In this document: positions 1-64,000 of the stretch, piece by piece
Layout: each line of letters begins with the position of its first letter
Position numbering within the stretch: the stretch's first letter is position 1
Origin: Candidatus Tayloriibacteriota bacterium
Lineage (GTDB): Bacteria > Patescibacteriota > Minisyncoccia > Phycocordibacterales > PALSA-1337
DNA length: 64,000 nt
Assembly: GCA_016215455.1 (NCBI GenBank)
Contig: JACRJP010000002.1
Location: 151,622 to 215,621, forward strand
Reading direction: 5' to 3'
Program-made: the position numbers and the translations under genes
Notes under the pieces: generated by a model
Seen by the model: only the letters and a program-made list of their open reading frames with translations
Databases searched by the model: none
What the model was told of the DNA's origin: nothing

Positions 1-908
1 TGGATACTACAAAAATGTGAGCTTCTACCAGCAATCATTTTACGGAGAATTTTTCCTTTGCATCCTGGCTTACTACATAATGTACCTGTTTTTCGATATG
101 CACGATGAGTTTCTTGAAACTTACCCCGTTCTCCATGAATATTTCGATAGTCAGACATTGAATCGCCACCGAAGTCGATTCCTTGCATAAGAGTGGTTCG
201 AATTGCTGTGTAGAGTTTTTTTAGATAGGGAAGCGAGATGGTCTCGACGGGTTGTTCTGGGTGTATCCCTGCTCGCCACAATGATTCATCTGCATAGATA
301 TTACCGATGCCTGCGATAATACTTTGATCCATGAGCGTTGGTTTTATTTTCCCCTGAGGTTTTGTTCTGAGTTGTGATCGAAATACTTCGAAAGAGAATT
401 CTTTTTCAAGTGGTTCAGGACCAATATCCTTGAGATGATTTGTTGTTGTGTGATGGTGGTGGGGGATGAAGGTTACTTTGGCAAATTTTCTCATATCAGA
501 GAGCGCTACGTGTCGTTTATTGGAAAGAGTGAGGACAAAGTGGATAAAGCGATTGAAAGGATCTTTGAGAGGTCCTTCTTCGATTGGTGTCCAAGAATTC
601 TTTGAATTAAAGGCATATTTTCCATAGAGCATATGTCCAGTCATTTTCATATGAACGAGGATGCTACCTATTTCTGTACCATCACGTGTGAGGTGGATTA
701 GGATATTTTTAGCACGACGACTCACATGAGAGATCGTGCTTCCAACTACCTCTTTTTTGAACTTTTTGAAGTATGTAGGGTTTTTAATTGAGTCTTTTCC
801 TTCAAAAAATTTACTATTATAGTCAGTCCATACATCAGTGATGACTAAGTCTCGGATGTGAGTATCGAGACCGTGGGTGGTTGTTTGGACCTCGGGTAAT
901 TCTGGCAT
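1..908 (-). CDS. mutM: Formamidopyrimidine-DNA glycosylase (Fpg/MutM), 3' end truncated by window edge
   Basis: Minus-strand translation from ATG at 908 begins MPELPEVQTT.., the Fpg N-terminal catalytic PELPEVE signature. A C-terminal Cys-rich zinc-finger region (CSKPGCKGK) is present. The reading frame continues to the window start. Confidence 0.8.
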   Translation of the reverse strand, partial: MPELPEVQTTTHGLDTHIRDLVITDVWTDYNSKFFEGKDSIKNPTYFKKFKKEVVGSTISHVSRRAKNILIHLTRDGTEIGSILVHMKMTGHMLYGKYAFNSKNSWTPIEEGPLKDPFNRFIHFVLTLSNKRHVALSDMRKFAKVTFIPHHHHTTTNHLKDIGPEPLEKEFSFEVFRSQLRTKPQGKIKPTLMDQSIIAGIGNIYADESLWRAGIHPEQPVETISLPYLKKLYTAIRTTLMQGIDFGGDSMSDYRNIHGERGKFQETHRAYRKTGTLCSKPGCKGKILRKMIAGRSSHFCSI

Positions 909-935
909 ATACTATATATACCACATTACATCTCA

Positions 936-2189
936 ATGAAACATAAAGTTCTTCTTACTGCACTTATTATTTTCCTAGGATCAGTATCTGGAGTCATCTC
1001 TGTTGATACGTTTGAAAAAACCATAGCAAACATTCAGACTGGTATGTATAACGCTGCGGGAGTATTTTTTGTCGATAGTATTACAGTATCTTCGTTACAT
1101 GCTAATTATAAAAATGCAGACAAGGTGAGTGTTGATGTGAATGGTCAAAAGGTATCAGACAAAATTAAAATTCTCATCGTTCCAGGACATGAACCAAACT
1201 ATGGAGGTACTGAATATCGTAATCTCAAAGAACGTGACATTGTTGTTGATATTGCCGACAACCTCGCAACTATTCTTCGGACAAATCCCCGCTATGAAGT
1301 GATTGTGGCTCGTGATAAGAATGGATGGAATCCTATACTTGATGAATACTTTAGTCGTGAATGGGAAAATATTCTGGAATGGAAGGAGAAATATAAAGCT
1401 GAAATGATACGACTTGTAGGGCAGGGTCTTGTGAAGATTCACACTGAAGGAGTAGAACATAATAGTGCCCCAAATGATGTTGCTCGACGACTCTACGGTA
1501 TTAATAAATGGACAGTTGAGAATAATGTAGATATCGCTCTGCACTTACATATTAATGACAATCCTCGTAGTAATACCCGAAACCCTGGAAAATATTCTGG
1601 TTTTACGATCTATGTTCCTGAACGTCAGTATTCAAATGCAAAAGCGACGGGAGCTGTTGCGGATACTGTTTCTCGTCGACTTTCAAAATATTTTGCTACA
1701 AGTAATCTACCTCAAGAATCAGATGGTATTGTTGAAGATCAGGAATTGGTAGCAATTGGTCGACATAATACTGTCGATGCAGTAAGTATGCTCATTGAAT
1801 ATGGGTATATATATGAACCTCAGTATGAAGAGAAAGATATTCGAGATCTTATTGTAAAAGAATATGCACTGAGTACATATCTTGGTATCCAAGATTTTTT
1901 TGGTGCCCCGAATGCAAAAATTGATGGAGCGGACTCATTCCTTCTCTCTCAGAAGTTGACTCATGGAGGACCAACGGATATTTTAGCGGTGCAGTTTATA
2001 CTTGCACATAAAGGGTACTATCCTCCTTCAGGTAAAACTAAAAATGAATGTGGAATGACGGGTATTCTTGGTCCATGCACATTAACAGCACTTCAAAAAT
2101 TTCAGCACGATCAAGGTATTTCGGATGAGACGGGAAGAGTAGGTGAAAAAACTCAGAAAGCTCTCTATACGGTTACTTCTATTCAGTAG
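936..2189 (+). CDS. Exported N-acetylmuramoyl-L-alanine amidase-like protein with C-terminal peptidoglycan-binding domain
   Basis: N-terminal signal/TM (MKHKVLLTALIIFLGSVSG). Central Amidase_3-like segment (ILIVPGHEPNYGGTEY.. HLHINDNP). C-terminal PG_binding_1-like repeat (GMTGILGPCTLTALQKFQHDQGI). Confidence 0.55.
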   Translation: MKHKVLLTALIIFLGSVSGVISVDTFEKTIANIQTGMYNAAGVFFVDSITVSSLHANYKNADKVSVDVNGQKVSDKIKILIVPGHEPNYGGTEYRNLKERDIVVDIADNLATILRTNPRYEVIVARDKNGWNPILDEYFSREWENILEWKEKYKAEMIRLVGQGLVKIHTEGVEHNSAPNDVARRLYGINKWTVENNVDIALHLHINDNPRSNTRNPGKYSGFTIYVPERQYSNAKATGAVADTVSRRLSKYFATSNLPQESDGIVEDQELVAIGRHNTVDAVSMLIEYGYIYEPQYEEKDIRDLIVKEYALSTYLGIQDFFGAPNAKIDGADSFLLSQKLTHGGPTDILAVQFILAHKGYYPPSGKTKNECGMTGILGPCTLTALQKFQHDQGISDETGRVGEKTQKALYTVTSIQ

Positions 2190-3456
2190 TGTGACCCGTG
2201 ATTTGGGCGATGAGTTCCTCTCGTGCAACACGAGCATCATCCCAAGGTTCTTTGGTTCCTTTTGGTCCCATGATGTACGGATCAGTTCCTTTGCCAGTAA
2301 TGAGAATGACATCGCCAGTACGAGCCTGAGAAATTGCTTCACGAATAGCAGCTCGTCGATCCATGATGATTACTGGAGTCTGTGAGGTAATACCTTGAGC
2401 TACATCTTTTACAATCTGTTCAGGATCTTCGTCATAGGGATCTTCATTGGTGAGGATGATGCTTTCAGAATATGTATCAGCAATTCGTCCCATCTCTTTT
2501 CGTTTCCAGTTATCACGCCCACCACCTGTACCTCCGAGCACAGCAATGATGCGAGAATTTTCAAAGACCTGATAGAGTTTTTCGAGGGAGTCTGTTGTGT
2601 GGGCATAGTCAACAATGACGGTAAAATCTTGTCCGACATCTATCTTTTCGACACGGCCGCGAATGCCAGTAAACTTTGAGAGAGCTGATCGAATTTGTTC
2701 TTTGGTAATGCTGTGTGCGAGAGCAGCATTTGCAGCGGCCAATACATTGTAGATGTTAAATACACCTGAAAGATGTGATGACATCGCTTCGCCTTGGAAT
2801 GTCATATCAAAACCCTCTTTCTTTAAGGTGTAGGGAAGAGCATCTTCAATACCAAACAATCGTCGTTCATCACATTTGATCTCAAGGAATTTAGAAGATT
2901 CTTTGTCATCTCGATTAATGACGATAGTTTTGTGAGGCTTTTTTGATTTCTCAATTTCTTTCACAATTTCAAGTTTAGCTTTCAGGTATGCATCATACGA
3001 ACCATGAGAATCAATATGTTCAGGTGCGATGTTTGTAAAGACAACTGTATCAAGATCAATATACTTATTTCGATACTGTAAATATCCTTGAGAAGTGATC
3101 TCCATTACTATATGAGTACAACCCGCGTTTACCGCTCGTCGAAGAAGTCTCTGTACCACCATTCGTCCCGGCATCGACATCTTATACATATTATCGATGT
3201 ATTCCTTATCAATTTTAAAATGAATCGTACTTGAAAGAGCTGTTTTGTGACCAGCTTCTTCAAGAAATGCATTAATGAGTTCAACTGTTGAACTTTTGCC
3301 TTTGGTACCGGTAACTCCAATTACTGTAATGTGTCGAGAAGGGAATCGATATATAAGGGCACCAGCTAAAGCTAGTATTCGATGATATGTAGGTTGAGCC
3401 CATGTAAAGATGGGTGTTGGAATGATTGTTTGAATGGTACGGAGAAATTGTTCCAT
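2179..3456 (-). CDS. Mur ligase family protein (MurE/CphA-type; DYAH motif)
   Basis: P-loop VIGVTGTKGKSST near N-terminus. DYAHTTDSL motif typical of MurE/cyanophycin-synthetase-type Mur ligases. 425 aa. 3' end overlaps the convergent amidase gene by 11 nt. Confidence 0.6.
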   Translation of the reverse strand: MEQFLRTIQTIIPTPIFTWAQPTYHRILALAGALIYRFPSRHITVIGVTGTKGKSSTVELINAFLEEAGHKTALSSTIHFKIDKEYIDNMYKMSMPGRMVVQRLLRRAVNAGCTHIVMEITSQGYLQYRNKYIDLDTVVFTNIAPEHIDSHGSYDAYLKAKLEIVKEIEKSKKPHKTIVINRDDKESSKFLEIKCDERRLFGIEDALPYTLKKEGFDMTFQGEAMSSHLSGVFNIYNVLAAANAALAHSITKEQIRSALSKFTGIRGRVEKIDVGQDFTVIVDYAHTTDSLEKLYQVFENSRIIAVLGGTGGGRDNWKRKEMGRIADTYSESIILTNEDPYDEDPEQIVKDVAQGITSQTPVIIMDRRAAIREAISQARTGDVILITGKGTDPYIMGPKGTKEPWDDARVAREELIAQITGHTTE

Positions 3457-4031
3457 TAGTTGAGAATTTTAAGAGCGGCTTTGACGCGTGCTCCGGTATC
3501 GGTAACAGATCGATCGATTTTTTTGAGAGCATCGCGTATTTCTGCAGGGGAATAGCCAAGAGATTTGAGTGCCTCAATGGTGTCATTATCAGTTGAGCGT
3601 GCCTCTGCATTATTTTCGTGTCCAATATCATCCACCTTATCCTTCAGTTCAAGAACAATCTTTTCGGCGTTTTTCTTTCCAATTCCTGATACTTTGGTGA
3701 GGAGGGAGGTATCATTTTGATGAATTGCTGATTGAATCATGTCGATTGAGGCGACACTAAGGATTCCGAGAGCTGTCTTTGGTCCAATTCCTGATACGGT
3801 AATGAGAAGTTCAAAAAATGATAATTCATTTCGTGTGGTAAAGCCATATAGATCAAGGGCGGTATCTCGAACTACGAGATATGTCCAGAGGGTGATCTCA
3901 GTGTTTTTTGATTCACTTGTTTTGAGAAGGACGTCAGGAGTCCCGTATACTTTATATCCAACTCCGCCAACATTTAAGATAATGTATTTGAGGTCGTGGT
4001 ATATAACTGTTCCTGTAAGGCTTCCAATCAT
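3456..4031 (-). CDS. ruvA: Holliday junction branch migration protein RuvA
   Basis: MIGSLTGTV N-terminus. Two HhH motifs (SGIGPKTALGIL; VSGIGKKNAEKIV). C-terminal domain III. 191 aa. Confidence 0.85.
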   Translation of the reverse strand: MIGSLTGTVIYHDLKYIILNVGGVGYKVYGTPDVLLKTSESKNTEITLWTYLVVRDTALDLYGFTTRNELSFFELLITVSGIGPKTALGILSVASIDMIQSAIHQNDTSLLTKVSGIGKKNAEKIVLELKDKVDDIGHENNAEARSTDNDTIEALKSLGYSPAEIRDALKKIDRSVTDTGARVKAALKILN

Positions 4032-4139
4032 GCACCAATCATATACTAAAGAGGGAATTTTGTCGTTTCAGCCTATCTGTGTAGGCATCTCTTGTATTTT
4101 CTGAAACAGTATGGTACTCTCTTCCTACATACAAATCAT

Positions 4140-4415
4140 ATGCCAATCACGTCATCAGCCAAAAAAGCACTCCGTGCATCAAAGAAAAAGCGAGTATATA
4201 ACCTCCGCCGAAAGAGTACGATGGATGCAGTTGTTAAGGATTTCCAGAAGTTCGTATCTGACAAGAAGGTAAAGGAAGCTATCGCTCTTCTCCCAGCTCT
4301 CTATAAAGCAGCAGACAAGGCAGCAAAGACAAACTTCATCAAGAAGAATGCAGCAGCCCGCATCAAGTCTCGAGCAGTCGCTCTTGTACGAAAGCTAGAA
4401 GCAAAGACTAAGTAA
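4140..4415 (+). CDS. rpsT: 30S ribosomal protein S20
   Basis: MPITSSAKKALRASKKKRVYNLRRKS matches the S20 N-terminus (MANIKSAKKR...). Start taken at the internal ATG rather than the ORF-track start. Followed by a terminator. Confidence 0.8.
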   Translation: MPITSSAKKALRASKKKRVYNLRRKSTMDAVVKDFQKFVSDKKVKEAIALLPALYKAADKAAKTNFIKKNAAARIKSRAVALVRKLEAKTK

Positions 4416-4424
4416 CTCAACAAT

Positions 4425-4452
4425 AAAAAACCACCCTAGGGTGGTTTTTTAT
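4425..4452 (+). terminator. Rho-independent terminator after rpsT
   Basis: A-run, then CCACCC-ta-GGGTGG hairpin, then TTTTTT. Confidence 0.7.
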
Positions 4453-4468
4453 TGTTTGGATTATTTAA

Positions 4469-4543
4469 TGGTGCCCCTGCGTGGAATCGAACCACGATTT
4501 TGAGTTCCGCAAACTCATGTCCTATCCGTTGAACGACAAGGGC
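4469..4543 (-). tRNA. tRNA-Arg, anticodon GCG (assignment tentative), CCA encoded
   Basis: Hand-folded cloverleaf. Acceptor GCCCTTG/CAGGGGC, D-arm GTTC..GGAC, anticodon stem TGAGT/ACTCA with loop TTGCGGA, T-arm CGTGG-TTCGATT-CCACG, discriminator A plus CCA. Confidence 0.7.
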
Positions 4544-4587
4544 GTTTTGTCGCACTACATTATCACACTTTTAACATTTTACAAAAA

Positions 4588-5049
4588 CTAAAAACCAAGC
4601 CAATCAAAGACTTTATGAAGAACTGGCTCAGGGTGTTCTACTTCAGCAATATAGTTGAGTAATACCGAACGCACATCTTCGGGGTGTACATTCAAGAGGG
4701 GAATGACAAGGTAAGGCATAAGTGCCTTGTGAGATTTGATGACAAGCTTTGGAGTGTGATGAAGCACATCAACCCAGAATGATTCGAGTCCTAAAAAGGG
4801 ATAGAGTGTCTTATTAATAATAATCCCACGGTCATTAATCTCACATTCAAGCTTGTTTGGATCACGAGATACTTTGATAACTAAAGCAAAAGCAGAGACA
4901 ATAACAAGAATTCCAAATATTGCATTATCAAAAATAAAAGCGAGTACTGCGATAGTGAGGGTGATGATTCCTACAGCCCAATACCAATCCATGCCGCGGA
5001 CGTAGTCAACATGTTCGGGAGTTTCCCATTGAATCAAAGGTTCAAGCAT
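4588..5049 (-). CDS. Hypothetical membrane protein
   Basis: 153-aa ORF with a hydrophobic helix (WAVGIITLTIAVLAFIF..ILVIVSAFALVI). No recognisable motif. Confidence 0.4.
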   Translation of the reverse strand: MLEPLIQWETPEHVDYVRGMDWYWAVGIITLTIAVLAFIFDNAIFGILVIVSAFALVIKVSRDPNKLECEINDRGIIINKTLYPFLGLESFWVDVLHHTPKLVIKSHKALMPYLVIPLLNVHPEDVRSVLLNYIAEVEHPEPVLHKVFDWLGF

Positions 5050-5112
5050 AAGAATATTGTATCACAGGGCTGTCGAGTATCCTGTGAATTCGCCTCGTGT
5101 TAATATTTGCTC

Positions 5113-5664
5113 ATGAAAATAGCATTTGTCGGACAACCTGCTGTTGGAAAAGATGCTGTTGCTGAGTATATTGCTCGACATTATAAACTTACACATATTT
5201 CTAGTGGAGATTTGATACGAGCGTACGTTACGGAAAATAATCTTGGAGGCCTCGATCGTACAAATTTACAGGTTGTGGGGAATAAGCTCCGTGCTCAGTA
5301 CGGGGGAGACTATCTTGTTGTGTTAGCTCTAAGAAAAACCCCTGACAATCTTATTCTCACAGGTCTACGAACAATAGATGAGGTAGAGACATTCAAAAAA
5401 ACAGGAGGTACTGTCATTGCTATCACAGCTCCGATAGAATTTCGTTATCAACTCGCTAAGAAGCGTGGGCGTATTGGAGAAAACATTTCTTTCGAAGAAT
5501 TTAAAAATATTGAAGAACAAGAAGCTCAGAACCCTGATCGAAATTCACAGAATGTTAATCAAGTTATTGGAATGGCAACTATTGAAGTTGTAAATGAAGG
5601 AACTCTCGAAGAACTTTTTGAAAAGGTGAAAAGGGTAGTTGATGGTATGAGGGTGTCTCAGTAG
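5113..5664 (+). CDS. P-loop nucleoside/nucleotide kinase family protein (adenylate-kinase-like)
   Basis: Walker A-like FVGQPAVGKDAV followed by ISSGDLIRAYV, reminiscent of the adenylate/cytidylate kinase NMP-binding region. First ATG is 5113; the ORF-track start at 5107 is a TTG. Confidence 0.45.
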   Translation: MKIAFVGQPAVGKDAVAEYIARHYKLTHISSGDLIRAYVTENNLGGLDRTNLQVVGNKLRAQYGGDYLVVLALRKTPDNLILTGLRTIDEVETFKKTGGTVIAITAPIEFRYQLAKKRGRIGENISFEEFKNIEEQEAQNPDRNSQNVNQVIGMATIEVVNEGTLEELFEKVKRVVDGMRVSQ

Positions 5665-5677
5665 ATGCTTTATTTTG

Positions 5678-5764
5678 CGGATGGGGTGAGATTCGAACTC
5701 ACGGCCCCCTTGCGAGGGCGACAGTTTTCAAGACTGTTCCATTAGACCACTCTGGCACCCATCC
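5678..5764 (-). tRNA. tRNA-Ser, anticodon UGA (class II, long variable arm)
   Basis: Acceptor GGATGGG/CCCATCC. Anticodon stem ACAGT/ACTGT with loop CTTGAAA. Long variable arm CGCCCTCGCAAGGGGGC. T-arm GTGAG-TTCGAAT-CTCAC. Discriminator G; no encoded CCA. Confidence 0.8.
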
Positions 5765-5850
5765 GTGTATGGCCCGTATCATAGCAAAAACGAGCAAAAA
5801 AGCCAACATTTGTGCTATTTTTATTGCCTGCTATACTCGTGGTATTGAAT

Positions 5851-6243
5851 ATGAAATATCTCGGCATTGATTATGGTGAAAAAAGAGTAGGTGTAGCAAT
5901 TTCTGATGAGATGGCAGCTTTCGCTTTTCCATATGAAATTGTAAAAAATTCACCACACCTCATTTCTGATATTGCAGCTATTTGTACCAAAGAGGGGATT
6001 GGAGAAATTATTGTAGGTGAATCAAATGACTATAACGGTGTACCAAATGCAATTATGAAAAAGACAAATGAGTTTGTAGCTCAACTCGGTGCAGTAACTA
6101 AAATTCCTGTACGTCTTGAACTTGAATTTATGACGTCGGCTCATGCTGCTCGAGGACAAGGTGAACATAAGCTTCTTGATGCGTCTGCTGCTGCACTCAT
6201 TCTCCAAAGCTTTCTTGATCGTCGCAAGAATGGTGTTGTCTAA
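5851..6243 (+). CDS. ruvX: Holliday junction resolvase-like RNase RuvX/YqgF
   Basis: MKYLGIDYGEKRVGVAISDE matches the YqgF N-terminus (GxDxGxKxxGxAxSD). About 130 aa. Confidence 0.75.
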   Translation: MKYLGIDYGEKRVGVAISDEMAAFAFPYEIVKNSPHLISDIAAICTKEGIGEIIVGESNDYNGVPNAIMKKTNEFVAQLGAVTKIPVRLELEFMTSAHAARGQGEHKLLDASAAALILQSFLDRRKNGVV

Positions 6244-6264
6244 GATTTACTATATACTATCTCT

Positions 6265-6654
6265 ATGATTACGTATGATGATTTTGCAAAAGTAGAAATA
6301 CGAGCAGGAAAGATTCTTTCGGCAGAAAAGATTCCTGATACGAATAAGCTTCTCAAGCTTCAAGTTGATTTTAATGAAAAGAACGCAGAAGGTGTTTCGG
6401 TTCCTCGCCAGATTATCTCGGGTATTGCAATGTATTTTCCTGATCCTGCGGTACTTGTGGGTAAGACGTGTATGTTCGTAACAAATCTTGAGCCGCGTAT
6501 GATTAAGGGGTATGAAAGTAATGGAATGTTGTTCGCACTTTCAACTCCAGGAGTGCCAATTGTTGCCGAAGATGGAACTACAACTCCGACAGTAGGTAAC
6601 TTCTCACTTCTTGAACCAAACGATTCTATACCACCAGGTACAAAAGCATGCTAA
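6265..6654 (+). CDS. tRNA-binding domain protein (CsaA/Trbp111/EMAP-like)
   Basis: MITYDDFAKVEIRAGKILSAEKIPDTNKLLKLQVDF is the canonical OB-fold tRNA-binding domain opening (DF.K.dlRvG.I....). Confidence 0.6.
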   Translation: MITYDDFAKVEIRAGKILSAEKIPDTNKLLKLQVDFNEKNAEGVSVPRQIISGIAMYFPDPAVLVGKTCMFVTNLEPRMIKGYESNGMLFALSTPGVPIVAEDGTTTPTVGNFSLLEPNDSIPPGTKAC

Positions 6655-7244
6655 AGATTATTGATCCAACATTTATTATTCAAACAGCAGGGGCACTCGG
6701 TGTTATCTTGATTGTATTTGCTGAGTCAGGGCTTTTTTTTGGGTTTTTCTTACCTGGTGATTCTCTTCTTTTTACAGCTGCACTTTTTGCATCACAAGGA
6801 TATCTCAATATCTGGATTTTATATGTAGGATGTCTAGTTGCTGCAATCGTCGGTGATTCGGTCGGGTATAGTTTTGGAAAAAAGATTGGTCCTGCACTAT
6901 TTACTAAAGAAGACTCATTATTTTTTAATAAGAAGCATATAGCACGAGCACAACATTTTTATGAAGTTCATGGAAAGAAAACCATTATTATTGCTCGTTT
7001 TATACCAATTGTTCGTACGTTTGCTCCGATTGTAGCGGGGATAGGGAATATGAAATATCGGACATTTCTTTCATACAATGTTATTGGTGGCTTTATTTGG
7101 GTTACCGGTTTCTTGGGACTCGGATATGTTCTCGGTGCTACAGTTCCGGGTATTGATAAGTATCTTCATTACATAGTTCTTGGGATTATTGTTCTTTCTT
7201 TTATACCCCCGGTTATACACGTCCTCAAGGAACGCAAAATGTAG
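6648..7244 (+). CDS. DedA/SNARE-associated family membrane protein
   Basis: FAESGLFFGFFLPGDSLLFTAALFA matches the DedA signature (E.G....PG-D). Multiple TM helices. 198 aa. Confidence 0.7.
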   Translation: MLKIIDPTFIIQTAGALGVILIVFAESGLFFGFFLPGDSLLFTAALFASQGYLNIWILYVGCLVAAIVGDSVGYSFGKKIGPALFTKEDSLFFNKKHIARAQHFYEVHGKKTIIIARFIPIVRTFAPIVAGIGNMKYRTFLSYNVIGGFIWVTGFLGLGYVLGATVPGIDKYLHYIVLGIIVLSFIPPVIHVLKERKM

Positions 7245-7268
7245 TACAATAGAGCTACAAACAGCTCT

Positions 7269-8342
7269 ATGGCATCGCTTTTTTATAAACTTTTTCCAAC
7301 ACCGGCACTTCTACATGTTCCACATGTAGGTCTTGATATCTCTGATGACATGATTCGTGTTATTCAATTTGATACGGTTGGAGCTCATACAAAAATAAAG
7401 TTTGTTGGTGAACGACCTCTTCCTTCTGGTGTCATTGACGCAGGATATATTACTAATGAGCAGGCTTTAACAACCGAGATTTCAAGTTTGCTTAAAGATT
7501 ACAATTTTACGTACGCACAGGTGTCGCTTCCGGAAGAGAAGATGTATGTGTTTACTCTTGAAGTTTCTGGTACAACTGATGAAGAGATACGAAACTCAAT
7601 AGAATTTCATCTTGAAGAAAATGTACCGATTCCACCAAGTCAGGCCGTTTTTGAGTATGAATCAATTGAATGGAAGGATGAGGTGTGTACAAAAGTGAGT
7701 GTTGTTGTGTTCCCACAAAAAACAGTCGATACCTACCTCACGGCAGTTGAGAGAGCAGGAGTGAAGGTAATTGGATTTTTGAGTCAGCCACAGGCCATTG
7801 TACGATCGGTGGTTCCTTCACATAGTCCACATGCGGTTCTTGTTGTTCACATCTCTGAAACTAAGACAAGTGTGGTTGTTGCAGTTGATCATGTAATTCG
7901 TTTTAGTTCGACAATTGCAATCGGAGGAGCATCGATCACTGAAGCAATCAAGAAAAATTTCAGTGCTTCTGATGCAAAAGATTCTAATATTCAAATATTG
8001 CGTCAGCAGTCACTCATGGATGCAAAGAAAGGGAAGGAGGTGTTTGGTGCGGCAATGAATATCTTTTCTGCAATTAAGGATGAGGTGCAAAAGGTGTATT
8101 CATACTGGCAGACACATTCAAATGACAACGCAGGTATATCAGAAATCATTCTTTCAGGGCAGGACGTAACTCTTCCTGGTCTTGATATGTATATGTCGTC
8201 TGTGATTAAGGTTCCTACACGGATTGCTGATGTTTGGGTAAATTCAGGTGTAGGATTGCCTGTACATGAGCTTGAATTTATCAAAGCCCTTGATTACCCA
8301 GCTGCGATTGGATTAGCTTTTTCATCTGAAAAAATATCATGA
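7269..8342 (+). CDS. pilM: Type IV pilus assembly protein PilM (actin-like ATPase fold)
   Basis: N-terminal ..VGLDISDDMIRVIQF.. with an actin-like fold pattern. 357 aa. Followed immediately by PilN- and PilO-like genes with overlapping stop/start codons. Confidence 0.65.
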   Translation: MASLFYKLFPTPALLHVPHVGLDISDDMIRVIQFDTVGAHTKIKFVGERPLPSGVIDAGYITNEQALTTEISSLLKDYNFTYAQVSLPEEKMYVFTLEVSGTTDEEIRNSIEFHLEENVPIPPSQAVFEYESIEWKDEVCTKVSVVVFPQKTVDTYLTAVERAGVKVIGFLSQPQAIVRSVVPSHSPHAVLVVHISETKTSVVVAVDHVIRFSSTIAIGGASITEAIKKNFSASDAKDSNIQILRQQSLMDAKKGKEVFGAAMNIFSAIKDEVQKVYSYWQTHSNDNAGISEIILSGQDVTLPGLDMYMSSVIKVPTRIADVWVNSGVGLPVHELEFIKALDYPAAIGLAFSSEKIS

Positions 8343-8890
8343 TGTATTCTTTTCTTCCTGAAATGTATAAGGCGACATTGCGAAAAGAGTATATCTCACG
8401 ACTCCTGACAATTTTGTTTTGTGCTATTGCCACGGCTGTTATTATCGGTGACATTGCTCTCGTACCTTCTGTTGTAGTATCGCGTAGCAAAAAAGTTGAG
8501 CTTGAAAATAGCCTTAGTCAAAATACACAAACGGCTTCGAGCTCGGTGTTTACACAGGTTAATACTGAAATAGATCGAGTGGATTCTTTGTTAAGCCACG
8601 TTACACTCTCACCAGTATCTCTTCCTGAGATTGTTATGGATATTGTATCTCGCAAGAACGCAGGCATTAGAATCAGGGAGTTTTTGGTATCATCTGATGC
8701 AGAAGGATACCATGTTTCAATAACCGCTATTGCTGATACACGTGATACATTAATAACTTTCAAGAAAGCTCTTGAACTCGATCCAAAGGTTACTAAGGTT
8801 GAGTTGCCTGTGTCAGATCTTGCTAAGAGTAAAAATATCTCTTTTGTGATTAAGGTCTCGGGTACAATAGAAAAAACTCCCCATGAATAA
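8339..8890 (+). CDS. PilN-like type IV pilus inner-membrane component
   Basis: N-terminal SFLPE motif (compare PilN INLLP) followed by a single TM helix (LLTILFCAIATAVIIGDIALV). 183 aa. 4-nt overlap with pilM. Confidence 0.5.
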   Translation: MMYSFLPEMYKATLRKEYISRLLTILFCAIATAVIIGDIALVPSVVVSRSKKVELENSLSQNTQTASSSVFTQVNTEIDRVDSLLSHVTLSPVSLPEIVMDIVSRKNAGIRIREFLVSSDAEGYHVSITAIADTRDTLITFKKALELDPKVTKVELPVSDLAKSKNISFVIKVSGTIEKTPHE

Positions 8891-9455
8891 AAATTCTCGC
8901 CACACAATTCTTTTGGTTACTTCAATTGTGATTACAATAATTCTCATTGCTGTTGGACTACTTTTATATCAAAGAATTTCTACATATCGATCAGATATCG
9001 GTCGTTTGTCAGGGGAGATTGAGATCGCGGCTCGTCAAGAAGAGGGAGCAAAGAAACTTCTTAAAGATTTTAAAGACACTGAAGATTCACGAGCTGCTCT
9101 AGTTTCATACTTTGTTTCAGATGATAAGATTGTGAATTTTATTCAAGTACTTGAAGCAACTGGTCCTAAGGTTGGCGCTCAAGCTGAGATCATGAGTCTT
9201 GATGCAGAGGATTCTACGGGCAAAGAAAAAGGTACGGTTACCTCAGCTCGTATTCGTCTCGAAGTACGAGGTTCGTGGTCAACGGTACTTCGTTATGTTA
9301 TGGCTGTTGAACGTTTGCCGTATGTTGTTGCAATAAATAATCTTAGTCTCCGAAATCTCGGAGGTATTCCAGCTGATGGTTCGCTCACACCTGTTAAAAA
9401 TCAGTCGTCTCAGTGGGTAGCAAATTTCGAACTTTCGATTCAGAAAATATTGTAA
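8883..9455 (+). CDS. PilO-like type IV pilus inner-membrane component
   Basis: Single N-terminal TM (ILLVTSIVITIILIAVGLLLY), then a coiled-coil region and a C-terminal ferredoxin-like segment. Position after pilM/pilN. 8-nt overlap with upstream gene. Confidence 0.45.
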   Translation: MNKNSRHTILLVTSIVITIILIAVGLLLYQRISTYRSDIGRLSGEIEIAARQEEGAKKLLKDFKDTEDSRAALVSYFVSDDKIVNFIQVLEATGPKVGAQAEIMSLDAEDSTGKEKGTVTSARIRLEVRGSWSTVLRYVMAVERLPYVVAINNLSLRNLGGIPADGSLTPVKNQSSQWVANFELSIQKIL

Positions 9456-9459
9456 ATAT

Positions 9460-9768
9460 ATGAAATCATTCACTTCTCTTAAAAACTTTTTTACAAAGCA
9501 TGGTCGGAATACTTGGCGAATTGGTCATAATCCTGATATAGATTGGGCTATTGTATTTATTCTTGGATGTATTATTTCTATCATATATACAGGGTGGGCA
9601 GTGACTCTCTACCAAAGTGTTGCTTCAGGAGATTTCTTTAGCAAAGAAGACGTAGCTCCTCAAGTAAAGAAAGTGCTTGATATTAAAAAACTCACTTCGG
9701 TTAACGACCATTTCCAAGCTGTTAAAGCGGAACCAATTCCTACAGTTACTGTTGGTGAACCGATATAG
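9460..9768 (+). CDS. Hypothetical small membrane protein (possible pilus-cluster accessory protein)
   Basis: 102 aa with one TM (WAIVFILGCIISIIYTGWAV). Immediately follows the pilO-like gene. Confidence 0.35.
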   Translation: MKSFTSLKNFFTKHGRNTWRIGHNPDIDWAIVFILGCIISIIYTGWAVTLYQSVASGDFFSKEDVAPQVKKVLDIKKLTSVNDHFQAVKAEPIPTVTVGEPI

Positions 9769-9818
9769 GTCACAACAAACGTTGTTTTTCGGTGTTATTT
9801 TGGTATAGTGGCCACATC

Positions 9819-9890
9819 GCCCTTGTAGTTCAATGGATAGAACAGCGGACTTCTAAGCCGTTAATGTTGGTTCGATTCCAACCAAGGGCA
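9819..9890 (+). tRNA. tRNA-Arg, anticodon UCU
   Basis: Acceptor GCCCTTG/CAAGGGC, the same acceptor stem as the other tRNA-Arg. D-arm GTTC..GAAC. Anticodon loop CTTCTAA. T-arm GTTGG-TTCGATT-CCAAC. Discriminator A. Confidence 0.75.
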
Positions 9891-9928
9891 CATGCTAGTG
9901 TTTGATGAAATAAAAATTAAGAAAAGCA

Positions 9929-10189
9929 TCACAGGAAGTGCCATTCGCCGTTAACACGTCGAGCAAGCACTTCGCGACCAGAATGAGGTAACTTTACCTT
10001 CGTAACCCCACCATTTTTCGGTGGTGGAACGTGTGGGGTGGTGGTGTAATGCCGCATACCACTCCCGTATCTCGATAGCGGAGCCTGATTGGTTACAGGT
10101 GTTTCGACCCATTTTGATCCTCGAGGATTTCTACCCGAACGACGATCTTCGAGTTTTTTGGCGTAGCCGCGCTTTTTCTTATTTGCCAT
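9929..10189 (-). CDS. Hypothetical small basic protein
   Basis: 86-aa ORF rich in K/R/G/P (MANKKKRGYAKKLEDRRSGRNPRG..). No recognisable family. Confidence 0.3.
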   Translation of the reverse strand: MANKKKRGYAKKLEDRRSGRNPRGSKWVETPVTNQAPLSRYGSGMRHYTTTPHVPPPKNGGVTKVKLPHSGREVLARRVNGEWHFL

Positions 10190-10257
10190 ACCAATAATAT
10201 TTGGTGGAGTGTGGAAATTTCTAGAGCTAATTTAGCAGACACTGTTTATTTAATCAA

Positions 10258-11145
10258 CTACATGATGTCACCGAGAGTTTTCTTTGCCATTGTCATGACG
10301 CCTTCTTTTGACCAAGCTTTAGCAATGTAGCGATTCTTGTGACAGAATTCTGCATCAGCAACACCTGAAGCTTTTGCGAGTTCTACACGTGCTTTACCAC
10401 CCCATTCTGCAGGGAAGAGAACTCGATAGCTAAAATTCTTACCCATATCTGAGCGAACACACGCAACAACCCATTCACCAGTATTTTGATCGGGATATAT
10501 GACAAGTAACGGTTCTTTGAGTTTACCGAGGATTGATTTCCAAGGATATGAATGTTCGAGAACGATAATACGTTTATCTTCTGCATTTTTATACGCCTTA
10601 CGGACCTCCTCAATATCTTTGAAGAAATATTCTGCTTTCTCTATTTCTTTAGTGAGAACGACTTTGATAAAAGGAATGAGCTCATTGAAGATGTCATCAA
10701 CCGTTGCGGTGTCACGCCATGTTGGAGTGAGGGCATTGAGGACGTTATCAAATAAATAGGGATAGACACCTTCTCGAGTATTGGTGTAGATACTGACACC
10801 ATTGTCAGCAGCATCAATTGGCTGTACAAGTTTTTTATCAACCAAATCAACGACGCGATCGTCACTACAAAGCTTTGGACCAAATTCTTTCCATACAAGA
10901 CCGAAGCTTGCGTAGGGGATACCATTAGGTCGAACACCAGCTCCACCTTCTTGGTGATGATCAAAACGTCCTGTCTTTGGATCATTCTTTCCACTTACAT
11001 CGACACCGAAGTCGGCACTTTCTATTATTTTTGAGTCACGAGTACGAACAACTTTGAGATTGTCTTTGAAGACAAGGAGGAGAGTGGCAATCGCGAATAG
11101 TTCGTCTTGATGAAAGCTTCCGCTATGAGTTGCAACGGTTTTCAT
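10258..11145 (-). CDS. MYG1/UPF0160 family metal-dependent protein hydrolase
   Basis: MKTVATHSGSFHQDELFA matches the MYG1 N-terminal motif (GTHxGxFHxDE). About 295 aa. Start chosen at the internal ATG (11145). Confidence 0.65.
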   Translation of the reverse strand: MKTVATHSGSFHQDELFAIATLLLVFKDNLKVVRTRDSKIIESADFGVDVSGKNDPKTGRFDHHQEGGAGVRPNGIPYASFGLVWKEFGPKLCSDDRVVDLVDKKLVQPIDAADNGVSIYTNTREGVYPYLFDNVLNALTPTWRDTATVDDIFNELIPFIKVVLTKEIEKAEYFFKDIEEVRKAYKNAEDKRIIVLEHSYPWKSILGKLKEPLLVIYPDQNTGEWVVACVRSDMGKNFSYRVLFPAEWGGKARVELAKASGVADAEFCHKNRYIAKAWSKEGVMTMAKKTLGDIM

Positions 11146-11220
11146 GGATATGTATGTAGATAATAGTAGCACAATTTAATAAAAAGGCGTGTCCTGCAAA
11201 GTGTGCAAGTCGCCATGAGG

Positions 11221-11868
11221 TCAGCCCATTATTCGAGCCCTGACCCTAACTCGAGATTTGTATTCTGCTCGATGCATGAGCAGAACAAGTGTGAAGGACA
11301 TAACGGTCGATCGCACCGCATACAAAAGTGCTAGCTTGTCATTGCTGACCCACCCTGTGTAGACAGCAAACACGCTTGAGAGAAAGATACACCACCACGT
11401 AAACAGCGATTCTGTGTTACGTTGTGCACCCCAAAGTTTTTGAAGTGTAAGAGTGTATCCTACGATCATGAGTATTTGGGTAAGGATGTTCGGAATGATA
11501 CCAGTTCCTTTGAAACCCCAAACAATAATGATCCACGACAAGGCAATCATACCAGCAATGCCTAAACTTACTTTCTGGAACGGTGTGAACGGGATCCTTT
11601 TCCCTCGTCGGGTAAAGAGGAGTGTTCCGAGTATTGTCGTGGTGTTGATTATGCCAATTAAGTTCACCATATTACTCACGAGACTTTTATTGGGACTTGT
11701 GAGGTAGGTGAAGAATGACAGAGAGATTGTTCCTGCCATGACGATCCAGCTCGATAGGACTGGCTCGATCTTTTTCTTGGTGATGATCAGGTAGATATAC
11801 CAGATTGTGGCACTAATGCCGGTAATCGCGGTAATAACAGCTGACCATTCTCGTGGGGTAAGATGCAA
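11221..11868 (-). CDS. Hypothetical polytopic membrane protein
   Basis: 215 aa with about six hydrophobic helices. No motif recognised. Confidence 0.4.
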   Translation of the reverse strand: MHLTPREWSAVITAITGISATIWYIYLIITKKKIEPVLSSWIVMAGTISLSFFTYLTSPNKSLVSNMVNLIGIINTTTILGTLLFTRRGKRIPFTPFQKVSLGIAGMIALSWIIIVWGFKGTGIIPNILTQILMIVGYTLTLQKLWGAQRNTESLFTWWCIFLSSVFAVYTGWVSNDKLALLYAVRSTVMSFTLVLLMHRAEYKSRVRVRARIMG

Positions 11869-12054
11869 GGCTACCTTTCGGTTGCGTTTTTCGTTTAAGA
11901 AAAACGAGTTTCGTTATAGCGGAGAAAGGCCTAAATCTAGTCTTCAAGCCACTTTCTGCTACAACGAAAACTCTTGTAAAGATACAGTTATTCTGAACAG
12001 AATAATAACACTATTTATCGATAATGTCAAAATTAGAGATTGGAAACAAATTTG

Positions 12055-12127
12055 TGCGGGATGAGGGACTTGAACCCCCGACCTTCTCAGTGTAAATGAG
12101 CTGCTCTACCAACTGAGCTAATCCCGC
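12055..12127 (-). tRNA. tRNA-Val, anticodon UAC
   Basis: Acceptor GCGGGAT/ATCCCGC. D-arm GCTC-AGTTGGTA-GAGC. Anticodon loop TTTACAC. T-arm GGGGG-TTCAAGT-CCCTC. Discriminator A. Confidence 0.8.
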
Positions 12128-12217
12128 GCTTTGGTATAAATTTTCAAGCTAACACAATAGATACTAGCGTATTCTCCTTTATTTATCAACCCAAAAAAGG
12201 TAGTATGACTTCCATAT

Positions 12218-12976
12218 ATGGGTAAAGAACAGATTACTGTTATCTACGAGGATAAGGATTACGTCGTCATTAATAAGCCGCCGGGCGTAATTGTGCACCC
12301 TGATGGAAAGCGGGAAGGAGGGGAGTATGTTACTGACTGGTTCCTTGAACACTATCCAAAATCAAAGAATGTTGGTGAGCCGATAGAACAAACTGATGGA
12401 TCAACAATCCACCGTCCAGGAGTGGTGCATCGTATTGATAAAGATACATCAGGAGTACTTGTTCTAGCGAAGACGAATAAAGCCCATGCTTTCCTTAAGG
12501 AACAATTTCAAAATAGAACAGTAAGAAAAAAATACCTTACATTTGTTCATGGAGAATTAAATGAAGCTTTCGGTATCATCAAACGACCTATAGGTCGCAG
12601 CAAGAATGATTTTCGTAAATGGTCAGCTCAGAGGGGAATACGTGGTGAAACACGTGAGGCTGAGACCTGGTATAGTACGATTAAAGCAACAAAGATAGCC
12701 TCATTTCTTGAGGTAGAACCGAAGACTGGTCGTACTCATCAAATCCGTGTGCATTTTACGGCCATCAATCATCAAATCATTGCTGATAGCCTCTATGGGC
12801 CGAATCGTACGTCACTTCTTGGTTTTGAGAGAATGGCTCTTCATGCATCAATGATTTCTTTCTTTAATCCCACAGGAAAAGAGATTGTGGTTAAGGCACC
12901 ATTGCCAGCTGACTTTATTGCAGCTGCTAAAGAAATTGAGGTACCCGAGGCGAAGCTTAAAGATTTGCTAAAATAG
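12218..12976 (+). CDS. RluA-family pseudouridine synthase
   Basis: Catalytic motif HRIDKDTSGVLVLAKT (compare HRLDxxTSG). 252 aa. Confidence 0.75.
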   Translation: MGKEQITVIYEDKDYVVINKPPGVIVHPDGKREGGEYVTDWFLEHYPKSKNVGEPIEQTDGSTIHRPGVVHRIDKDTSGVLVLAKTNKAHAFLKEQFQNRTVRKKYLTFVHGELNEAFGIIKRPIGRSKNDFRKWSAQRGIRGETREAETWYSTIKATKIASFLEVEPKTGRTHQIRVHFTAINHQIIADSLYGPNRTSLLGFERMALHASMISFFNPTGKEIVVKAPLPADFIAAAKEIEVPEAKLKDLLK

Positions 12977-13003
12977 CAGGCGTGTGCTAGATTACTCCTA
13001 CAT

Positions 13004-13444
13004 ATGGCAACAACTACGACAACAAAGAAACCAGTAACTTCTGCAGTTATTACTGCTGTTAATACTGACGACCGAAAGAAACTCAATCTCAAAGCAGGGG
13101 ATACTATTCGTGTGTGGCAAAAGATTAAGGAAAAGGATAAATTCCGCCTTCAGGCATTCGAAGGACTTCTACTTTCTCGAAAGCATGGTAATGAAGCAGG
13201 AGCAACATTCACAGTTCGAAAGGTTATGGACGGTGTAGGTGTTGAGAAAATCTTCCCTCTCTACTCTCCGATGGTTGATAAGATTGAAATTCTCCGAAGT
13301 TCTAAGGTTCGTCGAGCAAAGCTTTACTTCGTTCGAGAAAAGGCTGCTAAGGAAATTCGACGACAGATGCGACGAATTATGGGTGAGAAGGAAGTTGCGG
13401 CAGAGGTTGTAGCTCCAGCAGTAGAAACTGAAGCAGCTAAGTAA
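13004..13444 (+). CDS. rplS: 50S ribosomal protein L19 (with C-terminal Lys/Ala/Glu-rich extension)
   Basis: GDTIRVWQKIKEKDKFRLQAFEGLLLSRKHGNEAGATFTVRKV matches the L19 core. Confidence 0.8.
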   Translation: MATTTTTKKPVTSAVITAVNTDDRKKLNLKAGDTIRVWQKIKEKDKFRLQAFEGLLLSRKHGNEAGATFTVRKVMDGVGVEKIFPLYSPMVDKIEILRSSKVRRAKLYFVREKAAKEIRRQMRRIMGEKEVAAEVVAPAVETEAAK

Positions 13445-13452
13445 ACTAACAG

Positions 13453-13482
13453 AAAAACTACTCGACAGCCGAGTAGTTTTTC
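13453..13482 (+). terminator. Rho-independent terminator after rplS
   Basis: CTACTCG-acagc-CGAGTAG hairpin flanked by an A-run and TTTTT. Confidence 0.65.
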
Positions 13483-13512
13483 TGTATAGTGTGCAAGTGT
13501 TCGTTTGAATAC

Positions 13513-13597
13513 GCACAGGTGGCGAAACTGGCAGACGCACTACCTTGAGGTGGTAGCACCCGTTAAGGGTATGGAGGTTCAAGTCCTCTCCTGTGCA
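13513..13597 (+). tRNA. tRNA-Leu, anticodon GAG (class II)
   Basis: Acceptor GCACAGG/CCTGTGC. Anticodon stem CTACC/GGTAG with loop TTGAGGT. Long variable arm. T-arm GGAGG-TTCAAGT-CCTCT. Discriminator A. Confidence 0.8.
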
Positions 13598-13672
13598 CAA
13601 AATTGTGATCTAGTATTCTTTTTTAAGATATCCACTTGTGAATAGCAAGATTTTTTTGTGTATAATGGATGT

Positions 13673-16654
13673 ATGAATAAATTTTTAGTTGCTATTTTAG
13701 CGTTAGTAATTTTGTTTCCATTTGATCGTGTGCACGCTGCTGCATACACCGCGACAGATGTATTGGGTCAGGTTTCTTCTGATGGTTCGGCTAATTACAC
13801 AGGGAGTTCGGCAAATAATGGCCTGAGTGCTCCAGCGATCAGTGCTACATCTTCAGTAACGGGTATTCTATACCACTCTGCGGTTGATGAAGTTAATAAT
13901 CGTCTTTTCATCGTTGATGGGGGAAATAAACGCGTTCTCGTCTTTCAGTTGGATAGTGATGGTTTACCAACCGATCGAACAGCGGACTATGTGATCGGAC
14001 AAGCAAACTTTACAGCAAGTACCTATGCAGTCACTCAGAGCGGTTTAAGTAGCCCAAATTCAATTGCGTATGACCCTAATAATTCTCGCCTCTTCGTGGG
14101 TGATAGTAATCGTGTGCTGGTCTATGATGTAGCTACATCAACCATGACAAATGGTATGAATGCTTCGTATGTGTTGGGACAAACAACATTTACTGGCTCA
14201 ACCGGAGCTGTTACTCAGGCAGGGTTATCTGGCATACAAGCTCTCGCTTATGACTCTGATTCAGATAGACTTTTTGTTGGAAATTCATGGCGTACCACAG
14301 TATTTGATGTATCGACATCAACTATGTCGAATGGAAAAAATGCATCAAATATCCTTGGACAATCAAGTTATACTTCAAGTACAGTGATTAGTCCTCCTTC
14401 GAATACATCGATGCTTCCGTATGATCTTAAATATGACACTGATAGCGATCGTCTGTTTGTATTAGATGGATTTGGTCGTCGAGCCCTTGTTTTCAATGCG
14501 GGTACCTCAACGATTTCTAATAATATGGCCGCTTCGTATGTTGTAGCTTGTCAAAACTTTGTAACTTCGTGCGGAGGTCCTATAGGTCAGATACGATCAA
14601 GTAATCCGAATTGGTTGGCGTATGATCCTACAAATAAACATCTGTATGTAGGAGATACATACAGAGTTACTGTTTTTGACGCTGCAACGTCTACTATATC
14701 AAGTGGAGTAAATGCTCTATATGTTCTTGGACAGCCGAATTATACAACTTCAGGTAAGAACATCTCTTCGGGTGGTATTGAGGTGAGAGGGCTTTCGATA
14801 CATGCTGGTGGAAGAAAATTATATGTGTCATCGTACGCTTCTCCACGAGTTGCTATTTTTGACATCACTACTTTGACTGACAATGAAGCCGCGGTAGATG
14901 TGTTGGGGACATATGATGAAAATGGAGATCCGACACACTTAAGATCATCATATACAACGAATAGTAAGGGATTGTATTATCCAGCATCTGTTCAGGTTGA
15001 TACCAATAATCATCGAATTTTTATAACAGAAGGTTCAAATAACCGTGTTGTAGTATTTAATCTTAATTCGAACAATCAGATAGTTGATCGTACCGCTGAT
15101 AATGTTCTTGGACAACCAGGATTTATATCAGATGAGTCAGGAACAGCTAGTTCTACGATGGAAGACCCATATGGTCTAGTAATTGATAGTAGTAATCGAT
15201 TGTATGTTGCAGATAGTGGTAACTATCGTATTAATGTGTATGACGCGTCTACTTTAACCGATGGGGAAGAAGCTTCAAATGTACTTTTGAAATCAAGTCT
15301 TACAACAAGTAGCTGTTCGGATATTGGACAGAACCAAACATGTTCATACTATAACAATCTTGATATCGATAATGATCACGATCAATTGTTTGTCTCTTTT
15401 GCAGATGAAGGTCGTGTCCTTGTATTTGATACGAGCAACTTGGTTAATGGTATGAATGCCTCGTATGTATTGGGGGCACCAGATTTTACTTCATACGGTG
15501 ATTGTTCAGATCGGAATTCTTTATGTGAGCCATACGATGTAGTATATGACTCTAACCACAATCGTCTGTTTGTTGTTGACGCATCTGATAATCGTGTGAT
15601 GGTCTATGATACGAGTAGTATATCTAATGGTATGAATGCCTCGTATGTACTTGGGCAGTCGACATTTACCTCGACTGGATATGGAATCACAGATTCAACA
15701 TTAAGTTATCCTGTTGGGGCAGCATATGATAGTGGTAATGATCTTTTGTTTGTATCTGACGGAAATAATCGAGTCCTTGTGTACGATGTTCAAAGTATCA
15801 CCAATGGAGAATCAGCTATTGGTGTGTTAGGACAAGCGACGTTCACCACATCAAGTTCTGGTGCAACAGCCGGAGCACTCAATGATCCTCATGGACTTGA
15901 TTTCGCTACAAGTACAAACTCTCTCTATGTCGTTGACCAAAGAAATCACCGTATGGTTGTATACTCGTTTCTCACCATCGCAACTTCTTCATTGGCGAAT
16001 GCAACACAGTATCAGGATTATTCAGCAAGTATACCGGCCGCAACAGGTAGTCAGGGGAATGTAACCTATGAAATTTATTCAGGTTCACTACCTGCAGGTA
16101 TGACTCTCTCAGGTACTTCTATTACAGGAGCTTCAACTCAATCTGGAGTGTTTAACTTCACTATTCGGGCAAAAGATACAGTGGGTGTAAGTACGTTTTA
16201 CTCACAACCGGTTCAATATACAATTACTGTTGCAGAACGCGGAAAAGCAGGTAGGGGTGGCGGTGCTTCCTTACCAGCTATAGTAACCGCAGTTGCATCT
16301 TCATCGAGTACGAGGGTGACGACACCAGTACCTGTACTGTATATGCCTTCTCAGATTGTAACGTTAGGAAGTCCTGAATTCCTAAAGATGTTTATTCCTT
16401 TAGTATCAGCTCAGTCAATGGGACTTGGTTCACGATCTAATTCTGTACAACTTTTGCAAAAATTCCTCAATAATCAAGGTTTTGTTATAGCAAAGAGTGG
16501 CCCAGGATCTCCAGGAAATGAGACTGATTATTTCGGAGTTCTTACTCAAAAAGCACTCGCCGCGTTCCAGAAGAAAAACAATATAAATCCAGCGTCAGGA
16601 TTCTTTGGTCCAATAACACGAGGTGTCATCTGGAAGATGATTAATCAAAAATAA
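13673..16654 (+). CDS. Large exported beta-propeller (NHL/YVTN-like) repeat protein with C-terminal peptidoglycan-binding-like domain
   Basis: Signal peptide (MNKFLVAILALVILF). More than 12 reiterations of ..NRLFVxDxxNxRVxVYD..(M/I)SNGMNASYVLGQ..FT.. blades. C-terminal LLQKFLNNQGF..GVLTQKALAAFQ resembles PG_binding_1. 994 aa from first ATG; the ORF track uses a GTG at 13658. Confidence 0.6.
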   Translation: MNKFLVAILALVILFPFDRVHAAAYTATDVLGQVSSDGSANYTGSSANNGLSAPAISATSSVTGILYHSAVDEVNNRLFIVDGGNKRVLVFQLDSDGLPTDRTADYVIGQANFTASTYAVTQSGLSSPNSIAYDPNNSRLFVGDSNRVLVYDVATSTMTNGMNASYVLGQTTFTGSTGAVTQAGLSGIQALAYDSDSDRLFVGNSWRTTVFDVSTSTMSNGKNASNILGQSSYTSSTVISPPSNTSMLPYDLKYDTDSDRLFVLDGFGRRALVFNAGTSTISNNMAASYVVACQNFVTSCGGPIGQIRSSNPNWLAYDPTNKHLYVGDTYRVTVFDAATSTISSGVNALYVLGQPNYTTSGKNISSGGIEVRGLSIHAGGRKLYVSSYASPRVAIFDITTLTDNEAAVDVLGTYDENGDPTHLRSSYTTNSKGLYYPASVQVDTNNHRIFITEGSNNRVVVFNLNSNNQIVDRTADNVLGQPGFISDESGTASSTMEDPYGLVIDSSNRLYVADSGNYRINVYDASTLTDGEEASNVLLKSSLTTSSCSDIGQNQTCSYYNNLDIDNDHDQLFVSFADEGRVLVFDTSNLVNGMNASYVLGAPDFTSYGDCSDRNSLCEPYDVVYDSNHNRLFVVDASDNRVMVYDTSSISNGMNASYVLGQSTFTSTGYGITDSTLSYPVGAAYDSGNDLLFVSDGNNRVLVYDVQSITNGESAIGVLGQATFTTSSSGATAGALNDPHGLDFATSTNSLYVVDQRNHRMVVYSFLTIATSSLANATQYQDYSASIPAATGSQGNVTYEIYSGSLPAGMTLSGTSITGASTQSGVFNFTIRAKDTVGVSTFYSQPVQYTITVAERGKAGRGGGASLPAIVTAVASSSSTRVTTPVPVLYMPSQIVTLGSPEFLKMFIPLVSAQSMGLGSRSNSVQLLQKFLNNQGFVIAKSGPGSPGNETDYFGVLTQKALAAFQKKNNINPASGFFGPITRGVIWKMINQK
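15446..15649 (+). repeat. Intragenic tandem repeat units (about 180 bp period) inside the beta-propeller gene
   Basis: Identical 24-mer aatggtatgaatgcctcgtatgta at 15446 and 15626, each preceded by gatacgag. A degenerate copy near 14147. Blade repeats are recently duplicated at the DNA level. Confidence 0.6.
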
Positions 16655-16660
16655 GAGAGT

Positions 16661-17218
16661 ATGTTTTTCACTCGAAAAGGGGACAAGGGAACAACAACGA
16701 CGTATGGCTGCGATCAGAAAATGTCGAAGAGCTCTGCTGTAGCTGAGGCACTTGGGTCGCTTGATGAGATTAATTCGTATCTTGGTTTAGCGAAAGTTGA
16801 TTCAAAAAATAAAGGATATAAGATCCTAGCAATTACGAAGACATTTGAACAAATTGTGCACGAGATACAACAGAATTTGTTTATCGTTCAAGCTGAAGTT
16901 GCAGGTTTCTCAATGCATATTGATTCACAGAAGGTGACAGATACAGAAAAGATTATCGAAGTAATCGAATCTGAATTACCGCCAATAAAGACCTTCTTTA
17001 TTTCAGGTGGTTCTGAACTCGCAGCACTCTTTGATACAGCACGTACTATTGCACGCCGCGCTGAGCGTCGTGTTGTTGCTGTTTCTGAAGAAGGGAAGGT
17101 AAAACTCGGAGATCATTCCCTGGCTTACATGAATCGACTTTCGAGTCTTTTGTATGCATTGGCACGCTATTCAAATCATGTTGCGGGGGTGTCTGAGGAA
17201 GCGCCGGCGTATAAATAA
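16661..17218 (+). CDS. PduO-type ATP:cob(I)alamin adenosyltransferase family protein
   Basis: N-terminal RKGDKGTTTTYGCDQ..SKSSAVAEALGSLDEINSYLGL matches the PduO/MMAB family opening (TKTGDKGxTSL..G..DELNS.IG). Confidence 0.7.
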   Translation: MFFTRKGDKGTTTTYGCDQKMSKSSAVAEALGSLDEINSYLGLAKVDSKNKGYKILAITKTFEQIVHEIQQNLFIVQAEVAGFSMHIDSQKVTDTEKIIEVIESELPPIKTFFISGGSELAALFDTARTIARRAERRVVAVSEEGKVKLGDHSLAYMNRLSSLLYALARYSNHVAGVSEEAPAYK

Positions 17219-17266
17219 AGTATATTTTTTAGCGTTTCTTCATACCCAGTATGATATAGATAAGGG

Positions 17267-17758
17267 ATGCCGAAAATCCTCTGCAAGATTTGTTCAAAAA
17301 GTTTTTACGCCAAACCTTATTTTTTAAAGACAGGTAATGCGAAATATTGTTCAAATACATGTTTCCATGCGTCTCGAAGGAACGGTAGGTATATTACTTG
17401 TTCTATTTGTAAGAAAAAAGCATATAAAACCAAGAAGGCTTTAAGGTGTTCGAAGAGTGGTAGGTTCTTTTGTGGAAAATCCTGTCAAACCAAATGGAGA
17501 AATGGTTATTATATAAGAGAAAAACATCCAAATTGGGTCAATGGTGAGTCGTCGTATAGACTCCAACTTATAAAATCAAAATCACTCCGTAAGTGTGGAC
17601 TTTGTGCCACAAAAGATGTTAGAGTGTTATCCGTCCATCATATTGACCAAAATCGCAAGAACAATACTCTACAAAATCTTGCTTGGCTCTGTAATAATTG
17701 CCATTTCTTGGTCCATCATTATGAGGATGAAAAACAAGCATTTTTATCGCGTCGATAA
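17267..17758 (+). CDS. Cys-rich HNH endonuclease
   Basis: Five CxxC-type pairs in the N-terminal 80 aa. C-terminal HNH motif HHIDQNRKNNTLQNLAWLCNNCH. 163 aa. AT-rich. Immediately upstream of tRNA-His. Confidence 0.65.
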   Translation: MPKILCKICSKSFYAKPYFLKTGNAKYCSNTCFHASRRNGRYITCSICKKKAYKTKKALRCSKSGRFFCGKSCQTKWRNGYYIREKHPNWVNGESSYRLQLIKSKSLRKCGLCATKDVRVLSVHHIDQNRKNNTLQNLAWLCNNCHFLVHHYEDEKQAFLSRR

Positions 17759-17766
17759 AATAATAT

Positions 17767-17841
17767 GGTGGCTATGGTGTAATAGTAGCACAAGAGTTTG
17801 TGGAACTCTTAGATCCGGAGCATAACCGGATAGCCACCCCA
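17767..17841 (+). tRNA. tRNA-His (anticodon GUG) with non-canonical D and T loops; G-1 and CCA encoded
   Basis: Acceptor GTGGCTA/TAGCCAC plus discriminator C plus CCA, the same acceptor stem as E. coli tRNA-His. Extra 5' G. Anticodon stem AGAGT/ACTCT with loop TTGTGGA. T-stem TCCGG/CCGGA, but T-loop AGCATAA lacks T54-Psi55-C56 and D-loop lacks GG. Confidence 0.55.
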
Positions 17842-17870
17842 AAATATAAAGTGGGGTATAATGCTGGTAT

Positions 17871-18701
17871 ATGAAAATCATATTCTACGTCACAATTGTA
17901 CTGACCGTTCTCTTTGGTATTTCTGCACAAACTACTTACGCTACTGTCGGTGGACCAACTGTTGTATACGATCTTAAGTACGACACAAAGACCAACTCAA
18001 TCTATTACACAGAACAAAGTGATAGTGGGAAGGGATGTCCACCAGAATTGAAGGCGATTTCACTAGCAACGAATGCTACGAAGGTGATTTATGGTTGTGA
18101 TGATGAGACACCTGATTCACAATACGGTAGTCAAACATTTACTGAAAGAATTCGATCTTTTACAGAAAAGTTTACTCCTCTTCAGACGGTGTATCTTAAG
18201 AATAATAAGATCAATGTATCGGTAGATGTTGTGAATGTTGAGAAAATTGAAGATTCATGGGTCATACGGACACATTTTATAGCTCGTGTGTCTCAGGGAA
18301 CATTAAATAAAGCAAACATTCCTTTTGCTGGCTGTAGCGAGGGTCAACCACTTGTTGTTGATGGTTATCGCATTCCTGGTGTAGAAGATAAACTTGTACT
18401 TCTATTTTCTCGAAAGAGTGATTGTTCTGAAGGGGGATATATCGGTGAATCAGTGTATGTTGTCTCAGGTGTGAATTTGTTAAATGAAGAAGGTCCCTAT
18501 GCATATAAGATGCAATCACCCCTCATTCCACATGAAGGAAGTCTAGTAGTATATGCAAAAAAGTACCCCGTCGATAATTCTACATTTCCACAGCAATATT
18601 CGGCTCAAGATAAGTACCTACTCCCGCTATTAATAGTATCTGCAGTATTCATCTTTCTCCTAGGTATATGGATTGGAAGGATGGGTAAGAAGGGGATATA
18701 A
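17871..18701 (+). CDS. Hypothetical exported protein with C-terminal membrane anchor
   Basis: Signal peptide ([21 protein letters not shown]). C-terminal hydrophobic helix plus basic tail ([27 protein letters not shown]). 276 aa. Confidence 0.4.
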
Positions 18702-18711
18702 TATAAAAATC

Positions 18712-19032
18712 ATGATTCATACAACCACACCATCAATTGAAGGTAAGAAGATAACGCAGTACTTAGGTATCGTTAATGCTGATGTCATTATCGGAGCAAA
18801 TATTTTTAGTGATATCTTTGCAAGTGTTCGAGATATTGTTGGAGGACGTTCTGCAACATATGAGAAGAAATTATCTGAAGGTAAGGCTATTGCTCTTCAA
18901 GAACTTGAGGACGAAGCGCAACGTCTTGGCGCAACAGCTGTCGTTGGCGTTGATTTTGATTATGAAACCGTAGGAGGGAAGGGTTCAATGCTCATGATCA
19001 GTGTTTCTGGTACTGCAGTAAGAGTGGAATAA
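18712..19032 (+). CDS. YbjQ/UPF0145 family protein
   Basis: [34 protein letters not shown] matches UPF0145 (heavy-metal-binding-like) domain architecture. Start set at the internal ATG. Confidence 0.6.
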
Positions 19033-19355
19033 TGAAAAATAAAATTATTGTCAGTGTGGTTGGTATAGCAATCATTCTATGTGCTTGGGCACCATGGCTT
19101 ACTCAAGAAAGAGTTGAACAGCTTGTCATTACTCAATATAACACTCTATGGCAAGGTGTTTTGGATAATCCAGATGTTTCAGGGGTTACTGATTTCAAAA
19201 AAATACCTTTTGGTGCGAAGGGTAGTTTGGTATACACAGGAGGTCTTGCAGAGAGATCAAATGTTTCGTTCAACAAAGGTACAACTGTTTTTGTTTCTTT
19301 TCTAGGAACAGTTCACGGACTAAAATCTCCCGAAGATATTTTTAAGGGTAGATAA
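19032..19355 (+). CDS. Hypothetical protein with N-terminal TM helix
   Basis: 107 aa, IIVSVVGIAIILCAWAPW helix. ATG overlaps the upstream stop (TAATG). Confidence 0.35.
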   Translation: MKNKIIVSVVGIAIILCAWAPWLTQERVEQLVITQYNTLWQGVLDNPDVSGVTDFKKIPFGAKGSLVYTGGLAERSNVSFNKGTTVFVSFLGTVHGLKSPEDIFKGR

Positions 19356-19357
19356 TT

Positions 19358-19897
19358 TTAACGTCCCAAGAATTGTAAGATATTCTCAATATGTGTGTCG
19401 ATATCGACGTGGAGTAGTTCACATCCACGAAGTATCGTTCCTCGGTCTATTTTTGCAGCAAAGCTTTTTTCACCAAATCTCTTTTTGATTGAACTCACTT
19501 TCATATCTTTGAATGGAATAGGGTTTATCTTTTGATATGCATAGAAGATACCACATAGTTCATCGCATGCCATGAGAGCAGCCGCTAATTTTGTTTGGGG
19601 AAGGGTTGTAAAACCATTGTAGTTATATGCATGTGCTTCAACCGCATGGATTAAATCTTCCGGGTACTGCCATTCTTTGAACCAACCTAAGGATTGAGCA
19701 GGATGGGTAGTGGGATGTTCTTCAAAATCAATATCGTGTAACAACCCTGTGATATACCAGAGGTTCTCATCTTCATTAAGTAATTTTGCGTATCCTGCCA
19801 TAGTTGCAGCCACCATGTTGGCATGGAGTCGTTGATATGGATCTTGGACATGCTGTTCCAAAAGCTTCTGTGCCGCGTCTCTATTGGGTATATTCAT
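19358..19897 (-). CDS. HD-domain phosphohydrolase
   Basis: H..(LLHDIDFEEH)..H..D spacing typical of the HD superfamily. 179 aa. Confidence 0.55.
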   Translation of the reverse strand: MNIPNRDAAQKLLEQHVQDPYQRLHANMVAATMAGYAKLLNEDENLWYITGLLHDIDFEEHPTTHPAQSLGWFKEWQYPEDLIHAVEAHAYNYNGFTTLPQTKLAAALMACDELCGIFYAYQKINPIPFKDMKVSSIKKRFGEKSFAAKIDRGTILRGCELLHVDIDTHIENILQFLGR

Positions 19898-19939
19898 ATA
19901 CTGTAGTTATGTAATGATAACTAATAAAAAGGTTGAGGT

Positions 19940-20266
19940 TTAGTTTCGTATCCTTGTTGCTTTTAACGATACGAGCTGTAACCCCAGAGTTGATTGGTGT
20001 TGTTCAAAGTGTCGTCTGAGTTCTTGGGATGCTGTTACCATCTCAGACTCAGTTTCGAATTCCCGAGGAACCAACCTTAATCGACCACAACAGAAAGGAC
20101 CGTCAGTCCCTAGGAGGTATGAAAATTGTTGGCCGTTCTCGACAATATGTAGTCCGACGGCAAACTTCTCGCCAAGTGATCCAATACTCCTTCCACATAC
20201 AGAGCAGAGGAGGTCTATTTTGTGGCCGTCAGGCGCACAGGTGTAGATTGCTACTTTTCCTAACAT
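19940..20266 (-). CDS. Hypothetical Cys-containing protein (GC-richer than surroundings)
   Basis: 108 aa with a CAPDGH...CSVCG...FCCG cysteine pattern. Local GC clearly above neighbours. Confidence 0.3.
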   Translation of the reverse strand: MLGKVAIYTCAPDGHKIDLLCSVCGRSIGSLGEKFAVGLHIVENGQQFSYLLGTDGPFCCGRLRLVPREFETESEMVTASQELRRHFEQHQSTLGLQLVSLKATRIRN

Positions 20267-20396
20267 AATTTTCTTTGAACAATGGTGTGCTGTGGTGGTC
20301 TAAGAAGAAGTATAGAGAAGAGGGGATATATATGACAAATTTTACAACAAATAAAACATATTTGTATCTTTTTGTTATAAATGATAGATTATTGAT

Positions 20397-21032
20397 ATGA
20401 TCAAGATTCAAGATGTGGTGAAGGATATTATCTATAGTGATGAAGAGGCTCTCTACGCTCTTTCAAAAGGGTTTATGAACCTTTCTGCGTATGCAAAGAT
20501 GATTCAGAAGAAGGTTGAAGATGAGAGTATGAAGGAGGTTGAGGTACCGGGTATTGTTGTTGCTTTGTCGCGAATTAAGAAGGATCTCAAAAATATCCAT
20601 CCTCTCGTACAGGATATTAAGATCGATAATATCACTACCAAGTCACCACTTACTGAAATTAGTTTTGAGAAGACACCTTCGATTTTAGATAAACTATCGT
20701 CACTCTACAAGAAGGTGAAGACAACAAATGAAGATTTTTTAACGATGACATTAAGTACAACGGAAGTTAATGTTATTTGCTCTGATCGTATTCGTGAGAA
20801 AGTATTGAATCATTTTGGTGATAAACCACGATTGTTACAATCAAAATTAGCCTCAATTGGAATTTCGTTTAACCCAAAATACTATGAGATGCCGAATATT
20901 ACCTTTACATTGAGCCGAAAGATTGCTCAAAAGAGAATTGTACTAGCTGAGACTATTACGACACATACGGAAATTATCTTTACCTTTCACCAAAAAGATC
21001 TACCTGAGATGTTATCGTTGTTTGAGGTGTAA
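20397..21032 (+). CDS. Hypothetical protein
   Basis: 211-aa ORF. No motif recognised. Confidence 0.35.
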   Translation: MIKIQDVVKDIIYSDEEALYALSKGFMNLSAYAKMIQKKVEDESMKEVEVPGIVVALSRIKKDLKNIHPLVQDIKIDNITTKSPLTEISFEKTPSILDKLSSLYKKVKTTNEDFLTMTLSTTEVNVICSDRIREKVLNHFGDKPRLLQSKLASIGISFNPKYYEMPNITFTLSRKIAQKRIVLAETITTHTEIIFTFHQKDLPEMLSLFEV

Positions 21033-21034
21033 TA

Positions 21035-21439
21035 TTACCGGCCGATCTTACGTTCAATTTTAGTGAGAGAGTCTTGAATCTTATGGAGCACTTTTGTTTC
21101 GCTCTGAATATCTGCCTCAATTTCTTTCTGTGTTTTGTCGGCAAGCTTTTTCTCATTTTTGATACCTGAAATCAAAATTCTGTTTCCGATAAAACTTGAT
21201 ACGAATATACCTGTGAGTAGGAGAATGATTGAACCAATTAGGATTGAGACTGGTCCACTTACGTGAGCTGCATCTGCAACAAGCCATATACCTCGCCATA
21301 GAAAGACCGTACCAACACTTACGATTGCGGCATACACAATTGGGCGAGTACTGAGAAATCCACGTATTTTGTCCTCAAGACGATCAAAGAAGTTGATAAT
21401 ATCTTTAAACATAGATGATTGTACTTTATTATACACCAT
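21035..21439 (-). CDS. Hypothetical membrane protein
   Basis: Two TM helices, then a charged coiled-coil-like tail. 134 aa. Confidence 0.35.
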   Translation of the reverse strand: MVYNKVQSSMFKDIINFFDRLEDKIRGFLSTRPIVYAAIVSVGTVFLWRGIWLVADAAHVSGPVSILIGSIILLLTGIFVSSFIGNRILISGIKNEKKLADKTQKEIEADIQSETKVLHKIQDSLTKIERKIGR

Positions 21440-21504
21440 TTATTCACTTCATCTTCTGTGGGAACTGCTATAATAACAATATTAATCACAATCAATTATT
21501 TTAT

Positions 21505-21867
21505 ATGAGTAATGAAAAAAAGTTGGAGTGGGTATTGAGAATCGGTGTTGCTGGAGAATTTCTTGGACACGGTATCTTTGCAATTCAAGGGAAGCAGGCT
21601 TGGATTGATTGGACACAACAGCTTCTTGGTGTAAGTCCATCATTCGCTTCAACATTTATTCTCATTGTCGGTATTCTTGATGTCCTACTTGCGATAGCTG
21701 TATTGGTACGACCAGTACGACCAATACTACTTTGGATGGCATTGTGGGGATTCTGGACTGCACTTCTACGTCCTCTTGTAGGAGAACCTATTTGGGATTT
21801 TATCGAACGTTGGGCAAACTGGGCAGCACCACTCGCATTATATTACGTGTACAAGATGCGTAAATAA
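21505..21867 (+). CDS. Hypothetical small membrane protein (DoxX-like?)
   Basis: About 120 aa with 3-4 TM helices, starting MSNEKKLEWVLRIGVAGEFLGHG. Confidence 0.35.
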   Translation: MSNEKKLEWVLRIGVAGEFLGHGIFAIQGKQAWIDWTQQLLGVSPSFASTFILIVGILDVLLAIAVLVRPVRPILLWMALWGFWTALLRPLVGEPIWDFIERWANWAAPLALYYVYKMRK

Positions 21868-21891
21868 AGATCGGTAGAGTATATCTGAAGT

Positions 21892-22275
21892 ATGAAAGAT
21901 GAAACCCCTCAAATAATTAAGGATGTTGGCTTTGACTTCAGTTGGAGTGAAGAAAAAGTCTGGAAACTTACTATTCCTGTTGAGGAGATGGATATACAAG
22001 AACTCGTGTGGCATTTTGATATCCCATTTCTTTGGGAAGATGGAGTATATAATCTCAAACCTCAAGATGTGATTGATTTTCCTGATGCTCATAAAAAAGA
22101 ATATGAACGGACAATGAAGGCTGATCTTATTCATCCGATTGATATTATGGAAAACAAAGGATGTTGGCTTATCTTAGATGGTTTACATCGTTTGATGAAA
22201 GCATCTATTCTCAAAATGAATACAGTGCAGGTGCGCAAAGTAGGTCGCGAACACATACCTGACATCCTTCAATAG
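21892..22275 (+). CDS. ParB/sulfiredoxin-like nuclease-domain protein
   Basis: WLILDGLHRLMKA resembles the ParB/Srx-fold DGxHR motif. 127 aa. Confidence 0.4.
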   Translation: MKDETPQIIKDVGFDFSWSEEKVWKLTIPVEEMDIQELVWHFDIPFLWEDGVYNLKPQDVIDFPDAHKKEYERTMKADLIHPIDIMENKGCWLILDGLHRLMKASILKMNTVQVRKVGREHIPDILQ

Positions 22276-22292
22276 TCTGGTATCATGAGTCT

Positions 22293-22604
22293 ATGAAAAA
22301 CTCATTTCGTGACAGGGTATATACAATTGCTGCAAAGATTCCGAAGGGTAAGGTGGTGACATATGGTCAATTGGCAAAAATGGCAGGAAGTCCTCAAGCT
22401 GCCCGGGCTGTTGGCATGAGTATGAGATGCAATACTGATCGAAAGAAAGTACCGTGTCATCGTGTGGTCGCTTCAAACGGTGCGCTTACGGGGTATGCTT
22501 TCGGCAAAGGAGTTACAACTAAAAAAGAAATTCTCTTGAAAGAAGGAGTTGTATTCAAAAGTAATAAGGTGGATCTTATAAGATCTCAGTGGACAGGACG
22601 ATAA
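22293..22604 (+). CDS. Methylated-DNA-protein-cysteine methyltransferase (MGMT/Ogt) DNA-binding/active-site domain protein
   Basis: TYGQLAKMAG...VPCHRVV contains the PCHRV active-site motif. Confidence 0.7.
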   Translation: MKNSFRDRVYTIAAKIPKGKVVTYGQLAKMAGSPQAARAVGMSMRCNTDRKKVPCHRVVASNGALTGYAFGKGVTTKKEILLKEGVVFKSNKVDLIRSQWTGR

Positions 22605-22609
22605 TATCT

Positions 22610-23227
22610 ATGACTCGAAATCAAGTACTTTTTCTGGTGGTGGTAGTGGCGATTGCTGTTATGGGGTGGTTTGTATTAAGAGAGGTTTCTCCACTTGTCC
22701 CTGTACCAAAAAATTCTACCATTGTTGCGTATGGTGATAGTCTAGTACAAGGTGTTGGAGCAACAGAAGGGAATGATTTTGTTTCAGTTGTGAGTCGAAA
22801 GATCGGTATACCAATTATTAATGCGGGTAAAAGTGGAGATACTACTGATAGCGCACTCACTCGACTTGATCAAATTGTTGCAAATGACCCAGGTGTCGTT
22901 ATCCTCCTTTTAGGAGGAAATGATTACCTTCGAAGAATTTCTAAGGAAAAGACTTTTCAAAATTTACAGCAAATTGTCACAACACTTCAGAAAAATAATA
23001 CAGTTGTATTGCTGCTTGGTGTGAGAGGGGGATTACTCACTGATACGTATGACGGTGATTTTAAAGACTTTGCAAAGAAGAATAATTTGCCGTACGTTCC
23101 CAACGTTCTCAAAGATTTACTTGGTAATAAAAAATTTATGTTCGATCAGATTCATCCTAATGATGCAGGATATAAGATTATTGCCGAGAGAGTTGCGCTA
23201 CAATTAAAGACCATATTTAGAAAATAG
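22610..23227 (+). CDS. SGNH/GDSL-family hydrolase (exported)
   Basis: N-terminal TM/signal. Block I AYGDSLVQG, block III GGNDY, block V DQIHPN. ATG at 22610 preferred over the GTG at 22589, which overlaps the upstream gene. Confidence 0.65.
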   Translation: MTRNQVLFLVVVVAIAVMGWFVLREVSPLVPVPKNSTIVAYGDSLVQGVGATEGNDFVSVVSRKIGIPIINAGKSGDTTDSALTRLDQIVANDPGVVILLLGGNDYLRRISKEKTFQNLQQIVTTLQKNNTVVLLLGVRGGLLTDTYDGDFKDFAKKNNLPYVPNVLKDLLGNKKFMFDQIHPNDAGYKIIAERVALQLKTIFRK

Positions 23228-23232
23228 CTTCC

Positions 23233-23679
23233 ATGAAAATTCTCCTCATCTCAGTTGGTAAGAAACATGATCCTGCATTTCTAGATGCGATTACTGATTT
23301 TACTCATCGTATTAGTCATTACACTCCTGTTGAATGGAAATTTTTAAATCCCTCAGACAATATCAAAAGTGAGAGTGTTGATATTCTAGCTTCAGTTAAT
23401 GAGCGCGATTATGTTGTGCTTCTGGATGAAAGAGGGAAGCAGATGTCGTCACCGGATCTTGCGCAATTTCTTGAGAAGCGTCTCAATGAAAGTGTGCATC
23501 GCCTTGTTTTTATTATCGGCGGTGCTTTTGGAGTAGACGAAGAGGTTCGGAAGCGAGCCCATACAACCATTGCTTTGTCACAACTCGTATTTCCTCATCA
23601 GCTTGTTCGTCTCATTCTTGCTGAACAAATCTATCGAGCTTTTACAATTCTTCGTGGAGAAAAATATCATCACGAATAG
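23233..23679 (+). CDS. rlmH: 23S rRNA (pseudouridine1915-N3)-methyltransferase RlmH
   Basis: MKILLISVGKK.. start and C-terminal ..LAEQIYRAFTILRGEKYHHE closely parallel E. coli RlmH (..LYRAWSITTNHPYHRE). Confidence 0.75.
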   Translation: MKILLISVGKKHDPAFLDAITDFTHRISHYTPVEWKFLNPSDNIKSESVDILASVNERDYVVLLDERGKQMSSPDLAQFLEKRLNESVHRLVFIIGGAFGVDEEVRKRAHTTIALSQLVFPHQLVRLILAEQIYRAFTILRGEKYHHE

Positions 23680-23752
23680 ACATTGACATATATCTTCTAG
23701 TGTGACAATATGTTTTCAGTTCGATCTTCGAGAGAAGCTCTGCAATTTGAGT

Positions 23753-24346
23753 ATGAAAGATTGGTTACAAAAACTTTCTCAAGGACTTGGAGTTGTTGGG
23801 GCTCTGGCCATCGCATTTCCAATTCTTTTCAAGATTCATGAGGGTGAAACAATTTTCAACCCTTTGTCCTACTTCATGTGGTCATCTCTTTCCGTCTTGG
23901 CAGCAGTCGTGCTTTACCGAGCGGGTGAGGGTGGTTGGCAATTGTTGGCCGCATACTGGGCCTCTGATTTCTCAATTGCTTCCTACGCTTATTTTAAAGC
24001 CAGAAAGCTTGAGTTCGGGTGGTTTGAAGGGTTTGTCATCGGCCTTGTGGCAGTCTGCACGATTATCTGGCTTCGTTGCGAGACGAAGAGACGGTATTCT
24101 GGTCAGACAGACTACAGACCGTCGGTGATAGCAAACGCAACAGCCTTGATGTTGGCTGGTGTTCCTCAGGTGTGGGATGCTTGGAAAAAACCCAATGAGG
24201 TAAGCATGTTCATTGCCTGGAGCTACATTGGTATAAGTGTGGCTTCGTTTTTTGGGGAGTCGAAGTTTAACGGTCGACTAGTTCCGGGTGTGTCGATAGT
24301 TTACTGGATCGTGATCATTGTTCCAGTGTTGTATCTCCGGACGTGA
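23753..24346 (+). CDS. Hypothetical polytopic membrane protein (compositional outlier, GC about 48%)
   Basis: About 200 aa, 5-6 TM helices, W/F-rich. Markedly higher GC than flanking genes. Confidence 0.4.
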   Translation: MKDWLQKLSQGLGVVGALAIAFPILFKIHEGETIFNPLSYFMWSSLSVLAAVVLYRAGEGGWQLLAAYWASDFSIASYAYFKARKLEFGWFEGFVIGLVAVCTIIWLRCETKRRYSGQTDYRPSVIANATALMLAGVPQVWDAWKKPNEVSMFIAWSYIGISVASFFGESKFNGRLVPGVSIVYWIVIIVPVLYLRT

Positions 24347-24407
24347 CGCGTCGATGTTACCGTCGAACGCTTTTTATTTAAGAGACTTAGTTTGATATAC
24401 TTTCTGT

Positions 24408-24809
24408 ATGATAAAAGGATTTAAAGAATTTGTTTTGAGAGGGAATGTGATTGATTTGGCAGTAGGTGTTGTCATTGGTGCGGCATTTACCGCTGTTGTG
24501 AATGCTTTGGTGAAGGGTCTTATTACTCCATTCATCGGAGCGATTGTAAAAGTGCCAGATTTTTCAAAACTTTATTTTACTATTAACGATAGTCAATTCC
24601 TCTATGGGGAGTTTATTAATTCTTTAGTCTCGTTCCTTCTTATCGCCGCAGTTATTTATTTTTTTGTTGTTGTACCTGTCAATGCACTTCTCGCAAAGAC
24701 TAAAAAGACTGATCAAACAGTACCCACCACAAAGAAATGTCCTGAATGTTTGAGTGAGATTCCTCTTGCCGCAACACGTTGTGCTCACTGTACGAGTACG
24801 TTGATATAG
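24408..24809 (+). CDS. mscL: Large-conductance mechanosensitive channel MscL with C-terminal zinc-ribbon
   Basis: MIKGFKEFVLRGNVIDLAVGVVIGAAFTAVV matches the MscL N-terminus and TM1. TM2 present. The C-terminal helical bundle is replaced by CPECLSEIPLAATRCAHC (CxxC-x11-CxxC). Confidence 0.8.
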   Translation: MIKGFKEFVLRGNVIDLAVGVVIGAAFTAVVNALVKGLITPFIGAIVKVPDFSKLYFTINDSQFLYGEFINSLVSFLLIAAVIYFFVVVPVNALLAKTKKTDQTVPTTKKCPECLSEIPLAATRCAHCTSTLI

Positions 24810-24918
24810 GCTCGAGTTGAGCTGTATTTAGCCAGAGTGTATCATTAATCCATATTGTGTGGTACCATGGATGTTACCTGCAAAACGGGGTTAAAAATTA
24901 ATCTAATAAAAGATATTT

Positions 24919-25116
24919 ATGAAGGGTACTATTAAGACATTGAATGAACGAGGTTTTGGTTTCATCGCTCGAGAGGGTGAAGTAAAGGACCTCTTCTTCC
25001 ACTCAAAGAACTTGAATGGTGTTGAATTTGACGCTCTCAAGGTTGGAGATGTTGTTACATTTGAAGTTGTTCAGGGTGAAAAGGGCCCAGCAGCAGAGAA
25101 CGTAGCACGAGCTTAA
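24919..25116 (+). CDS. Cold-shock protein (CspA family)
   Basis: MKGTIKTLNERGFGFI.. with the RNP1 motif GFGFI. 65 aa. Confidence 0.85.
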   Translation: MKGTIKTLNERGFGFIAREGEVKDLFFHSKNLNGVEFDALKVGDVVTFEVVQGEKGPAAENVARA

Positions 25117-25140
25117 ATTAAGCTTCGATATACTTCGAAT

Positions 25141-25170
25141 AAAAAACCATCCTCACGGATGGTTTTTTAT
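25141..25170 (+). terminator. Rho-independent terminator after csp
   Basis: AAAAAA-CCATCC-tcac-GGATGG-TTTTTT. Confidence 0.75.
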
Positions 25171-25194
25171 TGTTGCTTATACTATAGTTAGCCC

Positions 25195-25641
25195 ATGATT
25201 TCTGTTACAAAACCTGACAATTTCTCTCCTCGATTTGAAGTATCAAGCTGCTTTTTGGAGTATAAAGATCGTTTTCTTCTGTTGCATCGCCAAGATCATA
25301 AGCCTCAAGGGAATACATGGGGAGTGCCTGCAGGTAAGGTGGAAAAGGGAGAGACATCTGCTCAAGCAATTATTAGAGAGATGCAAGAAGAAATCTCTTT
25401 GACTGTCACTGAACAGAATCTTATATATTTTAAAAGTTTGTATGTACGTTATAGTGAGTATGATTTTGTATATCATATCTTCAGTTCAGTGTGTCAGGTT
25501 GAACCAAAGATTGTAATTGATGTGAAAGACCATAAGGATTTTCAATGGGTAACACCGAAAGAATCTCTTACTATGAATCTTATTCAAGATGAAGATTTTT
25601 GTGTCGAACTATTTTATAACAATCGTCTGAGAAACAATTAA
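25195..25641 (+). CDS. NUDIX hydrolase
   Basis: Nudix box GVPAGKVEKGETSAQAIIREMQEEISL (Gx5Ex7REUxEExGU). Confidence 0.7.
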   Translation: MISVTKPDNFSPRFEVSSCFLEYKDRFLLLHRQDHKPQGNTWGVPAGKVEKGETSAQAIIREMQEEISLTVTEQNLIYFKSLYVRYSEYDFVYHIFSSVCQVEPKIVIDVKDHKDFQWVTPKESLTMNLIQDEDFCVELFYNNRLRNN

Positions 25642-26417
25642 AGTAACGTACGAGGTTTCCAAGGTATGAATGCATTCGTTCGAAGTTTGTAGGCATCATA
25701 GTCTGTATTACCAATGTATTTTGCTTCAAGCATAGGGATACCAGATACTTTGAGTAGAAGGAAAGTGATGAGAAGGGGACTGATGATAGCAAAACTGCCA
25801 CCAACAACTGAGAGTCCTATGATCCAGAGTCCCCACCACATGACTGTTTCACCAAAATAATTTGGATGACGAGTGTACATCCAGAGACCTTCCGTCATGA
25901 GTTTGCCTTTATTTTCGGGATTTTTAATAAACTGATCGAGTTCATAGTCACCTCGAGCCTCGAAATAGAATCCGATAGACCATACGATTGCACCAAGAAT
26001 TACAAACCATATTGCGCCAGTGTAAACTGAACTATTAACAATCATTGCAACAGAAGCAATTGCCACAATGATACCCCCTTGAAGCATGTAGATTTGGAAG
26101 AAGCTTCGTAGACGAAACCATTTCCATGTCTCGCGCCATTTCTTATAACGAAAGTCTTCAGGTTTTCCGTGATTGCGACGATAAATACGGTATGACAATC
26201 GAAGTGCCCATATGGTGATAAGTAGAGTTACAACAATCTGGGGAAGTGACAAAGTCCCGTAGTAATAGAGTGTTGAGTAAGTAATGAGCAAAAAGCCGAT
26301 ACCGTATGCGGTATCAACAATACTGTTGTCCTTTTTTATAAGGGATACAATAAACATACACACCATATAAATGAAGATACTTCCGACACAGAAAGATAGA
26401 ACTTGAAGTGTAAGCAT
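25638..26417 (-). CDS. DUF1295 / steroid-5-alpha-reductase-ICMT-like membrane protein
   Basis: C-terminal WMYTRHPNYFGETVMWWGLW is the family hallmark (RHPNY-G). Start placed at the internal ATG (26417) to avoid a 59-nt overlap. Confidence 0.55.
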   Translation of the reverse strand: MLTLQVLSFCVGSIFIYMVCMFIVSLIKKDNSIVDTAYGIGFLLITYSTLYYYGTLSLPQIVVTLLITIWALRLSYRIYRRNHGKPEDFRYKKWRETWKWFRLRSFFQIYMLQGGIIVAIASVAMIVNSSVYTGAIWFVILGAIVWSIGFYFEARGDYELDQFIKNPENKGKLMTEGLWMYTRHPNYFGETVMWWGLWIIGLSVVGGSFAIISPLLITFLLLKVSGIPMLEAKYIGNTDYDAYKLRTNAFIPWKPRTLL

Positions 26418-26427
26418 AGAAAATAAA

Positions 26428-27000
26428 TTAATGAATAATGCGCATACCCCAGGAATTAGCCTCAGGGAGGCGTTCTTGGCGAGCAAGTTTAAATTGGTAA
26501 ATAGAAAATAGTATTGTGATAAGTGTTGCGATGAGTTTATAGCTTACCCATGCTTCTGATGTAAGGTGGACTCGGACAACTTCATTACTTACCGCAAGGA
26601 TAGTAAATAGACATGCCCAACGCAATGAAAGTGTTCTCCAGCCCGCATCAGTCATAGCAAATAGAGATCCAAAGAGGGGCTTAAGGAGACCTTTTTTATG
26701 TTTGAGCCCCCAGAATAATATGATTGCAAAAATTCCATTGTAAATAGTGTCTTTGAAGATAATAAAGAATGGATCTTTGAAGATTATTGTAGCTATTCCA
26801 AATACTAGAACAGATATTCCAACAATAAGAGGGAACCAGGCGATTTTTCTTCGTTCAATAAAACCAGCAATGAGAGCAATGATAGTTAGGCCGACAAAAA
26901 TAGTCGTGGCGGTGATGAAATTGATGCGCTCAACAGTCAGAAAGAACACGAGGATTGGTCCAAATTCGATAGATAGACCAAGTAACATTTTTTTGAACAT
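26428..27000 (-). CDS. Polytopic membrane protein (possibly YciB-like septation protein family)
   Basis: 190 aa, 5 TM. Weak resemblance to the YciB N-terminus. Low confidence. Confidence 0.3.
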   Translation of the reverse strand: MFKKMLLGLSIEFGPILVFFLTVERINFITATTIFVGLTIIALIAGFIERRKIAWFPLIVGISVLVFGIATIIFKDPFFIIFKDTIYNGIFAIILFWGLKHKKGLLKPLFGSLFAMTDAGWRTLSLRWACLFTILAVSNEVVRVHLTSEAWVSYKLIATLITILFSIYQFKLARQERLPEANSWGMRIIH

Positions 27001-27021
27001 GGACTATAGTATACTATAAGT

Positions 27022-27438
27022 ATGCTAACAACATTAAAGATGATTGTGGGTTCAATAGTTTTCGCTGTGTTACTCGATTATGTTTGGATTGGTAAGGTCA
27101 TGGCACGGTTTTATAAGTCCCAGATTGGCGGTATTCTTCGTACGTCAGGGGATAGTATGAATCCCCATATTCCTACAGCTATTCTTGTATATGTTGCCCT
27201 GACATGTCTCGTGGTATTTTTTGTACTGCCTTTAATACCCGAAGGAGCTTCATATTTGAAAGTCTTTGGATACGGTGCTTTGTTCGGTTTTCTTATATAT
27301 TGTTTCTACGATCTTACTAATTTTTCTGTATTTTCTGTGTGGCCACTTGCGATTACTCTTGTTGATATTGCGTGGGGGACATTTCTTGTCGGTGCCACAA
27401 CTGTCGTAGCGGAATTTATACATAGAATATCTGCGTAA
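27022..27438 (+). CDS. Hypothetical membrane protein
   Basis: 138 aa, 4 TM. Confidence 0.4.
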   Translation: MLTTLKMIVGSIVFAVLLDYVWIGKVMARFYKSQIGGILRTSGDSMNPHIPTAILVYVALTCLVVFFVLPLIPEGASYLKVFGYGALFGFLIYCFYDLTNFSVFSVWPLAITLVDIAWGTFLVGATTVVAEFIHRISA

Positions 27439-27445
27439 CGTCTAT

Positions 27446-28009
27446 ATGAGATCGCGAGTATTTACGAAAGATTTACAACACGATGTCATTATTATAGTGA
27501 CGGGTATCATATTGGCCTTTCTTGTAGTACGGTGGCCAGTATTTGGAGCTACACTACAAATACTTCAACCCTTCTATCCATTTGCAGCGTTTCTTGCGGG
27601 AATCTTTTTTACTTCAGCTTTCACACTTGCACCCTCAGCTATTGTTTTAGCAAAAATAGCTGAAACTGCACCAGGATTACAGATTGCTTTGTGGGGAGGT
27701 CTTGGAGCAATGGTTGGTGATATGGTGATCTTTCTCTTTATCCGTGATCGTTTTGCTGTGCATCTATCAAAAGCCTTTAAACGTTCTCAGCTGGTAAGGG
27801 TTTTTATAAAGACATTTCATTTTGGTTTTATGAAGTGGTTGTCGCCCGTCTTGGGAGCTCTAATTATCGCTTCTCCATTACCGGATGAGTTTGGACTTGC
27901 TCTGATGGGTCTTTCTCGGGTCAAACTGATCGTCCTTATGCCGATTGCTTTCGTTATGAATGTCCTTGGGATTATAGGCCTTATATCGTTTGCTCATTTA
28001 TGGGGATAG
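27446..28009 (+). CDS. Hypothetical membrane protein
   Basis: 187 aa, about 5 TM. Confidence 0.4.
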   Translation: MRSRVFTKDLQHDVIIIVTGIILAFLVVRWPVFGATLQILQPFYPFAAFLAGIFFTSAFTLAPSAIVLAKIAETAPGLQIALWGGLGAMVGDMVIFLFIRDRFAVHLSKAFKRSQLVRVFIKTFHFGFMKWLSPVLGALIIASPLPDEFGLALMGLSRVKLIVLMPIAFVMNVLGIIGLISFAHLWG

Positions 28010-28056
28010 GGGTAAAATATTAGTATTACTCATAAAGTTTAGAATTTCGTAATCAA

Positions 28057-28188
28057 ATGTGGTATTACATAATAGCTGCTGTAGTTGTTGTTGCTCTTGT
28101 TGTTTTCTTTGTCTCAAAAAAGAAGTCTAGTGGAGACAAGACAGACGGGAATATGCAGAATCCAGGACAGCCAACACAGTCAATGTAA
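28057..28188 (+). CDS. Small ORF (43 aa): single-TM peptide with polar tail
   Basis: ATG..TAA encodes MWYYIIAAVVVVALVVFFVSKKKSSGDKTDGNMQNPGQPTQSM. Below the ORF-track cutoff. Followed by a strong hairpin at 28192-28219. Confidence 0.35.
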   Translation: MWYYIIAAVVVVALVVFFVSKKKSSGDKTDGNMQNPGQPTQSM

Positions 28189-28191
28189 GCA

Positions 28192-28219
28192 AACAACACC
28201 GGCACATGCCGGTGTTGTT
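28192..28219 (+). terminator. Stem-loop (possible terminator) after the small ORF
   Basis: AACAACACCGGC-acat-GCCGGTGTTGTT perfect 12-bp stem. Weak T-tract. Confidence 0.4.
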
Positions 28220-28253
28220 CTATATGGGTCTTCTATGTAATAATGATGCCACT

Positions 28254-28934
28254 ATGACATCACAATCACGATATAAGGTATGGGGAGGAAGTCTTGTTGT
28301 TATTGCTCTCATTGTATGGGCAATGATCGCTTTTGTTCGTTCAGGAGTAGAGAACCAGGTTGTTTCTCAGGGAGAACTTGCTGTACCTGTAACTGAAGCT
28401 GATTGGATAGCTGGGAACGCATCATCAACAGTTACTCTCGTTGAGTACAGTGATTTTCAATGTCCTGCGTGTGCATCGTATCATCCTGTTGTAAAAAAAC
28501 TTCTTGAAGAAAAAGGTGAGAATTTCCGACTTGTGTATCGACATTTTCCACTTATATCTATTCACATGAATGCTGATTTAGCTGCAAAGGCGGCAGAAGC
28601 AGCGGGGAAGCAGGGAAAATTCTGGCAGATGTCTGATAAACTCTTTACAACTCAAGTAGAGTGGTCAACTGATCGTGCGGCTGTAACAAAATTTACCGCA
28701 TATGCAGCTGAACTCGGTCTTGATACAAAGCAGTTTGCGAGTGATCTTGAAGACAGAATCATTAGCAAGAAGATTAATGATGATTATAAGGGTGGACGTG
28801 ATGCAGGCGTTCTAGGAACCCCAACATTTTTCCTAAACGGTAAGCAGATTCAGAATCCACAAAGTTATGAAGCGTTTGCTGCTCTTATTGATGAGGCTAA
28901 CACACTATCAAATGCAACTTCGACCGCTCAATAA
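28254..28934 (+). CDS. DsbA-like thiol:disulfide oxidoreductase (exported)
   Basis: TM/signal, then thioredoxin fold with CPAC active site (FQCPACASYHP). Start uncertain (ATGs at 28224 and 28254). Confidence 0.7.
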   Translation: MTSQSRYKVWGGSLVVIALIVWAMIAFVRSGVENQVVSQGELAVPVTEADWIAGNASSTVTLVEYSDFQCPACASYHPVVKKLLEEKGENFRLVYRHFPLISIHMNADLAAKAAEAAGKQGKFWQMSDKLFTTQVEWSTDRAAVTKFTAYAAELGLDTKQFASDLEDRIISKKINDDYKGGRDAGVLGTPTFFLNGKQIQNPQSYEAFAALIDEANTLSNATSTAQ

Positions 28935-29391
28935 ACCGATACTCATTTCATTTATCGTTGTAAGTCTTCTTGGCTTTTTTGATGCCGTGTATCTTACTAT
29001 CGAGCATTATTTAGGACGAATACCTCCATGTACTGTAGTGTCTGGATGTGAATCTGTTTTGACGAGTTCATACGCAACAATATTGGGTATTCCTGTTGCT
29101 TTGATAGGAACTATTTTCTACTTTACTGTATTCACCCTTGCAATGCTGTATCTTGATACAAAAAAGGATATCCTCATCAAATTAGGTATACTCCTTAGTT
29201 TTTGTGGACTATGTGCATCAATCGGTTTCGTATACCTCCAACTCTTTGTGATCAAAGCTATTTGTCTGTATTGTATGGGCTCAGCAATAACCTCAACACT
29301 TCTATTTGTTTTTTCTGCGTATATTCTTAAAAAATATCGTATATCTGAATCGAGTACACAGACACCTATTTCTTCAGAGGGGTTGAACTAG
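28912..29391 (+). CDS. Vitamin K epoxide reductase (VKOR) family protein, DsbB-analogue
   Basis: Loop cysteines CTVVSGC and active-site CLYC in a 4-5 TM protein. Overlaps the DsbA gene 3' end. Start uncertain. Confidence 0.65.
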   Translation: MQLRPLNKPILISFIVVSLLGFFDAVYLTIEHYLGRIPPCTVVSGCESVLTSSYATILGIPVALIGTIFYFTVFTLAMLYLDTKKDILIKLGILLSFCGLCASIGFVYLQLFVIKAICLYCMGSAITSTLLFVFSAYILKKYRISESSTQTPISSEGLN

Positions 29392-30049
29392 CTGTTGCTG
29401 TTGATTTTGTGCGAGTAAGCTCAGGGAGAATTTTCTCGATGTCTTCAATGCTCTTAAATCCTGTGTATGCTTTTTCATTTGCAACAAGAGCAGGGAATTC
29501 ATGAGGTACTCCATATATTGAAATGAGAGTCTTGATGGCGCTTAGCTCAAGGTCATAATCAAATGAATAGATACGAAGACCTGGATTGTTTTTACGGAGT
29601 TCGGTAAGAACATATCCTTGTTTTGTACAATCATTACAAGTATCTGCTCTGTTAGAATAGAAATATAGAATAACAATAGGGTTGGTGTCACACTTTTGGT
29701 CGACTTTCTTCATGAGCAGGTAATCTTTGATTTGAAGAATAGAATAGTATTTTTTGAGTACCATTACACTTTCACTACTCATTTCTTTTTGTGATTCAGC
29801 ATAGTCAAGCTTTTCTCCAAGGAAATCAAGCTCTTCAGAAAGAGTGCTTCCTTTGAGGTTCTTACAACTTGCTTCCTGTAGAAGTTCGAATTGAGTTTCA
29901 AGAGAGAGAATATCAGTTGAGATCTTGTCTTCAGTATTTTTGATACTCGCAGCCTTCTTATTACTCAAGTGGGTACTTACTGAAAAAGCCGTCGCAAAGA
30001 TAGCGAAGGTGATAAGGAAGACAAAAATGTATTTACGATATGAAGTCAT
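29366..30049 (-). CDS. Membrane-anchored protein with CxxC motif (thioredoxin-like?)
   Basis: N-terminal TM (IFVFLITFAIFATAF), coiled region, then ..YFYSNRADTCNDC... Convergent with the VKOR gene. Confidence 0.35.
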   Translation of the reverse strand: MTSYRKYIFVFLITFAIFATAFSVSTHLSNKKAASIKNTEDKISTDILSLETQFELLQEASCKNLKGSTLSEELDFLGEKLDYAESQKEMSSESVMVLKKYYSILQIKDYLLMKKVDQKCDTNPIVILYFYSNRADTCNDCTKQGYVLTELRKNNPGLRIYSFDYDLELSAIKTLISIYGVPHEFPALVANEKAYTGFKSIEDIEKILPELTRTKSTATASSTPLKK

Positions 30050-30054
30050 AGTTA

Positions 30055-31293
30055 TTAGCGCCACGGAGTCTTTCTTGATAGGGCTGTGTTATACAGAGCC
30101 TTTGAGAACCAGAAAGGAGCTATGACACCGTAGACAACGAGGAAATATAGCATGTCGCGTGAAGGTTTCATAGTTCCTTCTGCAAAGTACTTACCGATAC
30201 AGATAATGGCGATTGTAATGGTGATAATGAGCATACCGATAAATGATGACGTTGCTGTATCCAAAAAGAACCAGTCAAAAATGTGGCGAGGGAGAATATT
30301 GAAATCGAAACCAACCACGCTCATTTTTTCGATAGAGTTATAGATTCTTTCTCCGAAACGAATCAAGAATGAAATGATAAAATACAAACTTCCGAGAATT
30401 GAAAGAGTGGCAAAGGGAAGGGTAAAGGTTGCCATATGACCAATCTTTTTATTAAAAAATAGATGTCGGTAATCAATGGCGTTTTTCATAAAGCCCGCAA
30501 TCCAGCGCACTCGTTGTGTATGGAGTCGTTTGATTGTTGGAGGAGTTACTGTGTATACGTACGCTTTGTGACAATTTTCTATAGTATATCCATATGATTG
30601 AATACGAAGAGCAATTTCCATATCTTCAGTATTGTGAGCTTTCTTGAAGAGACCAATAGTACTAAAGATTTCTCGACGAAATACTGAAAAAGGTCCTGGA
30701 GTAACGTGAATAGCATTGAGTCGTCCAAAAATACGTTTTGTGAATATACCAATGTTGTACTCTGTTCTTTGTACGGTTTGAATAAGATTCTCTGGATTCT
30801 GTACACGAATTGCTGGTGTGACTGCGGCTACCTTAGGATCTGCGAATAGTGGAAGCATAATCTTAAGGGCATTCGGTGCAACCTCTGAGTCTGCATCGAG
30901 GCAGGCAACAAAATCTGCTGTCGTTGAAGTAATTCCAAGGTTTACAGCTGTGTGCTTACCTCCATTCTTTTGATGTATAAATTTGACCTCTGGATATGTA
31001 CGAACTAATTCCTGCGCTACCGCATAGGTGTTATCAGTACTTCCATCGTCAATAATGAGAATTTCAAGCTTTTCTTTTGGATAATCGAGAGCACGAAGGG
31101 AGAGAACAGTTTTTGTAAGTGTTTTCTCTTCATTAAAACAAGGTACAGTAATTGCAACTCGAGGGTAGGCGAGACCTTTTGGAAGTTCAGGGTATTTTTC
31201 CTCCTCTTTTTCAAAAAACGTTACCAGAAGAAAGATTTGAAAATAGAGACCTACAAAGAGAAAGAAATATGTGGGCACATCTGAATAGTTCAT
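30055..31293 (-). CDS. Family-2 glycosyltransferase, processive (PgaC/NodC/HasA-like), integral membrane
   Basis: VPCFNEE, IIDDGSTDNT (DxD), DADSEV and QRVRWIAG (QxxRW) motifs, plus N- and C-terminal TM helices. 412 aa. Confidence 0.7.
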   Translation of the reverse strand: MNYSDVPTYFFLFVGLYFQIFLLVTFFEKEEEKYPELPKGLAYPRVAITVPCFNEEKTLTKTVLSLRALDYPKEKLEILIIDDGSTDNTYAVAQELVRTYPEVKFIHQKNGGKHTAVNLGITSTTADFVACLDADSEVAPNALKIMLPLFADPKVAAVTPAIRVQNPENLIQTVQRTEYNIGIFTKRIFGRLNAIHVTPGPFSVFRREIFSTIGLFKKAHNTEDMEIALRIQSYGYTIENCHKAYVYTVTPPTIKRLHTQRVRWIAGFMKNAIDYRHLFFNKKIGHMATFTLPFATLSILGSLYFIISFLIRFGERIYNSIEKMSVVGFDFNILPRHIFDWFFLDTATSSFIGMLIITITIAIICIGKYFAEGTMKPSRDMLYFLVVYGVIAPFWFSKALYNTALSRKTPWR

Positions 31294-31352
31294 AGGGCGT
31301 ATAAAAGACTATATCGCATTGACTGGCCTTCCGCAACCATTATACTTAGCGT

Positions 31353-32936
31353 ATGAAGAAAATCGTTACACATTCAATTGGATTCCTAAAGGCGTATAAG
31401 TTGTACTCAATTATTGGAATCGTAGTTATTTTTATTAGCATCTGGGTCATAGGAGGAAGTGGTACTGGATCAACACTTGAAACTGCTGTTGTTGGACGTT
31501 CTGATATTAGCGAAGTCGTGAGTGTAACAGGTAAGGTGACTCCGGTAAAGAAAGTAAATCTTGGTTTTGAAAAGGGAGGTCTTGTTGCGGCGGTTAATGT
31601 TAAGGTTGGAGATCGTGTTGTAGTTGGACAGCGTCTCGGTTCTCTTGATATTGGAGAGACACTCGCGAATCTTCGTGGTGCAGAAGCAAATCTTCTTTCA
31701 GAGCAAGCAAAACTTGATGAATTAACAAAGGGTACACGTCCTGAAGAGCTTGCTGTGTCAAAGACTAAAGCTACGAATGCTCAAAATTCATATAATGACG
31801 CATTACAAAGTCTCGCTGTTGCACTTCGAGATGCCTATATCCGAGTGGATAATGCTGGTCGTAATAAGACAGACGTCTTCTTCCGCTATCCTGAGAGTAC
31901 TAACCCTACCATTATTATCCATACAGAAAATAGTACTATTGAAAGAGAGATTAATAGTCAACGACAGCGTTTCAATGAAATGCTTGCGGCATGGAAGCAA
32001 CAGTTGAGTACAATTAATACAGCAACATCTACTACTGATTTTGCTCCGTATATTAGTCGAGCTCAATCAAATATTCTTCAAGCAAAGATTTATTTCGACA
32101 GTCTTTCGAGTATTGTGAACACACTCAATGTATACAACTCCGGCCTTTCACAGTCTGCTATCGATACATATCGTGTATATGTCACAGAAGGACAATCAGA
32201 GATTGTTACTGGTGCGACAAATTTGAATACAGCAATTTCAACCATGACAACAACTCGGTCAACTCTTTTGGTGTCACAAAATGAACTCTCTCTTGCAGAA
32301 TCAGGCTCAACTCCAGAGGTGGTTAAGGCTCAACAAGGGAAAGTTGCACAAGCTGAGGCAAATGTTTTGAGTAATCAATCAATTCTTTCAAAATCTATTA
32401 TCACGTCTCCTATAGCTGGTGTCGTGAGTAAGGCTGACGTTGAGGTAGGTGAGATACTTACAGCTGGTGAAATTATTTTCAGTGTCATCACTGATGATGC
32501 ATATGAAATTGAGATCCAAGTACCTGAAGCCGATATTGCAAAGATACAAGTAGATAATACTGCGAAGATTACCCTTGATGCATATGGTAGTGATGCAGTA
32601 TTTGCGGGTAAGGTTATCAAAATTGATCCAGCAGAAACGATTGTTGAAGGAGTACCGACATACACTGTAACACTTCAATTTAACGAAAAGGATACTCGTA
32701 TTCGATCAGGTATGACTGCAAATATTGATATTGTCACTGCTGAGAAAAAAGAAGTACTTTCAGTACCAACTCGAGCAATCATCGACCGAGGAAGAGAAAA
32801 AATCGTTCGTGTTGCACAAGACGGTTCGTATATTGAAGTGAAAGTTAAGACTGGTCTCAAGGGATCAAATGGAATGACTGAAATTCTTGAAGATGGACTT
32901 CTTGAAGGGCAGTTGGTAGTTACATTTGTGAAATAG
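31353..32936 (+). CDS. HlyD-family membrane-fusion / periplasmic adaptor protein
   Basis: N-terminal TM. Long coiled-coil middle. C-terminal beta-barrel/lipoyl-like segments (VVSKADVEVGE..). 527 aa. Divergent from the GT2 gene. Confidence 0.6.
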   Translation: MKKIVTHSIGFLKAYKLYSIIGIVVIFISIWVIGGSGTGSTLETAVVGRSDISEVVSVTGKVTPVKKVNLGFEKGGLVAAVNVKVGDRVVVGQRLGSLDIGETLANLRGAEANLLSEQAKLDELTKGTRPEELAVSKTKATNAQNSYNDALQSLAVALRDAYIRVDNAGRNKTDVFFRYPESTNPTIIIHTENSTIEREINSQRQRFNEMLAAWKQQLSTINTATSTTDFAPYISRAQSNILQAKIYFDSLSSIVNTLNVYNSGLSQSAIDTYRVYVTEGQSEIVTGATNLNTAISTMTTTRSTLLVSQNELSLAESGSTPEVVKAQQGKVAQAEANVLSNQSILSKSIITSPIAGVVSKADVEVGEILTAGEIIFSVITDDAYEIEIQVPEADIAKIQVDNTAKITLDAYGSDAVFAGKVIKIDPAETIVEGVPTYTVTLQFNEKDTRIRSGMTANIDIVTAEKKEVLSVPTRAIIDRGREKIVRVAQDGSYIEVKVKTGLKGSNGMTEILEDGLLEGQLVVTFVK

Positions 32937-32961
32937 CTAAAAATCCGTATACTTGACAGGT

Positions 32962-33864
32962 ATGAATAAATCTACTGATACTGTGTCGGTTTTGAGCACT
33001 GGTGCAAGTGCTGATTATGAACTTCTCGACTCGGGAGATGGTGAGAAACTTGAACGTTTTGGTAAGGTTGTCTTGTCTCGACCCGATCCTCAGGCATTGT
33101 GGCCAAAAATTCTCACAAAAGAAGAGTGGAGTAAAAGAAATGCTTTTTTTGCTCGAGAAAAAACTCGTGCTGGTTGGACTATTGTTGATGGAACCCTTGA
33201 TCGTTGGGCGATAGATTTTGGGGGACTTAAAATGTGGATTAAGCCAACAGCCTTTAAACATACTGGTCTTTTTCCTGAACAAGCAGTGAACTGGGATTGG
33301 ATCCGAGAGACAATCGGAGCAGCTAAGAAGGCTGATCCTGCACGTGAGATTGAAGTACTTAATATTTTTGGATATACCGGTGGAGCATCTCTAGCTGCAG
33401 CACAAGCAGGAGCGAAAGTTGTTCATGTTGATGGATCAAAAGCAGCTATTACATGGGCGCGTGATAATGCAGAAATTTCTGGACTTAAAGATGCACCGAT
33501 TCGTTGGATCTTGGAAGATGCTCGAGCATTTGTTGAGCGAGAGGTAAAACGAGGAAGAAAATATGATGCTATTATCATGGACCCACCCGCATTCGGTCAT
33601 GGTCCGAAGAAGGAGCTCTGGAAGATTGAAGAGCATTTTATGCAGCTTCTCTCATTGTGTGAAAAGCTTTTGGATCATAATCCACTTTTTATCCTCATCA
33701 ATGGTTACTCTGCTGGATATTCATCAATCGCATATGAAAATAACCTTCTTCCGTATGTACAAAAATTTGGTGGAGAGATAGAAAAGGGTGAACTTACTCT
33801 CAAGGAATCAAATTCAGGACGATTACTTCCATGTGGTATTTTTGCTCGTTGGAGAAAGATATAA
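32962..33864 (+). CDS. Class I SAM-dependent RNA methyltransferase (RlmI/RlmK-like)
   Basis: LNIFGYTGGASLAAAQAGA (motif I) and DAIIMDPPAFG (motif IV, DPP). First ATG at 32962; ORF-track start is a TTG at 32953. Confidence 0.65.
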   Translation: MNKSTDTVSVLSTGASADYELLDSGDGEKLERFGKVVLSRPDPQALWPKILTKEEWSKRNAFFAREKTRAGWTIVDGTLDRWAIDFGGLKMWIKPTAFKHTGLFPEQAVNWDWIRETIGAAKKADPAREIEVLNIFGYTGGASLAAAQAGAKVVHVDGSKAAITWARDNAEISGLKDAPIRWILEDARAFVEREVKRGRKYDAIIMDPPAFGHGPKKELWKIEEHFMQLLSLCEKLLDHNPLFILINGYSAGYSSIAYENNLLPYVQKFGGEIEKGELTLKESNSGRLLPCGIFARWRKI

Positions 33865-33874
33865 CAGTATCGCA

Positions 33875-34537
33875 ATGTCAGTTAAAATCCTTTACGAAGA
33901 TAATCATCTCATTGCTGCGTATAAACCTGCGGGAACTTTAGTGCAAGGTGATGTAAGTGGAGATGTCCCGCTTCTTGAAGAAGTGCGTCAGTATATTTTG
34001 GAGAAATATAACAAACAAGGGAATGTGTTCCTAGGTCTCATCCATCGGCTTGATCGAAATGTTGCTGGAATTGTTTTGTTTGGTAAAACAACCAAAGGAG
34101 CATCGCGTCTCTCAGAACAGTTTCGACAGCATACTGTCGAAAAGATATATCACGCTTGGGTTGAAGGAATAATTGAACAGTCGAAGGGTCCTCAAACTCT
34201 AGTTAATTATCTTTCTCGAAATGAAAAGAATAATACGGTACAAGTATTTGATACACCACAAGAAGGTGCTGATCGAGCTGAACTTGCATATGAAGTAATT
34301 GAAACCTCTAAAGAATTCAATAAGACTCTTGTTAAGATTACTTTAAAAACAGGTCGACATCATCAGATTCGAGCTCAGTTTTCACATTTGGGCTATCCAA
34401 TTCTTGGAGATACTAAATACGGAGCTGTTTCAAAATTTATCGATATGCATATTGCTCTCTACGCAACACAACTCTCATTTACTACAGCAACAGGAGGAGA
34501 ACGAAAAACGATTTCCATCGATATTCCAAAAGATTAA
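33875..34537 (+). CDS. RluA-family pseudouridine synthase
   Basis: HRLDRNVAGIVLFGKT catalytic motif. Start at the internal ATG (MSVKILYEDNH). Confidence 0.7.
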   Translation: MSVKILYEDNHLIAAYKPAGTLVQGDVSGDVPLLEEVRQYILEKYNKQGNVFLGLIHRLDRNVAGIVLFGKTTKGASRLSEQFRQHTVEKIYHAWVEGIIEQSKGPQTLVNYLSRNEKNNTVQVFDTPQEGADRAELAYEVIETSKEFNKTLVKITLKTGRHHQIRAQFSHLGYPILGDTKYGAVSKFIDMHIALYATQLSFTTATGGERKTISIDIPKD

Positions 34538-34575
34538 TTGTTGGTGATATAATTCAAGCATCATAATACAGTGGT

Positions 34576-35928
34576 ATGAAATTCCAATCTACGAGAGGGG
34601 ACATAGCAGAAACATTTCTTGAGGCTTTCAATAAGGGTCTTGCGGGCGATGGAGGACTCTATATTCCCACAGAACTTCCAAATCTCACTGACCGGTTTGA
34701 TTCATTGGCAAAACTTTCGTACCCAGAGCTTGTCGCTGAATTCATGTCGTATTTTGATAATGAAATTTCAAAAGAAGATTGGAAGAAATTAGCAGCAAAA
34801 TCATACGAAGCATTTGCTTCAAAAGATGTTGTGTCACTTGTCGAACTAACAAAAGATCTTCATGTCCTTGAACTGTTTCATGGTCCGACACTAGCATTTA
34901 AAGATTTTGCTCTACAGATAGTGGGTAACTTGTATGAATATGAAGTACGAGTTCATGGAAAACGATACACTATTGTTGGTGCTACATCAGGTGATACTGG
35001 TTCTGCGGCGATACATTCAGTACTCAACAAAGAGAATATTGATATTTTTATTATGTACCCTAAGGGGAAAATTGCTCCTCTCCAAGAGTTGCAAATCACT
35101 ACCACTGTTGCTCATAATGTTTTTCCTATCTCTATTGAGGGTACATTTGATGATGCTCAAGCGATTGTTAAGAAACTGTTTGCTGATACTGAATTTAGTC
35201 AGCATATCAATCTTGCAGCTGTGAATTCTATTAACATTGCGCGAATTCTGGCACAGTCAGCCTACTATCTCTATGCCTTTTTAAAATTACGTTCGACAAC
35301 AAAATTGCCAATTAAGTTTGTTGTACCTACAGGTAATTTTGGGAATATTTTATCAGGCTGGCTTCTTACGAAGATGGGAATGGACGCTTCATTTGTTGCT
35401 GCAACAAATGAAAATGATGTGCTCCATAAGTTATTTACAACAGGAATGTATCAAAAGCAGTCGGCACAATCGACGCATGCTCCTTCAATGGATATTCAGC
35501 AAGCTTCAAATTTTGAACGTCTCATCTATTACATGTTCGAAGGGGACACAGAACGAGTAGTCCGTACAATGAAAGAATTTAATGAAAAGGGAAATGTAGC
35601 ATTTGATACGAATTTGTTTCCAAAGAATATTACGACTGCGACAACATCTAATGAGAATATTATAGAAGTTATTAAGAGCTTCTTTACTCAATATAACTAT
35701 ATTCTTGACCCACACACGGCATGTGCGGCTCCACATATAACACCTGGATATTGTAATGTTATTTTAGCCACTGCTTCACCAGCAAAGTTTCCTGATACTA
35801 TTGAAAATGCTATCAAGGTCCATCCAACAGATCCGCGTCTCGAGAGTGTTAAAGACTTACCGCAGCAGAAAGTTGAACTACCAGCGGATATTGAAAAAGT
35901 GAAGAAATATATTCTTGAAACAATATAG
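34576..35928 (+). CDS. thrC: Threonine synthase
   Basis: PLP-lysine motif FHGPTLAFKDFALQ. 450 aa, long-form ThrC. Confidence 0.8.
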   Translation: MKFQSTRGDIAETFLEAFNKGLAGDGGLYIPTELPNLTDRFDSLAKLSYPELVAEFMSYFDNEISKEDWKKLAAKSYEAFASKDVVSLVELTKDLHVLELFHGPTLAFKDFALQIVGNLYEYEVRVHGKRYTIVGATSGDTGSAAIHSVLNKENIDIFIMYPKGKIAPLQELQITTTVAHNVFPISIEGTFDDAQAIVKKLFADTEFSQHINLAAVNSINIARILAQSAYYLYAFLKLRSTTKLPIKFVVPTGNFGNILSGWLLTKMGMDASFVAATNENDVLHKLFTTGMYQKQSAQSTHAPSMDIQQASNFERLIYYMFEGDTERVVRTMKEFNEKGNVAFDTNLFPKNITTATTSNENIIEVIKSFFTQYNYILDPHTACAAPHITPGYCNVILATASPAKFPDTIENAIKVHPTDPRLESVKDLPQQKVELPADIEKVKKYILETI

Positions 35929-35932
35929 TCAT

Positions 35933-36436
35933 ATGAAATGGATAGCTATTAGTGGAACTTGGCAGAAGGTTAATCAAGATGTTGAGAGTGATGTTCGACG
36001 TGAAGTGAAAAATATTATCGCAAAAGGAGACGGAATCGTTATTGGCGGAGCTCTTGGAGTTGATCTTTTTGCTTTGAATGAAGCTTTATTAAACAATGCT
36101 GGGCTTCGTATAAAGGTGTGTTTACCGGTGAGACTTCCGAGATATGCAGAACATTATCGAATGCGTGCCAAAGAAGGAGTTATAACTTTAGAACAAGCTG
36201 AGTATCTTATCGAGCAACTTGAAAAATTGTATAAATTAAATCCTATAGCCTTTATTGAAAACTCTACAAATACTGAAATAAATAAGGATACGTATTTTGA
36301 GCGTAATACAAAAATAGCTGAACTTTCAGACGAGTTGCTCGCATTCCAAGTAAATAAAAGTGAAGGAACTCAAGATACTATTGATAAAGCTCGAGGCAGG
36401 GGTAAACCTGTAAAAGTTTTTGAGTATACGATGTAG
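35933..36436 (+). CDS. Rossmann-fold DprA/LOG-like (SLOG) small protein
   Basis: GDGIVIGGALGVDLFALNEAL resembles the DprA/Smf and LOG nucleotide-binding glycine-rich motif. About 167 aa. Confidence 0.35.
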   Translation: MKWIAISGTWQKVNQDVESDVRREVKNIIAKGDGIVIGGALGVDLFALNEALLNNAGLRIKVCLPVRLPRYAEHYRMRAKEGVITLEQAEYLIEQLEKLYKLNPIAFIENSTNTEINKDTYFERNTKIAELSDELLAFQVNKSEGTQDTIDKARGRGKPVKVFEYTM

Positions 36437-36453
36437 TGTGGTAATGTATTTCC

Positions 36454-37317
36454 ATGTCTAGTATTCTCGATTGCCGTCCTCTACGGAAGAAAATTGAAGC
36501 AGAACTTATAGCGACAATTAGTCGTATTACTCACGAGTATAAAGAAAATCTTACAACTGTGATTATTCAAGTAGGGAATCGAGCTGATTCAACTGCTTTT
36601 ATTATCGCCAAGAAAAAATTAGCAGAAAAGCTTGGGGTTGCTATACGACATATTAAGTTTCCTGAGGTTGTGTCTGAAAAAGAACTTTTGGAAGCGGTTC
36701 AGGCTGTTGCGGCTGACTCTCACGTGCACGGTATTATTGTTCAGTTACCGCTCCCGTCTCATATTGATAAAGATCGTATTATTAATGCTATTCCTGCCCA
36801 TAAAGATATTGATGGCCTGACAGCAATTAATATTCAACGTACATGGGAGGCTCGTACCTCAGCTATCGTACCTGCTACAACTCGAGGTATTTTGACCTTA
36901 TGTCGAGAGTTCGGTATTGTTCTCGAGGGTAAGCATGTTGTTATTCTCGGCCGATCAACTCTTGTTGGGAAACCTACAGCTGTTATGTGTACTACTCAAA
37001 ATGCAACGGTTACCGTTTGTCATAGTAAAACTCCTAATCTTTCTGATATTACAAAAACAGCTGATGTTCTTATCGTGGCAATCGGTAAGCCACACTTTAT
37101 TACCAAAGATTATATTCGTGCAGGTCAAACTATAATTGATGTCGGTATTACATTTGTCGATGGTGTTATGAAAGGGGATGTTCATCCTGAGGTAATTGAT
37201 CATCTTGGTAACAATGGAAGTGTTACTCCGGTTCCATTCGGTGTAGGGCAAATGACAGTAGCCTCTCTTTTTCAAAATCTTGTCCAAGGTTTCTTACAAT
37301 CGAAAAATTTGCTATAG
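36454..37317 (+). CDS. folD: Bifunctional methylenetetrahydrofolate dehydrogenase/cyclohydrolase FolD
   Basis: ILDCRPLRKKIEAEL.., VQLPLPSHID and GRSTLVGKP motifs. 287 aa. Confidence 0.85.
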   Translation: MSSILDCRPLRKKIEAELIATISRITHEYKENLTTVIIQVGNRADSTAFIIAKKKLAEKLGVAIRHIKFPEVVSEKELLEAVQAVAADSHVHGIIVQLPLPSHIDKDRIINAIPAHKDIDGLTAINIQRTWEARTSAIVPATTRGILTLCREFGIVLEGKHVVILGRSTLVGKPTAVMCTTQNATVTVCHSKTPNLSDITKTADVLIVAIGKPHFITKDYIRAGQTIIDVGITFVDGVMKGDVHPEVIDHLGNNGSVTPVPFGVGQMTVASLFQNLVQGFLQSKNLL

Positions 37318-37363
37318 TAACGTCCTAGTAGATTATTAGTGATTATTAACTATATTTCTCAAT

Positions 37364-38158
37364 ATGAATTCAGAATTTGATGTAAAGGTGTGTGCATGGA
37401 AGACAGCTATTGCTGTAGGTGCTCTTCTCGCACTCTTTCTTCTTGTGCTTACTATTAAGGAAATTAAGTCTATTGCATATGTAGGACGTGATATTCCAAC
37501 GCAGAGTACTATCACCGTCTCAGGTCATGGTGAAGAAATTGCTATCCCTGACATTGCAACATTTTCATTCAGTGTTATCGAACAAGCAAAGACACTTGAA
37601 GCTGCTCGTGAATTAGCTACAACAAAGATCAACAAGGCTGTTGAAGTTCTCGATCAAAACAAGATTGCTAAGAATGACATGAAGACAACATCATACAATG
37701 TATATCCAAAGTATGATTATGAACCAACTGTTTGTACAACAACATTCTGTCGAGGACGAAAGCAGGTTCTTCTCGGATACGAAATCAATCAAACACTTGA
37801 AGTTAAGGTTCGTGATGTTACAAAGGTAGGGGAAGTATTTGTTGCTATCGGCGCTGTTGGAGTTTCAAATGTTGGAGGTTTGGAATTCTCAGTTGATAAA
37901 AGAGATGTTCTCGTTGACTCTGCACGTGTAGCTGCTATTGCTGACGCTAAGGTTCGTGCTGAAAAGCTTGCACAAACTCTTGGAGTTAAGCTTGTACGTA
38001 TTGTGAGTTATTCTGATGCTTCAGGTGGATATGCACCGATGTATTATGCAAAGTCAGCTATGATGGATTCTGCGAGTGGTGCAGCGGTACCTCCTCAGGT
38101 TCCAACAGGTGAACAAAAAATCTCATCTGATGTTAACGTTACATACGAAATACGATAA
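37364..38158 (+). CDS. SIMPL-domain (DUF541) exported protein
   Basis: TM/signal, then ITVSGHGEEIAIPDIATFSFSV.. through C-terminal ..KISSDVNVTYEI, as in the SIMPL family. Confidence 0.5.
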   Translation: MNSEFDVKVCAWKTAIAVGALLALFLLVLTIKEIKSIAYVGRDIPTQSTITVSGHGEEIAIPDIATFSFSVIEQAKTLEAARELATTKINKAVEVLDQNKIAKNDMKTTSYNVYPKYDYEPTVCTTTFCRGRKQVLLGYEINQTLEVKVRDVTKVGEVFVAIGAVGVSNVGGLEFSVDKRDVLVDSARVAAIADAKVRAEKLAQTLGVKLVRIVSYSDASGGYAPMYYAKSAMMDSASGAAVPPQVPTGEQKISSDVNVTYEIR

Positions 38159-38170
38159 CAAAAGGGTATA

Positions 38171-38199
38171 TTGACGAATTCTGCATAAAGCAGTATACT
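38171..38199 (+). promoter_or_regulatory. Sigma70-like promoter candidate upstream of secE-nusG
   Basis: TTGACG, 17 nt spacer, then TATACT. Confidence 0.35.
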
Positions 38200-38213
38200 T
38201 GTATCAATGCTAA

Positions 38214-38238
38214 ATAAGCCCCTCACGGGGCTTTTTAG
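38214..38238 (+). terminator. Hairpin plus T-tract between SIMPL gene and secE
   Basis: AAGCCCC-tcac-GGGGCTT-TTTT. Confidence 0.5.
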
Positions 38239-38278
38239 TGACAATTTTATTAGTCGGTTACTCAATAAACTTCATACT

Positions 38279-38455
38279 ATGGGAATCACAGAATACATCA
38301 AAGAAACACGTGCTGAAATGAAACATGTTAGTTGGCCAACACGAAAGCAGGCAATCGTCTATTCAGTCATTGTCATCGTTATTTCAGTTGGTATTGCATT
38401 CTTCCTTGGTTTCTTTGACCTCATGTTTACGAAGCTTCTCCGTTTGTTTGCATAA
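38279..38455 (+). CDS. secE: Preprotein translocase subunit SecE (short form)
   Basis: IKETRAEMKHVSWPTRKQAIVYSVIVIVISVGIAFFLGFFD matches the SecE core (KVxWPTR plus one TM). Precedes nusG. Confidence 0.75.
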   Translation: MGITEYIKETRAEMKHVSWPTRKQAIVYSVIVIVISVGIAFFLGFFDLMFTKLLRLFA

Positions 38456-38472
38456 AATTTTCACTATCTATT

Positions 38473-39027
38473 ATGAATCCATCAATTAAACAACAGGCCG
38501 GCGGACAACGAAATTGGTATGCCATCCACACATATGCTGGCTACGAAAATGCTGTTGCTCGTAACTTGAAGCAGCGTATTGAATCTCTCGGAATGGAAGA
38601 TCGTATTTTTAGTGTCATTGTTCCAACAGAAAAGAAAATTAAGATTAAGGGAACTAAGCGTGTTGAAGAAGAAGAAAAGATTTATCCCGGATACATTCTC
38701 GTGGATATGATTGTGACAGATGATTCATGGTTCGTTGTTCGAAATACTCCTCGTGTAACTGGATTTGTCGGATCAGGTGTGTACCCAGTACCTCTTGCTA
38801 AGACTGAAGTAGATGCTCTGTTTGCACGAATGAATAATACTGATGTGAAGCATAAGATGGACTTTGCTCCTGATGATATCGTTAAGATTGTTGACGGCCC
38901 ATTTAAGGATTTGGAAGGGAAGGTTAGTGAAATTGATGACAATCGAGGCAAGATTAAGGTTCTCGTTGCAATGTTTGGTCGAGAAACTCCAGTCGAGCTC
39001 GACTTCTTGCAAGTAAAGAAGATCTAA
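38473..39027 (+). CDS. nusG: Transcription termination/antitermination factor NusG
   Basis: NGN domain (WYAIHTYAGYENAVARNL) and C-terminal KOW (VKIVDGPFKDLEGKVSEID). Confidence 0.85.
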   Translation: MNPSIKQQAGGQRNWYAIHTYAGYENAVARNLKQRIESLGMEDRIFSVIVPTEKKIKIKGTKRVEEEEKIYPGYILVDMIVTDDSWFVVRNTPRVTGFVGSGVYPVPLAKTEVDALFARMNNTDVKHKMDFAPDDIVKIVDGPFKDLEGKVSEIDDNRGKIKVLVAMFGRETPVELDFLQVKKI

Positions 39028-39095
39028 GGTACTCTACATTACACCTCAGCTTCTAGAGGCGTGCGCGAATTCTAGAAATAAACTAATCATTATAT

Positions 39096-39518
39096 ATGGC
39101 AAAGAAAGTAACAAAGAAACTAAAACTCGTCATTCCAGCAGGAAAGGCGAATCCAGCACCTCCAGTAGGTCCAGCTCTTGGTCAGGCCGGTGTTAACATT
39201 GGTGAATTCGTAAAGCGATTCAACGATGCAACTAAAGATATGATGGGAGATATTGTTCCTGTCGAAATATCAGTGTACGATGACCGAACATTTGATTTTG
39301 TTTTGAAGACACCTCCAGCATCAAGTCTTATTCTCAAGGCTCTCAAGCAAGAGAAGGGATCTGGTAAACCAAACACAAAGAAGATTGGTACTATCACTAA
39401 GGCACAACTTAAGGAGATTGCAGAAAAGAAACTTCCTGACCTCAACGCAACAGATATCGAACAGGCAATGAAGATTATCGCAGGTTCAGCTCGATCAATG
39501 GGGGTGGACGTTAAGTAA
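39096..39518 (+). CDS. rplK: 50S ribosomal protein L11
   Basis: [43 protein letters not shown]. Confidence 0.9.
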
Positions 39519-39542
39519 GACAAAATAGATAACTATTTTAAA

Positions 39543-39575
39543 CAAAAACCGACTGAATGTCGGTTTTTGTTTTGT
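39543..39575. terminator. Bidirectional terminator between rplK (+) and the DHFR-like gene (-)
   Basis: AAAAACCGAC-tgaat-GTCGGTTTTT 10-bp stem flanked by an A-run and a T-run. Confidence 0.7.
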
Positions 39576-39582
39576 TGAAAAA

Positions 39583-40107
39583 TTAAGGAAGATGCTTTAC
39601 TTCAGGTGCTCCTGTATAGCGCACATTATACTCCAACAAAAGTGTACCTGTCGGAGTGGTCTCTGATGATTTTAGTTCAAGGTGAATATTACATGCTTCG
39701 TTAAAGAGTGAAATTCCTTTTCCAAACAAAAGAGGTTCGATCGTGAGATATATTTTCTGTACCACTTGTGCCTTTAGAAACATTGAGTAGATTTGTGAAC
39801 CGCCACAAATAGCTGCTTCAGTCGCCCCTTGTGCTTCAAGTTTTGCAAGAAGGGTATGAGGATCGTCTTGTGTGACAAGGGCACCTTCTAGTGTTTGATG
39901 GGTTCGAGAGTAGACAATATTGGTTCGTTCTTTGAGTGCGCGGGGTAGTGTTTTGTATGTTTGAGAGCCCATAATAACAATACCGGCCTGTCGGGTGAGC
40001 TCAACAAAGCGCTTTTTATCCTCTTTACTTGTCCAGAAAGCTGGGTGATTGCTGTCTTTTGCAATAAAGCCGTCTGCACTTACAGCTGCGATGATAAAAG
40101 TTTTCAT
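39583..40107 (-). CDS. Dihydrofolate reductase family protein (RibD C-terminal-domain type)
   Basis: MKTFIIAAVSADGFIAKDSNHPAFWTSKEDKKRFVELTRQAGIVIMGSQTY matches DHFR/RibD_C fold motifs. Start at the internal ATG. Confidence 0.6.
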   Translation of the reverse strand: MKTFIIAAVSADGFIAKDSNHPAFWTSKEDKKRFVELTRQAGIVIMGSQTYKTLPRALKERTNIVYSRTHQTLEGALVTQDDPHTLLAKLEAQGATEAAICGGSQIYSMFLKAQVVQKIYLTIEPLLFGKGISLFNEACNIHLELKSSETTPTGTLLLEYNVRYTGAPEVKHLP

Positions 40108-40191
40108 AGTAAAGTATAAAATTTTATAGTTGTCATCTATGACGACCCCTTTATGAGGAGTATACTTCATATTGAACATTAAAGAAAACCC

Positions 40192-40872
40192 ATGTCACGT
40201 ACCTATGAAGTAGAAATCAAAAGTTTGTTGGGCTCGAAGGAAAATGCTGATTCTCTTAAAAAAGGATTCATGAAAATGTATCCTACCGCAAAATTGGTAG
40301 GAGAGGAAAAGCAACTCAATCATTATTTCAATGCTCCAAGTGAATTTGCCACACTCAAAACAAATCTTCTTAAAGTCCTCCCTGAGGATAAAAAAGAATC
40401 TCTTGAGTATATTCTTACACAAGGCAAAAAGCTTTCAATTCGAACTCGTGATGCGAATGGAAAAGTACTCGTAGTTATCAAAGCGTCAGTAGGTGATGAT
40501 AGTAGTTCAAATGGTGTGAAGAGAATTGAATTTGAAGCAGTAGTGACAATGACTCTCGGTGAGCTTGATGATCTACTATTGGCTTCAGGATGTTCATACC
40601 AGGCAAAGTGGTCTCGAGAACGAGAAGAATATGAAGCAGGGGATATGCATATGTGCCTTGATAAAAATGCAGGATATGGCTATCTTGCTGAGTTTGAGAA
40701 GGTAACAAATGATGAAGCATCCCTTGATCGAGTCCGAGATGAGTTACTTGCTGTTATGAAGAGTCTGGATGTTGTAGAATTAGCACAGGATAGACTCGAG
40801 CGAATGTTTGCTCACTATAATGCACATTGGGCGGAGTATTACGGAACAGATAAGACATTTAATATAGAATAA
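40192..40872 (+). CDS. CYTH-like (triphosphate tunnel metalloenzyme) domain protein
   Basis: N-terminal YEVEIKSLL carries the ExExK signature of CYTH domains. 226 aa. Tentative call. Confidence 0.35.
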   Translation: MSRTYEVEIKSLLGSKENADSLKKGFMKMYPTAKLVGEEKQLNHYFNAPSEFATLKTNLLKVLPEDKKESLEYILTQGKKLSIRTRDANGKVLVVIKASVGDDSSSNGVKRIEFEAVVTMTLGELDDLLLASGCSYQAKWSREREEYEAGDMHMCLDKNAGYGYLAEFEKVTNDEASLDRVRDELLAVMKSLDVVELAQDRLERMFAHYNAHWAEYYGTDKTFNIE

Positions 40873-40883
40873 TTTCCCACGAC

Positions 40884-41474
40884 ATGTATCTCTCAGATAG
40901 TGATATTAAGAAGGCAGTAAAAAATGGTGATATAGTACTCAGTAATTTTGATGAGACTCGATTGCAACCTGCGAGTTATGACATTATTCTCGGTAATAAG
41001 TTTATTGTTTGGAATACCGAAAAGTCGACAGCGATTGATCCTGTAAATAAGATATTTCCTGAGACAAAGGAACTTATTATCCCTGATGATGGTTTTTTTG
41101 TACTCCATCCAGGTATCAGTATCCTTGGTACATCAGTAGATCATTTCGGTTCTGATAAGTATTTGATCCAATTGTCAGGAAAGAGTAGTCTCGCTCGAAT
41201 TGGTCTCATTGTTCACAATACTGCCGGACTTATCAATCCAGGACATTTCCTTAATATTACATTTGAGCTCTGTAACCTTAACCATATCCCTATCATCCTT
41301 CGCCCTAATATGCGAATTGGACAGATTACCTTCTCACAGCTCACCAATCCTCCAGTAAAGGATTACAAAACAACAGGGAGGTATCATGGGCGAGATTGGC
41401 AACACTTCGTTGACCCTAAGGAGGATGAAAAGAAGAAGGGTAAGAAAGTGATAGCAAAATCAAAGAAGAAATAA
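40884..41474 (+). CDS. dcd: dCTP deaminase (dUTPase superfamily) with Lys-rich C-terminal tail
   Basis: [37 protein letters not shown] matches the Dcd N-terminus. Tail ..[14 protein letters not shown]. Confidence 0.75.
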
Positions 41475-41488
41475 TTTACTCAACTACC

Positions 41489-42535
41489 ATGCCAAAAAAG
41501 ATCCAAAAGAAGGTACAGAAGAAGGTGATAAAAAAGGTACGATCAAAAAGTACAGGACGGCATCCTGAAGAACAATACCTTGATCTTCTAAAGGATATTT
41601 TGAAAAATGGTTTTGAGAAAAAAGAATTTAATACAGGTATAGCAATTAAGAGTGTCTTTGGTCGAATGATGCGATTCGATCTCTCAAAAGGTTTTCCTCT
41701 CCTTACGACAAAAAAGGTATTCATGAAAGGAATTATTCACGAACTCGTATGGTTTCTTCGAGGGGATACTAATATAAAATATCTTGTCGACAACGATGTT
41801 CATATTTGGGATGAATGGCCATATAAGGAATATAAGAAACTCATGGAAGCCGGTACGGTACCAGCTATGACTCAGCAGGAGTTCATCGCAAAGATAAAGG
41901 CGGATGAAAGTTTCTCAAAGAAATATGGTGAACTCGGTCCAGTGTATGGCCGACAGTGGAGACGATGGCCGGCATCTGATGGTCGAGAGATTGATCAGTT
42001 GGCATGGGCGATTGAAAAATCAAAGAAATATCCAGATCGTAAACATGTGGTGATTTCTGCATGGAATCCAGAATATGTATATGAAATGGCAAAACCAGGA
42101 ACATCAATGGCTATTCCTCCATGTCATACAATGTTTAATATCAACGTGACAAATGGAAAACTTTCTCTTTCTTTGTATCAAAGAAGTGCGGATACATTTT
42201 TGGGAGTGCCTTTCAATATCGCTTCATACTCATTGTTGGCGATGGTATTGGCACAGGTATGTGGATACAAAGTGGGGGATTTTGTACACATGTTGGGAGA
42301 CACACATCTTTACGGAAATCATTATGAACAAGCTAAAGAACAGTCAAAGCGAAAGCCACGACCATTTCCTACAGTAAAAATTAATCCAAATCTCAAGAAT
42401 ATTGATGATATTAAGTTCGAAGACTTCGAACTCGTAGGATACGACCCACATCCTCCGATTAAAGGTGAAATTACAGTTGTCGGTGGATTCAATGCGAAGG
42501 ATACAAAGAACTTTACATTTAAAGGTAAAAAATGA
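41489..42535 (+). CDS. thyA: Thymidylate synthase ThyA with Lys-rich N-terminal extension
   Basis: Catalytic [13 protein letters not shown] (PCH motif). FNIASYSLL. 348 aa. N-terminus [18 protein letters not shown]. Confidence 0.9.
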
Positions 42536-42999
42536 GACATACCACCCTTGTTTTCTTGCTGCGCGATAAAGAAATTCTTCTAGCGATGAAGAAACAAGGT
42601 TTTGGTATGGGAAAGATGAATGGAGTAGGGGGTAAGGTAGAACCTGGGGAAGATATTGTTGTAGGCGCTGCACGTGAAGCACAAGAAGAAATAGGTGTAA
42701 CGATTGATGTGTATGATTTGGAAAGAGTTGCTGTTAATACATTTGAATTCCAAGAAAAACCTGAATGGAATCAAGAGTGTCATATTTTCTTTGCTCGAAA
42801 ATGGAAAGGGGAACCAGTTGAATCTGATGAGATGAAACCAGAGTGGATTTCACTTGCTGCTATACCATATGAACATATGTGGGCAGATGATAAGTTCTGG
42901 TTACCGCGAGCTCTTGCGGGTGAGAAATTAAAGGCACACTTTCTCTTTACAAAAGACGGAGTAATGACAGACACATATTCAGTAGAGACTCTCAAGTAA
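42532..42999 (+). CDS. NUDIX hydrolase (MutT-like)
   Basis: Nudix box [24 protein letters not shown]. Confidence 0.7.
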
Positions 43000-43472
43000 T
43001 TTTTATTACTGTACTTGGTGAGTATAATCTCTTGACGAAAAATGAGTTGGTGGTAGCATTCTACAGTGCAGGCAAAGTTTGACCACACACCTGCGCTCCT
43101 CCCCGTTCCTCCGCGGGAAGACGAGGATGGCTCTTCATAAAGAAAAGACGGACGTCACGACACATGGGTTTCAAGTTGGTGTGATCGTGATTAATCACAT
43201 ATTCGAGGATACCTCGAGCGTGCCCTAGTATGTCATGGATCTATCATAGGGGTTATTTGGGCCTTGTTCGACGAGAACCCCGGACCATCTAGGTGTGATT
43301 GTAGTACGGCGTTACCTGGGCTAATCGTGCTTCATCTTCCGTGCTAGTTTTCTTTTACCACCTCGTCATTGAGGCATGGCACCGCTGTAGAGCTCCGTCT
43401 CTCTGCACCGGTGCCTGTTTTTATTTATCCCACATGTTTTCCCTCAAAGAGCCAATATGTTACACTACCGAC

Positions 43473-44654
43473 ATGAAAGACACCCAGATCAAAAAACTGA
43501 TTGATACTGAAAAAAAGCGTCAAAAGAGCGTTATTAACCTCATTGCTTCAGAAAATTATGTATCTCAAGATGTACTTGATGCTTTGGGTTCGGAATTGAC
43601 GAATAAGTATGCTGAAGGGTATTCAGGGGCTCGTTACTATGGAGGAAATGAAATAATCGATAAGGTTGAGGATCTCTGCTGTGAGCGAGCACTCAAGCTT
43701 TTTGATCTTAATGAGAATGAATGGCATATCAATACTCAACCCCTCTCAGGTTCTCCTGCGAATCTTGCGGTATACGTTGGTCTTGTTCCTCAGGGTGCAA
43801 AGATTATGGGAATGTCACTCGATCACGGAGGACATCTTACACACGGTTTTAAGGTTTCTGCTACTGGAAAATTTTGGACACAAGTTCCATATGGAGTACA
43901 AAAAGAAACTGAACTTCTTGATTATGAAGCCCTCAAAAATCTCGCAATAGCAGAAAAGCCTGCCATTATTGTCGCAGGATATACTGCGTATCCTCGAAAG
44001 GTTGATTGGAAAAAGTTTAGAGAAATTGCAGATGCAAGTGGCGCACTCCTCATGGTCGACATGTCGCACCTTGGGGGACTTGTTGCGGGTAAGGTATATC
44101 CATCACCATTTCCATATGCTGATATTGTGACTACAACAACGCATAAGACACTCCGAGGTCCAAGAGGTGCACTTATATTTGTTCGTAAGGATGAACGAGG
44201 TCTTGATAAGAAAATAGATAAAGCTGTTTTTCCAGGTCTTCAGGGTGGTCCACACATGAACCAAACAGCAGCAATTGCTGTAGCTCTTAAGGAAGCTTCA
44301 ACCCCAGCTTTCAAAAAGTATGCCGGTCAAATTTTAAAAAATGCTACTGCGTTAGCAGCTGAACTTTCGAAGCGTGGTTGGAGAATTGTTTCTGGTGGTA
44401 CGGATTCTCATTTGATCCTCGTTGATACATGGATGAATGGCGCGGGTATTTCTGGAAAAGAAGCGAGTGATCGTCTTGAAGCTGCTGGAATTATTGTGAA
44501 CAAAAATACTATCCCATTTGATTCTCGATCACCAGTGGATCCTTCAGGAATTCGCCTTGGAACTGCCGCAGAAACTACTCGCGGAAAGAAAGAAAAAGAT
44601 TTTAAGAAAATTGCAGAAAAGATTGATCAAGTTTTGAATGCTAAGAAGAAGTAA
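43473..44654 (+). CDS. glyA: Serine hydroxymethyltransferase
   Basis: LIASENYVSQDVLDALGSELTNKYAEGY. PLP-lysine region TTTTHKTLRGPRG. Start at the internal ATG; the ORF-track 5' extension at 43341 is unsupported. Confidence 0.9.
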   Translation: MKDTQIKKLIDTEKKRQKSVINLIASENYVSQDVLDALGSELTNKYAEGYSGARYYGGNEIIDKVEDLCCERALKLFDLNENEWHINTQPLSGSPANLAVYVGLVPQGAKIMGMSLDHGGHLTHGFKVSATGKFWTQVPYGVQKETELLDYEALKNLAIAEKPAIIVAGYTAYPRKVDWKKFREIADASGALLMVDMSHLGGLVAGKVYPSPFPYADIVTTTTHKTLRGPRGALIFVRKDERGLDKKIDKAVFPGLQGGPHMNQTAAIAVALKEASTPAFKKYAGQILKNATALAAELSKRGWRIVSGGTDSHLILVDTWMNGAGISGKEASDRLEAAGIIVNKNTIPFDSRSPVDPSGIRLGTAAETTRGKKEKDFKKIAEKIDQVLNAKKK

Positions 44655-44670
44655 TATCTAGTTTTATCTA

Positions 44671-46344
44671 ATGATTAGTGATCTTACACCAACACAATTT
44701 AATGACCTCGCCGAGATTCTCTTTCCTGATGTTAAAGAAGGAGTTGATGCATACGAAGCAAAATTTCCTGAAAGAAATATCGATGGTGCTCCAGTAACTC
44801 GATTTTGTCCAAGTCCAACAGGTGTAATGCACATTGGTGGAGTTTTTGCTGCACTTATTTCAGATCGTATAGCGCACGCACATCCAAAAGGTGTATTTTA
44901 TTTGCGCATAGAAGATACTGATCAGGGACGAAAAATAGAAGAAGCATACGATGGAATCTATTCTGCAATGCGAAGTTTTGATGTACAGGTCAATGAAGGA
45001 ATTGATGGAAAGGGGAGCTATGGTCCGTACGTGCAATCAGAAAGACTTGATATCTATCGAGCCTTTACTAAAGAGTTGGTTCGATTAGGTCATGCATATC
45101 CATGTTTTTCTACTCCTGAAGAACTTGATGAAATTCGTAAGAAACAAGAGGCTCTTAAACTTCGACCAGGATATTATGGAACATGGGCAGTTGGTCGAAA
45201 GAATTCTTTTGCTGATATTACAAAAAATATTTCTGAAAAAAAGCCGTACGTTATTCGACTTCTTTCACGTGGTTCAGATAAGAATCAGAGAAAGTATAAT
45301 GATCTCATTAAGGGCGAAATTACGGTAACTGAAAATGATCAGGACAGTGTTCTCATTAAGTCTGACGGTTTTCCTACGTATCACTTAGCACATGTTGTTG
45401 ATGATCATTTAATGAAGACGACACTTGTGTTGCGAGGGGATGAATGGGTATCTTCACTTCCACTTCATCTTGAGCTCTTTGCGGCATTCGGTTGGAGTGT
45501 TCCTTCGTATGCGCATATTGCACCAATCTTAAAGCAAGATGGAGTTGGACGACGTAAACTTAGTAAGAGAAAAGATCCTGAAGCAGCAGTGAGTTACTAT
45601 GTTGATCAGGGGTACCCTACAGATGCTGTAATTGAGTATCTTCTTAATATCGCAAATTCTGACTTTGAACCATGGAGAGCTGCAAATCTCATATTGCCAA
45701 ATTCTAAGTTTCCTTTACGTCTTGAAAAGATGAGTAAGAGTGGAGCGTTGTTTGATCTCAAGAAACTTGATGATGTGAGTAAAAATATTGTTGGTCGAAT
45801 GAGTGCTGATGAAGTCTATCAACATGTTCGAGTATGGTCACAAACTCGTGATACAGAACTACATGATCTTTTTGGTAAAGATGAGGTATATACACGTGCG
45901 GTACTTAACATTGAAAGAGGTGGAACAACGACTCGTAAAGATATTGGAAAATGGAACGATGTTCGTGAAGCAGTTGGATATTTCTTTGATGATGTATATG
46001 CTGATCTAAAAAGTAAGCTTGATATAGCTACAACTCTTCCTGCGAGCGTAACAGTCGAACAGTGTAAAGCTTTATTATCTGAATACGCGGGAGTGTATGA
46101 TGCAAACCTTGATAAAGTTACTTGGTTTGAAAAATTAAAAGAATTTGCCGGAGCTCACGGGTTTGCGAAGGATACAAAAGAGTTTAAGGCTGATCCGAGT
46201 AAGTTTAAGGGGTCAGTAGGGGATATTGCAATGCTACTTCGACTTGCTCTGACAACAAAGACAAAAACGCCTGATCTTCATGAAACAATGAAGGTTATGG
46301 GTGTTGATCGAGTCAGTGCACGTCTCAAAGGGTTTATTGCGTAA
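44671..46344 (+). CDS. gltX: Glutamyl-tRNA synthetase
   Basis: RFCPSPTGVMHIGG (HIGH) and KLSKRK (KMSKS). 557 aa. Confidence 0.85.
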   Translation: MISDLTPTQFNDLAEILFPDVKEGVDAYEAKFPERNIDGAPVTRFCPSPTGVMHIGGVFAALISDRIAHAHPKGVFYLRIEDTDQGRKIEEAYDGIYSAMRSFDVQVNEGIDGKGSYGPYVQSERLDIYRAFTKELVRLGHAYPCFSTPEELDEIRKKQEALKLRPGYYGTWAVGRKNSFADITKNISEKKPYVIRLLSRGSDKNQRKYNDLIKGEITVTENDQDSVLIKSDGFPTYHLAHVVDDHLMKTTLVLRGDEWVSSLPLHLELFAAFGWSVPSYAHIAPILKQDGVGRRKLSKRKDPEAAVSYYVDQGYPTDAVIEYLLNIANSDFEPWRAANLILPNSKFPLRLEKMSKSGALFDLKKLDDVSKNIVGRMSADEVYQHVRVWSQTRDTELHDLFGKDEVYTRAVLNIERGGTTTRKDIGKWNDVREAVGYFFDDVYADLKSKLDIATTLPASVTVEQCKALLSEYAGVYDANLDKVTWFEKLKEFAGAHGFAKDTKEFKADPSKFKGSVGDIAMLLRLALTTKTKTPDLHETMKVMGVDRVSARLKGFIA

Positions 46345-46358
46345 AAGTTACATTCACG

Positions 46359-48077
46359 ATGAAAAAGATTATCCAAGAACATATTGAAAAAGCCCTTACA
46401 AAACTCGGTGCAACCGATGTGAGTTTTGTGGTTGAACATCCCGCTGATCTCGCTCATGGTGATTTTGCTACAAATGTCGCTTTATCTGCTGCAAAAAAAC
46501 TTGGCAAAAAGCCGCGCGAAGTCGCTGATCTTATTGTTGCAGAACTTACTGTTTCATTACCTGTTGGTGTGTCTGAAAAGGTAATAGCAATTGAAATTGC
46601 TGGTCCTGGTTTTATTAATTTCCGTTGCAGTGTTTCAGTATTTGTTACTGACCTAACTCGAATTATTTCAGAAAACAAGATGTATGGAAGTGTTGTCGAA
46701 CGCAAAGGACAGAAAGTGATGGTTGAATTTACCGACCCGAATCCTTTCAAGATTTTCCATATTGGACACCTCATGTCGAATACTATTGGTGAAGCAATTG
46801 CACGCATAATGGAATCATCAGGTGCAGAAGTTGTTCGTGCATGTTACCAAGGAGATGTCGGACTTCATGTAGCTCGAACTATGTGGGGTATTTTGCAGAA
46901 TAAGGATAAGTTTCCAAAAGAATCGGTATCACTTGTTGATCGAATTAAGTTTCTTGGAGATATGTATGTAATCGGTGCAAATATCGAAACTCCTGAAGCA
47001 CTTGCAGAAATTGCTGTGCTTAATAAAAAGATTTTTGAGAAAAGTGATTCAGAAATTAACGAGTATTACACTAAAGGCCGAACCTGGAGTCTTGAGTATT
47101 TTGAGACAATATACAAAAAACTTGGTACAAAGTTTGTCCACTACTTCTTCGAAAGCGAAGTGGCTGATGAGGGGGTACGTATTGTACGAGAATTTTTAAA
47201 GAAAGATATATTTGAAGAAAGTGATGGGGCTATTGTTTTTAAAGGTGAAGAATTTGGTCTTCATACACGTGTTTTCATTAACTCTCAAGGGTTACCTACC
47301 TATGAAGCGAAGGAAATTGGTTTGAACAAGAGAAAGTTTGAAGTGGAACCAACTCTTACCGAATCGATTATCATCACAGCTAATGAACAATCTGACTATT
47401 TTAAGGTGTTACTAAAAGTTTTTTCTCTTGTGTATCCAGAGATTGCTGCGAAGACAAAACATTTCAGTCACGGTATGCTCCGTTTTGCTTCAGGCAAAAT
47501 GTCTTCACGAAAGGGAAATATCATTGCAGCTGAAACTCTTATTACTGATGTAGAGAATTTAGTCCTTGAGAAAATAAAAGATCGTGGATTTGATGCAGAG
47601 GTTACTCAGCAGATTGCGTATGATGTTGCTGCTGCTGCGATTAAGTATTCAATTCTTCGACAGTCTGTCGGAGGTGATATTATCTACGATGTTGCAACCT
47701 CAGTTTCATTCGAAGGGGATTCAGGTCCTTACTTACAATATTCATGTGTCCGAGCTCGATCTGTTGTCGGGAAAGCACAGGAAATTGGAATCAAACCTGT
47801 GATTGATCTACAAGTACGGGAGGTTTCACCTCTTGAAAAGATGATGGTTCGTTACCCAGAAATTCTCGAACGAGCTCGTACTGAGTATGCTCCACACTAC
47901 ATTGTGACGTATCTTACTGAACTCGCATCAGCTTTTAATGCATATTACGCGGAGAATAAGATTATTGATGCAACAGACACTACTTCAGCACATAAAGTTG
48001 CTGTCACTCAGGCTTTTGCTCAAATAATGGAAAATGGTCTCTTGGTTATTGGTATTCGAGTACCAGCGAAGATGTAG
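46359..48077 (+). CDS. argS: Arginyl-tRNA synthetase
   Basis: HIGH-region FTDPNPFKIFHIGHLMSNTIG. C-terminal anticodon-binding DALR-like domain. 572 aa. Confidence 0.85.
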   Translation: MKKIIQEHIEKALTKLGATDVSFVVEHPADLAHGDFATNVALSAAKKLGKKPREVADLIVAELTVSLPVGVSEKVIAIEIAGPGFINFRCSVSVFVTDLTRIISENKMYGSVVERKGQKVMVEFTDPNPFKIFHIGHLMSNTIGEAIARIMESSGAEVVRACYQGDVGLHVARTMWGILQNKDKFPKESVSLVDRIKFLGDMYVIGANIETPEALAEIAVLNKKIFEKSDSEINEYYTKGRTWSLEYFETIYKKLGTKFVHYFFESEVADEGVRIVREFLKKDIFEESDGAIVFKGEEFGLHTRVFINSQGLPTYEAKEIGLNKRKFEVEPTLTESIIITANEQSDYFKVLLKVFSLVYPEIAAKTKHFSHGMLRFASGKMSSRKGNIIAAETLITDVENLVLEKIKDRGFDAEVTQQIAYDVAAAAIKYSILRQSVGGDIIYDVATSVSFEGDSGPYLQYSCVRARSVVGKAQEIGIKPVIDLQVREVSPLEKMMVRYPEILERARTEYAPHYIVTYLTELASAFNAYYAENKIIDATDTTSAHKVAVTQAFAQIMENGLLVIGIRVPAKM

Positions 48078-48290
48078 TCATTACCCCCCTTGATTATTTT
48101 CTAGGGAAGCATATACTCTTGGATAGATTGCACTTAGGTCGCAAATCGTGTCTCCTACCACCTCAACGGGGGGTTTTGGGTGAGCCTCCCTTGCTGGTGG
48201 ATGAGTTTCAAGAAGTCTGGGAAAGACCATTCCCAAAAGTATGCGTGTTGGCAACATACGCTACACTTCACGAACTCACACGTTTTGTGG

Positions 48291-48348
48291 GCCGGGCCGG
48301 CTTCGCTCCATTCCTCCCCGAAGCCGGCCTATCTTTATTTAATTTTTT
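48291..48348 (+). terminator. Strong rho-independent terminator about 215 nt downstream of argS
   Basis: GGCCGGCTTCG-13 nt loop-CGAAGCCGGCC, then TATCTTTATTTAATTTTTT. Confidence 0.7.
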
Positions 48349-48531
48349 CGAGTAAAACTGTTTCTTGTCCAAACTATCTCAGTTTGCTATACTCACAGGG
48401 TGAACAGAGCGATTTCCATTTCAGGTATTTCAATTATCAACCACTAATAAAAGTGGGGTCTCGCTCATATCTCCGTAACAAAAATTTAGATACGAGCCAG
48501 GCCCTGAAAAGGGCCTGCGCCATGTATATTT

Positions 48532-51500
48532 ATGTCTGATACACTACAACAACCCGCAGAAGGAGGTACTTCTCCTGAGAAAACAGAACACGCTCTACGT
48601 GAAGAGAGGGTACTTAACTTTTGGAATGTTCAAGGAATTTTCCAAAAATCTCTCAAAAAAGATTCTCCGAAAGGTGAGTTTGTATTTTACGATGGTCCTC
48701 CTTTTGCTACAGGTACTCCTCACTACGGACATATTCTTGCTGGAACAATTAAAGATGTCATTCCGCGTTATAAGACAATGCAAGGGTATCATGTTCCTCG
48801 TCGTTGGGGTTGGGATTGTCACGGTCTTCCTCTCGAAAATCTTATTGAAAAAGAACTTAATCTTGCATCAAAAAAAGATATTGAAATTCTTGGTGTAGGT
48901 AAATTTAATGAAGCTGCACGAAATGCAGTGCTTCGCTATGCTCATGTGTGGAAAGAGCAGGTGCCTCGATTGGGACGTTGGGTAGACATGGAAAATGACT
49001 ATCGAACAATGGATGCGTCATATACCGAGTCTGTTTGGTGGGTGTTTCAGAATCTGTATAACAAGGGACTTATTTATGAAAGTTTTAAGTCGATGCACCT
49101 CTGTCCTCGTTGTGGTACGACACTGTCAAATTTTGAAGTAAATCAAGGATATAAAGACATCACTGATATTTCAGTGTATGTAAAATTTGAAATTCTTGGT
49201 GAAAAAAATACATATCTCCTCGCGTGGACGACAACACCATGGACATTACCAGGTAACGTTGCTCTTGCTGTTGGAAGTGATATTGAATATGTCAAAATAA
49301 AAATAGGGGAGGCTGTATACATTCTTGCAAAAGATCGACTCTCTGTTGTAAAAGAAAACTATGAAATAGTGTCAGAGTTAAAAGGTAGTGAACTTGTTGG
49401 TAAAAAATACAAACCTGTATTTGAGTACTATTCCAATGATACAAAATTAGAAAATCGTCAGAATGGTTGGAAGGTATATGCTGCGCCATTTGTTACCACA
49501 ACAGACGGTACTGGAATTGTTCATATAGCTCCAGCGTACGGTGCTGATGACTATGATTTGTCTCAAAAAGAAAAGACCCCATTCATTCAACATGTTGGTG
49601 TTGATGGAAAATTTAAAAAAGAAGTTACAGATTTTGCAGGTCTTACTGCCAAGCCAAAAGGGGAGAAGGATGAGAAAGATCCTCACCAAAAAAGTGATAT
49701 TGAGGTCATCAAGTATCTTGCTGCAAAGAATGTGCTTTTTGCAAAAGAAAAAATAGTTCACTCGTACCCACATTGTTGGAGATGTGAAACTCCACTTTTG
49801 AATTACGCTACGTCTTCATGGTTCGTAAAGGTAACCGATTTCAAAGATAAACTTGTTAAGGCAAATAAAAAAGTAGGTTGGACACCATCACTTGTTGGAG
49901 AAAATCGTTTTGGAAAATGGCTTGAAGGTGCGCGTGATTGGGCAATTTCACGTTCTCGATATTGGGGAGCTCCAATTCCTGTGTGGAAGTCAGAAGATGG
50001 TAAAGAGGTATTTGTACCGTGTTCTGTTGCTGATATGCGAGCACGAGGCAAACGAACAACAAATTTCTTTCTTATGCGTCACGGTGAGACCGAGTATAAT
50101 CAGAAAGGCTTAATAAGTCCTGAGAAAGATATACCAGATCATCTTACTATCGATGGTCGAGAGCAGGTGAAGGTTTCAGCTGATAGACTTAAATCTCACC
50201 TCGGTTCATCAAATATTGACGTCATCGTTGCATCTCCTTTTGTGAGAACACGTGAGACGGTTACTATTGTTTCTGAAATACTTGGTGTACCACGATCTGC
50301 AATCATATTTGATGATCGACTAGGTGAAGTACATGCAGATGCTTTCAAAGGCCGTCCATGGAAAGAGTATCTTAATTTGTTTAAGGATCGTGATGAAGCA
50401 TATGTCAAAAATATTGATGGAGTTGAAAACCTTTCTCATGTTCGTGCTCGGGTTGGGGAAGTGTTATATGAACTCAATACTAAATTTGCAGGAAAGAATG
50501 TGCTCATTGTAAGTCATGGCACACCACTCAAAAATATTCTTGCAGTATCTCTTGGTAAAAATACCGATGCATCAATACCAATGTTTGATAATGCAGAAGT
50601 ACGGAAACTTGATTTTGTTCCACTTCCACATAATGAAAAATACGAACTTGATTTTCATCGACCGTTTATCGATGATGTCACTTTTTTGGATTCACGAGGT
50701 GGTGTCATGCGCCGTGTCCCCGATGTCTTTGATTGTTGGTTTGAATCAGGTTCAATGCCATATGGTGAAGCGCATTATATGGGCCGACCAGTAGCCACAT
50801 TTGATCCTAAGGGAGGATTGTTGAGAAGTAAAAAAGGTTTTCCTGCTGATTTTATCGCCGAAGGACTCGATCAGACACGAGGTTGGTTCTATTCAATGAT
50901 GGTGCTCGGTGTCGCTCTCTTTGGAAAAAGCCCTTACAAACACGTCATTGTTAATGGTCTTATTCTCGCTGAAGATGGACGCAAGATGTCAAAGAGTTTA
51001 AAAAACTTTCCAGATCCAATGGATGTGGTAGGTAAGTACGGTATGGATGCTGTGCGATATTACCTTCTTTCATCTCAAGCTGTTGCAGGGGAAGATCTTT
51101 GTTTTAGTGAAAAAGGAGTTGATGATGTTGTTAAGAAAGTAATTAATCGTCTCAATAATGTTGTTTCTTTCTATGAGATGTACGCAAAGAATACCAAGAA
51201 TATTCTTCCTCACGCTAATTCGAAAAATATTCTCGATATATGGATCATTTCTCGTCTTAATGAAACTATTATGAAAGTGACCACAGGACTCGAAAACTAC
51301 GAACTCAATACAGCAATCCGTCCAGTATATGATTTCATTGAAGATCTTTCGGTGTGGTATCTCAGACGTTCACGAGATCGTTTTAAGTCTGATGATGTTG
51401 AAGATAAACAAGCGGCGCTCATTACGACTCAGTATGTACTTATCGAACTCTCAAAAATTATGGCACCTTTCATGCCGTTTCTTGCAGAGGATATGTACAG

Positions 51501-52083
51501 TCGGGTAAAAACTGACAGTATGCCAGAGAGTGTTCACCTTACCGTATGGCCAGTCGCTACAAAAATACATACTGATGTAATTGTTCGTATGCAAGAAGTT
51601 CGTAAATTAGTAACCCTCGGTCTCGAAGCTCGTACAAAAGCAAAGATAAATGTCCGTCAGCCACTTGCACGACTCATGGTAACTCCGAGTGATATTACTA
51701 AAAAGATTCTTGCTGAAGATGAACTTGTTGCACTGATTCGTGATGAGGTAAACGTAAAAGATGTGGTCGTTGATTCAGGTGTCACTGAAGGTGTTACACT
51801 CGATCTCAGTATCTCTGATGAGCTTAAAGAAGAGGGAACTGTACGTGAACTCATTCGTGCAATTCAAGATCTTCGTAAAGAAATTGGTTTAAATGTCGGT
51901 GATACAGCTACGTTGTCATATGAAGCAACAGGGACTATTGCAGATGTCATCTCAAAGAACGCAGCAGCTCTCATGAAGGCAACACAACTTACAAAGATCT
52001 CTCCGGTGACGTTCCCTCAAGAAAATTCAGCAAAAACAATTACTGTTGCTGATGCTGCGGTGAAGATTCTAATTTCTCGATAG
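48532..52083 (+). CDS. ileS: Isoleucyl-tRNA synthetase carrying an internal histidine-phosphatase-like domain insertion
   Basis: HIGH (PPFATGTPHYGH), GWDCHGLP, WAISRSRYWGAPIP, MRRVPDVFDCWFESGS and KMSKSLKN are all IleRS-specific. Between PIPVW and the FHRPFIDDV block lies about 200 aa with RHGE..R..SHG histidine-phosphatase motifs. 1183 aa. Confidence 0.85.
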   Translation: MSDTLQQPAEGGTSPEKTEHALREERVLNFWNVQGIFQKSLKKDSPKGEFVFYDGPPFATGTPHYGHILAGTIKDVIPRYKTMQGYHVPRRWGWDCHGLPLENLIEKELNLASKKDIEILGVGKFNEAARNAVLRYAHVWKEQVPRLGRWVDMENDYRTMDASYTESVWWVFQNLYNKGLIYESFKSMHLCPRCGTTLSNFEVNQGYKDITDISVYVKFEILGEKNTYLLAWTTTPWTLPGNVALAVGSDIEYVKIKIGEAVYILAKDRLSVVKENYEIVSELKGSELVGKKYKPVFEYYSNDTKLENRQNGWKVYAAPFVTTTDGTGIVHIAPAYGADDYDLSQKEKTPFIQHVGVDGKFKKEVTDFAGLTAKPKGEKDEKDPHQKSDIEVIKYLAAKNVLFAKEKIVHSYPHCWRCETPLLNYATSSWFVKVTDFKDKLVKANKKVGWTPSLVGENRFGKWLEGARDWAISRSRYWGAPIPVWKSEDGKEVFVPCSVADMRARGKRTTNFFLMRHGETEYNQKGLISPEKDIPDHLTIDGREQVKVSADRLKSHLGSSNIDVIVASPFVRTRETVTIVSEILGVPRSAIIFDDRLGEVHADAFKGRPWKEYLNLFKDRDEAYVKNIDGVENLSHVRARVGEVLYELNTKFAGKNVLIVSHGTPLKNILAVSLGKNTDASIPMFDNAEVRKLDFVPLPHNEKYELDFHRPFIDDVTFLDSRGGVMRRVPDVFDCWFESGSMPYGEAHYMGRPVATFDPKGGLLRSKKGFPADFIAEGLDQTRGWFYSMMVLGVALFGKSPYKHVIVNGLILAEDGRKMSKSLKNFPDPMDVVGKYGMDAVRYYLLSSQAVAGEDLCFSEKGVDDVVKKVINRLNNVVSFYEMYAKNTKNILPHANSKNILDIWIISRLNETIMKVTTGLENYELNTAIRPVYDFIEDLSVWYLRRSRDRFKSDDVEDKQAALITTQYVLIELSKIMAPFMPFLAEDMYSRVKTDSMPESVHLTVWPVATKIHTDVIVRMQEVRKLVTLGLEARTKAKINVRQPLARLMVTPSDITKKILAEDELVALIRDEVNVKDVVVDSGVTEGVTLDLSISDELKEEGTVRELIRAIQDLRKEIGLNVGDTATLSYEATGTIADVISKNAAALMKATQLTKISPVTFPQENSAKTITVADAAVKILISR

Positions 52084-52085
52084 GT

Positions 52086-52670
52086 ATGTATCATATTCAC
52101 CACACTCTTGGGGTGATTACACAAACAGTACCTCACGGAGAAGCAAATCGTCTCTACTCTATTCTCACTCAAGATTTGGGTCTTGTGCGGGTTCATGCTC
52201 AAGGGGTACGCCTCGGTAAGTCAAAACTCAAAAGTCATCTCGTTCCGTACGTTGTAAAAGAATTTTCTTTTGTACGGGGAAAAGAAATATGGCGTCTTAC
52301 GACGGTAAAAGAATCTTCTGAATATCCTCACCATATTACTGATGAAAAAGCACGAAAAGTGTATGCGAGAATCTTGGCAGCAATTACGCGTCTTGTTTCA
52401 GGCGAAGAACATCAACCGTCGATTTTCACGGTTGTGTCTGCGTGTTTGGTGTATTTGTCTCAGGAAACAACCTCGGAGGCTCTTGAGGCTGTAGAACTCA
52501 TTACGATGGTTCGTATCCTGTATGAACTTGGGTATATTGATAAGACTACGTACCTTACACCTATTCTTGAGACTACAACATTTACTCCAGATGAGATTAC
52601 TCAAGTACTCGCAGCTCGTACGACAATTACTCACGACATCAACACTGCTCTCAAAGCCAGTCAGTTGTAA
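52086..52670 (+). CDS. recO: DNA repair protein RecO (short)
   Basis: N-terminal OB-fold pattern GVITQTVPHGEANRLYSILTQDLGLVRVHAQGVRLGKSKL matches RecO. 194 aa. Moderate confidence. Confidence 0.5.
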   Translation: MYHIHHTLGVITQTVPHGEANRLYSILTQDLGLVRVHAQGVRLGKSKLKSHLVPYVVKEFSFVRGKEIWRLTTVKESSEYPHHITDEKARKVYARILAAITRLVSGEEHQPSIFTVVSACLVYLSQETTSEALEAVELITMVRILYELGYIDKTTYLTPILETTTFTPDEITQVLAARTTITHDINTALKASQL

Positions 52671-52689
52671 TGTGGTATACTGTTCCAAT

Positions 52690-54630
52690 ATGGTAGATCA
52701 AGGTGACCAGAGTAAAATCGAAGCCCTTAAAAAAGGTTTGTATTCTCGAAACGCCCCCGACGTGCGTCATAAACATCATGCTGGTCTTGAAGAAGATCAC
52801 TATGATGTAAAGACGGATTGGGAACACCCACAAGAACCAGTGGAGGAAGTTCGTTTAAACGAAGAATACGAAGATCATCACATGTCATTTTTCACGAAGC
52901 TTCTTATTGCCTCGGGTATATTTTTTGTACTTGCACTTGGTGTTGGTGCGTATCTTTTCTTTCAAGGAAGTAATATGGTTTCGGCAAACAATGTCGATAT
53001 CATGATCGAAGGTCCTGTATCAGTTTCTGGTGGGGAACCGTTAGGATTCCAAGTTCAGGTGTATAATAAAAATAATATTAAACTCGAACTCGTCGACCTT
53101 ACTGTAGAATTTCCTGCAGGCACAGCTGACCCTGATGATTCAACAAAAGAACTACGACGATTCCGTGAGTTTATGGATGATATTAATCCAGGGGGAGTTT
53201 CTCAAAAAACTGTTCGAGCAATCCTCTATGGTGAAGAAAATAGTCGTAAGCAGGTAAAGGTAAGAGTGGAATATCGAGTAAAAGGTTCGAATGCTATAAA
53301 TTATAAAGAAAAAGACTATGAGGTAGCGATTACTTCAGCACCTATCAATATATCCATTTCATCATTCAAAGAAGTAAATTCAGGTCAGGAATTTGAAATG
53401 GCAGTACAGGTAACCTCAAACTCTCAAGAGGTGCTTAAGAATATTTTGCTCAAGGCAGTGTATCCTTTTGGATATACATTCATTTCATCTGATGTGAAGC
53501 CGATATACGACAATGCAACATGGAAAATCGGCGATCTTCCTCCAAAAGGAAAGCGTACAATTAAGATCAAAGGTAGAATCGATGGTCAGGATGATGAAGA
53601 GCGTGTTATACGATTCGCACTCGGTGTGCAGAGTATTAAGAGTGACAAGATCATCGGCACTGAATTTGTTACTACTGCTCAAAATATTCTTGTTAAGAAA
53701 CCATTCTTGAGTACTGAAGTTGCTTTTGATGGAGATACGACGATTCAAGAATATGTCAGTCAGTTTAATAATCAGGTTCAGGTGGAGATTTCTTGGTTCA
53801 ACAACCTTCCGACTTCAGTTATTGATGGAGAAATTCGTGTAAAACTCTCAGGTAGTGCATTTGATAAGGCTTCAGTTAGTCCTGATCAAGGTTTCTATCG
53901 TTCTGCAGAGAATGAAATTGTATGGAATAAGATTACATCAAAGAGTCTTGCTTCAATCGGTGCAGGGGAAAGTGGTCGTGTCTCATTCCGTATCACACCA
54001 CGTAATTTGAGCACTCAAGCTCGACAGGTTATCAATCCAGATATTGGAATTGATGTCAGTGTAAAAGCAAATCGTGTTTCAGATGGATCGAATGTACCAC
54101 AAGTTATCGCTTCAACTGTTAAAAAGAAAATCAAAGTTGGTTCATCAGCATCTCTCGCATCACAAGTGTTGTATTCAACTGGGCCTCTTACAAATACCGG
54201 TCCATTTCCTCCAAAAGCCGAAACACCTACAACATTTACGGTTCTCTGGACTATCTATAACACTTCAAGTAATATTTCGAATGCAGAAGTTCGTTCTTCG
54301 TTACCGGCATATGTGAAGTGGGTTGATAAGGTGGCTCCATCTAATGAGAATATCGTTTATAACCCTGTAGACGGTAGTATTATATGGAAAGCCGGTAGTA
54401 TTGCAGCTAATACGGGTACAGATGCGAATAAGCGTCAGGTGGCATTCCAGATTTCTTTGACGCCGAGTGTAAGTCAGGTAGGGCAGTCGCCAGTTCTCAT
54501 TAACGAAGCGGTATTCAGTGCGATAGATCAATTTACAAACACTCAAATTGAAACAAATCTATCCGGGCAGACAACAGAACTTCAGGATGATTCTCGCTAT
54601 GCAGGTAATGGAGGTGCGGTACAACGATAA
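52690..54630 (+). CDS. Large membrane-anchored protein with extracytoplasmic beta-rich domain (hypothetical)
   Basis: First ATG at 52690 (MVDQGDQS..). Acidic/His-rich cytoplasmic N-terminus, one TM (LLIASGIFFVLALGVGAYLFF), then about 560 aa of S/T/V-rich repeats. The ORF-track start at 52522 overlaps recO and is unsupported. Confidence 0.45.
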   Translation: MVDQGDQSKIEALKKGLYSRNAPDVRHKHHAGLEEDHYDVKTDWEHPQEPVEEVRLNEEYEDHHMSFFTKLLIASGIFFVLALGVGAYLFFQGSNMVSANNVDIMIEGPVSVSGGEPLGFQVQVYNKNNIKLELVDLTVEFPAGTADPDDSTKELRRFREFMDDINPGGVSQKTVRAILYGEENSRKQVKVRVEYRVKGSNAINYKEKDYEVAITSAPINISISSFKEVNSGQEFEMAVQVTSNSQEVLKNILLKAVYPFGYTFISSDVKPIYDNATWKIGDLPPKGKRTIKIKGRIDGQDDEERVIRFALGVQSIKSDKIIGTEFVTTAQNILVKKPFLSTEVAFDGDTTIQEYVSQFNNQVQVEISWFNNLPTSVIDGEIRVKLSGSAFDKASVSPDQGFYRSAENEIVWNKITSKSLASIGAGESGRVSFRITPRNLSTQARQVINPDIGIDVSVKANRVSDGSNVPQVIASTVKKKIKVGSSASLASQVLYSTGPLTNTGPFPPKAETPTTFTVLWTIYNTSSNISNAEVRSSLPAYVKWVDKVAPSNENIVYNPVDGSIIWKAGSIAANTGTDANKRQVAFQISLTPSVSQVGQSPVLINEAVFSAIDQFTNTQIETNLSGQTTELQDDSRYAGNGGAVQR

Positions 54631-54647
54631 CGAACAAACTAACGATT

Positions 54648-56033
54648 ATGAAAAAAGAACGAAATGAATTGATGGAAGAAATAGTATCGCTCTCAAAGCG
54701 CCGTGGTTTTATCTACCAAGGTTCTGAAATTTATGGTGGTCTCGCTGGTACATGGGATTACGGTCCCTACGGTGTTGCTCTAAAAAACAACATTACATCT
54801 CTGTGGTGGAAGCGTTTTGTAGATGATCGAGATGATATGTATGGTGTCGATGCTGCTATTCTCATGCATCAGAACGTCTGGAAGGCGAGTGGACACGTTG
54901 GTGGTTTTGCTGATCCTCTTGTGACTGATGTGAAGACGAATAAGCGATATCGAGCAGACCATCTTCTTGAAGAAATGGGTGTTGATCCAAAAGGTATGAC
55001 ACTCGATAAAATGACTGAAGTCATTCGAGAGAAGAAGATCAAGAGTCCTGAAGGTAACGACGTTAGTGACGTACGTCAGTTTAATATGATGTTCAAGACA
55101 CATGTCGGTGCACTTGAAGATGATGCCTCTATTTCATATCTCCGTCCTGAAACAGCGCAGGGTCTCTTTGTGAACTTTAAAAATATTATTGATACCTTTC
55201 ATCCGAAACTTCCATTCGGTCTTGCTCAGATTGGTAAGGCATTTCGAAACGAGATTGCTCCTCGTGACTTCATCTTCCGTGTACGCGAACTTGAACAGAT
55301 GGAAATTGAATATTTTGTTCGTCCAACAGATTGGAAGGGAACATTTGAACATTTTCTTGCACAACAGAAAGAATTTTTGACAAAGGATCTTGGTCTAAAT
55401 ACATCAAAGATTCATGTCGTTGATATTCCTGAAGCTGATCGGGCACATTACTCAAAGCATAGTGTTGATCATGAATTTGATTTTCCATTTGGTCAGAAGG
55501 AATTGCTCGGTCTTGCATATCGAACAGATTTCGATCTCAAGCAACACACGGAACATAGTGGTACTGATCTTTCATACTATGATGAAGAAACAAAAGAGCG
55601 CTTTATTCCACATTGTATCGAGCCAACGTTTGGTGTTGGTCGTCTCATGCTCGCGGTGATCTCTGACGCATATACTGTTGATGAACTCGGTGGTGAAAAG
55701 CGCACCTATCTCAAATTTGCTCCAAGTGTTGCTCCGGTGAAAGTTGCAGTGTTTCCATTACTTAAGAATAAGCCACAGTTGATTGATAAGGCTCAGGAAG
55801 TATTTAAGATGCTCCGCAAAGAAATAAAAGGAGTTGTCTTTGATGATAATGGTAATATTGGTAAACGATATCGTCGACAAGATGAAATTGGTACACCATT
55901 TTGTGTAACTATCGACTTTGATACAGTAGAAAAACCAGAAGCTGAAGTAACTATCCGACATCGTGATACAGGAGAGCAGGAGAGAGTAAAGATTTCTGAT
56001 TTACTTACTTATATTAAGACGAAGATAGGTTAA
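54648..56033 (+). CDS. glyQS: Glycyl-tRNA synthetase (dimeric GlyQS type)
   Basis: LSKRRGFIYQGSEIYGGLAGTWDYGPYGVALKNN N-terminal block. Class II motifs. 461 aa. Confidence 0.85.
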   Translation: MKKERNELMEEIVSLSKRRGFIYQGSEIYGGLAGTWDYGPYGVALKNNITSLWWKRFVDDRDDMYGVDAAILMHQNVWKASGHVGGFADPLVTDVKTNKRYRADHLLEEMGVDPKGMTLDKMTEVIREKKIKSPEGNDVSDVRQFNMMFKTHVGALEDDASISYLRPETAQGLFVNFKNIIDTFHPKLPFGLAQIGKAFRNEIAPRDFIFRVRELEQMEIEYFVRPTDWKGTFEHFLAQQKEFLTKDLGLNTSKIHVVDIPEADRAHYSKHSVDHEFDFPFGQKELLGLAYRTDFDLKQHTEHSGTDLSYYDEETKERFIPHCIEPTFGVGRLMLAVISDAYTVDELGGEKRTYLKFAPSVAPVKVAVFPLLKNKPQLIDKAQEVFKMLRKEIKGVVFDDNGNIGKRYRRQDEIGTPFCVTIDFDTVEKPEAEVTIRHRDTGEQERVKISDLLTYIKTKIG

Positions 56034-57301
56034 TGAAAACAAATACAACAATACTCAAAAACGGTATACGACTCGTGACGATACCAATGGTTGATAATCC
56101 TGCCGTGACAGTACTTGTTATGGTGTCTGCTGGTTCAAAATATGAAGCAAAAGAGCTTGGTGGTATCTCACATTTTCTTGAACATATGGCGTTTAAGGGT
56201 ACGACACGACGTCCGTCACCACTTATTATCAGTACCGAACTTGATTCAATTGGTGCAGACTATAATGCATTCACTGGGCAGGAATATACGGGCTACTATG
56301 CAAAATCGAGCCCTGATCGATTAGAAATAATTGTTGATGTGCTTGCTGATATGTATATCAATCCTCTTTTTGATGAAAAGGAAATGGAGAAAGAGAAGGG
56401 GGTTATTGTTGAAGAACTACGAATGTATCGAGATCTTCCACAGCGGCATGTTCATAATGTGTTTATGCAATTGGTATACGGAGATCAACCTGCGGGTCGA
56501 GAGATCGGAGGAACAGAAGAAACTGTTAAAAGTTTTACGCGTGATCATTTTATAAAATATCGTGATCAGCACTATGTAGCAGAAGCAACTACGATCGTAG
56601 TGGCTGGTACATTTGATGAAACAAAAATTACTGAATTAATTTCAGATAAGTTTTCGATGATTCTGACGAATAAGAAAATGGATAAGGAAAAGGTGAATGA
56701 TACCCAAACAGAGCCAGCTCTCAGAATAGAGAAGCGACCGACCGATCAGACTCATCTTATTCTCGGTGTTCGGACGTATGGAGTGACTGATGCAAAAGTC
56801 CCAGTCCTTAAACTTATTTCCGGTGTTCTTGGTGCTGGGTTGAGTTCACGCCTCGTGCAAAAGCTTCGTGAAGAAATGGGTGTTTGTTATTACGTAAATG
56901 CTCACAATGATCTTTATACTGATCATGGATTGTTTACAATATCCGCTGGGGTTGATAAGCAACGATTACCCGAAGTTGTTCAAACTCTCATTGCTGAACT
57001 TAATCGACTCAAAAATGAACTCATATCTCCTGAAGAATTAAAAAAGACAAGGGATTATTTAAAAGGAACATTACAACTTGGACTTGAAACATCAGATTCA
57101 CGTGCTGAGTTTGCAGGGTATCAATATATTCTTAAGAATAAGTTTCAAACTCCAGATGAGATCACTCAAGCTCTTGAAGCAGTAACTCCTGAAATGATTC
57201 GTGATGTAGCACGTGATATTTTTGTTACCGAACATCTTAATCTCGCAGTTATTGGAAATGTCGAAGACGAGAAGAAAATCAAGGCCCTGCTTAATTTTTA
57301 A
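56033..57301 (+). CDS. M16-family zinc peptidase (insulinase-like)
   Basis: HFLEHMAFKGT inverted zinc motif (HxxEH). 422 aa. Confidence 0.75.
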   Translation: MKTNTTILKNGIRLVTIPMVDNPAVTVLVMVSAGSKYEAKELGGISHFLEHMAFKGTTRRPSPLIISTELDSIGADYNAFTGQEYTGYYAKSSPDRLEIIVDVLADMYINPLFDEKEMEKEKGVIVEELRMYRDLPQRHVHNVFMQLVYGDQPAGREIGGTEETVKSFTRDHFIKYRDQHYVAEATTIVVAGTFDETKITELISDKFSMILTNKKMDKEKVNDTQTEPALRIEKRPTDQTHLILGVRTYGVTDAKVPVLKLISGVLGAGLSSRLVQKLREEMGVCYYVNAHNDLYTDHGLFTISAGVDKQRLPEVVQTLIAELNRLKNELISPEELKKTRDYLKGTLQLGLETSDSRAEFAGYQYILKNKFQTPDEITQALEAVTPEMIRDVARDIFVTEHLNLAVIGNVEDEKKIKALLNF

Positions 57302-57328
57302 GACATTCGGTGCTATGATGGGGGAGTT

Positions 57329-58399
57329 ATGAACGAAGGTAAAAGCTATACTATTTCGATCACTTCTGGAAGCCTAATTCGAGGTTTTCTTGTAATTATC
57401 CTGTTTCTAGGCCTGTTTTATATCAAAGACATTGTCTTGGTAATGCTTGCAGCTGTTGTGGTGGCTTCTTCCATTGAACCTGCAACAAAATGGTTTGCAC
57501 GTCATAAAGTGCGTCGATTACCTGCGGTCATTCTCATTTACGGAATTCTCGTCCTTCTTCTTGCCGGATTCTTCCTATTCTTTGTTCCGTCACTTCTCAA
57601 CGAAACAATAACGTATCTCAACAATCTTCCTCAGAATATTAGTATTAACGATCTATGGAGTCCGATAAGTGACAGTGGATTGTTCGGTAATACATCAGCG
57701 GTTAATTCTTTGACCCAGCACACATTTTCGATTAGAGAGGTTGTGAGTGCACTTCGAGAGGTTATTTCTGGAACAAGTGAAGGTGCATTCAAAACAGCAA
57801 GTGTACTTTTCGGTGGAGCATTGAGTCTTGTTCTTATTGTCGTACTTTCTTTCTATCTCGCGGTGCAAGAGGATGGGGTGGGGAATTTTTTACGAATTAT
57901 TACTCCAGTTAAGAATCATGATTACATCATTGATTTGTGGAAGCGTTCTCAACTCAAGATTGGATATTGGATGCAAGGCCAGTTACTCTTGGCGGTGATT
58001 ATTGGTCTTCTTGTGTATCTTATTCTCATGATTATTGGTATTCAACATGCGTTGCTTCTTGCAACCATCGCTGCATTATTTGAGCTTATTCCGGTTTTTG
58101 GTCCAATTCTTTCAGCAATTCCTGCTATTGTTATTGCGATGGGAGACAAGGGTCTTACATCAGCGATTATTGTAACAGCTGGGTATCTTATTATTCATCA
58201 GTTTGAAAATCATTTGTTGTATCCACTTGTAGTGCGTAAGATTGTTGGAGTATCACCAATTCTTGTTATTCTTGCTTTGGTGGTTGGTTTCAAACTCGCT
58301 GGATTCCTGGGAGCCATTCTTGCAGTTCCAATGGCTGCGGTTCTCATGGAATATGTAAATGATATTGAAAAGAGTAAGGCGCAGAAAATTCTACAGTAA
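57329..58399 (+). CDS. AI-2E/UPF0118 family transporter-like membrane protein
   Basis: 356 aa with about 8 TM helices in the arrangement typical of PerM/YdiK-type proteins. Family call tentative. Confidence 0.45.
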   Translation: MNEGKSYTISITSGSLIRGFLVIILFLGLFYIKDIVLVMLAAVVVASSIEPATKWFARHKVRRLPAVILIYGILVLLLAGFFLFFVPSLLNETITYLNNLPQNISINDLWSPISDSGLFGNTSAVNSLTQHTFSIREVVSALREVISGTSEGAFKTASVLFGGALSLVLIVVLSFYLAVQEDGVGNFLRIITPVKNHDYIIDLWKRSQLKIGYWMQGQLLLAVIIGLLVYLILMIIGIQHALLLATIAALFELIPVFGPILSAIPAIVIAMGDKGLTSAIIVTAGYLIIHQFENHLLYPLVVRKIVGVSPILVILALVVGFKLAGFLGAILAVPMAAVLMEYVNDIEKSKAQKILQ

Positions 58400-58410
58400 A
58401 CCTAACCGAT

Positions 58411-59850
58411 ATGTCAGTAAAAAATTTCTACATTACAACAACGCTTCCATATGTGAACTCAGATCCTCACATTGGTTTTGCTATGGAAATTATTCGAGCA
58501 GATGCAATTGCACGATTTCATAAACTACAAGGTGATAACGTGTTCTTTAATACAGGAACCGATGAGCATGGTCTCAAAATTTACCAAAAAGCCTTTAATC
58601 TTGGTCAGAATACCCAGGATTTTGTTGATGGCTATGCAGAGGCTTTCAAGAATCTAAAAGGAATTCTCAATCTCAGCGAAGACCTTCATTTTGTTCGAAC
58701 AACTGACTCGAGACACGTTGAGGCTGCACAAGAATTCTGGAAGCGCTGCAATGATAATGGATATATTTACAAGAAGCTATATCAAGCAAAGTATTGCTCA
58801 GGTTGTGAACTAGAAAAGACTGATGTTGAAATAGAGAATGGACACTGTTTCATCCATCCGAATATTGACCTTATTCTTATTGATGAAGAAAATTACTTTT
58901 TCAAATTCTCTGAATTTCAGAAACCTCTCCTTGAATTTTATGCGAAGCATCCGGATTTTGTTGTTCCAGATTTTCGTTTCAATGAAATAAAAGCTTTTGT
59001 CGAGCGAGGTCTCCAAGATTTTAGTATCTCTCGATTGAAGAGTAAGATGCCGTGGGGAGTGCCTGTACCAGGAGATGATGGTCATGTGATGTATGTATGG
59101 TTCGATGCTCTCGTGAGCTATATTTCAACACTAGGATGGCCAAAGGATACTGCATCATTTGAACAGTGGTGGGTTTCTACTGGTGGTGTAGTCCAGTATT
59201 GTGGTAAGGATAATCTTCGTCAGCAATCAGCGATGTGGCAAGCAATGCTCATGGCTGCAGGGCTACCTAATTCTAAGCAGATTGTTATCAATGGTTTCAT
59301 TACAAGTGGGGGACAGAAGATGTCGAAGAGTCTTGGAAATGTTGTCAGTCCTATTGATATCGTTAATGAATTTGGTACAGATGCTTTGCGTTACTATGTA
59401 CTTCGCGAGTTTTCTCCATTTGAAGACAGTGATTTTACACTTGAAAAGTTTAAGGAGTCATACAATGCAGGTTTAGCAAACGGTCTTGGGAATCTCGTGA
59501 GTCGAGTTATGAAAATGGCAACGACATATGATGTTCGATTGCCTGATGTTGCTTTGGTGGTTGATGAAGAAAAATACACAAAGGCGTTTGAAAGTTTTGA
59601 GATAAATAAAGCATGTCAGTATATTTGGAGTCTCATTCAAGATGCTGATCGTCTCATTCAAGAAACTGAACCATTCAAACTCATCAAAACTGATCCAGAA
59701 AAGGCAAAGAAGATTGTGGGGGATTTATTGAGTCGGATAAACTTCATTGCCGTAGTACTTCGACCTATCCTTCCAGAAACATCAAAAATAGTTGAGGAAT
59801 GTGTTACATCACACACAATGCCTGAGAAGCCTCTTTTCTTGAGAAAGTGA
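58411..59850 (+). CDS. metG: Methionyl-tRNA synthetase (short form)
   Basis: YITTTLPYVNSDPHIGF (HIGH-like), Cys-containing insertion CSGCELE.., KMSKSLGN. 479 aa. Confidence 0.85.
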   Translation: MSVKNFYITTTLPYVNSDPHIGFAMEIIRADAIARFHKLQGDNVFFNTGTDEHGLKIYQKAFNLGQNTQDFVDGYAEAFKNLKGILNLSEDLHFVRTTDSRHVEAAQEFWKRCNDNGYIYKKLYQAKYCSGCELEKTDVEIENGHCFIHPNIDLILIDEENYFFKFSEFQKPLLEFYAKHPDFVVPDFRFNEIKAFVERGLQDFSISRLKSKMPWGVPVPGDDGHVMYVWFDALVSYISTLGWPKDTASFEQWWVSTGGVVQYCGKDNLRQQSAMWQAMLMAAGLPNSKQIVINGFITSGGQKMSKSLGNVVSPIDIVNEFGTDALRYYVLREFSPFEDSDFTLEKFKESYNAGLANGLGNLVSRVMKMATTYDVRLPDVALVVDEEKYTKAFESFEINKACQYIWSLIQDADRLIQETEPFKLIKTDPEKAKKIVGDLLSRINFIAVVLRPILPETSKIVEECVTSHTMPEKPLFLRK

Positions 59851-59905
59851 CGGAAACCCTCCTTTCTGCTAGACTTACCGCTAATATATTGGTTGCCATA
59901 CAAAC

Positions 59906-60913
59906 ATGCGACGTCCTCCTTTTATTAGCCGTTTATTGCAAAAAATTGCCCCTACAATAGGTGCTACTGTGCATTTGGAGCCTAAGTACGGGTATGTTGG
60001 CCAGATCATATATCCTAATGGTCATAATCGATATTTCCGTGCAACAACTCTTGATATCAACACAACCGGAGCCGCAAAGCTTGCTAAGGATAAAGGGTAC
60101 TGTGCATACTTCTTGAATAAAGAAGGATTTCCAACACCTCCAGGTGAAGCATTTTTTTCAAAAGAATGGGCTGAACACATTCGCTCTGATAGAACTATTG
60201 ATGCTGCGTGGGTGTATGCAGAGAAATTAGGTCTACCTGTTTTTGTAAAGCCAAATAGTAAAAGTCAGGGGAAGGGGGTAGAAAAAGTAGCGAGTAAAGA
60301 AGATTTTTATCGCGCACTTAATTCTATTTTTGAATACGATAAAGTTGCACTGGTACAACGACCTGTTGCGGGTAAGGACTATCGTATTGTGGTGCTCGAC
60401 AATGAAGTTATCTCTGCGTACGAGCGTATCCCTCTTGCTGTTGTCGGAGATGGTGTTTCGAACTTACGAGAATTGCTTGATAGGAAGCAGGCTGGATTTA
60501 TTGCAATTGGTCGCGATACTCTCCTTAAGAAAAATGATCCGCGTATTCAAGCACATCTTGTACGTAATGGACGTGAAGTTGATGCGGTTCCTTTGCATAA
60601 TGAGCGTGTCAGTCTTCTTGATAACGCCAATCTTTCAACAGGTGGAGAGTCAGTTGATGTGACCGAAATAATTCATCCGTTATTTGCAGATATAGCAATC
60701 TCTGTGACGAAAAAAATGGGACTTCGATTGTGTGGAGTTGATATTATTGTTGATGGAGATATAAGTCAGGCGCCACAATCACAACCAAATAATTATTGGG
60801 TGATTGAAATAAATTCTTCACCTGGACTTGATCACTATGCTGCTATTGGTAAGAAGCAGGAAGAAATAGTTGAGAAGTTGTATACTAAAGTTCTTATTGC
60901 GATGGGGAAATAA
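59906..60913 (+). CDS. ATP-grasp domain protein (cyanophycin-synthetase N-domain/RimK-like)
   Basis: Central LGLPVFVKPNSKSQGKGV and later ..DYRIVVLDNEVISAYERIP..VGDG.. fit the ATP-grasp fold. 335 aa. Confidence 0.5.
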   Translation: MRRPPFISRLLQKIAPTIGATVHLEPKYGYVGQIIYPNGHNRYFRATTLDINTTGAAKLAKDKGYCAYFLNKEGFPTPPGEAFFSKEWAEHIRSDRTIDAAWVYAEKLGLPVFVKPNSKSQGKGVEKVASKEDFYRALNSIFEYDKVALVQRPVAGKDYRIVVLDNEVISAYERIPLAVVGDGVSNLRELLDRKQAGFIAIGRDTLLKKNDPRIQAHLVRNGREVDAVPLHNERVSLLDNANLSTGGESVDVTEIIHPLFADIAISVTKKMGLRLCGVDIIVDGDISQAPQSQPNNYWVIEINSSPGLDHYAAIGKKQEEIVEKLYTKVLIAMGK

Positions 60914-60917
60914 ACAT

Positions 60918-61736
60918 ATGACACGTTACATCGATATACACGCACATCTTAATTTTGCAGCATATAATCCTGATCGTAAGGAGGTTATTGAACGTTTAGC
61001 ACAGCAAAATATTGTGTGTATCAATGTCGGTACTCAAAAAGACACATCTTTATCTGCGGTAAAGCTTGCTGAAGAATATTCTCATTTGTATGCAACGATT
61101 GGCTTACATCCAGTACATACAACTAAATCCCATCATGATCTTGCAGAGTTGGGAGAGGGAGGACAGGAGTTTACTTCGCGTGGTGAGGTATATGACGCAA
61201 CAAACTATGTTGAACTCGCTCAACACCCTAAGGTGGTGGCGATTGGTGAGTGTGGACTTGATTACTATCGTAATGATCCGGCATCAGCAGAGCTTCAGAA
61301 AAAAGTTTTCAAGGAGCATATTGAACTTGCAAATAGTGTAGGGAAGCCGCTCATGCTTCATATTCGTAATGCATATGCAGATGCATATGACATGCTCAAG
61401 CAGTACGCAAAAGTAAAAGGAAATGTACACTTTTTTGCTGGTACGTGGGAAGAAGCTCAGAAATTTTTATCTCTTGGATTTACTTTATCCTTTACAGGCG
61501 TTGTTACCTTCGCTGAGTCGTATCATGAGGTCATAAAGAATACTCCACTTGATATGATTATGTCGGAAACAGATAGTCCGTACGTCACTCCCGCACCATA
61601 TCGAGGTCAAAGGAATAGTCCAGAATATGTACCACTTGTTGTAAAGAAAATAGCTGAAATAAAGGGTTTGTCTGAAGAAGAAGTTGCGACTCAGATTCTC
61701 AAAAATGCTGAAAGAGTTTTTTCAGTCAAAATTTAA
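60918..61736 (+). CDS. tatD: TatD-family metal-dependent hydrolase
   Basis: MTRYIDIHAHLNF (HxH). GECGLDYY. Downstream His/Asp/Glu ligands. First ATG at 60918. Confidence 0.8.
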   Translation: MTRYIDIHAHLNFAAYNPDRKEVIERLAQQNIVCINVGTQKDTSLSAVKLAEEYSHLYATIGLHPVHTTKSHHDLAELGEGGQEFTSRGEVYDATNYVELAQHPKVVAIGECGLDYYRNDPASAELQKKVFKEHIELANSVGKPLMLHIRNAYADAYDMLKQYAKVKGNVHFFAGTWEEAQKFLSLGFTLSFTGVVTFAESYHEVIKNTPLDMIMSETDSPYVTPAPYRGQRNSPEYVPLVVKKIAEIKGLSEEEVATQILKNAERVFSVKI

Positions 61737-61930
61737 TAAAAATTGAAATATATTTCATATGTGCTGAGCTATAATCTCACCACAGTTCACTTGTGTCGCC
61801 TTACGCATGAGTGTGATTGCAATACGTCGTTTGGTGTGGTAATGTAGACCCCACGTGAGTTATTTATAAAGTTAATAATGGTAGTCGAGTATTAGTCATA
61901 CTTGCTCCGCTTATATGGGCGGATTACTGC

Positions 61931-62411
61931 CATCACACATATGGATACAGAAAAAACTATCGGAAACGATGGATCAAAGGTGTACGAAGTAGGTTACATT
62001 ATTGTCCCATCAGTTCCAGAAGAGAAGGTTCAAAGTCATGTAGATGCTCTTAAGGCTCTACTTGCAAAGAATAAGGCAGAGATTATTGCCGATGAAAATC
62101 CAACACTTCGACCACTTGCATATCGCATGCAGAAGAAGATTGGGGCAACTAATCATAAGTTTGATCAAGGATACTTTGGTTGGATTAAATTTGAACTCGA
62201 CAAAGGTTCTATTGAAAAGATTAAAGTAGCTCTTGATACAGACGAAGCAATTCTTCGACATCTTCTCATTACTACTGTGGCTGAGAATACATATCTTGGT
62301 AAGTCATCTCTTCTTATTAAAGAAGAAGGTGCAGCAGAAAAGACTCCTGATGCTGTTATTGCTGAAGGTGAAGTTTCTGTAGCGGAAGTTACTCCCGAGG
62401 TGGTCAAATAG
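61931..62411 (+). CDS. rpsF: 30S ribosomal protein S6 (with C-terminal extension)
   Basis: YEVGYIIVPSV...LRPLAYRMQKK matches S6 (YEIVFMV...RQLAYPI). Start at the internal ATG. Confidence 0.75.
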
Positions 62412-62471
62412 GCGTACTGCGTATAGAATTGTAGTGTAAGGCACTCATTCATCAATTAAATAAAACGTTGT

Positions 62472-62936
62472 ATGTATCTCAATAAAGCATTCGTTATAGG
62501 AAATCTTACTCGTGATCCTGAGCTCAAGGCTCTTCCATCGGGTATTAAGGTATGTTCATTCAGTGTTGCAACTAACCGCGTGTGGAAGGATAAGAACGGT
62601 GTTCGACAGGAGAATACTGATTATCACAACATTGTGGTGTTTGCTAAACAAGCAGAGACAGCAGCGCAATACCTCAAGAAAGGAGCCTCAGTCTTTGTAG
62701 AAGGCCGAATGCAGACTCGTTCATGGGAACAAGAGGGTCAGAAAAAATATCGCACAGAAATCATCGCAGACCGCGTACAGTTTGGTCCTCGAACAAGCGG
62801 GGGAGAAGGTTTCACTCCAAAGAGTGATGGGGCAGCAGCGGCAGGTAAGGCTTCTACAAAGGAGCAGCCTACAGCTCCTATGGATACGATCGAATACCCA
62901 GAAGAAGAGATCAATCCAGACGACATCCCATTCTAA
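62472..62936 (+). CDS. ssb: Single-stranded DNA-binding protein
   Basis: MYLNKAFVIGNLTRDPEL OB-fold start. Acidic C-terminal tail ending DDIPF. Confidence 0.9.
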   Translation: MYLNKAFVIGNLTRDPELKALPSGIKVCSFSVATNRVWKDKNGVRQENTDYHNIVVFAKQAETAAQYLKKGASVFVEGRMQTRSWEQEGQKKYRTEIIADRVQFGPRTSGGEGFTPKSDGAAAAGKASTKEQPTAPMDTIEYPEEEINPDDIPF

Positions 62937-62967
62937 ATCTAAGCAATTATTAAGTTAATTATTCAAT

Positions 62968-63180
62968 ATGGCACAAGCAGCTAAACAGTGTTACTTTTCA
63001 AAAAACAATATTAAGCAAATTGACTATAAGGATACTGAAATTCTCAAGAAATTCATTAACCCTCACGGTCGTATGATTAGTCGAAAGAAGACTGGTGTAA
63101 GTGCTCGAAGTCAGCGACAGTTGGCAACAGCTATCAAGCGAGCTCGATATATCGGTTTACTTCCGTTCGTAACTCGTTAA
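62968..63180 (+). CDS. rpsR: 30S ribosomal protein S18
   Basis: ..KFINPHGRMISRKKTGVSARSQRQLATAIKRARYIGLLPF. Confidence 0.9.
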   Translation: MAQAAKQCYFSKNNIKQIDYKDTEILKKFINPHGRMISRKKTGVSARSQRQLATAIKRARYIGLLPFVTR

Positions 63181-63201
63181 TCAAGAGAAGTTTAAACAAA
63201 A

Positions 63202-63266
63202 GAAAAACCGTTTCACTGTACTCAAAAGGCACATTTGCCTACGAGAATACTTTGAAACGGTTTTTC
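63202..63266. terminator. Bidirectional terminator between rpsR (+) and efp (-)
   Basis: Perfect 13-bp inverted repeat GAAAAACCGTTTC ... GAAACGGTTTTTC flanked by A/T runs. Confidence 0.6.
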
Positions 63267-63279
63267 TTTTGTTCAGATA

Positions 63280-63852
63280 TTATTTCCCAACTCGTTCACG
63301 ATACTCACCAGTTTCTGTATTGATGCGAATTACATCACCTTCATTAACGAACATTGGTACGTTGATGTTTGCGCCTGTCTCAAGAATGACGGTCTTTGAA
63401 CCCCCTGTGACAGTGTCACCCTTTACTGCTGGAGCCGCTTCAGTAACCTTGAGTTCAACTGTTATTGGGTGTTTGATACCAAGTACAAGCTCACCAAAGA
63501 GAAGGGTGGTGACAATAGAGTTTGCTTTCAAGAAACGTCCTTGGTCACCAACAATTTCTTCTTTGATACTGTAACGTTTGCTCGGATCAGTTGGACTGCA
63601 GAACCAGTATTCACCCTTATTTTTATAGAGGAATTTTGCTTCTACTTTGTCGATTTCAGCTTCTTCTACCTTTTCTGATTGGTGGAATGAATACTCGGTT
63701 ACTTTACCGGTAATGAGATTCTTGAGTTTAGTGGCATTTACCGGTTTTCGTTGCTGCTTACGGAATACGTGTGACGTAATGACTTCGTAAGGTTGTCCGT
63801 CGTGGACAATGTATTTTCGCTCTACCACCTCGTTATATTCAAGCATTGCCAT
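63280..63852 (-). CDS. efp: Elongation factor P
   Basis: ..KPVNATKLKNLITGKV.. and ..TVTGGSKTVILETGANINVPMFVNEGDVIRINTETGEY.. match EF-P domains I-III. Start at the internal ATG (MAMLEYN). Confidence 0.8.
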   Translation of the reverse strand: MAMLEYNEVVERKYIVHDGQPYEVITSHVFRKQQRKPVNATKLKNLITGKVTEYSFHQSEKVEEAEIDKVEAKFLYKNKGEYWFCSPTDPSKRYSIKEEIVGDQGRFLKANSIVTTLLFGELVLGIKHPITVELKVTEAAPAVKGDTVTGGSKTVILETGANINVPMFVNEGDVIRINTETGEYRERVGK

Positions 63853-63952
63853 AATTCTTTGTCTTTTTACGTAATATACAGGCAATTCTATAGGAGGTTG
63901 GACGAAAAGTCCAATCACTGAGCCTTCTTTTGGAAATATAACAAAATCTAAG

Positions 63953-64000
63953 CTACTGTTTCTTTGAGTTTCTTACGGATCTCTCCAAGAATTTTTTCAC
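63953..64000 (-). CDS. 3' end of an unidentified minus-strand gene (partial, frame ambiguous)
   Basis: Two minus-strand frames stay open from the window edge for about 16 codons (e.g. ..VKKFLERSVRNSKKQ*). Confidence 0.2.
   Translation of the reverse strand: MKKFLERSVRNSKKQ

Follow-up and report, generated by a model that had tools for sequence, protein, structure and literature searches.

In other phyla, ZTP (pfl, RF01750) and THF riboswitches lie 5′ of folate and one-carbon genes, glyA among them, and use an intrinsic terminator as expression platform. A comparable layout exists in the 64-kb stretch of Taylorbacteria DNA analysed here (the window), where an element in a GC-rich non-coding gap ends in an intrinsic terminator 5′ of glyA. 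The initial annotation had seen in this gap a structured non-coding RNA and, more specifically, a candidate ZTP or THF riboswitch controlling glyA; folding, GC content, the lack of a coding signal and conservation between strains bear out the first part, whereas the second finds no support. The ZTP model comprises two sub-domains and a pseudoknot, with the cores GGGUCGUGAC... and ...CCGCCUGGGC, and the window's element has no match to it at E ≤ 10; the CC-UGGGC stretch once thought to recall the ZTP 3′ subdomain is an isolated 7-mer at 43315-43321. Nor is there a covariance-model match to THF-I (RF01831) or THF-II in the element. Unlike those aptamers, which are several times smaller, it extends for about 300 nt before its terminator, a leaderless-type glyA promoter lies past that terminator, and related loci are without a conserved core. 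T-box RNAs constitute a second comparison, since about 300 nt precede the terminator and the 5′ arm of the latter contains UGGCACCGC (43377-43385), which is loosely like the T-box sequence UGGNACCGC. However, the T-box model (RF00230), which comprises Stem I with its specifier loop and, in an antiterminator, the 14-nt T-box sequence, matches neither strand at E ≤ 10; neither Stem I nor a specifier could be recognised, and glyA has a separate promoter. Both this by-eye resemblance (UGGCACCGC in the window, GCGGUACC in relatives) and one to RNase P (AAACCGCCG, AAGGGUG) were dropped, being backed by no model.

Small RNA genes offer an analogy of a different kind. GcvB uses a G/U-rich seed to target C/A-rich initiation regions, and its expression is tied to glycine metabolism. 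Like such stand-alone or 3′-UTR-embedded genes, the window's element combines a promoter-like site, a structured RNA and a terminator hairpin with a U-tail; it lies directly past a stop codon and beside a glycine/serine gene, and in its counterparts from relatives the terminator is immediately preceded by a G/U-rich tract. In contrast, the pre-terminator tract of the window, with a GU fraction of 0.57, is rich in U and not in G/U, no Rfam sRNA matches, GcvB included, and the RNA is longer and more branched than seed-type sRNAs. The fast-evolving, RNA-polymerase-binding 6S RNA and Ms1 (about 300 nt) may be similar in their abundant-RNA type of promoter, in size, and in showing conserved position and structure despite poor sequence conservation, but Rfam 6S is not matched at E ≤ 10 and the predicted fold is multi-branched instead of a long rod with a central bubble. 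Finally, large ncRNA classes have been discovered by searching compact, AT-rich genomes for intergenic regions that are long and GC-rich (PMC8723152, PMC11109978), a signature that is also seen here. OLE, ROOL, GOLLD, the raiA motif and HEARO share this signature and a multi-helix architecture with the window's RNA, and the versions of the latter in relatives are up to about 560 nt long, with compensatory changes. These classes nevertheless keep sequence cores across genera, whereas sequence searches fail to detect the window's RNA once glyA identity is down to about 80%; it matches none of their covariance models and comes from a different kind of host, the Paceibacteria of the candidate phyla radiation.

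The gap spans 473 nt (43000-43472), from behind the NUDIX stop codon (42999) to the glyA start codon (43473), in the gene order folA / CYTH / dcd / thyA / NUDIX / gap / SHMT / GluRS (Table 1). As first described, it is devoid of a convincing ORF: the longest one has 49 codons' worth of protein (49 aa) and neither a Pfam match nor translated similarity, and the degraded ORF considered at the outset was not found by Pfam or by six-frame tblastn against 160 related loci, which returned noise only. The GC content is indeed well above the window average, amounting to 0.607 over 43060-43120, 0.508 over 43060-43425 and 0.478 for the gap in its entirety, compared with 0.398 for the window. Among the window's intergenic gaps longer than 120 nt, this one is the GC-richest except for a 147-nt gap at 5665-5811. 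The latter consists mostly of one tRNA gene. Intergenic gaps in this genome are mostly shorter than 100 nt. Rfam scans, which covered the window with the gathering score as cut-off and both strands of 42900-43600 at E ≤ 10, detected none of the families suggested in the initial annotation (ZTP, THF-I/II, 6S, RNase P, tmRNA, SRP) and no glycine riboswitch or T-box; ARAGORN reported no tmRNA. The element has no match to any known RNA family and is an orphan by sequence.

Table 1. Features of the gap upstream of glyA and of its flanking genes (positions in the window; RNA helices as predicted by folding)
Feature	Position	Strand	Details
NUDIX hydrolase (MutT-like) gene	42532-42999	+	ORF; Pfam NUDIX E = 6e-15; final gene of the dcd-thyA-NUDIX run
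Degenerate DnaA-box-like 9-mer TGAGTATAA	43019-43027	+	7/9 to TGTGGATAA; 4 nt 5′ of the -35
Sigma-70-type promoter-like site	43032-43059	+	-35 TTGACG (43032-43037), 16-nt spacer, extended -10 TGgTAGCAT (43051-43059)
Predicted ncRNA, ~360 nt	43066-43428	+	start placed 7 nt past the -10; end = terminator U-tract
Predicted 5′ hairpin	43066-43096	+	GUGCAGG (43066-43072) with CCUGCGC (43090-43096); MFE and centroid
Predicted second hairpin	43102-43117	+	CCCGU-UCCUCC-GCGGG
Predicted long-range closing helices round a ~200-nt multi-branched domain	43120-43367	+	in both MFE and centroid
Predicted closing helix	43120-43130 with 43358-43367	+	GACGAGG-A-UGG with CCA-C-CUCGUC
Predicted inner helix	43139-43146 with about 43348-43355	+	AAAGAAAA with UUUUCUUU
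Perfect 12-nt palindrome GTGATTAATCAC	43187-43198		self-match
Predicted hairpin GCGUGC-CCUA-GUAUGU	43218-43233	+	holds the sole strain difference within the RNA
Intrinsic terminator	43371-43428	+	stem GGCACCG.CUGUAGAG / CUCUGCA.CGGUGCC (43378-43415), -23.9 kcal/mol, then UGUUUUUAUUUAU
Putative glyA promoter	43458-43466	+	extended -10 TG-t-TACACT, separated from the ATG by 6 nt (ACCGAC)
glyA (serine hydroxymethyltransferase)	43473-44654	+	downstream neighbour; 100% identical to an NCBI protein of a Candidatus Taylorbacteria MAG

On balance, and with moderate confidence, we consider the gap to hold an independent gene on the plus strand that encodes a structured ncRNA of about 360 nt. Transcription would start about 7 nt past the -10 of the promoter-like site, near 43066. 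Taken alone, this site is unremarkable: it matches the consensus at 9 of 12 positions plus the TG, such sites occur at chance level (about 3 per 1.5 kb), and against promoter matrices built from 20 relatives it ranks 324th with a fixed and 40th with a flexible spacer, neither being significant. It is credited because it marks the 5′ border of the block that is GC-rich, conserved and structured, and because relatives keep a strongly conserved promoter at the same position. The DnaA-box-like 9-mer TGAGTATAA sits where the promoter-proximal DnaA box is found in relatives, which is weak evidence alone; PWM scans give no significant score, and a perfect box (TGTGGATAA) occurs nowhere in the window. 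The RNA is predicted to fold into two 5′ hairpins and a multi-branched domain shut by long-range helices. With the terminator included (43055-43430), the plus strand is more stable than dinucleotide shuffles (z = -3.15, with none of 100 shuffles as stable; z = -2.24 on the minus strand), and the body alone (43066-43370) yields z = -2.23 on the plus and -0.95 on the minus strand. At its 3′ end the RNA would be released by the intrinsic terminator, which in a sequence-level test consists of an imperfect 14-bp stem with an internal mismatch on each arm, followed by UGUUUUUAUUU; a simple scan missed it because its stem-and-loop criteria are unsuited to such a stem. The initial annotation had overlooked this terminator, the promoter-like site, and the extended -10 in front of the glyA ATG.

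The last of these elements bears on how glyA itself is expressed. Among the 70 ORFs of the window, 13 have TAnnnT at exactly 6 nt before the start codon, a sharp peak, and a single one has a Shine-Dalgarno-like site; the glyA genes of relatives carry the same type of element (TGnTAnAAT) immediately 5′ of the ATG. The glyA mRNA is thus predicted to be leaderless and transcribed from its own promoter. Since the terminator precedes this promoter, the element would be located outside the primary mRNA of glyA, and an RNA released by its own terminator, with glyA being transcribed separately from the extended -10, would not be the 5′ leader of glyA, although some transcription past the terminator into glyA may occur.

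Homologues were sought upstream of glyA in related bacteria. In a search of 5.8 billion proteins, the closest glyA product from outside the species had no more than 81% identity, and seven further contigs, obtained by exact protein look-up, contributed one strain variant and no other homologue. Relatives with 79-81% glyA identity are without the RNA region. Neither blastn (word size 7) nor nhmmer matched the window's RNA in 80 genome and 80 metagenome glyA loci; blastn, nhmmer and profile searches likewise yielded no homologue among 168 related loci, and a profile of the 3′ region from 16 relatives' RNAs has no match at the element. In most relatives, only 0-100 nt separate glyA from the preceding gene, and 20 of 80 species-level loci have 200 nt or more of non-coding DNA at this position. 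Nonetheless, a cassette consisting of promoter, RNA and terminator occupies the same place in about a quarter of the related Paceibacteria, with lengths of about 60-560 nt and scarcely any common sequence. At some 20 loci it features one to three tandem TGTGGATAA boxes, TTGACA and AGGAGTAnnnT, all on the strand of glyA, the boxes being spaced by 11 nt and abutting the -35 element; the promoter module of two relatives (L014 and L031) reads TGTGTATAAC-TAGC-TTGCAT. The transcribed parts terminate in strong terminators and show compensatory changes together with frame-breaking indels of 1-2 nt in their most conserved blocks. A recurrent core (an A-rich strand, a helix closing 40-150 nt, and YY-AUUUC) was recognised in 9 of 25 elements, as opposed to 0.6 ± 0.8 in shuffles. 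Enrichment of k-mers in these RNAs revealed little except terminator and U-rich words, and Rfam produced nothing relevant at 22 relatives' loci, T-box and housekeeping RNAs included.

The window conforms to this layout in that a putative promoter-RNA-terminator unit lies on glyA's strand directly 5′ of the leaderless-type glyA promoter, and its RNA shares the 5′ 9-mer CAGTGCAGG with the RNA of one relative (L066). A strict descriptor of the core (A-rich strand, helix with a minimum of 6 bp that encloses 40-140 nt, 0-3 nt, AUUU) is absent from the window's RNA. On a relaxed reading, a candidate core would consist of AAAGAAAAG/UUUUCUUUU plus ACGGA (43148-43152) / UCCGU (43338-43342), resembling the element of another relative (L126). 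It is plausible that the window's RNA is homologous to the cassettes of relatives.

An alternative is that the element is a cis-acting leader of glyA, a riboswitch or attenuator in which a ligand or factor tied to one-carbon/dTMP metabolism permits read-through past the terminator, adding to expression from glyA's own promoter. The element is on glyA's strand and immediately 5′ of it, the terminator ends only 45 nt before the ATG, and many relatives have their cassette in the same position relative to glyA; moreover, operon-internal genes here are translated without Shine-Dalgarno sites, so that a read-through glyA message could be translated. This mechanism seems unlikely all the same. No ZTP, THF-I/II, glycine, SAM, T-box or other Rfam family matches at E ≤ 10, and none does at the 22 relatives' loci, glyA has a leaderless-type promoter of its own 3′ of the terminator, and most relatives lack an upstream element altogether; where a cassette exists, the wide range of lengths and near-absence of shared sequence are unlike a conserved ligand pocket. 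The sole candidate for an anti-terminator, UCUACAG (43060-43066) pairing with CUGUAGA (43385-43391), was rejected, as its 5′ strand lies mostly upstream of the predicted start.

The RNA could also represent a long structured 3′ UTR, including the terminator, of the dcd-thyA-NUDIX operon, in which case the promoter would be a chance match and the RNA an mRNA tail or processed fragment that stabilises the message or insulates the glyA promoter. Between the NUDIX stop codon and 43371 there is no terminator, and the RNA region could therefore belong to this transcript; the statistically undistinctive promoter match is in line with such a view. A terminator directly before a promoter is a common insulating arrangement, which the layout here fits. 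We regard this explanation as quite unlikely, since 370 nt of GC-rich, conserved structure go far beyond what a terminator needs in a genome with such short intergenic gaps. Furthermore, in L164 and L165, whose promoters are without DnaA boxes, and in 20 other relatives, the upstream stop codon is directly followed by a strongly conserved promoter whose -35 is of the consensus type, and in L012 an equivalent cassette lies between thyA and glyA although no NUDIX gene is present.

The independent ncRNA gene is further supported by comparison with a second strain (L162), with which the window shares 98.9% identity across 2652 nt. In the flanking genes, 18 synonymous differences were counted in 484 synonymous sites (dS 0.037), whereas the RNA region has a single substitution in 366 nt where 13.6 would be expected if it were neutral, that is, about 14-fold fewer (Poisson P about 2e-5, a uniform rate being assumed). 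This sole change, T43229C, turns the predicted pair G43222·U43229 (probability 0.82) into G-C. Differences restart at 43426-43433, and the 47-nt spacer past the terminator contains four of them. The divergence between the two strains is patchy, synonymous changes being absent from the end of thyA and from the start of gltX, and this weakens the Poisson argument. Within the limits of a single strain comparison with such patchy divergence, the pattern is what purifying selection on the sequence or structure of the RNA would produce. Conversely, it makes it very unlikely that the gap is non-functional DNA such as a decayed gene, an insertion remnant or the scar of a mobile element. The orphan sequence and its absence from relatives at 79-81% glyA identity would fit such an origin, but the strain substitutions are too few and the only one keeps a predicted pair, translated similarity and a second copy in the window are lacking, and the GC content exceeds the genome average by a clear margin, whereas decay in an AT-rich genome would shift the composition towards AT. 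Given the tight packing of this genome, a conserved, structured 360-nt RNA in one of the largest non-coding gaps of 64 kb is unlikely to be idle. Least probable is a small protein gene, either a leaderless 25-codon ORF from GTG 43066 (MQAKFDHTPALLPVPPREDEDGSS), which begins exactly 6 nt past the -10 with the TAnnnT spacing of leaderless start codons, or a 33-codon ATG ORF at 43127, as neither Pfam nor translated similarity supports them, the 25-codon ORF lies inside two GC-rich hairpins and covers only 75 of the 366 conserved nt, and in the cassettes of relatives no ORF recurs at the start site, while the most conserved blocks contain indels of 1-2 nt.

If the gap holds an ncRNA gene, its product may be a trans-acting RNA, or one that binds proteins or serves as a scaffold, and its role may be tied to the neighbouring thymidylate/folate cluster (folA, dcd, thyA, NUDIX, glyA). 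When targets were sought by computing duplex energies with the 5′ ends of the 70 window genes, none of the neighbouring genes was an outlier, the output being untrustworthy. Tentatively, and with less confidence than for the gene itself, the window's RNA might be a local, highly diverged member of an undescribed, fast-evolving Paceibacteria ncRNA family of 60 to about 560 nt, whose promoter is overlapped by tandem DnaA boxes and which is fixed beside genes of the thymidylate cycle (thyA, dcd, tmk, NUDIX, glyA). Provided that the window's RNA and the relatives' RNAs are homologous, the ancestral RNA might have been expressed under the control of the replication initiator, DnaA. Such a family could link the supply of dTMP and one-carbon units with the state in which the replication initiator is or, alternatively, act on the translation of leaderless and SD-less messages via its G/U-rich tract. 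It would then constitute a DnaA-controlled regulatory RNA, among the first lineage-specific large ncRNAs for ultra-small bacteria, and, if the link to relatives holds, a new way to tie DNA-precursor supply to replication. Bacteria of the candidate phyla radiation have very small, packed genomes, and their regulatory RNAs are almost undescribed; no earlier description was found in the literature on CPR ncRNAs, DnaA-box sRNAs or leaderless Parcubacteria. In a genome that relies on leaderless mRNAs, the reasoning customary for 5′-UTR riboswitches is largely inapplicable, and GC-rich structured DNA 5′ of glyA is, in all likelihood, not a riboswitch here.

Two further identities were considered and rejected. 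A repeat or MITE does not agree with the region being single-copy within the window. The DnaA boxes of relatives had raised the possibility of a replication origin, but GC skew is flat and uniformly positive along all 64 kb, the boxes have the wrong orientation for a box-to-DnaA-trio core, and the apparent trios (TAG GAG TAG) coincide with the 17-nt-spaced -10 region. The single-copy state and the flat, positive skew together indicate neither a repeat nor an origin.

The palindromes and hairpins listed in the initial annotation all exist in this GC-rich gap, although their coordinates were given about ten positions too low. TCGAGG-ATA-CCTCGA is located at 43203-43217 (not 43193-43207), GACGTC at 43151-43156 (not 43141-43146), GGGGTT...AACCCC at 43249-43282 (not 43239-43271), and the element ACCTGGGCT at 43314-43322 (not 43303-43313). 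The 12-nt palindrome GTGATTAATCAC, previously placed at 43177-43188, does follow GTGATC (43181-43186). With a chance expectation of about 0.1 per 470 nt, a perfect palindrome of this length is somewhat out of the ordinary. Folding of the RNA predicts that its two halves do not pair with each other but with 43153-43158 and 43295-43300.

The most fitting description of the interval between the NUDIX (MutT-like) gene and glyA, the serine hydroxymethyltransferase gene, is an orphan gene for a structured non-coding RNA: the segment is non-coding, constrained, and structured in a strand-specific manner, with a promoter-like sequence on one side and a terminator sequence on the other. The local order is folA (minus strand), CYTH, dcd, thyA, NUDIX, the gap, glyA, and gltX. 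An NCBI protein of a Candidatus Taylorbacteria MAG matches the glyA product with 100% identity, and related glyA loci all belong to Parcubacteria/Paceibacterota of the candidate phyla radiation. A GC-rich block starts immediately 3′ of the promoter-like site (GC 0.607 at 43060–43120 and 0.508 at 43060–43425, against 0.478 for the whole gap and 0.398 for the window). In the predicted fold, GACGAGG-UGG/CCA-CCUCGUC and AAAGAAAA/UUUUCUUU pairings close a multi-branched domain. Compared with dinucleotide shuffles, the plus strand attains z = −3.15 with and −2.23 without the terminator, whereas the minus strand is weaker (−2.24 and −0.95, respectively).

Features of the glyA-upstream region and of related loci (L-numbers, relatives' loci around glyA; all other coordinates, window)
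Feature	Position	Strand	Remarks
NUDIX–glyA gap	43000–43472		473 nt
DnaA-box-like TGAGTATAA	43019–43027		7 of 9 matching; exactly at relatives' proximal-box position
Promoter-like site TTGACG-16 nt-TGgTAGCAT	43032–43059	+	sequence scan
Predicted RNA	~43066–43428	+	fold: two 5′ hairpins and multi-branched domain
Palindrome GTGATTAATCAC	43187–43198
Terminator hairpin, then UGUUUUUAUUU	43378–43415 (stem)	+	14 bp, −23.9 kcal/mol; end of GC-rich block
Example starts, leaderless pattern	4588–5049(−), 13004, 17871, 25195, 26428–27000(−), 27022, 43473		whole window
Other gaps >300 nt	24810–25194, 38159–38472, 62937–63279
Thymidylate-cycle cluster	39583–44654; L163, L164, L165, L167, L168		around glyA
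Dcd C-terminus	41420–41474		lysine-rich tail
ThyA N-terminus	41489–41580		lysine-rich extension, ~30 aa
Promoter module, examples	L030:2482–2523, L066:3631–3683, L075:1005–1057, L153:1798–1850, L010:3420–3482		and ~15 other loci
Minimal cassettes	L164:2360–2475, L165:1354–1460, L027:3797–3936, L133:2292–2390		60–100 nt; directly before glyA's leaderless promoter
Large structured RNAs	L010:3483–3968, L102:1893–2450, L075:1058–1410, L126:2103–2440, L057:3631–3960		330–560 nt
glyA-end promoter-like sequence	L012:3676–3712, L073:5218, L051:5182, L002:5170, L129:3775, L102:3688, L092:3670		TTGACA-17-TAGTAT

The structured element is separate from the promoter of glyA. Within the 45 nt upstream of the glyA ATG, TG-t-TACACT is followed, after exactly 6 nt, by the start codon. 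Across the window, TAnnnT hexamers peak at exactly this distance from start codons (13 of 70 ORFs versus a background of ~2 per position), and Shine-Dalgarno-like tetramers 4–10 nt before the start are found in 1 of 70. Both observations point to leaderless mRNAs for promoter-proximal genes, to which glyA conforms; judged from its sequence, the genome appears to rely on such mRNAs, without Shine-Dalgarno sites. Nothing connecting "leaderless" with Parcubacteria was found in the literature searched. Relatives keep TGnTAnAAT just before the glyA ATG, and the DNA farther upstream varies. Since a strong terminator lies between the element and this promoter, the sequence indicates that the element is not a 5′ UTR: it is either transcribed as a unit of its own or forms the tail of the upstream operon. 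The ZTP or THF riboswitch proposed in the initial annotation is unsupported, as no Rfam family matched either strand, whether the gathering score was applied or permissive filters with a cut-off of E ≤ 10; the terminator and glyA's own leaderless-type promoter also intervene. ARAGORN detected no tmRNA in the element. An attenuator allowing read-through into glyA would suit the position upstream of this gene on the same strand and is unlikely, glyA having its own promoter beyond the terminator. Next in likelihood, and doubtful, is that the NUDIX operon ends in a long 3′ UTR here; this would be compatible with the terminator, which however needs far less GC-rich, conserved, structured sequence than the element has.

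The searched collections contained no close relative of the window (the next glyA is 81% identical) and one other strain of the species, L162 (Logan run SRR21713533), with 28 differences in 2652 nt (42349–45000). The flanking genes carry 18 synonymous changes at 484 synonymous sites (dS 0.037) and 5 non-synonymous ones. In the 366-nt RNA a single difference, T43229C, is observed, whereas the synonymous rate predicts 13.6 (Poisson P ~2e-5, an optimistic value because strain divergence is patchy, with zero synonymous changes at the thyA end and the gltX start). This change turns the predicted pair G43222·U43229 (pair probability 0.82) into G-C. The promoter is without differences, the 47-nt spacer 3′ of the terminator has 4, and 13 fall within the final 290 nt of NUDIX, an unevenness suggesting recombination tracts. 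Non-functional DNA is highly improbable, given how few changes the RNA shows and that its one change preserves a predicted pair. Least credible is a leaderless small ORF: the gap holds no ORF of more than 49 aa and no Pfam match, and six-frame tblastn against 160 related loci returned noise only, with no sign of the degraded ORF that the initial annotation had contemplated. That annotation was right about the missing convincing ORF, the elevated GC content, and the pronounced structure; its palindromes and hairpins all exist, each 10 nt farther downstream than it placed them. The feature is real, and its first interpretation was too specific. A replication origin was ruled out because GC skew is uniformly positive across the 64 kb, and a repeat because the element is single-copy within the window. 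The three other intergenic gaps exceeding 300 nt contain no tRNA and no Rfam match; unlike the glyA-upstream gap, they have a GC content (0.35–0.39) no higher than the genome average.

In 20 of 80 species-level glyA loci, the same place holds a non-coding stretch of 200 nt or more. In ~20 loci, and always on glyA's strand, such DNA opens with a conserved module: 1–3 tandem TGTGGATAA spaced by 11 nt, which adjoin or overlap the −35 (TTGACA/TTGCAT), then 12 nt and AGGAGTAnnnT. TGTGGATAA is identical to the consensus DnaA box, TTATCCACA. A regular expression for the module gave 22 matches in 1.1 Mb, all on glyA's strand. The transcribed part measures ~60 to ~560 nt and ends in every case with a long-stemmed terminator, often preceded by a G/U-rich tract; glyA's leaderless promoter comes next. 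In two loci with NUDIX before glyA, as in the window (L164, NUDIX 53% identical, and L165), the version is short (75 nt) and lacks boxes. Minimal cassettes, comprising a promoter, ~35 nt of G/U-rich RNA (e.g., UUGGUGGUUGGUUGGGG), and a terminator, may be likened to seed-type sRNAs such as GcvB. Where pairs are close enough to align, the relatives' RNAs behave like structured non-coding RNAs. Between L010 and L102 (86% identical), 10 predicted pairs are changed on both sides and none is broken among pairs aligned in both. L075, L126, and L057 show compensatory hairpins, a near-invariant 100-nt block with a C/D-box-like or K-turn-like motif pair (AUGAUGA...CUGA), and 1–2-nt indels, which exclude coding. 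A recurrent core, recognized by eye in 16 elements, consists of an A-rich strand, a 6–12-bp helix of variable sequence closing 40–150 nt, and YY-AUUUC; single-sequence folding predicts it in 14 of 16 core segments. A strict descriptor of this core, designed after inspection of the data, matches 9 of 25 elements versus 0.6 ± 0.8 (maximum 3) in 200 dinucleotide shuffles. Rfam gave no match to these RNAs, even at E ≤ 10.

Homology between the window's RNA and these cassette RNAs is plausible but unproven; possibly, the window's RNA represents, at this locus, a DnaA-box-associated RNA family that has gone undescribed in Paceibacteria. It shares slot and strand with the relatives' cassettes, as well as the layout of promoter, RNA, terminator, and leaderless glyA promoter, and its 5′ CAGTGCAGG also occurs in L066; the 7-of-9 DnaA-box-like site points the same way. 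The locus with the most similar thyA (L012, 83%) has the same dcd-thyA-gap-glyA order and carries a 325-nt member. The window's RNA was not found elsewhere by blastn, nhmmer, or a profile of the relatives' 3′ regions, its promoter-like site has no significant similarity to the relatives' promoter matrices, and it fails the strict core descriptor. A relaxed reading, AAAGAAAAG/UUUUCUUUU plus ACGGA/UCCGU, bears a tentative likeness to AAAACCGGA...UCCGGU-UCA-AUUUCUCUG of L126. The literature searched contained no earlier description of such an RNA or family. The region would be transcribed as a discrete ~360-nt RNA, which might be trans-acting or bind protein. The dTMP-cycle genes that constantly accompany it (thyA, dcd or dCMP deaminase or dUTPase, tmk, NUDIX, and glyA), together with the relatives' DnaA boxes, suggest that it could tie the state of replication to the supply of thymidylate and one-carbon units.

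The thymidylate-cycle cluster itself, which additionally includes folA, is variable within the lineage, its content and order being reshuffled between genera. The last glyA codons (..IDKILKGE*) double as a promoter-like sequence overlapping the stop codon; it is conserved in several genera and presumably drives the gene that follows. Both ThyA and Dcd of the window bear basic tails, which are unusual on metabolic enzymes.

Follow-up and report, generated by a model that had tools for sequence, protein, structure and literature searches.

The DNA analysed, from a tiny bacterium of the groundwater type, is a window of 64,000 nucleotides, the term being used for the whole stretch. Its aminoacyl-tRNA synthetase (aaRS) cluster has the order gltX-argS-ileS-recO-...-class II aaRS-...-metG, and the isoleucyl-tRNA synthetase (IleRS) encoded by ileS carries a histidine-phosphatase (HP) domain within it. 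The features of the locus are as follows.

46359..48077, + strand: argS (ArgRS, 572 aa), upstream neighbour; in relatives a free-standing HP gene lies directly downstream of it
48078..48531, + strand: argS-ileS spacer, 454 nt; the position of the free-standing HP gene in relatives
48532..52083, + strand: ileS, 1183-aa type-2 (eukaryote-like) IleRS with insert (profile, alignment, AF2, Foldseek)
48532..50043, + strand: IleRS N-terminal part, aa 1-504; Rossmann first half, CP1 editing domain, CP2 and CP3 first half
50044..50643, + strand: inserted HP domain, aa 505-704, 200 aa (Pfam, NCBIfam, alignment, phmmer, AF2, Foldseek)
50068-50616, + strand: Pfam His_Phos_1 (PF00300) core, aa 513-695
50077..50085, + strand: RHG motif, R516-H517-G518, with H517 the predicted phospho-acceptor nucleophile; invariant in 120/120
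50245..50247, + strand: R572 (in SPFVRTRET), second phosphate-binding Arg; invariant in 120/120
50326..50328, + strand: E599 (in RLGEV), predicted general acid/base; invariant in 120/120
50515..50517, + strand: H662 (in VSHG), second conserved His of the phosphate pocket; invariant in 120/120
50620..50634, + strand: P-L-P-H-N linker, aa 697-701, leading the chain back to CP3; almost invariant in 120 insert-bearing homologues
50644..52083, + strand: IleRS C-terminal part, aa 705-1183; CP3 remainder, Rossmann second half, anticodon-binding domain and C-terminal DUF5915 domain
52086..52670, + strand: recO, downstream neighbour, completing the argS-(HP)-ileS-recO synteny

The ileS product is identical to MBI5126372.1 from a Candidatus Taylorbacteria MAG. 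It scores 885.9 bits on the NCBIfam ileS model TIGR00392 (curated equivalog cut-off 621.4 bits), in two stretches that flank the insert, and aligns with Priestia megaterium IleRS2 (8c8u) at E=6e-214. The AF2 model of the full-length protein has a pLDDT of 88.7 and a pTM of 0.79, with 90-98 for the insert blocks; its comparison with IleRS structures by Foldseek gave TM values of 0.79-0.86. A preliminary description of this DNA had called the ORF one unbroken frame with its IleRS motifs intact, and the frame is indeed continuous with every cited motif at the expected codons. HYGH, the class I HIGH motif (aa 64-67, 48721-48732), and the CP1 editing motifs TTTPWT (aa 233-238, 49228-49245) and GTGIVH (aa 326-331, 49507-49524) are invariant in 120 homologues. 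WAISRSRYWGAPIP lies at 49939-49980, also at the expected codons, and the N-terminal part stops just past WAISRSRYWGAPIPVW. Beyond the insert, DFHRPFID is found in the CP3 remainder (50650-50673), and CWFESGS and KMSKS (aa 818-822, 50983-50997) in the Rossmann second half; KMSKS too is conserved in the 120 homologues. Subdomain names are those of PMC7191050. No second ileS was found within the 64-kb window, where only MetRS gave matches, and weak ones. The gene is predicted from its sequence to be the cell's working type-2 IleRS.

The inserted histidine-phosphatase domain

PF00300 matched the IleRS at E=1.5e-30 and 106.8 bits (111.4 bits for the excised insert; profile positions 2-181 of 194), the gathering threshold being 21.7 bits, and the match interrupts tRNA-synt_1 at profile position 265 of 414. 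When the protein was aligned with 8c8u, residue 504 corresponded to residue 476 and residue 705 to residue 485; about 200 residues thus replace a loop of about 8. In Ca IleRS, CP3 comprises residues 473-534 (PMC7191050), and residue 505 of the query pairs with Ca 498, that is, inside CP3. The insertion occurs at the tip of this subdomain, where the Rossmann-fold catalytic domain formerly had its Zn knuckle. In this IleRS and its clade CP3 has lost its Zn-ligand cysteines, yet the IleRS of L005 retains CxxC...CxxC and bears the insert. GC content and skew over the insert are unremarkable. When the insert was modelled in isolation by AF2, an alpha/beta PGAM-like fold was obtained (pLDDT 87.6, pTM 0.87), and in this model it is shown as an autonomous HP fold. 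The preliminary description had placed the insert at 50040-50650, in agreement with the limits from the 8c8u alignment; two of the checks it had proposed, a PF00300 search and a structure prediction, gave the strong match and the independently folding domain described above.

The insert carries the full branch-1 HP signature that had been claimed for it, with the RHG motif, the second Arg and the second His all present. Nine residues (R516, H517, G518, N523, R572, E599, E632, R640 and H662) are invariant in the 120 nearest homologues, and the catalytic set aligns to the catalytic residues of PspA, E599 falling on its conserved Glu. The histidine-phosphatase superfamily uses a conserved Glu as proton donor. 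The preliminary description had given this role to the SHG His; the predicted donor is E599, which it had not listed, and H662, present and conserved, is the second His that binds phosphate. Tandem, other-site and free-standing copies of the domain likewise retain the catalytic residues. Over the 120 homologues the insert is only 49% pairwise identical, versus 69% for the host, and its divergence tracks that of the host (r=0.87). Comparison of these sequences shows strict purifying selection on every catalytic residue, and shows that the insert was passed down vertically with its host across a large clade of Patescibacteria. It is a complete HP domain and, judged by its sequence, probably active.

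The nearest structures to the insert in Foldseek were PspA (4ij5/4ij6), PhoE (1h2e), 9mmh, CobC (6e4b) and TIGAR. Short HPs matched with E of about 1e-13 and TM of about 0.75, and PspA, PhoE and CobC were found with a probability of 1.00; phmmer matched the insert to PspA at E=9e-9. The insert has the cap region typical of small-molecule HPs, and the HP domains are mildly acidic (median pI about 6). None of the best NCBIfam models (RNase H/acid phosphatase, archaeal dPGM, CobC and PspA) reached its cut-off; with 56-61 bits on the model of CobC, the alpha-ribazole phosphatase (cut-off 162.9), and 45-49 on that of PspA, a phosphoserine phosphatase (cut-off 350), the resemblance to CobC and PspA holds at the subfamily level only.

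Other identities were considered and rejected. A glycolytic dPGM does not fit the scores (dPGM_arch 63.9-68.3 against 225, pgm_1 26.1 against 81.7, GpmB 42-47 against 261), and the ERHYG motif is absent from the insert. The SixA model TIGR00249 gave 47.2-53.8 bits against a cut-off of 74.5, in its N-terminal half only (model positions 2-76 of 154). The domain is PhoE/PspA/CobC-like, not SixA- or dPGM-like, which corrects the PGAM/SixA-like label first given to it. The same description had excluded an intein, correctly: no intein or Hint family was found in Pfam at E<=0.01, the insert begins with R505, and after the conserved H700-N701 comes E, D or K, not Cys, Ser or Thr; this pair belongs to the linker that is missing from free-standing homologues. 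It had also considered an assembly chimera, whereas no fewer than 120 independent assemblies have the same architecture, and the insert diverges in step with its host. A catalytically dead replacement of the Zn knuckle disagrees with the invariant catalytic residues and with L005, in which CxxC...CxxC and the insert occur together.

Distribution and free-standing relatives

PF00300 was present in 120/120 of the closest IleRS homologues (55-80% identity, Patescibacteria MAGs), and clustering of insert-bearing IleRSs at 50% identity gives about 100 clusters or more; the insert is common to hundreds of related Patescibacteria. The preliminary description had called the insert unusual, and among aaRSs it is, but within Patescibacteria it is ordinary. 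The ground for refutation named there, an insert common and already annotated in IleRS of the lineage, applies by half. The alignment of related IleRSs which that description had proposed places the insert clade-wide in Patescibacteria rather than in this genome alone. The architecture, common as it is in the lineage, is annotated by generic names only. Precomputed Pfam tables list the PF00133+PF00300 combination, and the databases name these proteins 'class I tRNA ligase family protein' or 'isoleucyl-tRNA synthetase' and nothing else, the former being the NCBI label although the proteins clearly pass the ileS model. A full-text literature search found no description of an IleRS or other aaRS with a histidine-phosphatase domain. 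When a word-index search was run with the insert alone, 19 free-standing HPs at <=37% identity were returned and all IleRS inserts, including that of the query protein itself, were missed; such a search is therefore of no use as evidence of rarity, and exhaustive phmmer was used instead. A single-sequence scan of genome contigs gave 14 loci, which serve as examples and not as a census.

The domain was found at three or more sites in IleRS, and ileS is by far its main host among the top 150 representatives. It lies between the catalytic and anticodon-binding domains in L007 and P0235, and after WFESGSMP in P0235 and P0255; tandem double copies are present in P0244, P0223 and P0280. A ValRS with four HP copies (P0175) is a doubtful single example, from a contig of about 2x coverage with an in-frame TAA in the fourth copy. 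In L007 an IS200-like transposase domain is present in-frame inside CP1. Patescibacteria TsaC is fused to Ogt, TruB, 2H-CPDase, Nudix, MPG, GNAT or HP, the HP taking the same C-terminal slot as the 2H cyclic-phosphodiesterase domains; since TsaC is joined to so many unrelated domains, the TsaC-HP fusion is weakened as a link to tRNA.

In related genomes, HP homologues of about 190 aa are encoded by free-standing genes, with 33-40% identity over about 160-200 aligned residues, and these proteins stop short of the PLPHN linker. In seven independent contexts argS was directly upstream in 6/7, and an insert-less ileS was directly adjacent, likewise in 6/7. The usual order in these relatives is argS-HP-ileS-recO, matching the synteny of the query. 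At L017 the locus reads argS-HP-ileS(984 aa)-recO, and this ileS scores 688.6 on TIGR00392 in one uninterrupted stretch. The HP-ileS adjacency holds without argS in L027 and spans two very different IleRS types, in co-directional and convergent arrangements; it is absent for six non-Patescibacteria HPs at about 30% identity. The insert-bearing loci L001-L004 and L006 are arranged argS-ileS(+HP)-recO, and no separate HP gene was found at them. In the window no phosphatase remnant was detected at E<=10, in the argS-ileS spacer or elsewhere. The spacer contains a 12-bp GC hairpin followed by a U tract (about 48294-48348) and a promoter-like site (48365-48393). Rfam models run on the window and the spacer matched only tRNAs and, below threshold, CcsR1 (24.6 against 65.3 bits), and hence no T-box or other leader.

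These data strongly support the descent of the insert from a free-standing HP gene of about 190 aa beside an insert-less ileS, and equally the loss of that gene from the query lineage, where the domain now lies within ileS. An NJ tree of 165 HP domains is star-like and carries no support values, so that insertion events cannot be counted nor the family rooted from it; in its coarse groups the other-site copies of L007 and P0235 pair, and the first and second tandem copies separate. The direction from gene to insert is accordingly inferred by parsimony and not from a rooted, supported tree. Both states, the gene beside ileS and the domain inside it, are thus preserved in one syntenic block together with alternative sites, a testable natural experiment on the origin of domain insertions.

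Possible roles of the phosphatase

On balance we favour, with moderate confidence, an active phosphomonoesterase of the small-molecule type, once encoded by the adjacent gene, that was transferred into ileS and is partnered with IleRS. H517 would attack a phosphate held by R516, N523, R572 and H662, E599 would protonate the leaving group, and water would then free the phosphate. The IleRS moiety would aminoacylate and edit as normal, and the tether would provide 1:1 co-expression and co-localisation with IleRS, the chemistry of which would be unaltered. By analogy with its closest relatives, which are small-molecule phosphatases of about 200 aa, and in view of its mildly acidic character, the domain is most likely to hydrolyse a small phosphomonoester and not to bind RNA or protein on its own. 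A ribose- or nucleotide-linked phosphate tied to aminoacylation is a tentative choice of substrate class, and a 2'/3'-phosphorylated nucleotide or tRNA end would be an alternative. The roles suggested in the preliminary description (action on a nucleotide or a tRNA 3'-phosphate, or antibiotic resistance) are speculative, and the closest structures are those of small-molecule phosphatases. AMP is the sole phosphomonoester product of aminoacylation; its loss would be wasteful for an organism having to salvage nucleotides, which counts against this reading.

In a bolder reading, possible but rather doubtful at present, class Ia synthetases of Patescibacteria would possess in the HP a third catalytic site: an accessory enzyme that evolved as a partner of IleRS, at first as its operon neighbour, and was then repeatedly captured into different surface loops, in tandem copies and possibly in ValRS. 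Its target would be a phosphorylated ligand from the aminoacylation cycle. It might clear AMP or another nucleotide by-product, or heal 2'/3'-phosphorylated tRNA ends. If true, this would add a novel activity to those associated with aaRSs, and would rank among the few documented cases in which a gene was transplanted into the interior of its neighbour. Few known enzymes are as conserved as the aminoacyl-tRNA synthetases, whose accessory domains are mostly terminal additions and largely non-catalytic. Here, throughout a large and uncultivated radiation of bacteria, a second, complete enzyme is embedded in the Rossmann-fold catalytic domain of an essential synthetase. Neighbourhood and fusion together provide a strong guilt-by-association lead to a phosphatase function linked to translation in organisms of minimal metabolism.

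A simpler explanation, which we regard as a serious though lesser possibility, is a neutral or economy fusion, in which an ordinary housekeeping phosphatase, mechanistically unconnected with aminoacylation, was taken up by the gene next to it, in a surface loop that tolerates insertion, and kept only for its own activity. The window region is an aaRS cluster, so the adjacency of HP and ileS could be historical. The many TsaC fusions and the transposase domain of L007 mark Patescibacteria as prone to fusion, so that fusion alone is weak evidence of mechanistic coupling; the use of at least three loops with varying copy number also speaks against the HP being coupled to the IleRS active site in a fixed geometry. 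The generic small-molecule phosphatases that are its closest relatives also suit such a fusion. It accounts less well for an adjacency kept over two IleRS types, in both orientations and without argS (L027), and missing in non-Patescibacteria relatives, or for three or more entry sites in IleRS with ileS the dominant host.

Healing of tRNA ends in cis, in which damaged, IleRS-bound tRNA(Ile) would lose a 2'- or 3'-phosphate so as to be aminoacylated at A76, appears unlikely. The hosts and neighbours of the domain are tRNA enzymes (IleRS, ArgRS, TsaC and possibly ValRS), it shares the TsaC slot with 2H cyclic-phosphodiesterase domains, its top NCBIfam model is an RNase H/acid-phosphatase fusion, and a vicinal 2'/3'-phosphoribose resembles 2-/3-phosphoglycerate, by analogy only. 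However, action on RNA ends is not known to us for any branch-1 HP. The mildly acidic character of the domains, a variable insertion position and metabolite phosphatases as structural neighbours also speak against healing, and a need for it mostly in IleRS has no evident reason.

Still less probable is a protein phosphatase that undoes an inhibitory phosphorylation of the synthetase. The toxin kinases HipA and HipT phosphorylate a KMSKS-loop Ser of GltX and TrpS, the adjoining ArgRS also has a Ser-containing KMSKS-like loop, and the superfamily includes the protein phosphatases SixA, PGAM5 and Sts-1. Against this stand the partial, sub-cut-off SixA match, the small-molecule-HP cap and metabolite-phosphatase neighbours, a partial survey of the window in which no kinase was seen, and the TsaC fusion, which would be left unexplained. 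Lastly, a reading of the insert as artefactual, selfish or inert (chimera, intein, dead Zn-knuckle replacement or glycolytic dPGM), to which the loss of the CP3 Zn-ligand cysteines and the second rank of archaeal dPGM among the NCBIfam models might point, is in practice refuted by the recurrence, the invariant residues, the lack of a Hint family and the dPGM scores.

Comparison with known systems

The IleRS2 of P. megaterium (8c8u) and the IleRS of Thermus thermophilus (1ile) are of the same family and fold as the query and share with it the HIGH, KMSKS and CP1 editing motifs, the anticodon-binding domain and the C-terminal domain. They differ in CP3, where both have a loop of about 8 residues and the query a 200-aa enzyme domain, and in the Zn-ligand cysteines, present in both but lost from the query. 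The free-standing HPs of L017 (P0283) and L027 (P0211) belong to the same subfamily, with the same catalytic set and argS-ileS-recO neighbourhood. Such Patescibacteria HPs are, however, separate genes of 188-196 aa whose products end directly past the last beta-strand, without PLPHN, and the ileS beside them lacks the insert, whereas the query ileS contains it.

PspA (4ij5), PhoE/YhfR (1h2e), CobC (6e4b) and the riboflavin-pathway HFP (9mmh) are branch-1 enzymes of about 200 aa. The insert shares all their catalytic residues, the alpha/beta fold and the small cap, but it is only 20-26% identical to them, falls under every curated equivalog cut-off and is embedded in another enzyme. The bifunctional RNase H/acid phosphatase of the Rv2228c type (NF005567) likewise joins an HP to a nucleic-acid enzyme and is the top NCBIfam model for the insert, at 79-83 bits, far under its cut-off of 326; there the HP is a terminal fusion to a different partner enzyme, in contrast to the internal insertion in ileS. 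A precedent for an IleRS with an extra enzyme domain is NF040702, 'isoleucine--tRNA ligase, N-acetyltransferase domain-containing'. Its extra domain is a GNAT and not an HP, the query scores 336 against its cut-off of 1999, and the unmatched part of the profile, about 275-456, is the CP1 region, whereas the HP of the query lies in CP3.

A histidine phosphatase within the IleRS of the window

Host gene and insert in the window:
48532..52083, forward strand: ileS, one unbroken 1183-aa frame (ORF listing)
50044-50643, forward strand: phosphatase insert, aa 505-704 (alignment to 8c8u)

The window gene was assigned as isoleucine--tRNA ligase by NCBIfam TIGR00392 (885.9 bits against a curated cut-off of 621.4), the match falling in two stretches. 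Pfam splits its tRNA-synt_1 domain at profile position 265/414 and places there a branch-1 histidine-phosphatase domain (HP; His_Phos_1, PF00300, aa 513-695, E=1.5e-30, 106.8 bits against a cut-off of 21.7), followed by Anticodon_1 and DUF5915. The complete, uninterrupted frame and the phosphatase domain of the preliminary description are thus borne out, and the coordinates it gave, 50040-50650, agree with the aligned insert. Among PDB sequences (phmmer), the protein groups with type-2 (eukaryote-like) IleRSs, the top match being Priestia megaterium IleRS2 (8c8u, E=6e-214). The full-length AlphaFold2 model, built on an alignment of 120 homologues, has a pLDDT of 88.7 and a pTM of 0.79. Superposed on IleRS structures, its host part gives TM of 0.79-0.86, and the insert is its most confident region (90-98 per 10-residue block).

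The identical protein, MBI5126372.1, is encoded on a 245-kb contig of a Candidatus Taylorbacteria MAG (within the Parcubacteria group of Patescibacteria) and is named "class I tRNA ligase family protein". It and several homologues bear only this NCBI label despite the ileS equivalog score (885.9 vs 621.4 bits); automated naming was presumably disturbed by the HP insert.

In the phmmer alignment to 8c8u, query residues 504 and 705 pair with residues 476 and 485, so that ~200 residues stand in place of a loop of ~8 residues. Residue 505 aligns to residue 498 of Candida albicans IleRS (phmmer), in which the CP3 subdomain spans residues 473-534 (PMC7191050); the insertion is therefore within CP3, a part of the Rossmann-fold catalytic domain. 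Thermus IleRS has a zinc-binding motif in the equivalent of CP3 (PMC7191050), and in P. megaterium IleRS2 a CxxC...CxC knuckle flanks the equivalent of the insertion site. The knuckle cysteines are lost in the window IleRS and close relatives. They are kept around the insert in a more divergent IleRS at locus L005 (VWTCEHCKH...insert...GCPKCS). Thus, HP occupies the tip of what was once the Zn knuckle, and its insertion did not depend on prior loss of the zinc site. GC content and skew are unremarkable over the insert. An intein, dismissed already in the preliminary description, is rejected: the Pfam scan of the window IleRS gave no intein family, and the residues at the junctions do not resemble those of inteins.

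In a sequence search of the PDB, the excised insert hits short histidine phosphatases, PspA and PhoE among them. Modelled alone (AlphaFold2; pLDDT 87.6, pTM 0.87), it is predicted to take up a fold of its own. The closest structures are PspA (4ij5/4ij6), PhoE (1h2e), a riboflavin-pathway HFP (9mmh), mycobacterial hydrolases, CobC and TIGAR, every one of them a ~200-aa small-molecule phosphomonoesterase. Identity as dPGM, SixA, CobC, PspA or RNase H/acid phosphatase was rejected, the insert falling far below every curated equivalog cut-off (NCBIfam); it is a superfamily member outside any characterised family. R516, H517, G518, N523, R572, E599, E632, R640 and H662 are invariant in the alignment of the best 120 homologues. 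The domain is established as a complete HP fold under selection for catalysis. Taken singly, host and guest are ordinary, one a type-2 IleRS and the other a short branch-1 HP; the unusual part is their combination.

Inheritance of the insert and its partnership with ileS

In a whole-protein search, PF00133 and PF00300 occurred together in all of the best 120 homologues (55-80% identical, 1104-1244 aa, labelled Taylorbacteria, Paceibacterota or Patescibacteria). Among these, mean pairwise identity is 49% for the insert vs 69% for the host, and the divergence of the two is correlated (r=0.87). This pattern marks a single old insertion that was passed on vertically under purifying selection on catalysis. 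An assembly chimera, a concern raised earlier, and a decaying passenger are excluded by the invariant catalytic residues and the co-divergence of insert and host in the homologues. The suggestion that the arrangement is rare holds across aminoacyl-tRNA synthetases (aaRSs) generally and fails within Patescibacteria. The window IleRS is one among hundreds; its architecture is a common one in the lineage and, though unnamed, can be seen in precomputed Pfam tables.

The insert was searched exhaustively with phmmer against 1.84 billion representatives, which gave 537 proteins at E<=1e-10. The top 150 were mapped with three parts of the window IleRS, namely those on either side of the insert and the insert itself. 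The majority of these 150 were IleRSs or IleRS fragments with HP at the CP3 site, and ~35 were genuine free-standing HPs (160-215 aa, with a Met start and an end just past the last beta-strand). A word-index protein search with a 228-aa insert query retrieved neither the protein from which the query came nor any IleRS insert, though both were in the collection; its negatives for short domain queries are therefore not to be trusted. Genomic context was informative for seven free-standing HP representatives.

Gene order at free-standing HP genes in relatives (genomic loci)
L015: argS, HP, ileS
L016: argS, HP, ileS
L017 (and L018-L020): argS, HP (195 aa), ileS (984 aa, without insert), recO
L021: argS, HP, convergent with insert-less ileS
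L022: argS, HP, convergent with insert-less ileS
L026: argS, HP
L027 (and L028): HP, ileS (972 aa), recO, without argS

argS is directly upstream of HP in six of the seven contexts, and an insert-less ileS directly adjoins it in six of seven. At L017, 1 nt separates the HP stop from the ileS start, and this ileS matches TIGR00392 as one unbroken stretch. HPs of other phyla (n=6, ~30% identity) were in no case next to argS or ileS. By gene neighbourhood and recurrent fusion, HP is established as a genetic partner of ileS. Free-standing HP genes adjoin a second, very different IleRS type (L015:2029-2301, L016:1248-1502, L027:8575-11493) as well as the 'GPPFATGxPHYGH' type, to which the window IleRS belongs. 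The linkage therefore spans two IleRS lineages.

Genes around ileS in the window:
44671-46344, same strand as ArgRS, IleRS and recO: GluRS/GlnRS-type aaRS
46359-48077, forward strand: argS
52086-52670, forward strand: recO
52522-54630, same strand, after recO: DUF11 surface-type protein
54648-56033, same strand: class II aaRS with HGTP anticodon domain
between the class II aaRS and MetRS, same strand: M16 peptidase, then AI-2E transporter
58411-59850, same strand: MetRS

The window shares argS, ileS and recO in this order with relatives, and insert-bearing loci L001-L004 and L006 (GTDB genomes) have argS-ileS(+HP)-recO with a single, internal HP copy. On the simplest reading, a free-standing phosphatase gene, already a partner of ileS, was relocated into it. 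The direction, from gene to insert, is inferred from parsimony, the NJ tree being too poorly resolved for rooting. No HP remnant was found in the window's 454-nt argS-ileS spacer.

For a dense genome, this spacer (48078-48531) is of unusual length, and its GC is elevated (0.44-0.48). Its features are a GC-rich hairpin of 12 bp with a U tract after it (about 48294-48348, -23.6 kcal/mol, z=-2.6), a promoter-like site (TTGTCC-17-TATACT, 48365-48393), a stem-loop just 5' of the ileS ATG and a sub-threshold CcsR1 match (24.6 vs 65.3 bits); a 119-aa GTG ORF (48180-48539) is probably spurious. Window 44671-59850 is an aaRS-rich cluster on one strand, and the order recO, DUF11-like, class II aaRS is found again at L027. 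As listed, the 702-aa DUF11 ORF shares 149 nt with recO (52522-52670); its true start is probably a downstream ATG.

Other sites, tandem copies and other hosts

In the Peribacteria IleRS at L007 (L007:2708-6952, MAG CAZQFO010000085.1, 1409-1415 aa), the Zn knuckle is intact and uninterrupted, and Pfam places HP at 856-1021, between the catalytic domain and Anticodon_1. The same protein has an in-frame IS200-like Y1 transposase domain within CP1, the editing domain (PF01797, E=6e-10, aa 293-369, HUH-like 'DHVHL'). Two HP copies are present in homologue P0235 (between the catalytic domain and Anticodon_1, and after WFESGSMP) and in P0255 (in CP3 and after WFESGSMP); in P0244, P0223 and P0280, the CP3 site holds two copies in tandem. 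Catalytic residues are kept in all these copies. The N- and C-terminal strands of HP presumably lie side by side, which would explain the ease with which it drops into loops.

In a ValRS-like ORF (P0175, L029:366-3947; valS models 380-410 bits), His_Phos_1 is present four times: one copy is mid-domain, and the other three follow, in tandem, a 'WWGHRIPVWY' block that corresponds by homology to the CP3 site of IleRS. The ORF may reflect an error or be a pseudogene, and is not relied on because its contig has ~2x coverage and the fourth copy is interrupted by an in-frame TAA. TsaC carries a C-terminal HP fusion in four clusters. In Patescibacteria, TsaC (L-threonylcarbamoyladenylate synthase) is a fusion hub (P0246, P0290-P0406), its C-terminal partners including Ogt-like PF01035 (commonest), TruB, 2H cyclic phosphodiesterase (PF07823/PF13563), Nudix, methylpurine glycosylase (MPG), GNAT and His_Phos_1.

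Proposed function and comparison with known systems

HP probably acts as a phospho-His phosphomonoesterase, in which H517 would be the nucleophile, R516, N523, R572 and H662 would form the phosphate pocket and E599 would be the acid. Its substrate is probably a small phosphomonoester. AMP is the sole phosphomonoester product of aminoacylation. As a guess, and a rather doubtful one, the substrate could be AMP; ribose-linked phosphates (CobC-like chemistry) come nearest as a chemical theme, and the alternative is a tRNA end with a 2'/3'-phosphate.

A serious rival, to which we give a fairly low probability, is that the fusion of HP with IleRS serves co-expression only. Insertion geometry and HP copy number vary, Patescibacteria genes are generally fusion-prone (TsaC with Ogt, TruB, 2H-CPDase, Nudix, MPG or GNAT), and a transposase domain has entered CP1 at L007. 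A stand-alone RNA- or protein-binding module is argued against by the metabolite-phosphatase structural neighbours and the mildly acidic median pI of HP domains (~6). Because the phosphatase exists both as a separate neighbour gene and as an internal domain, at several insertion sites, the evolutionary route and the function of the putative phosphomonoesterase are directly testable.

Full-text searches of the openly accessible literature turned up no account of a histidine-phosphatase domain in an aaRS. As a class, aaRSs with internal HP are undescribed; an apparently active second enzyme within the catalytic domain would surprise an aaRS specialist. Among NCBIfam models, NF040702 (IleRS with GNAT domain) resembles the window protein in having an extra domain on IleRS, and NF005567 (RNase H/acid-phosphatase fusion) is the best-scoring model for the insert. 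Both differ from it in the combination of domain and site, and the window protein scores below the cut-off of each.
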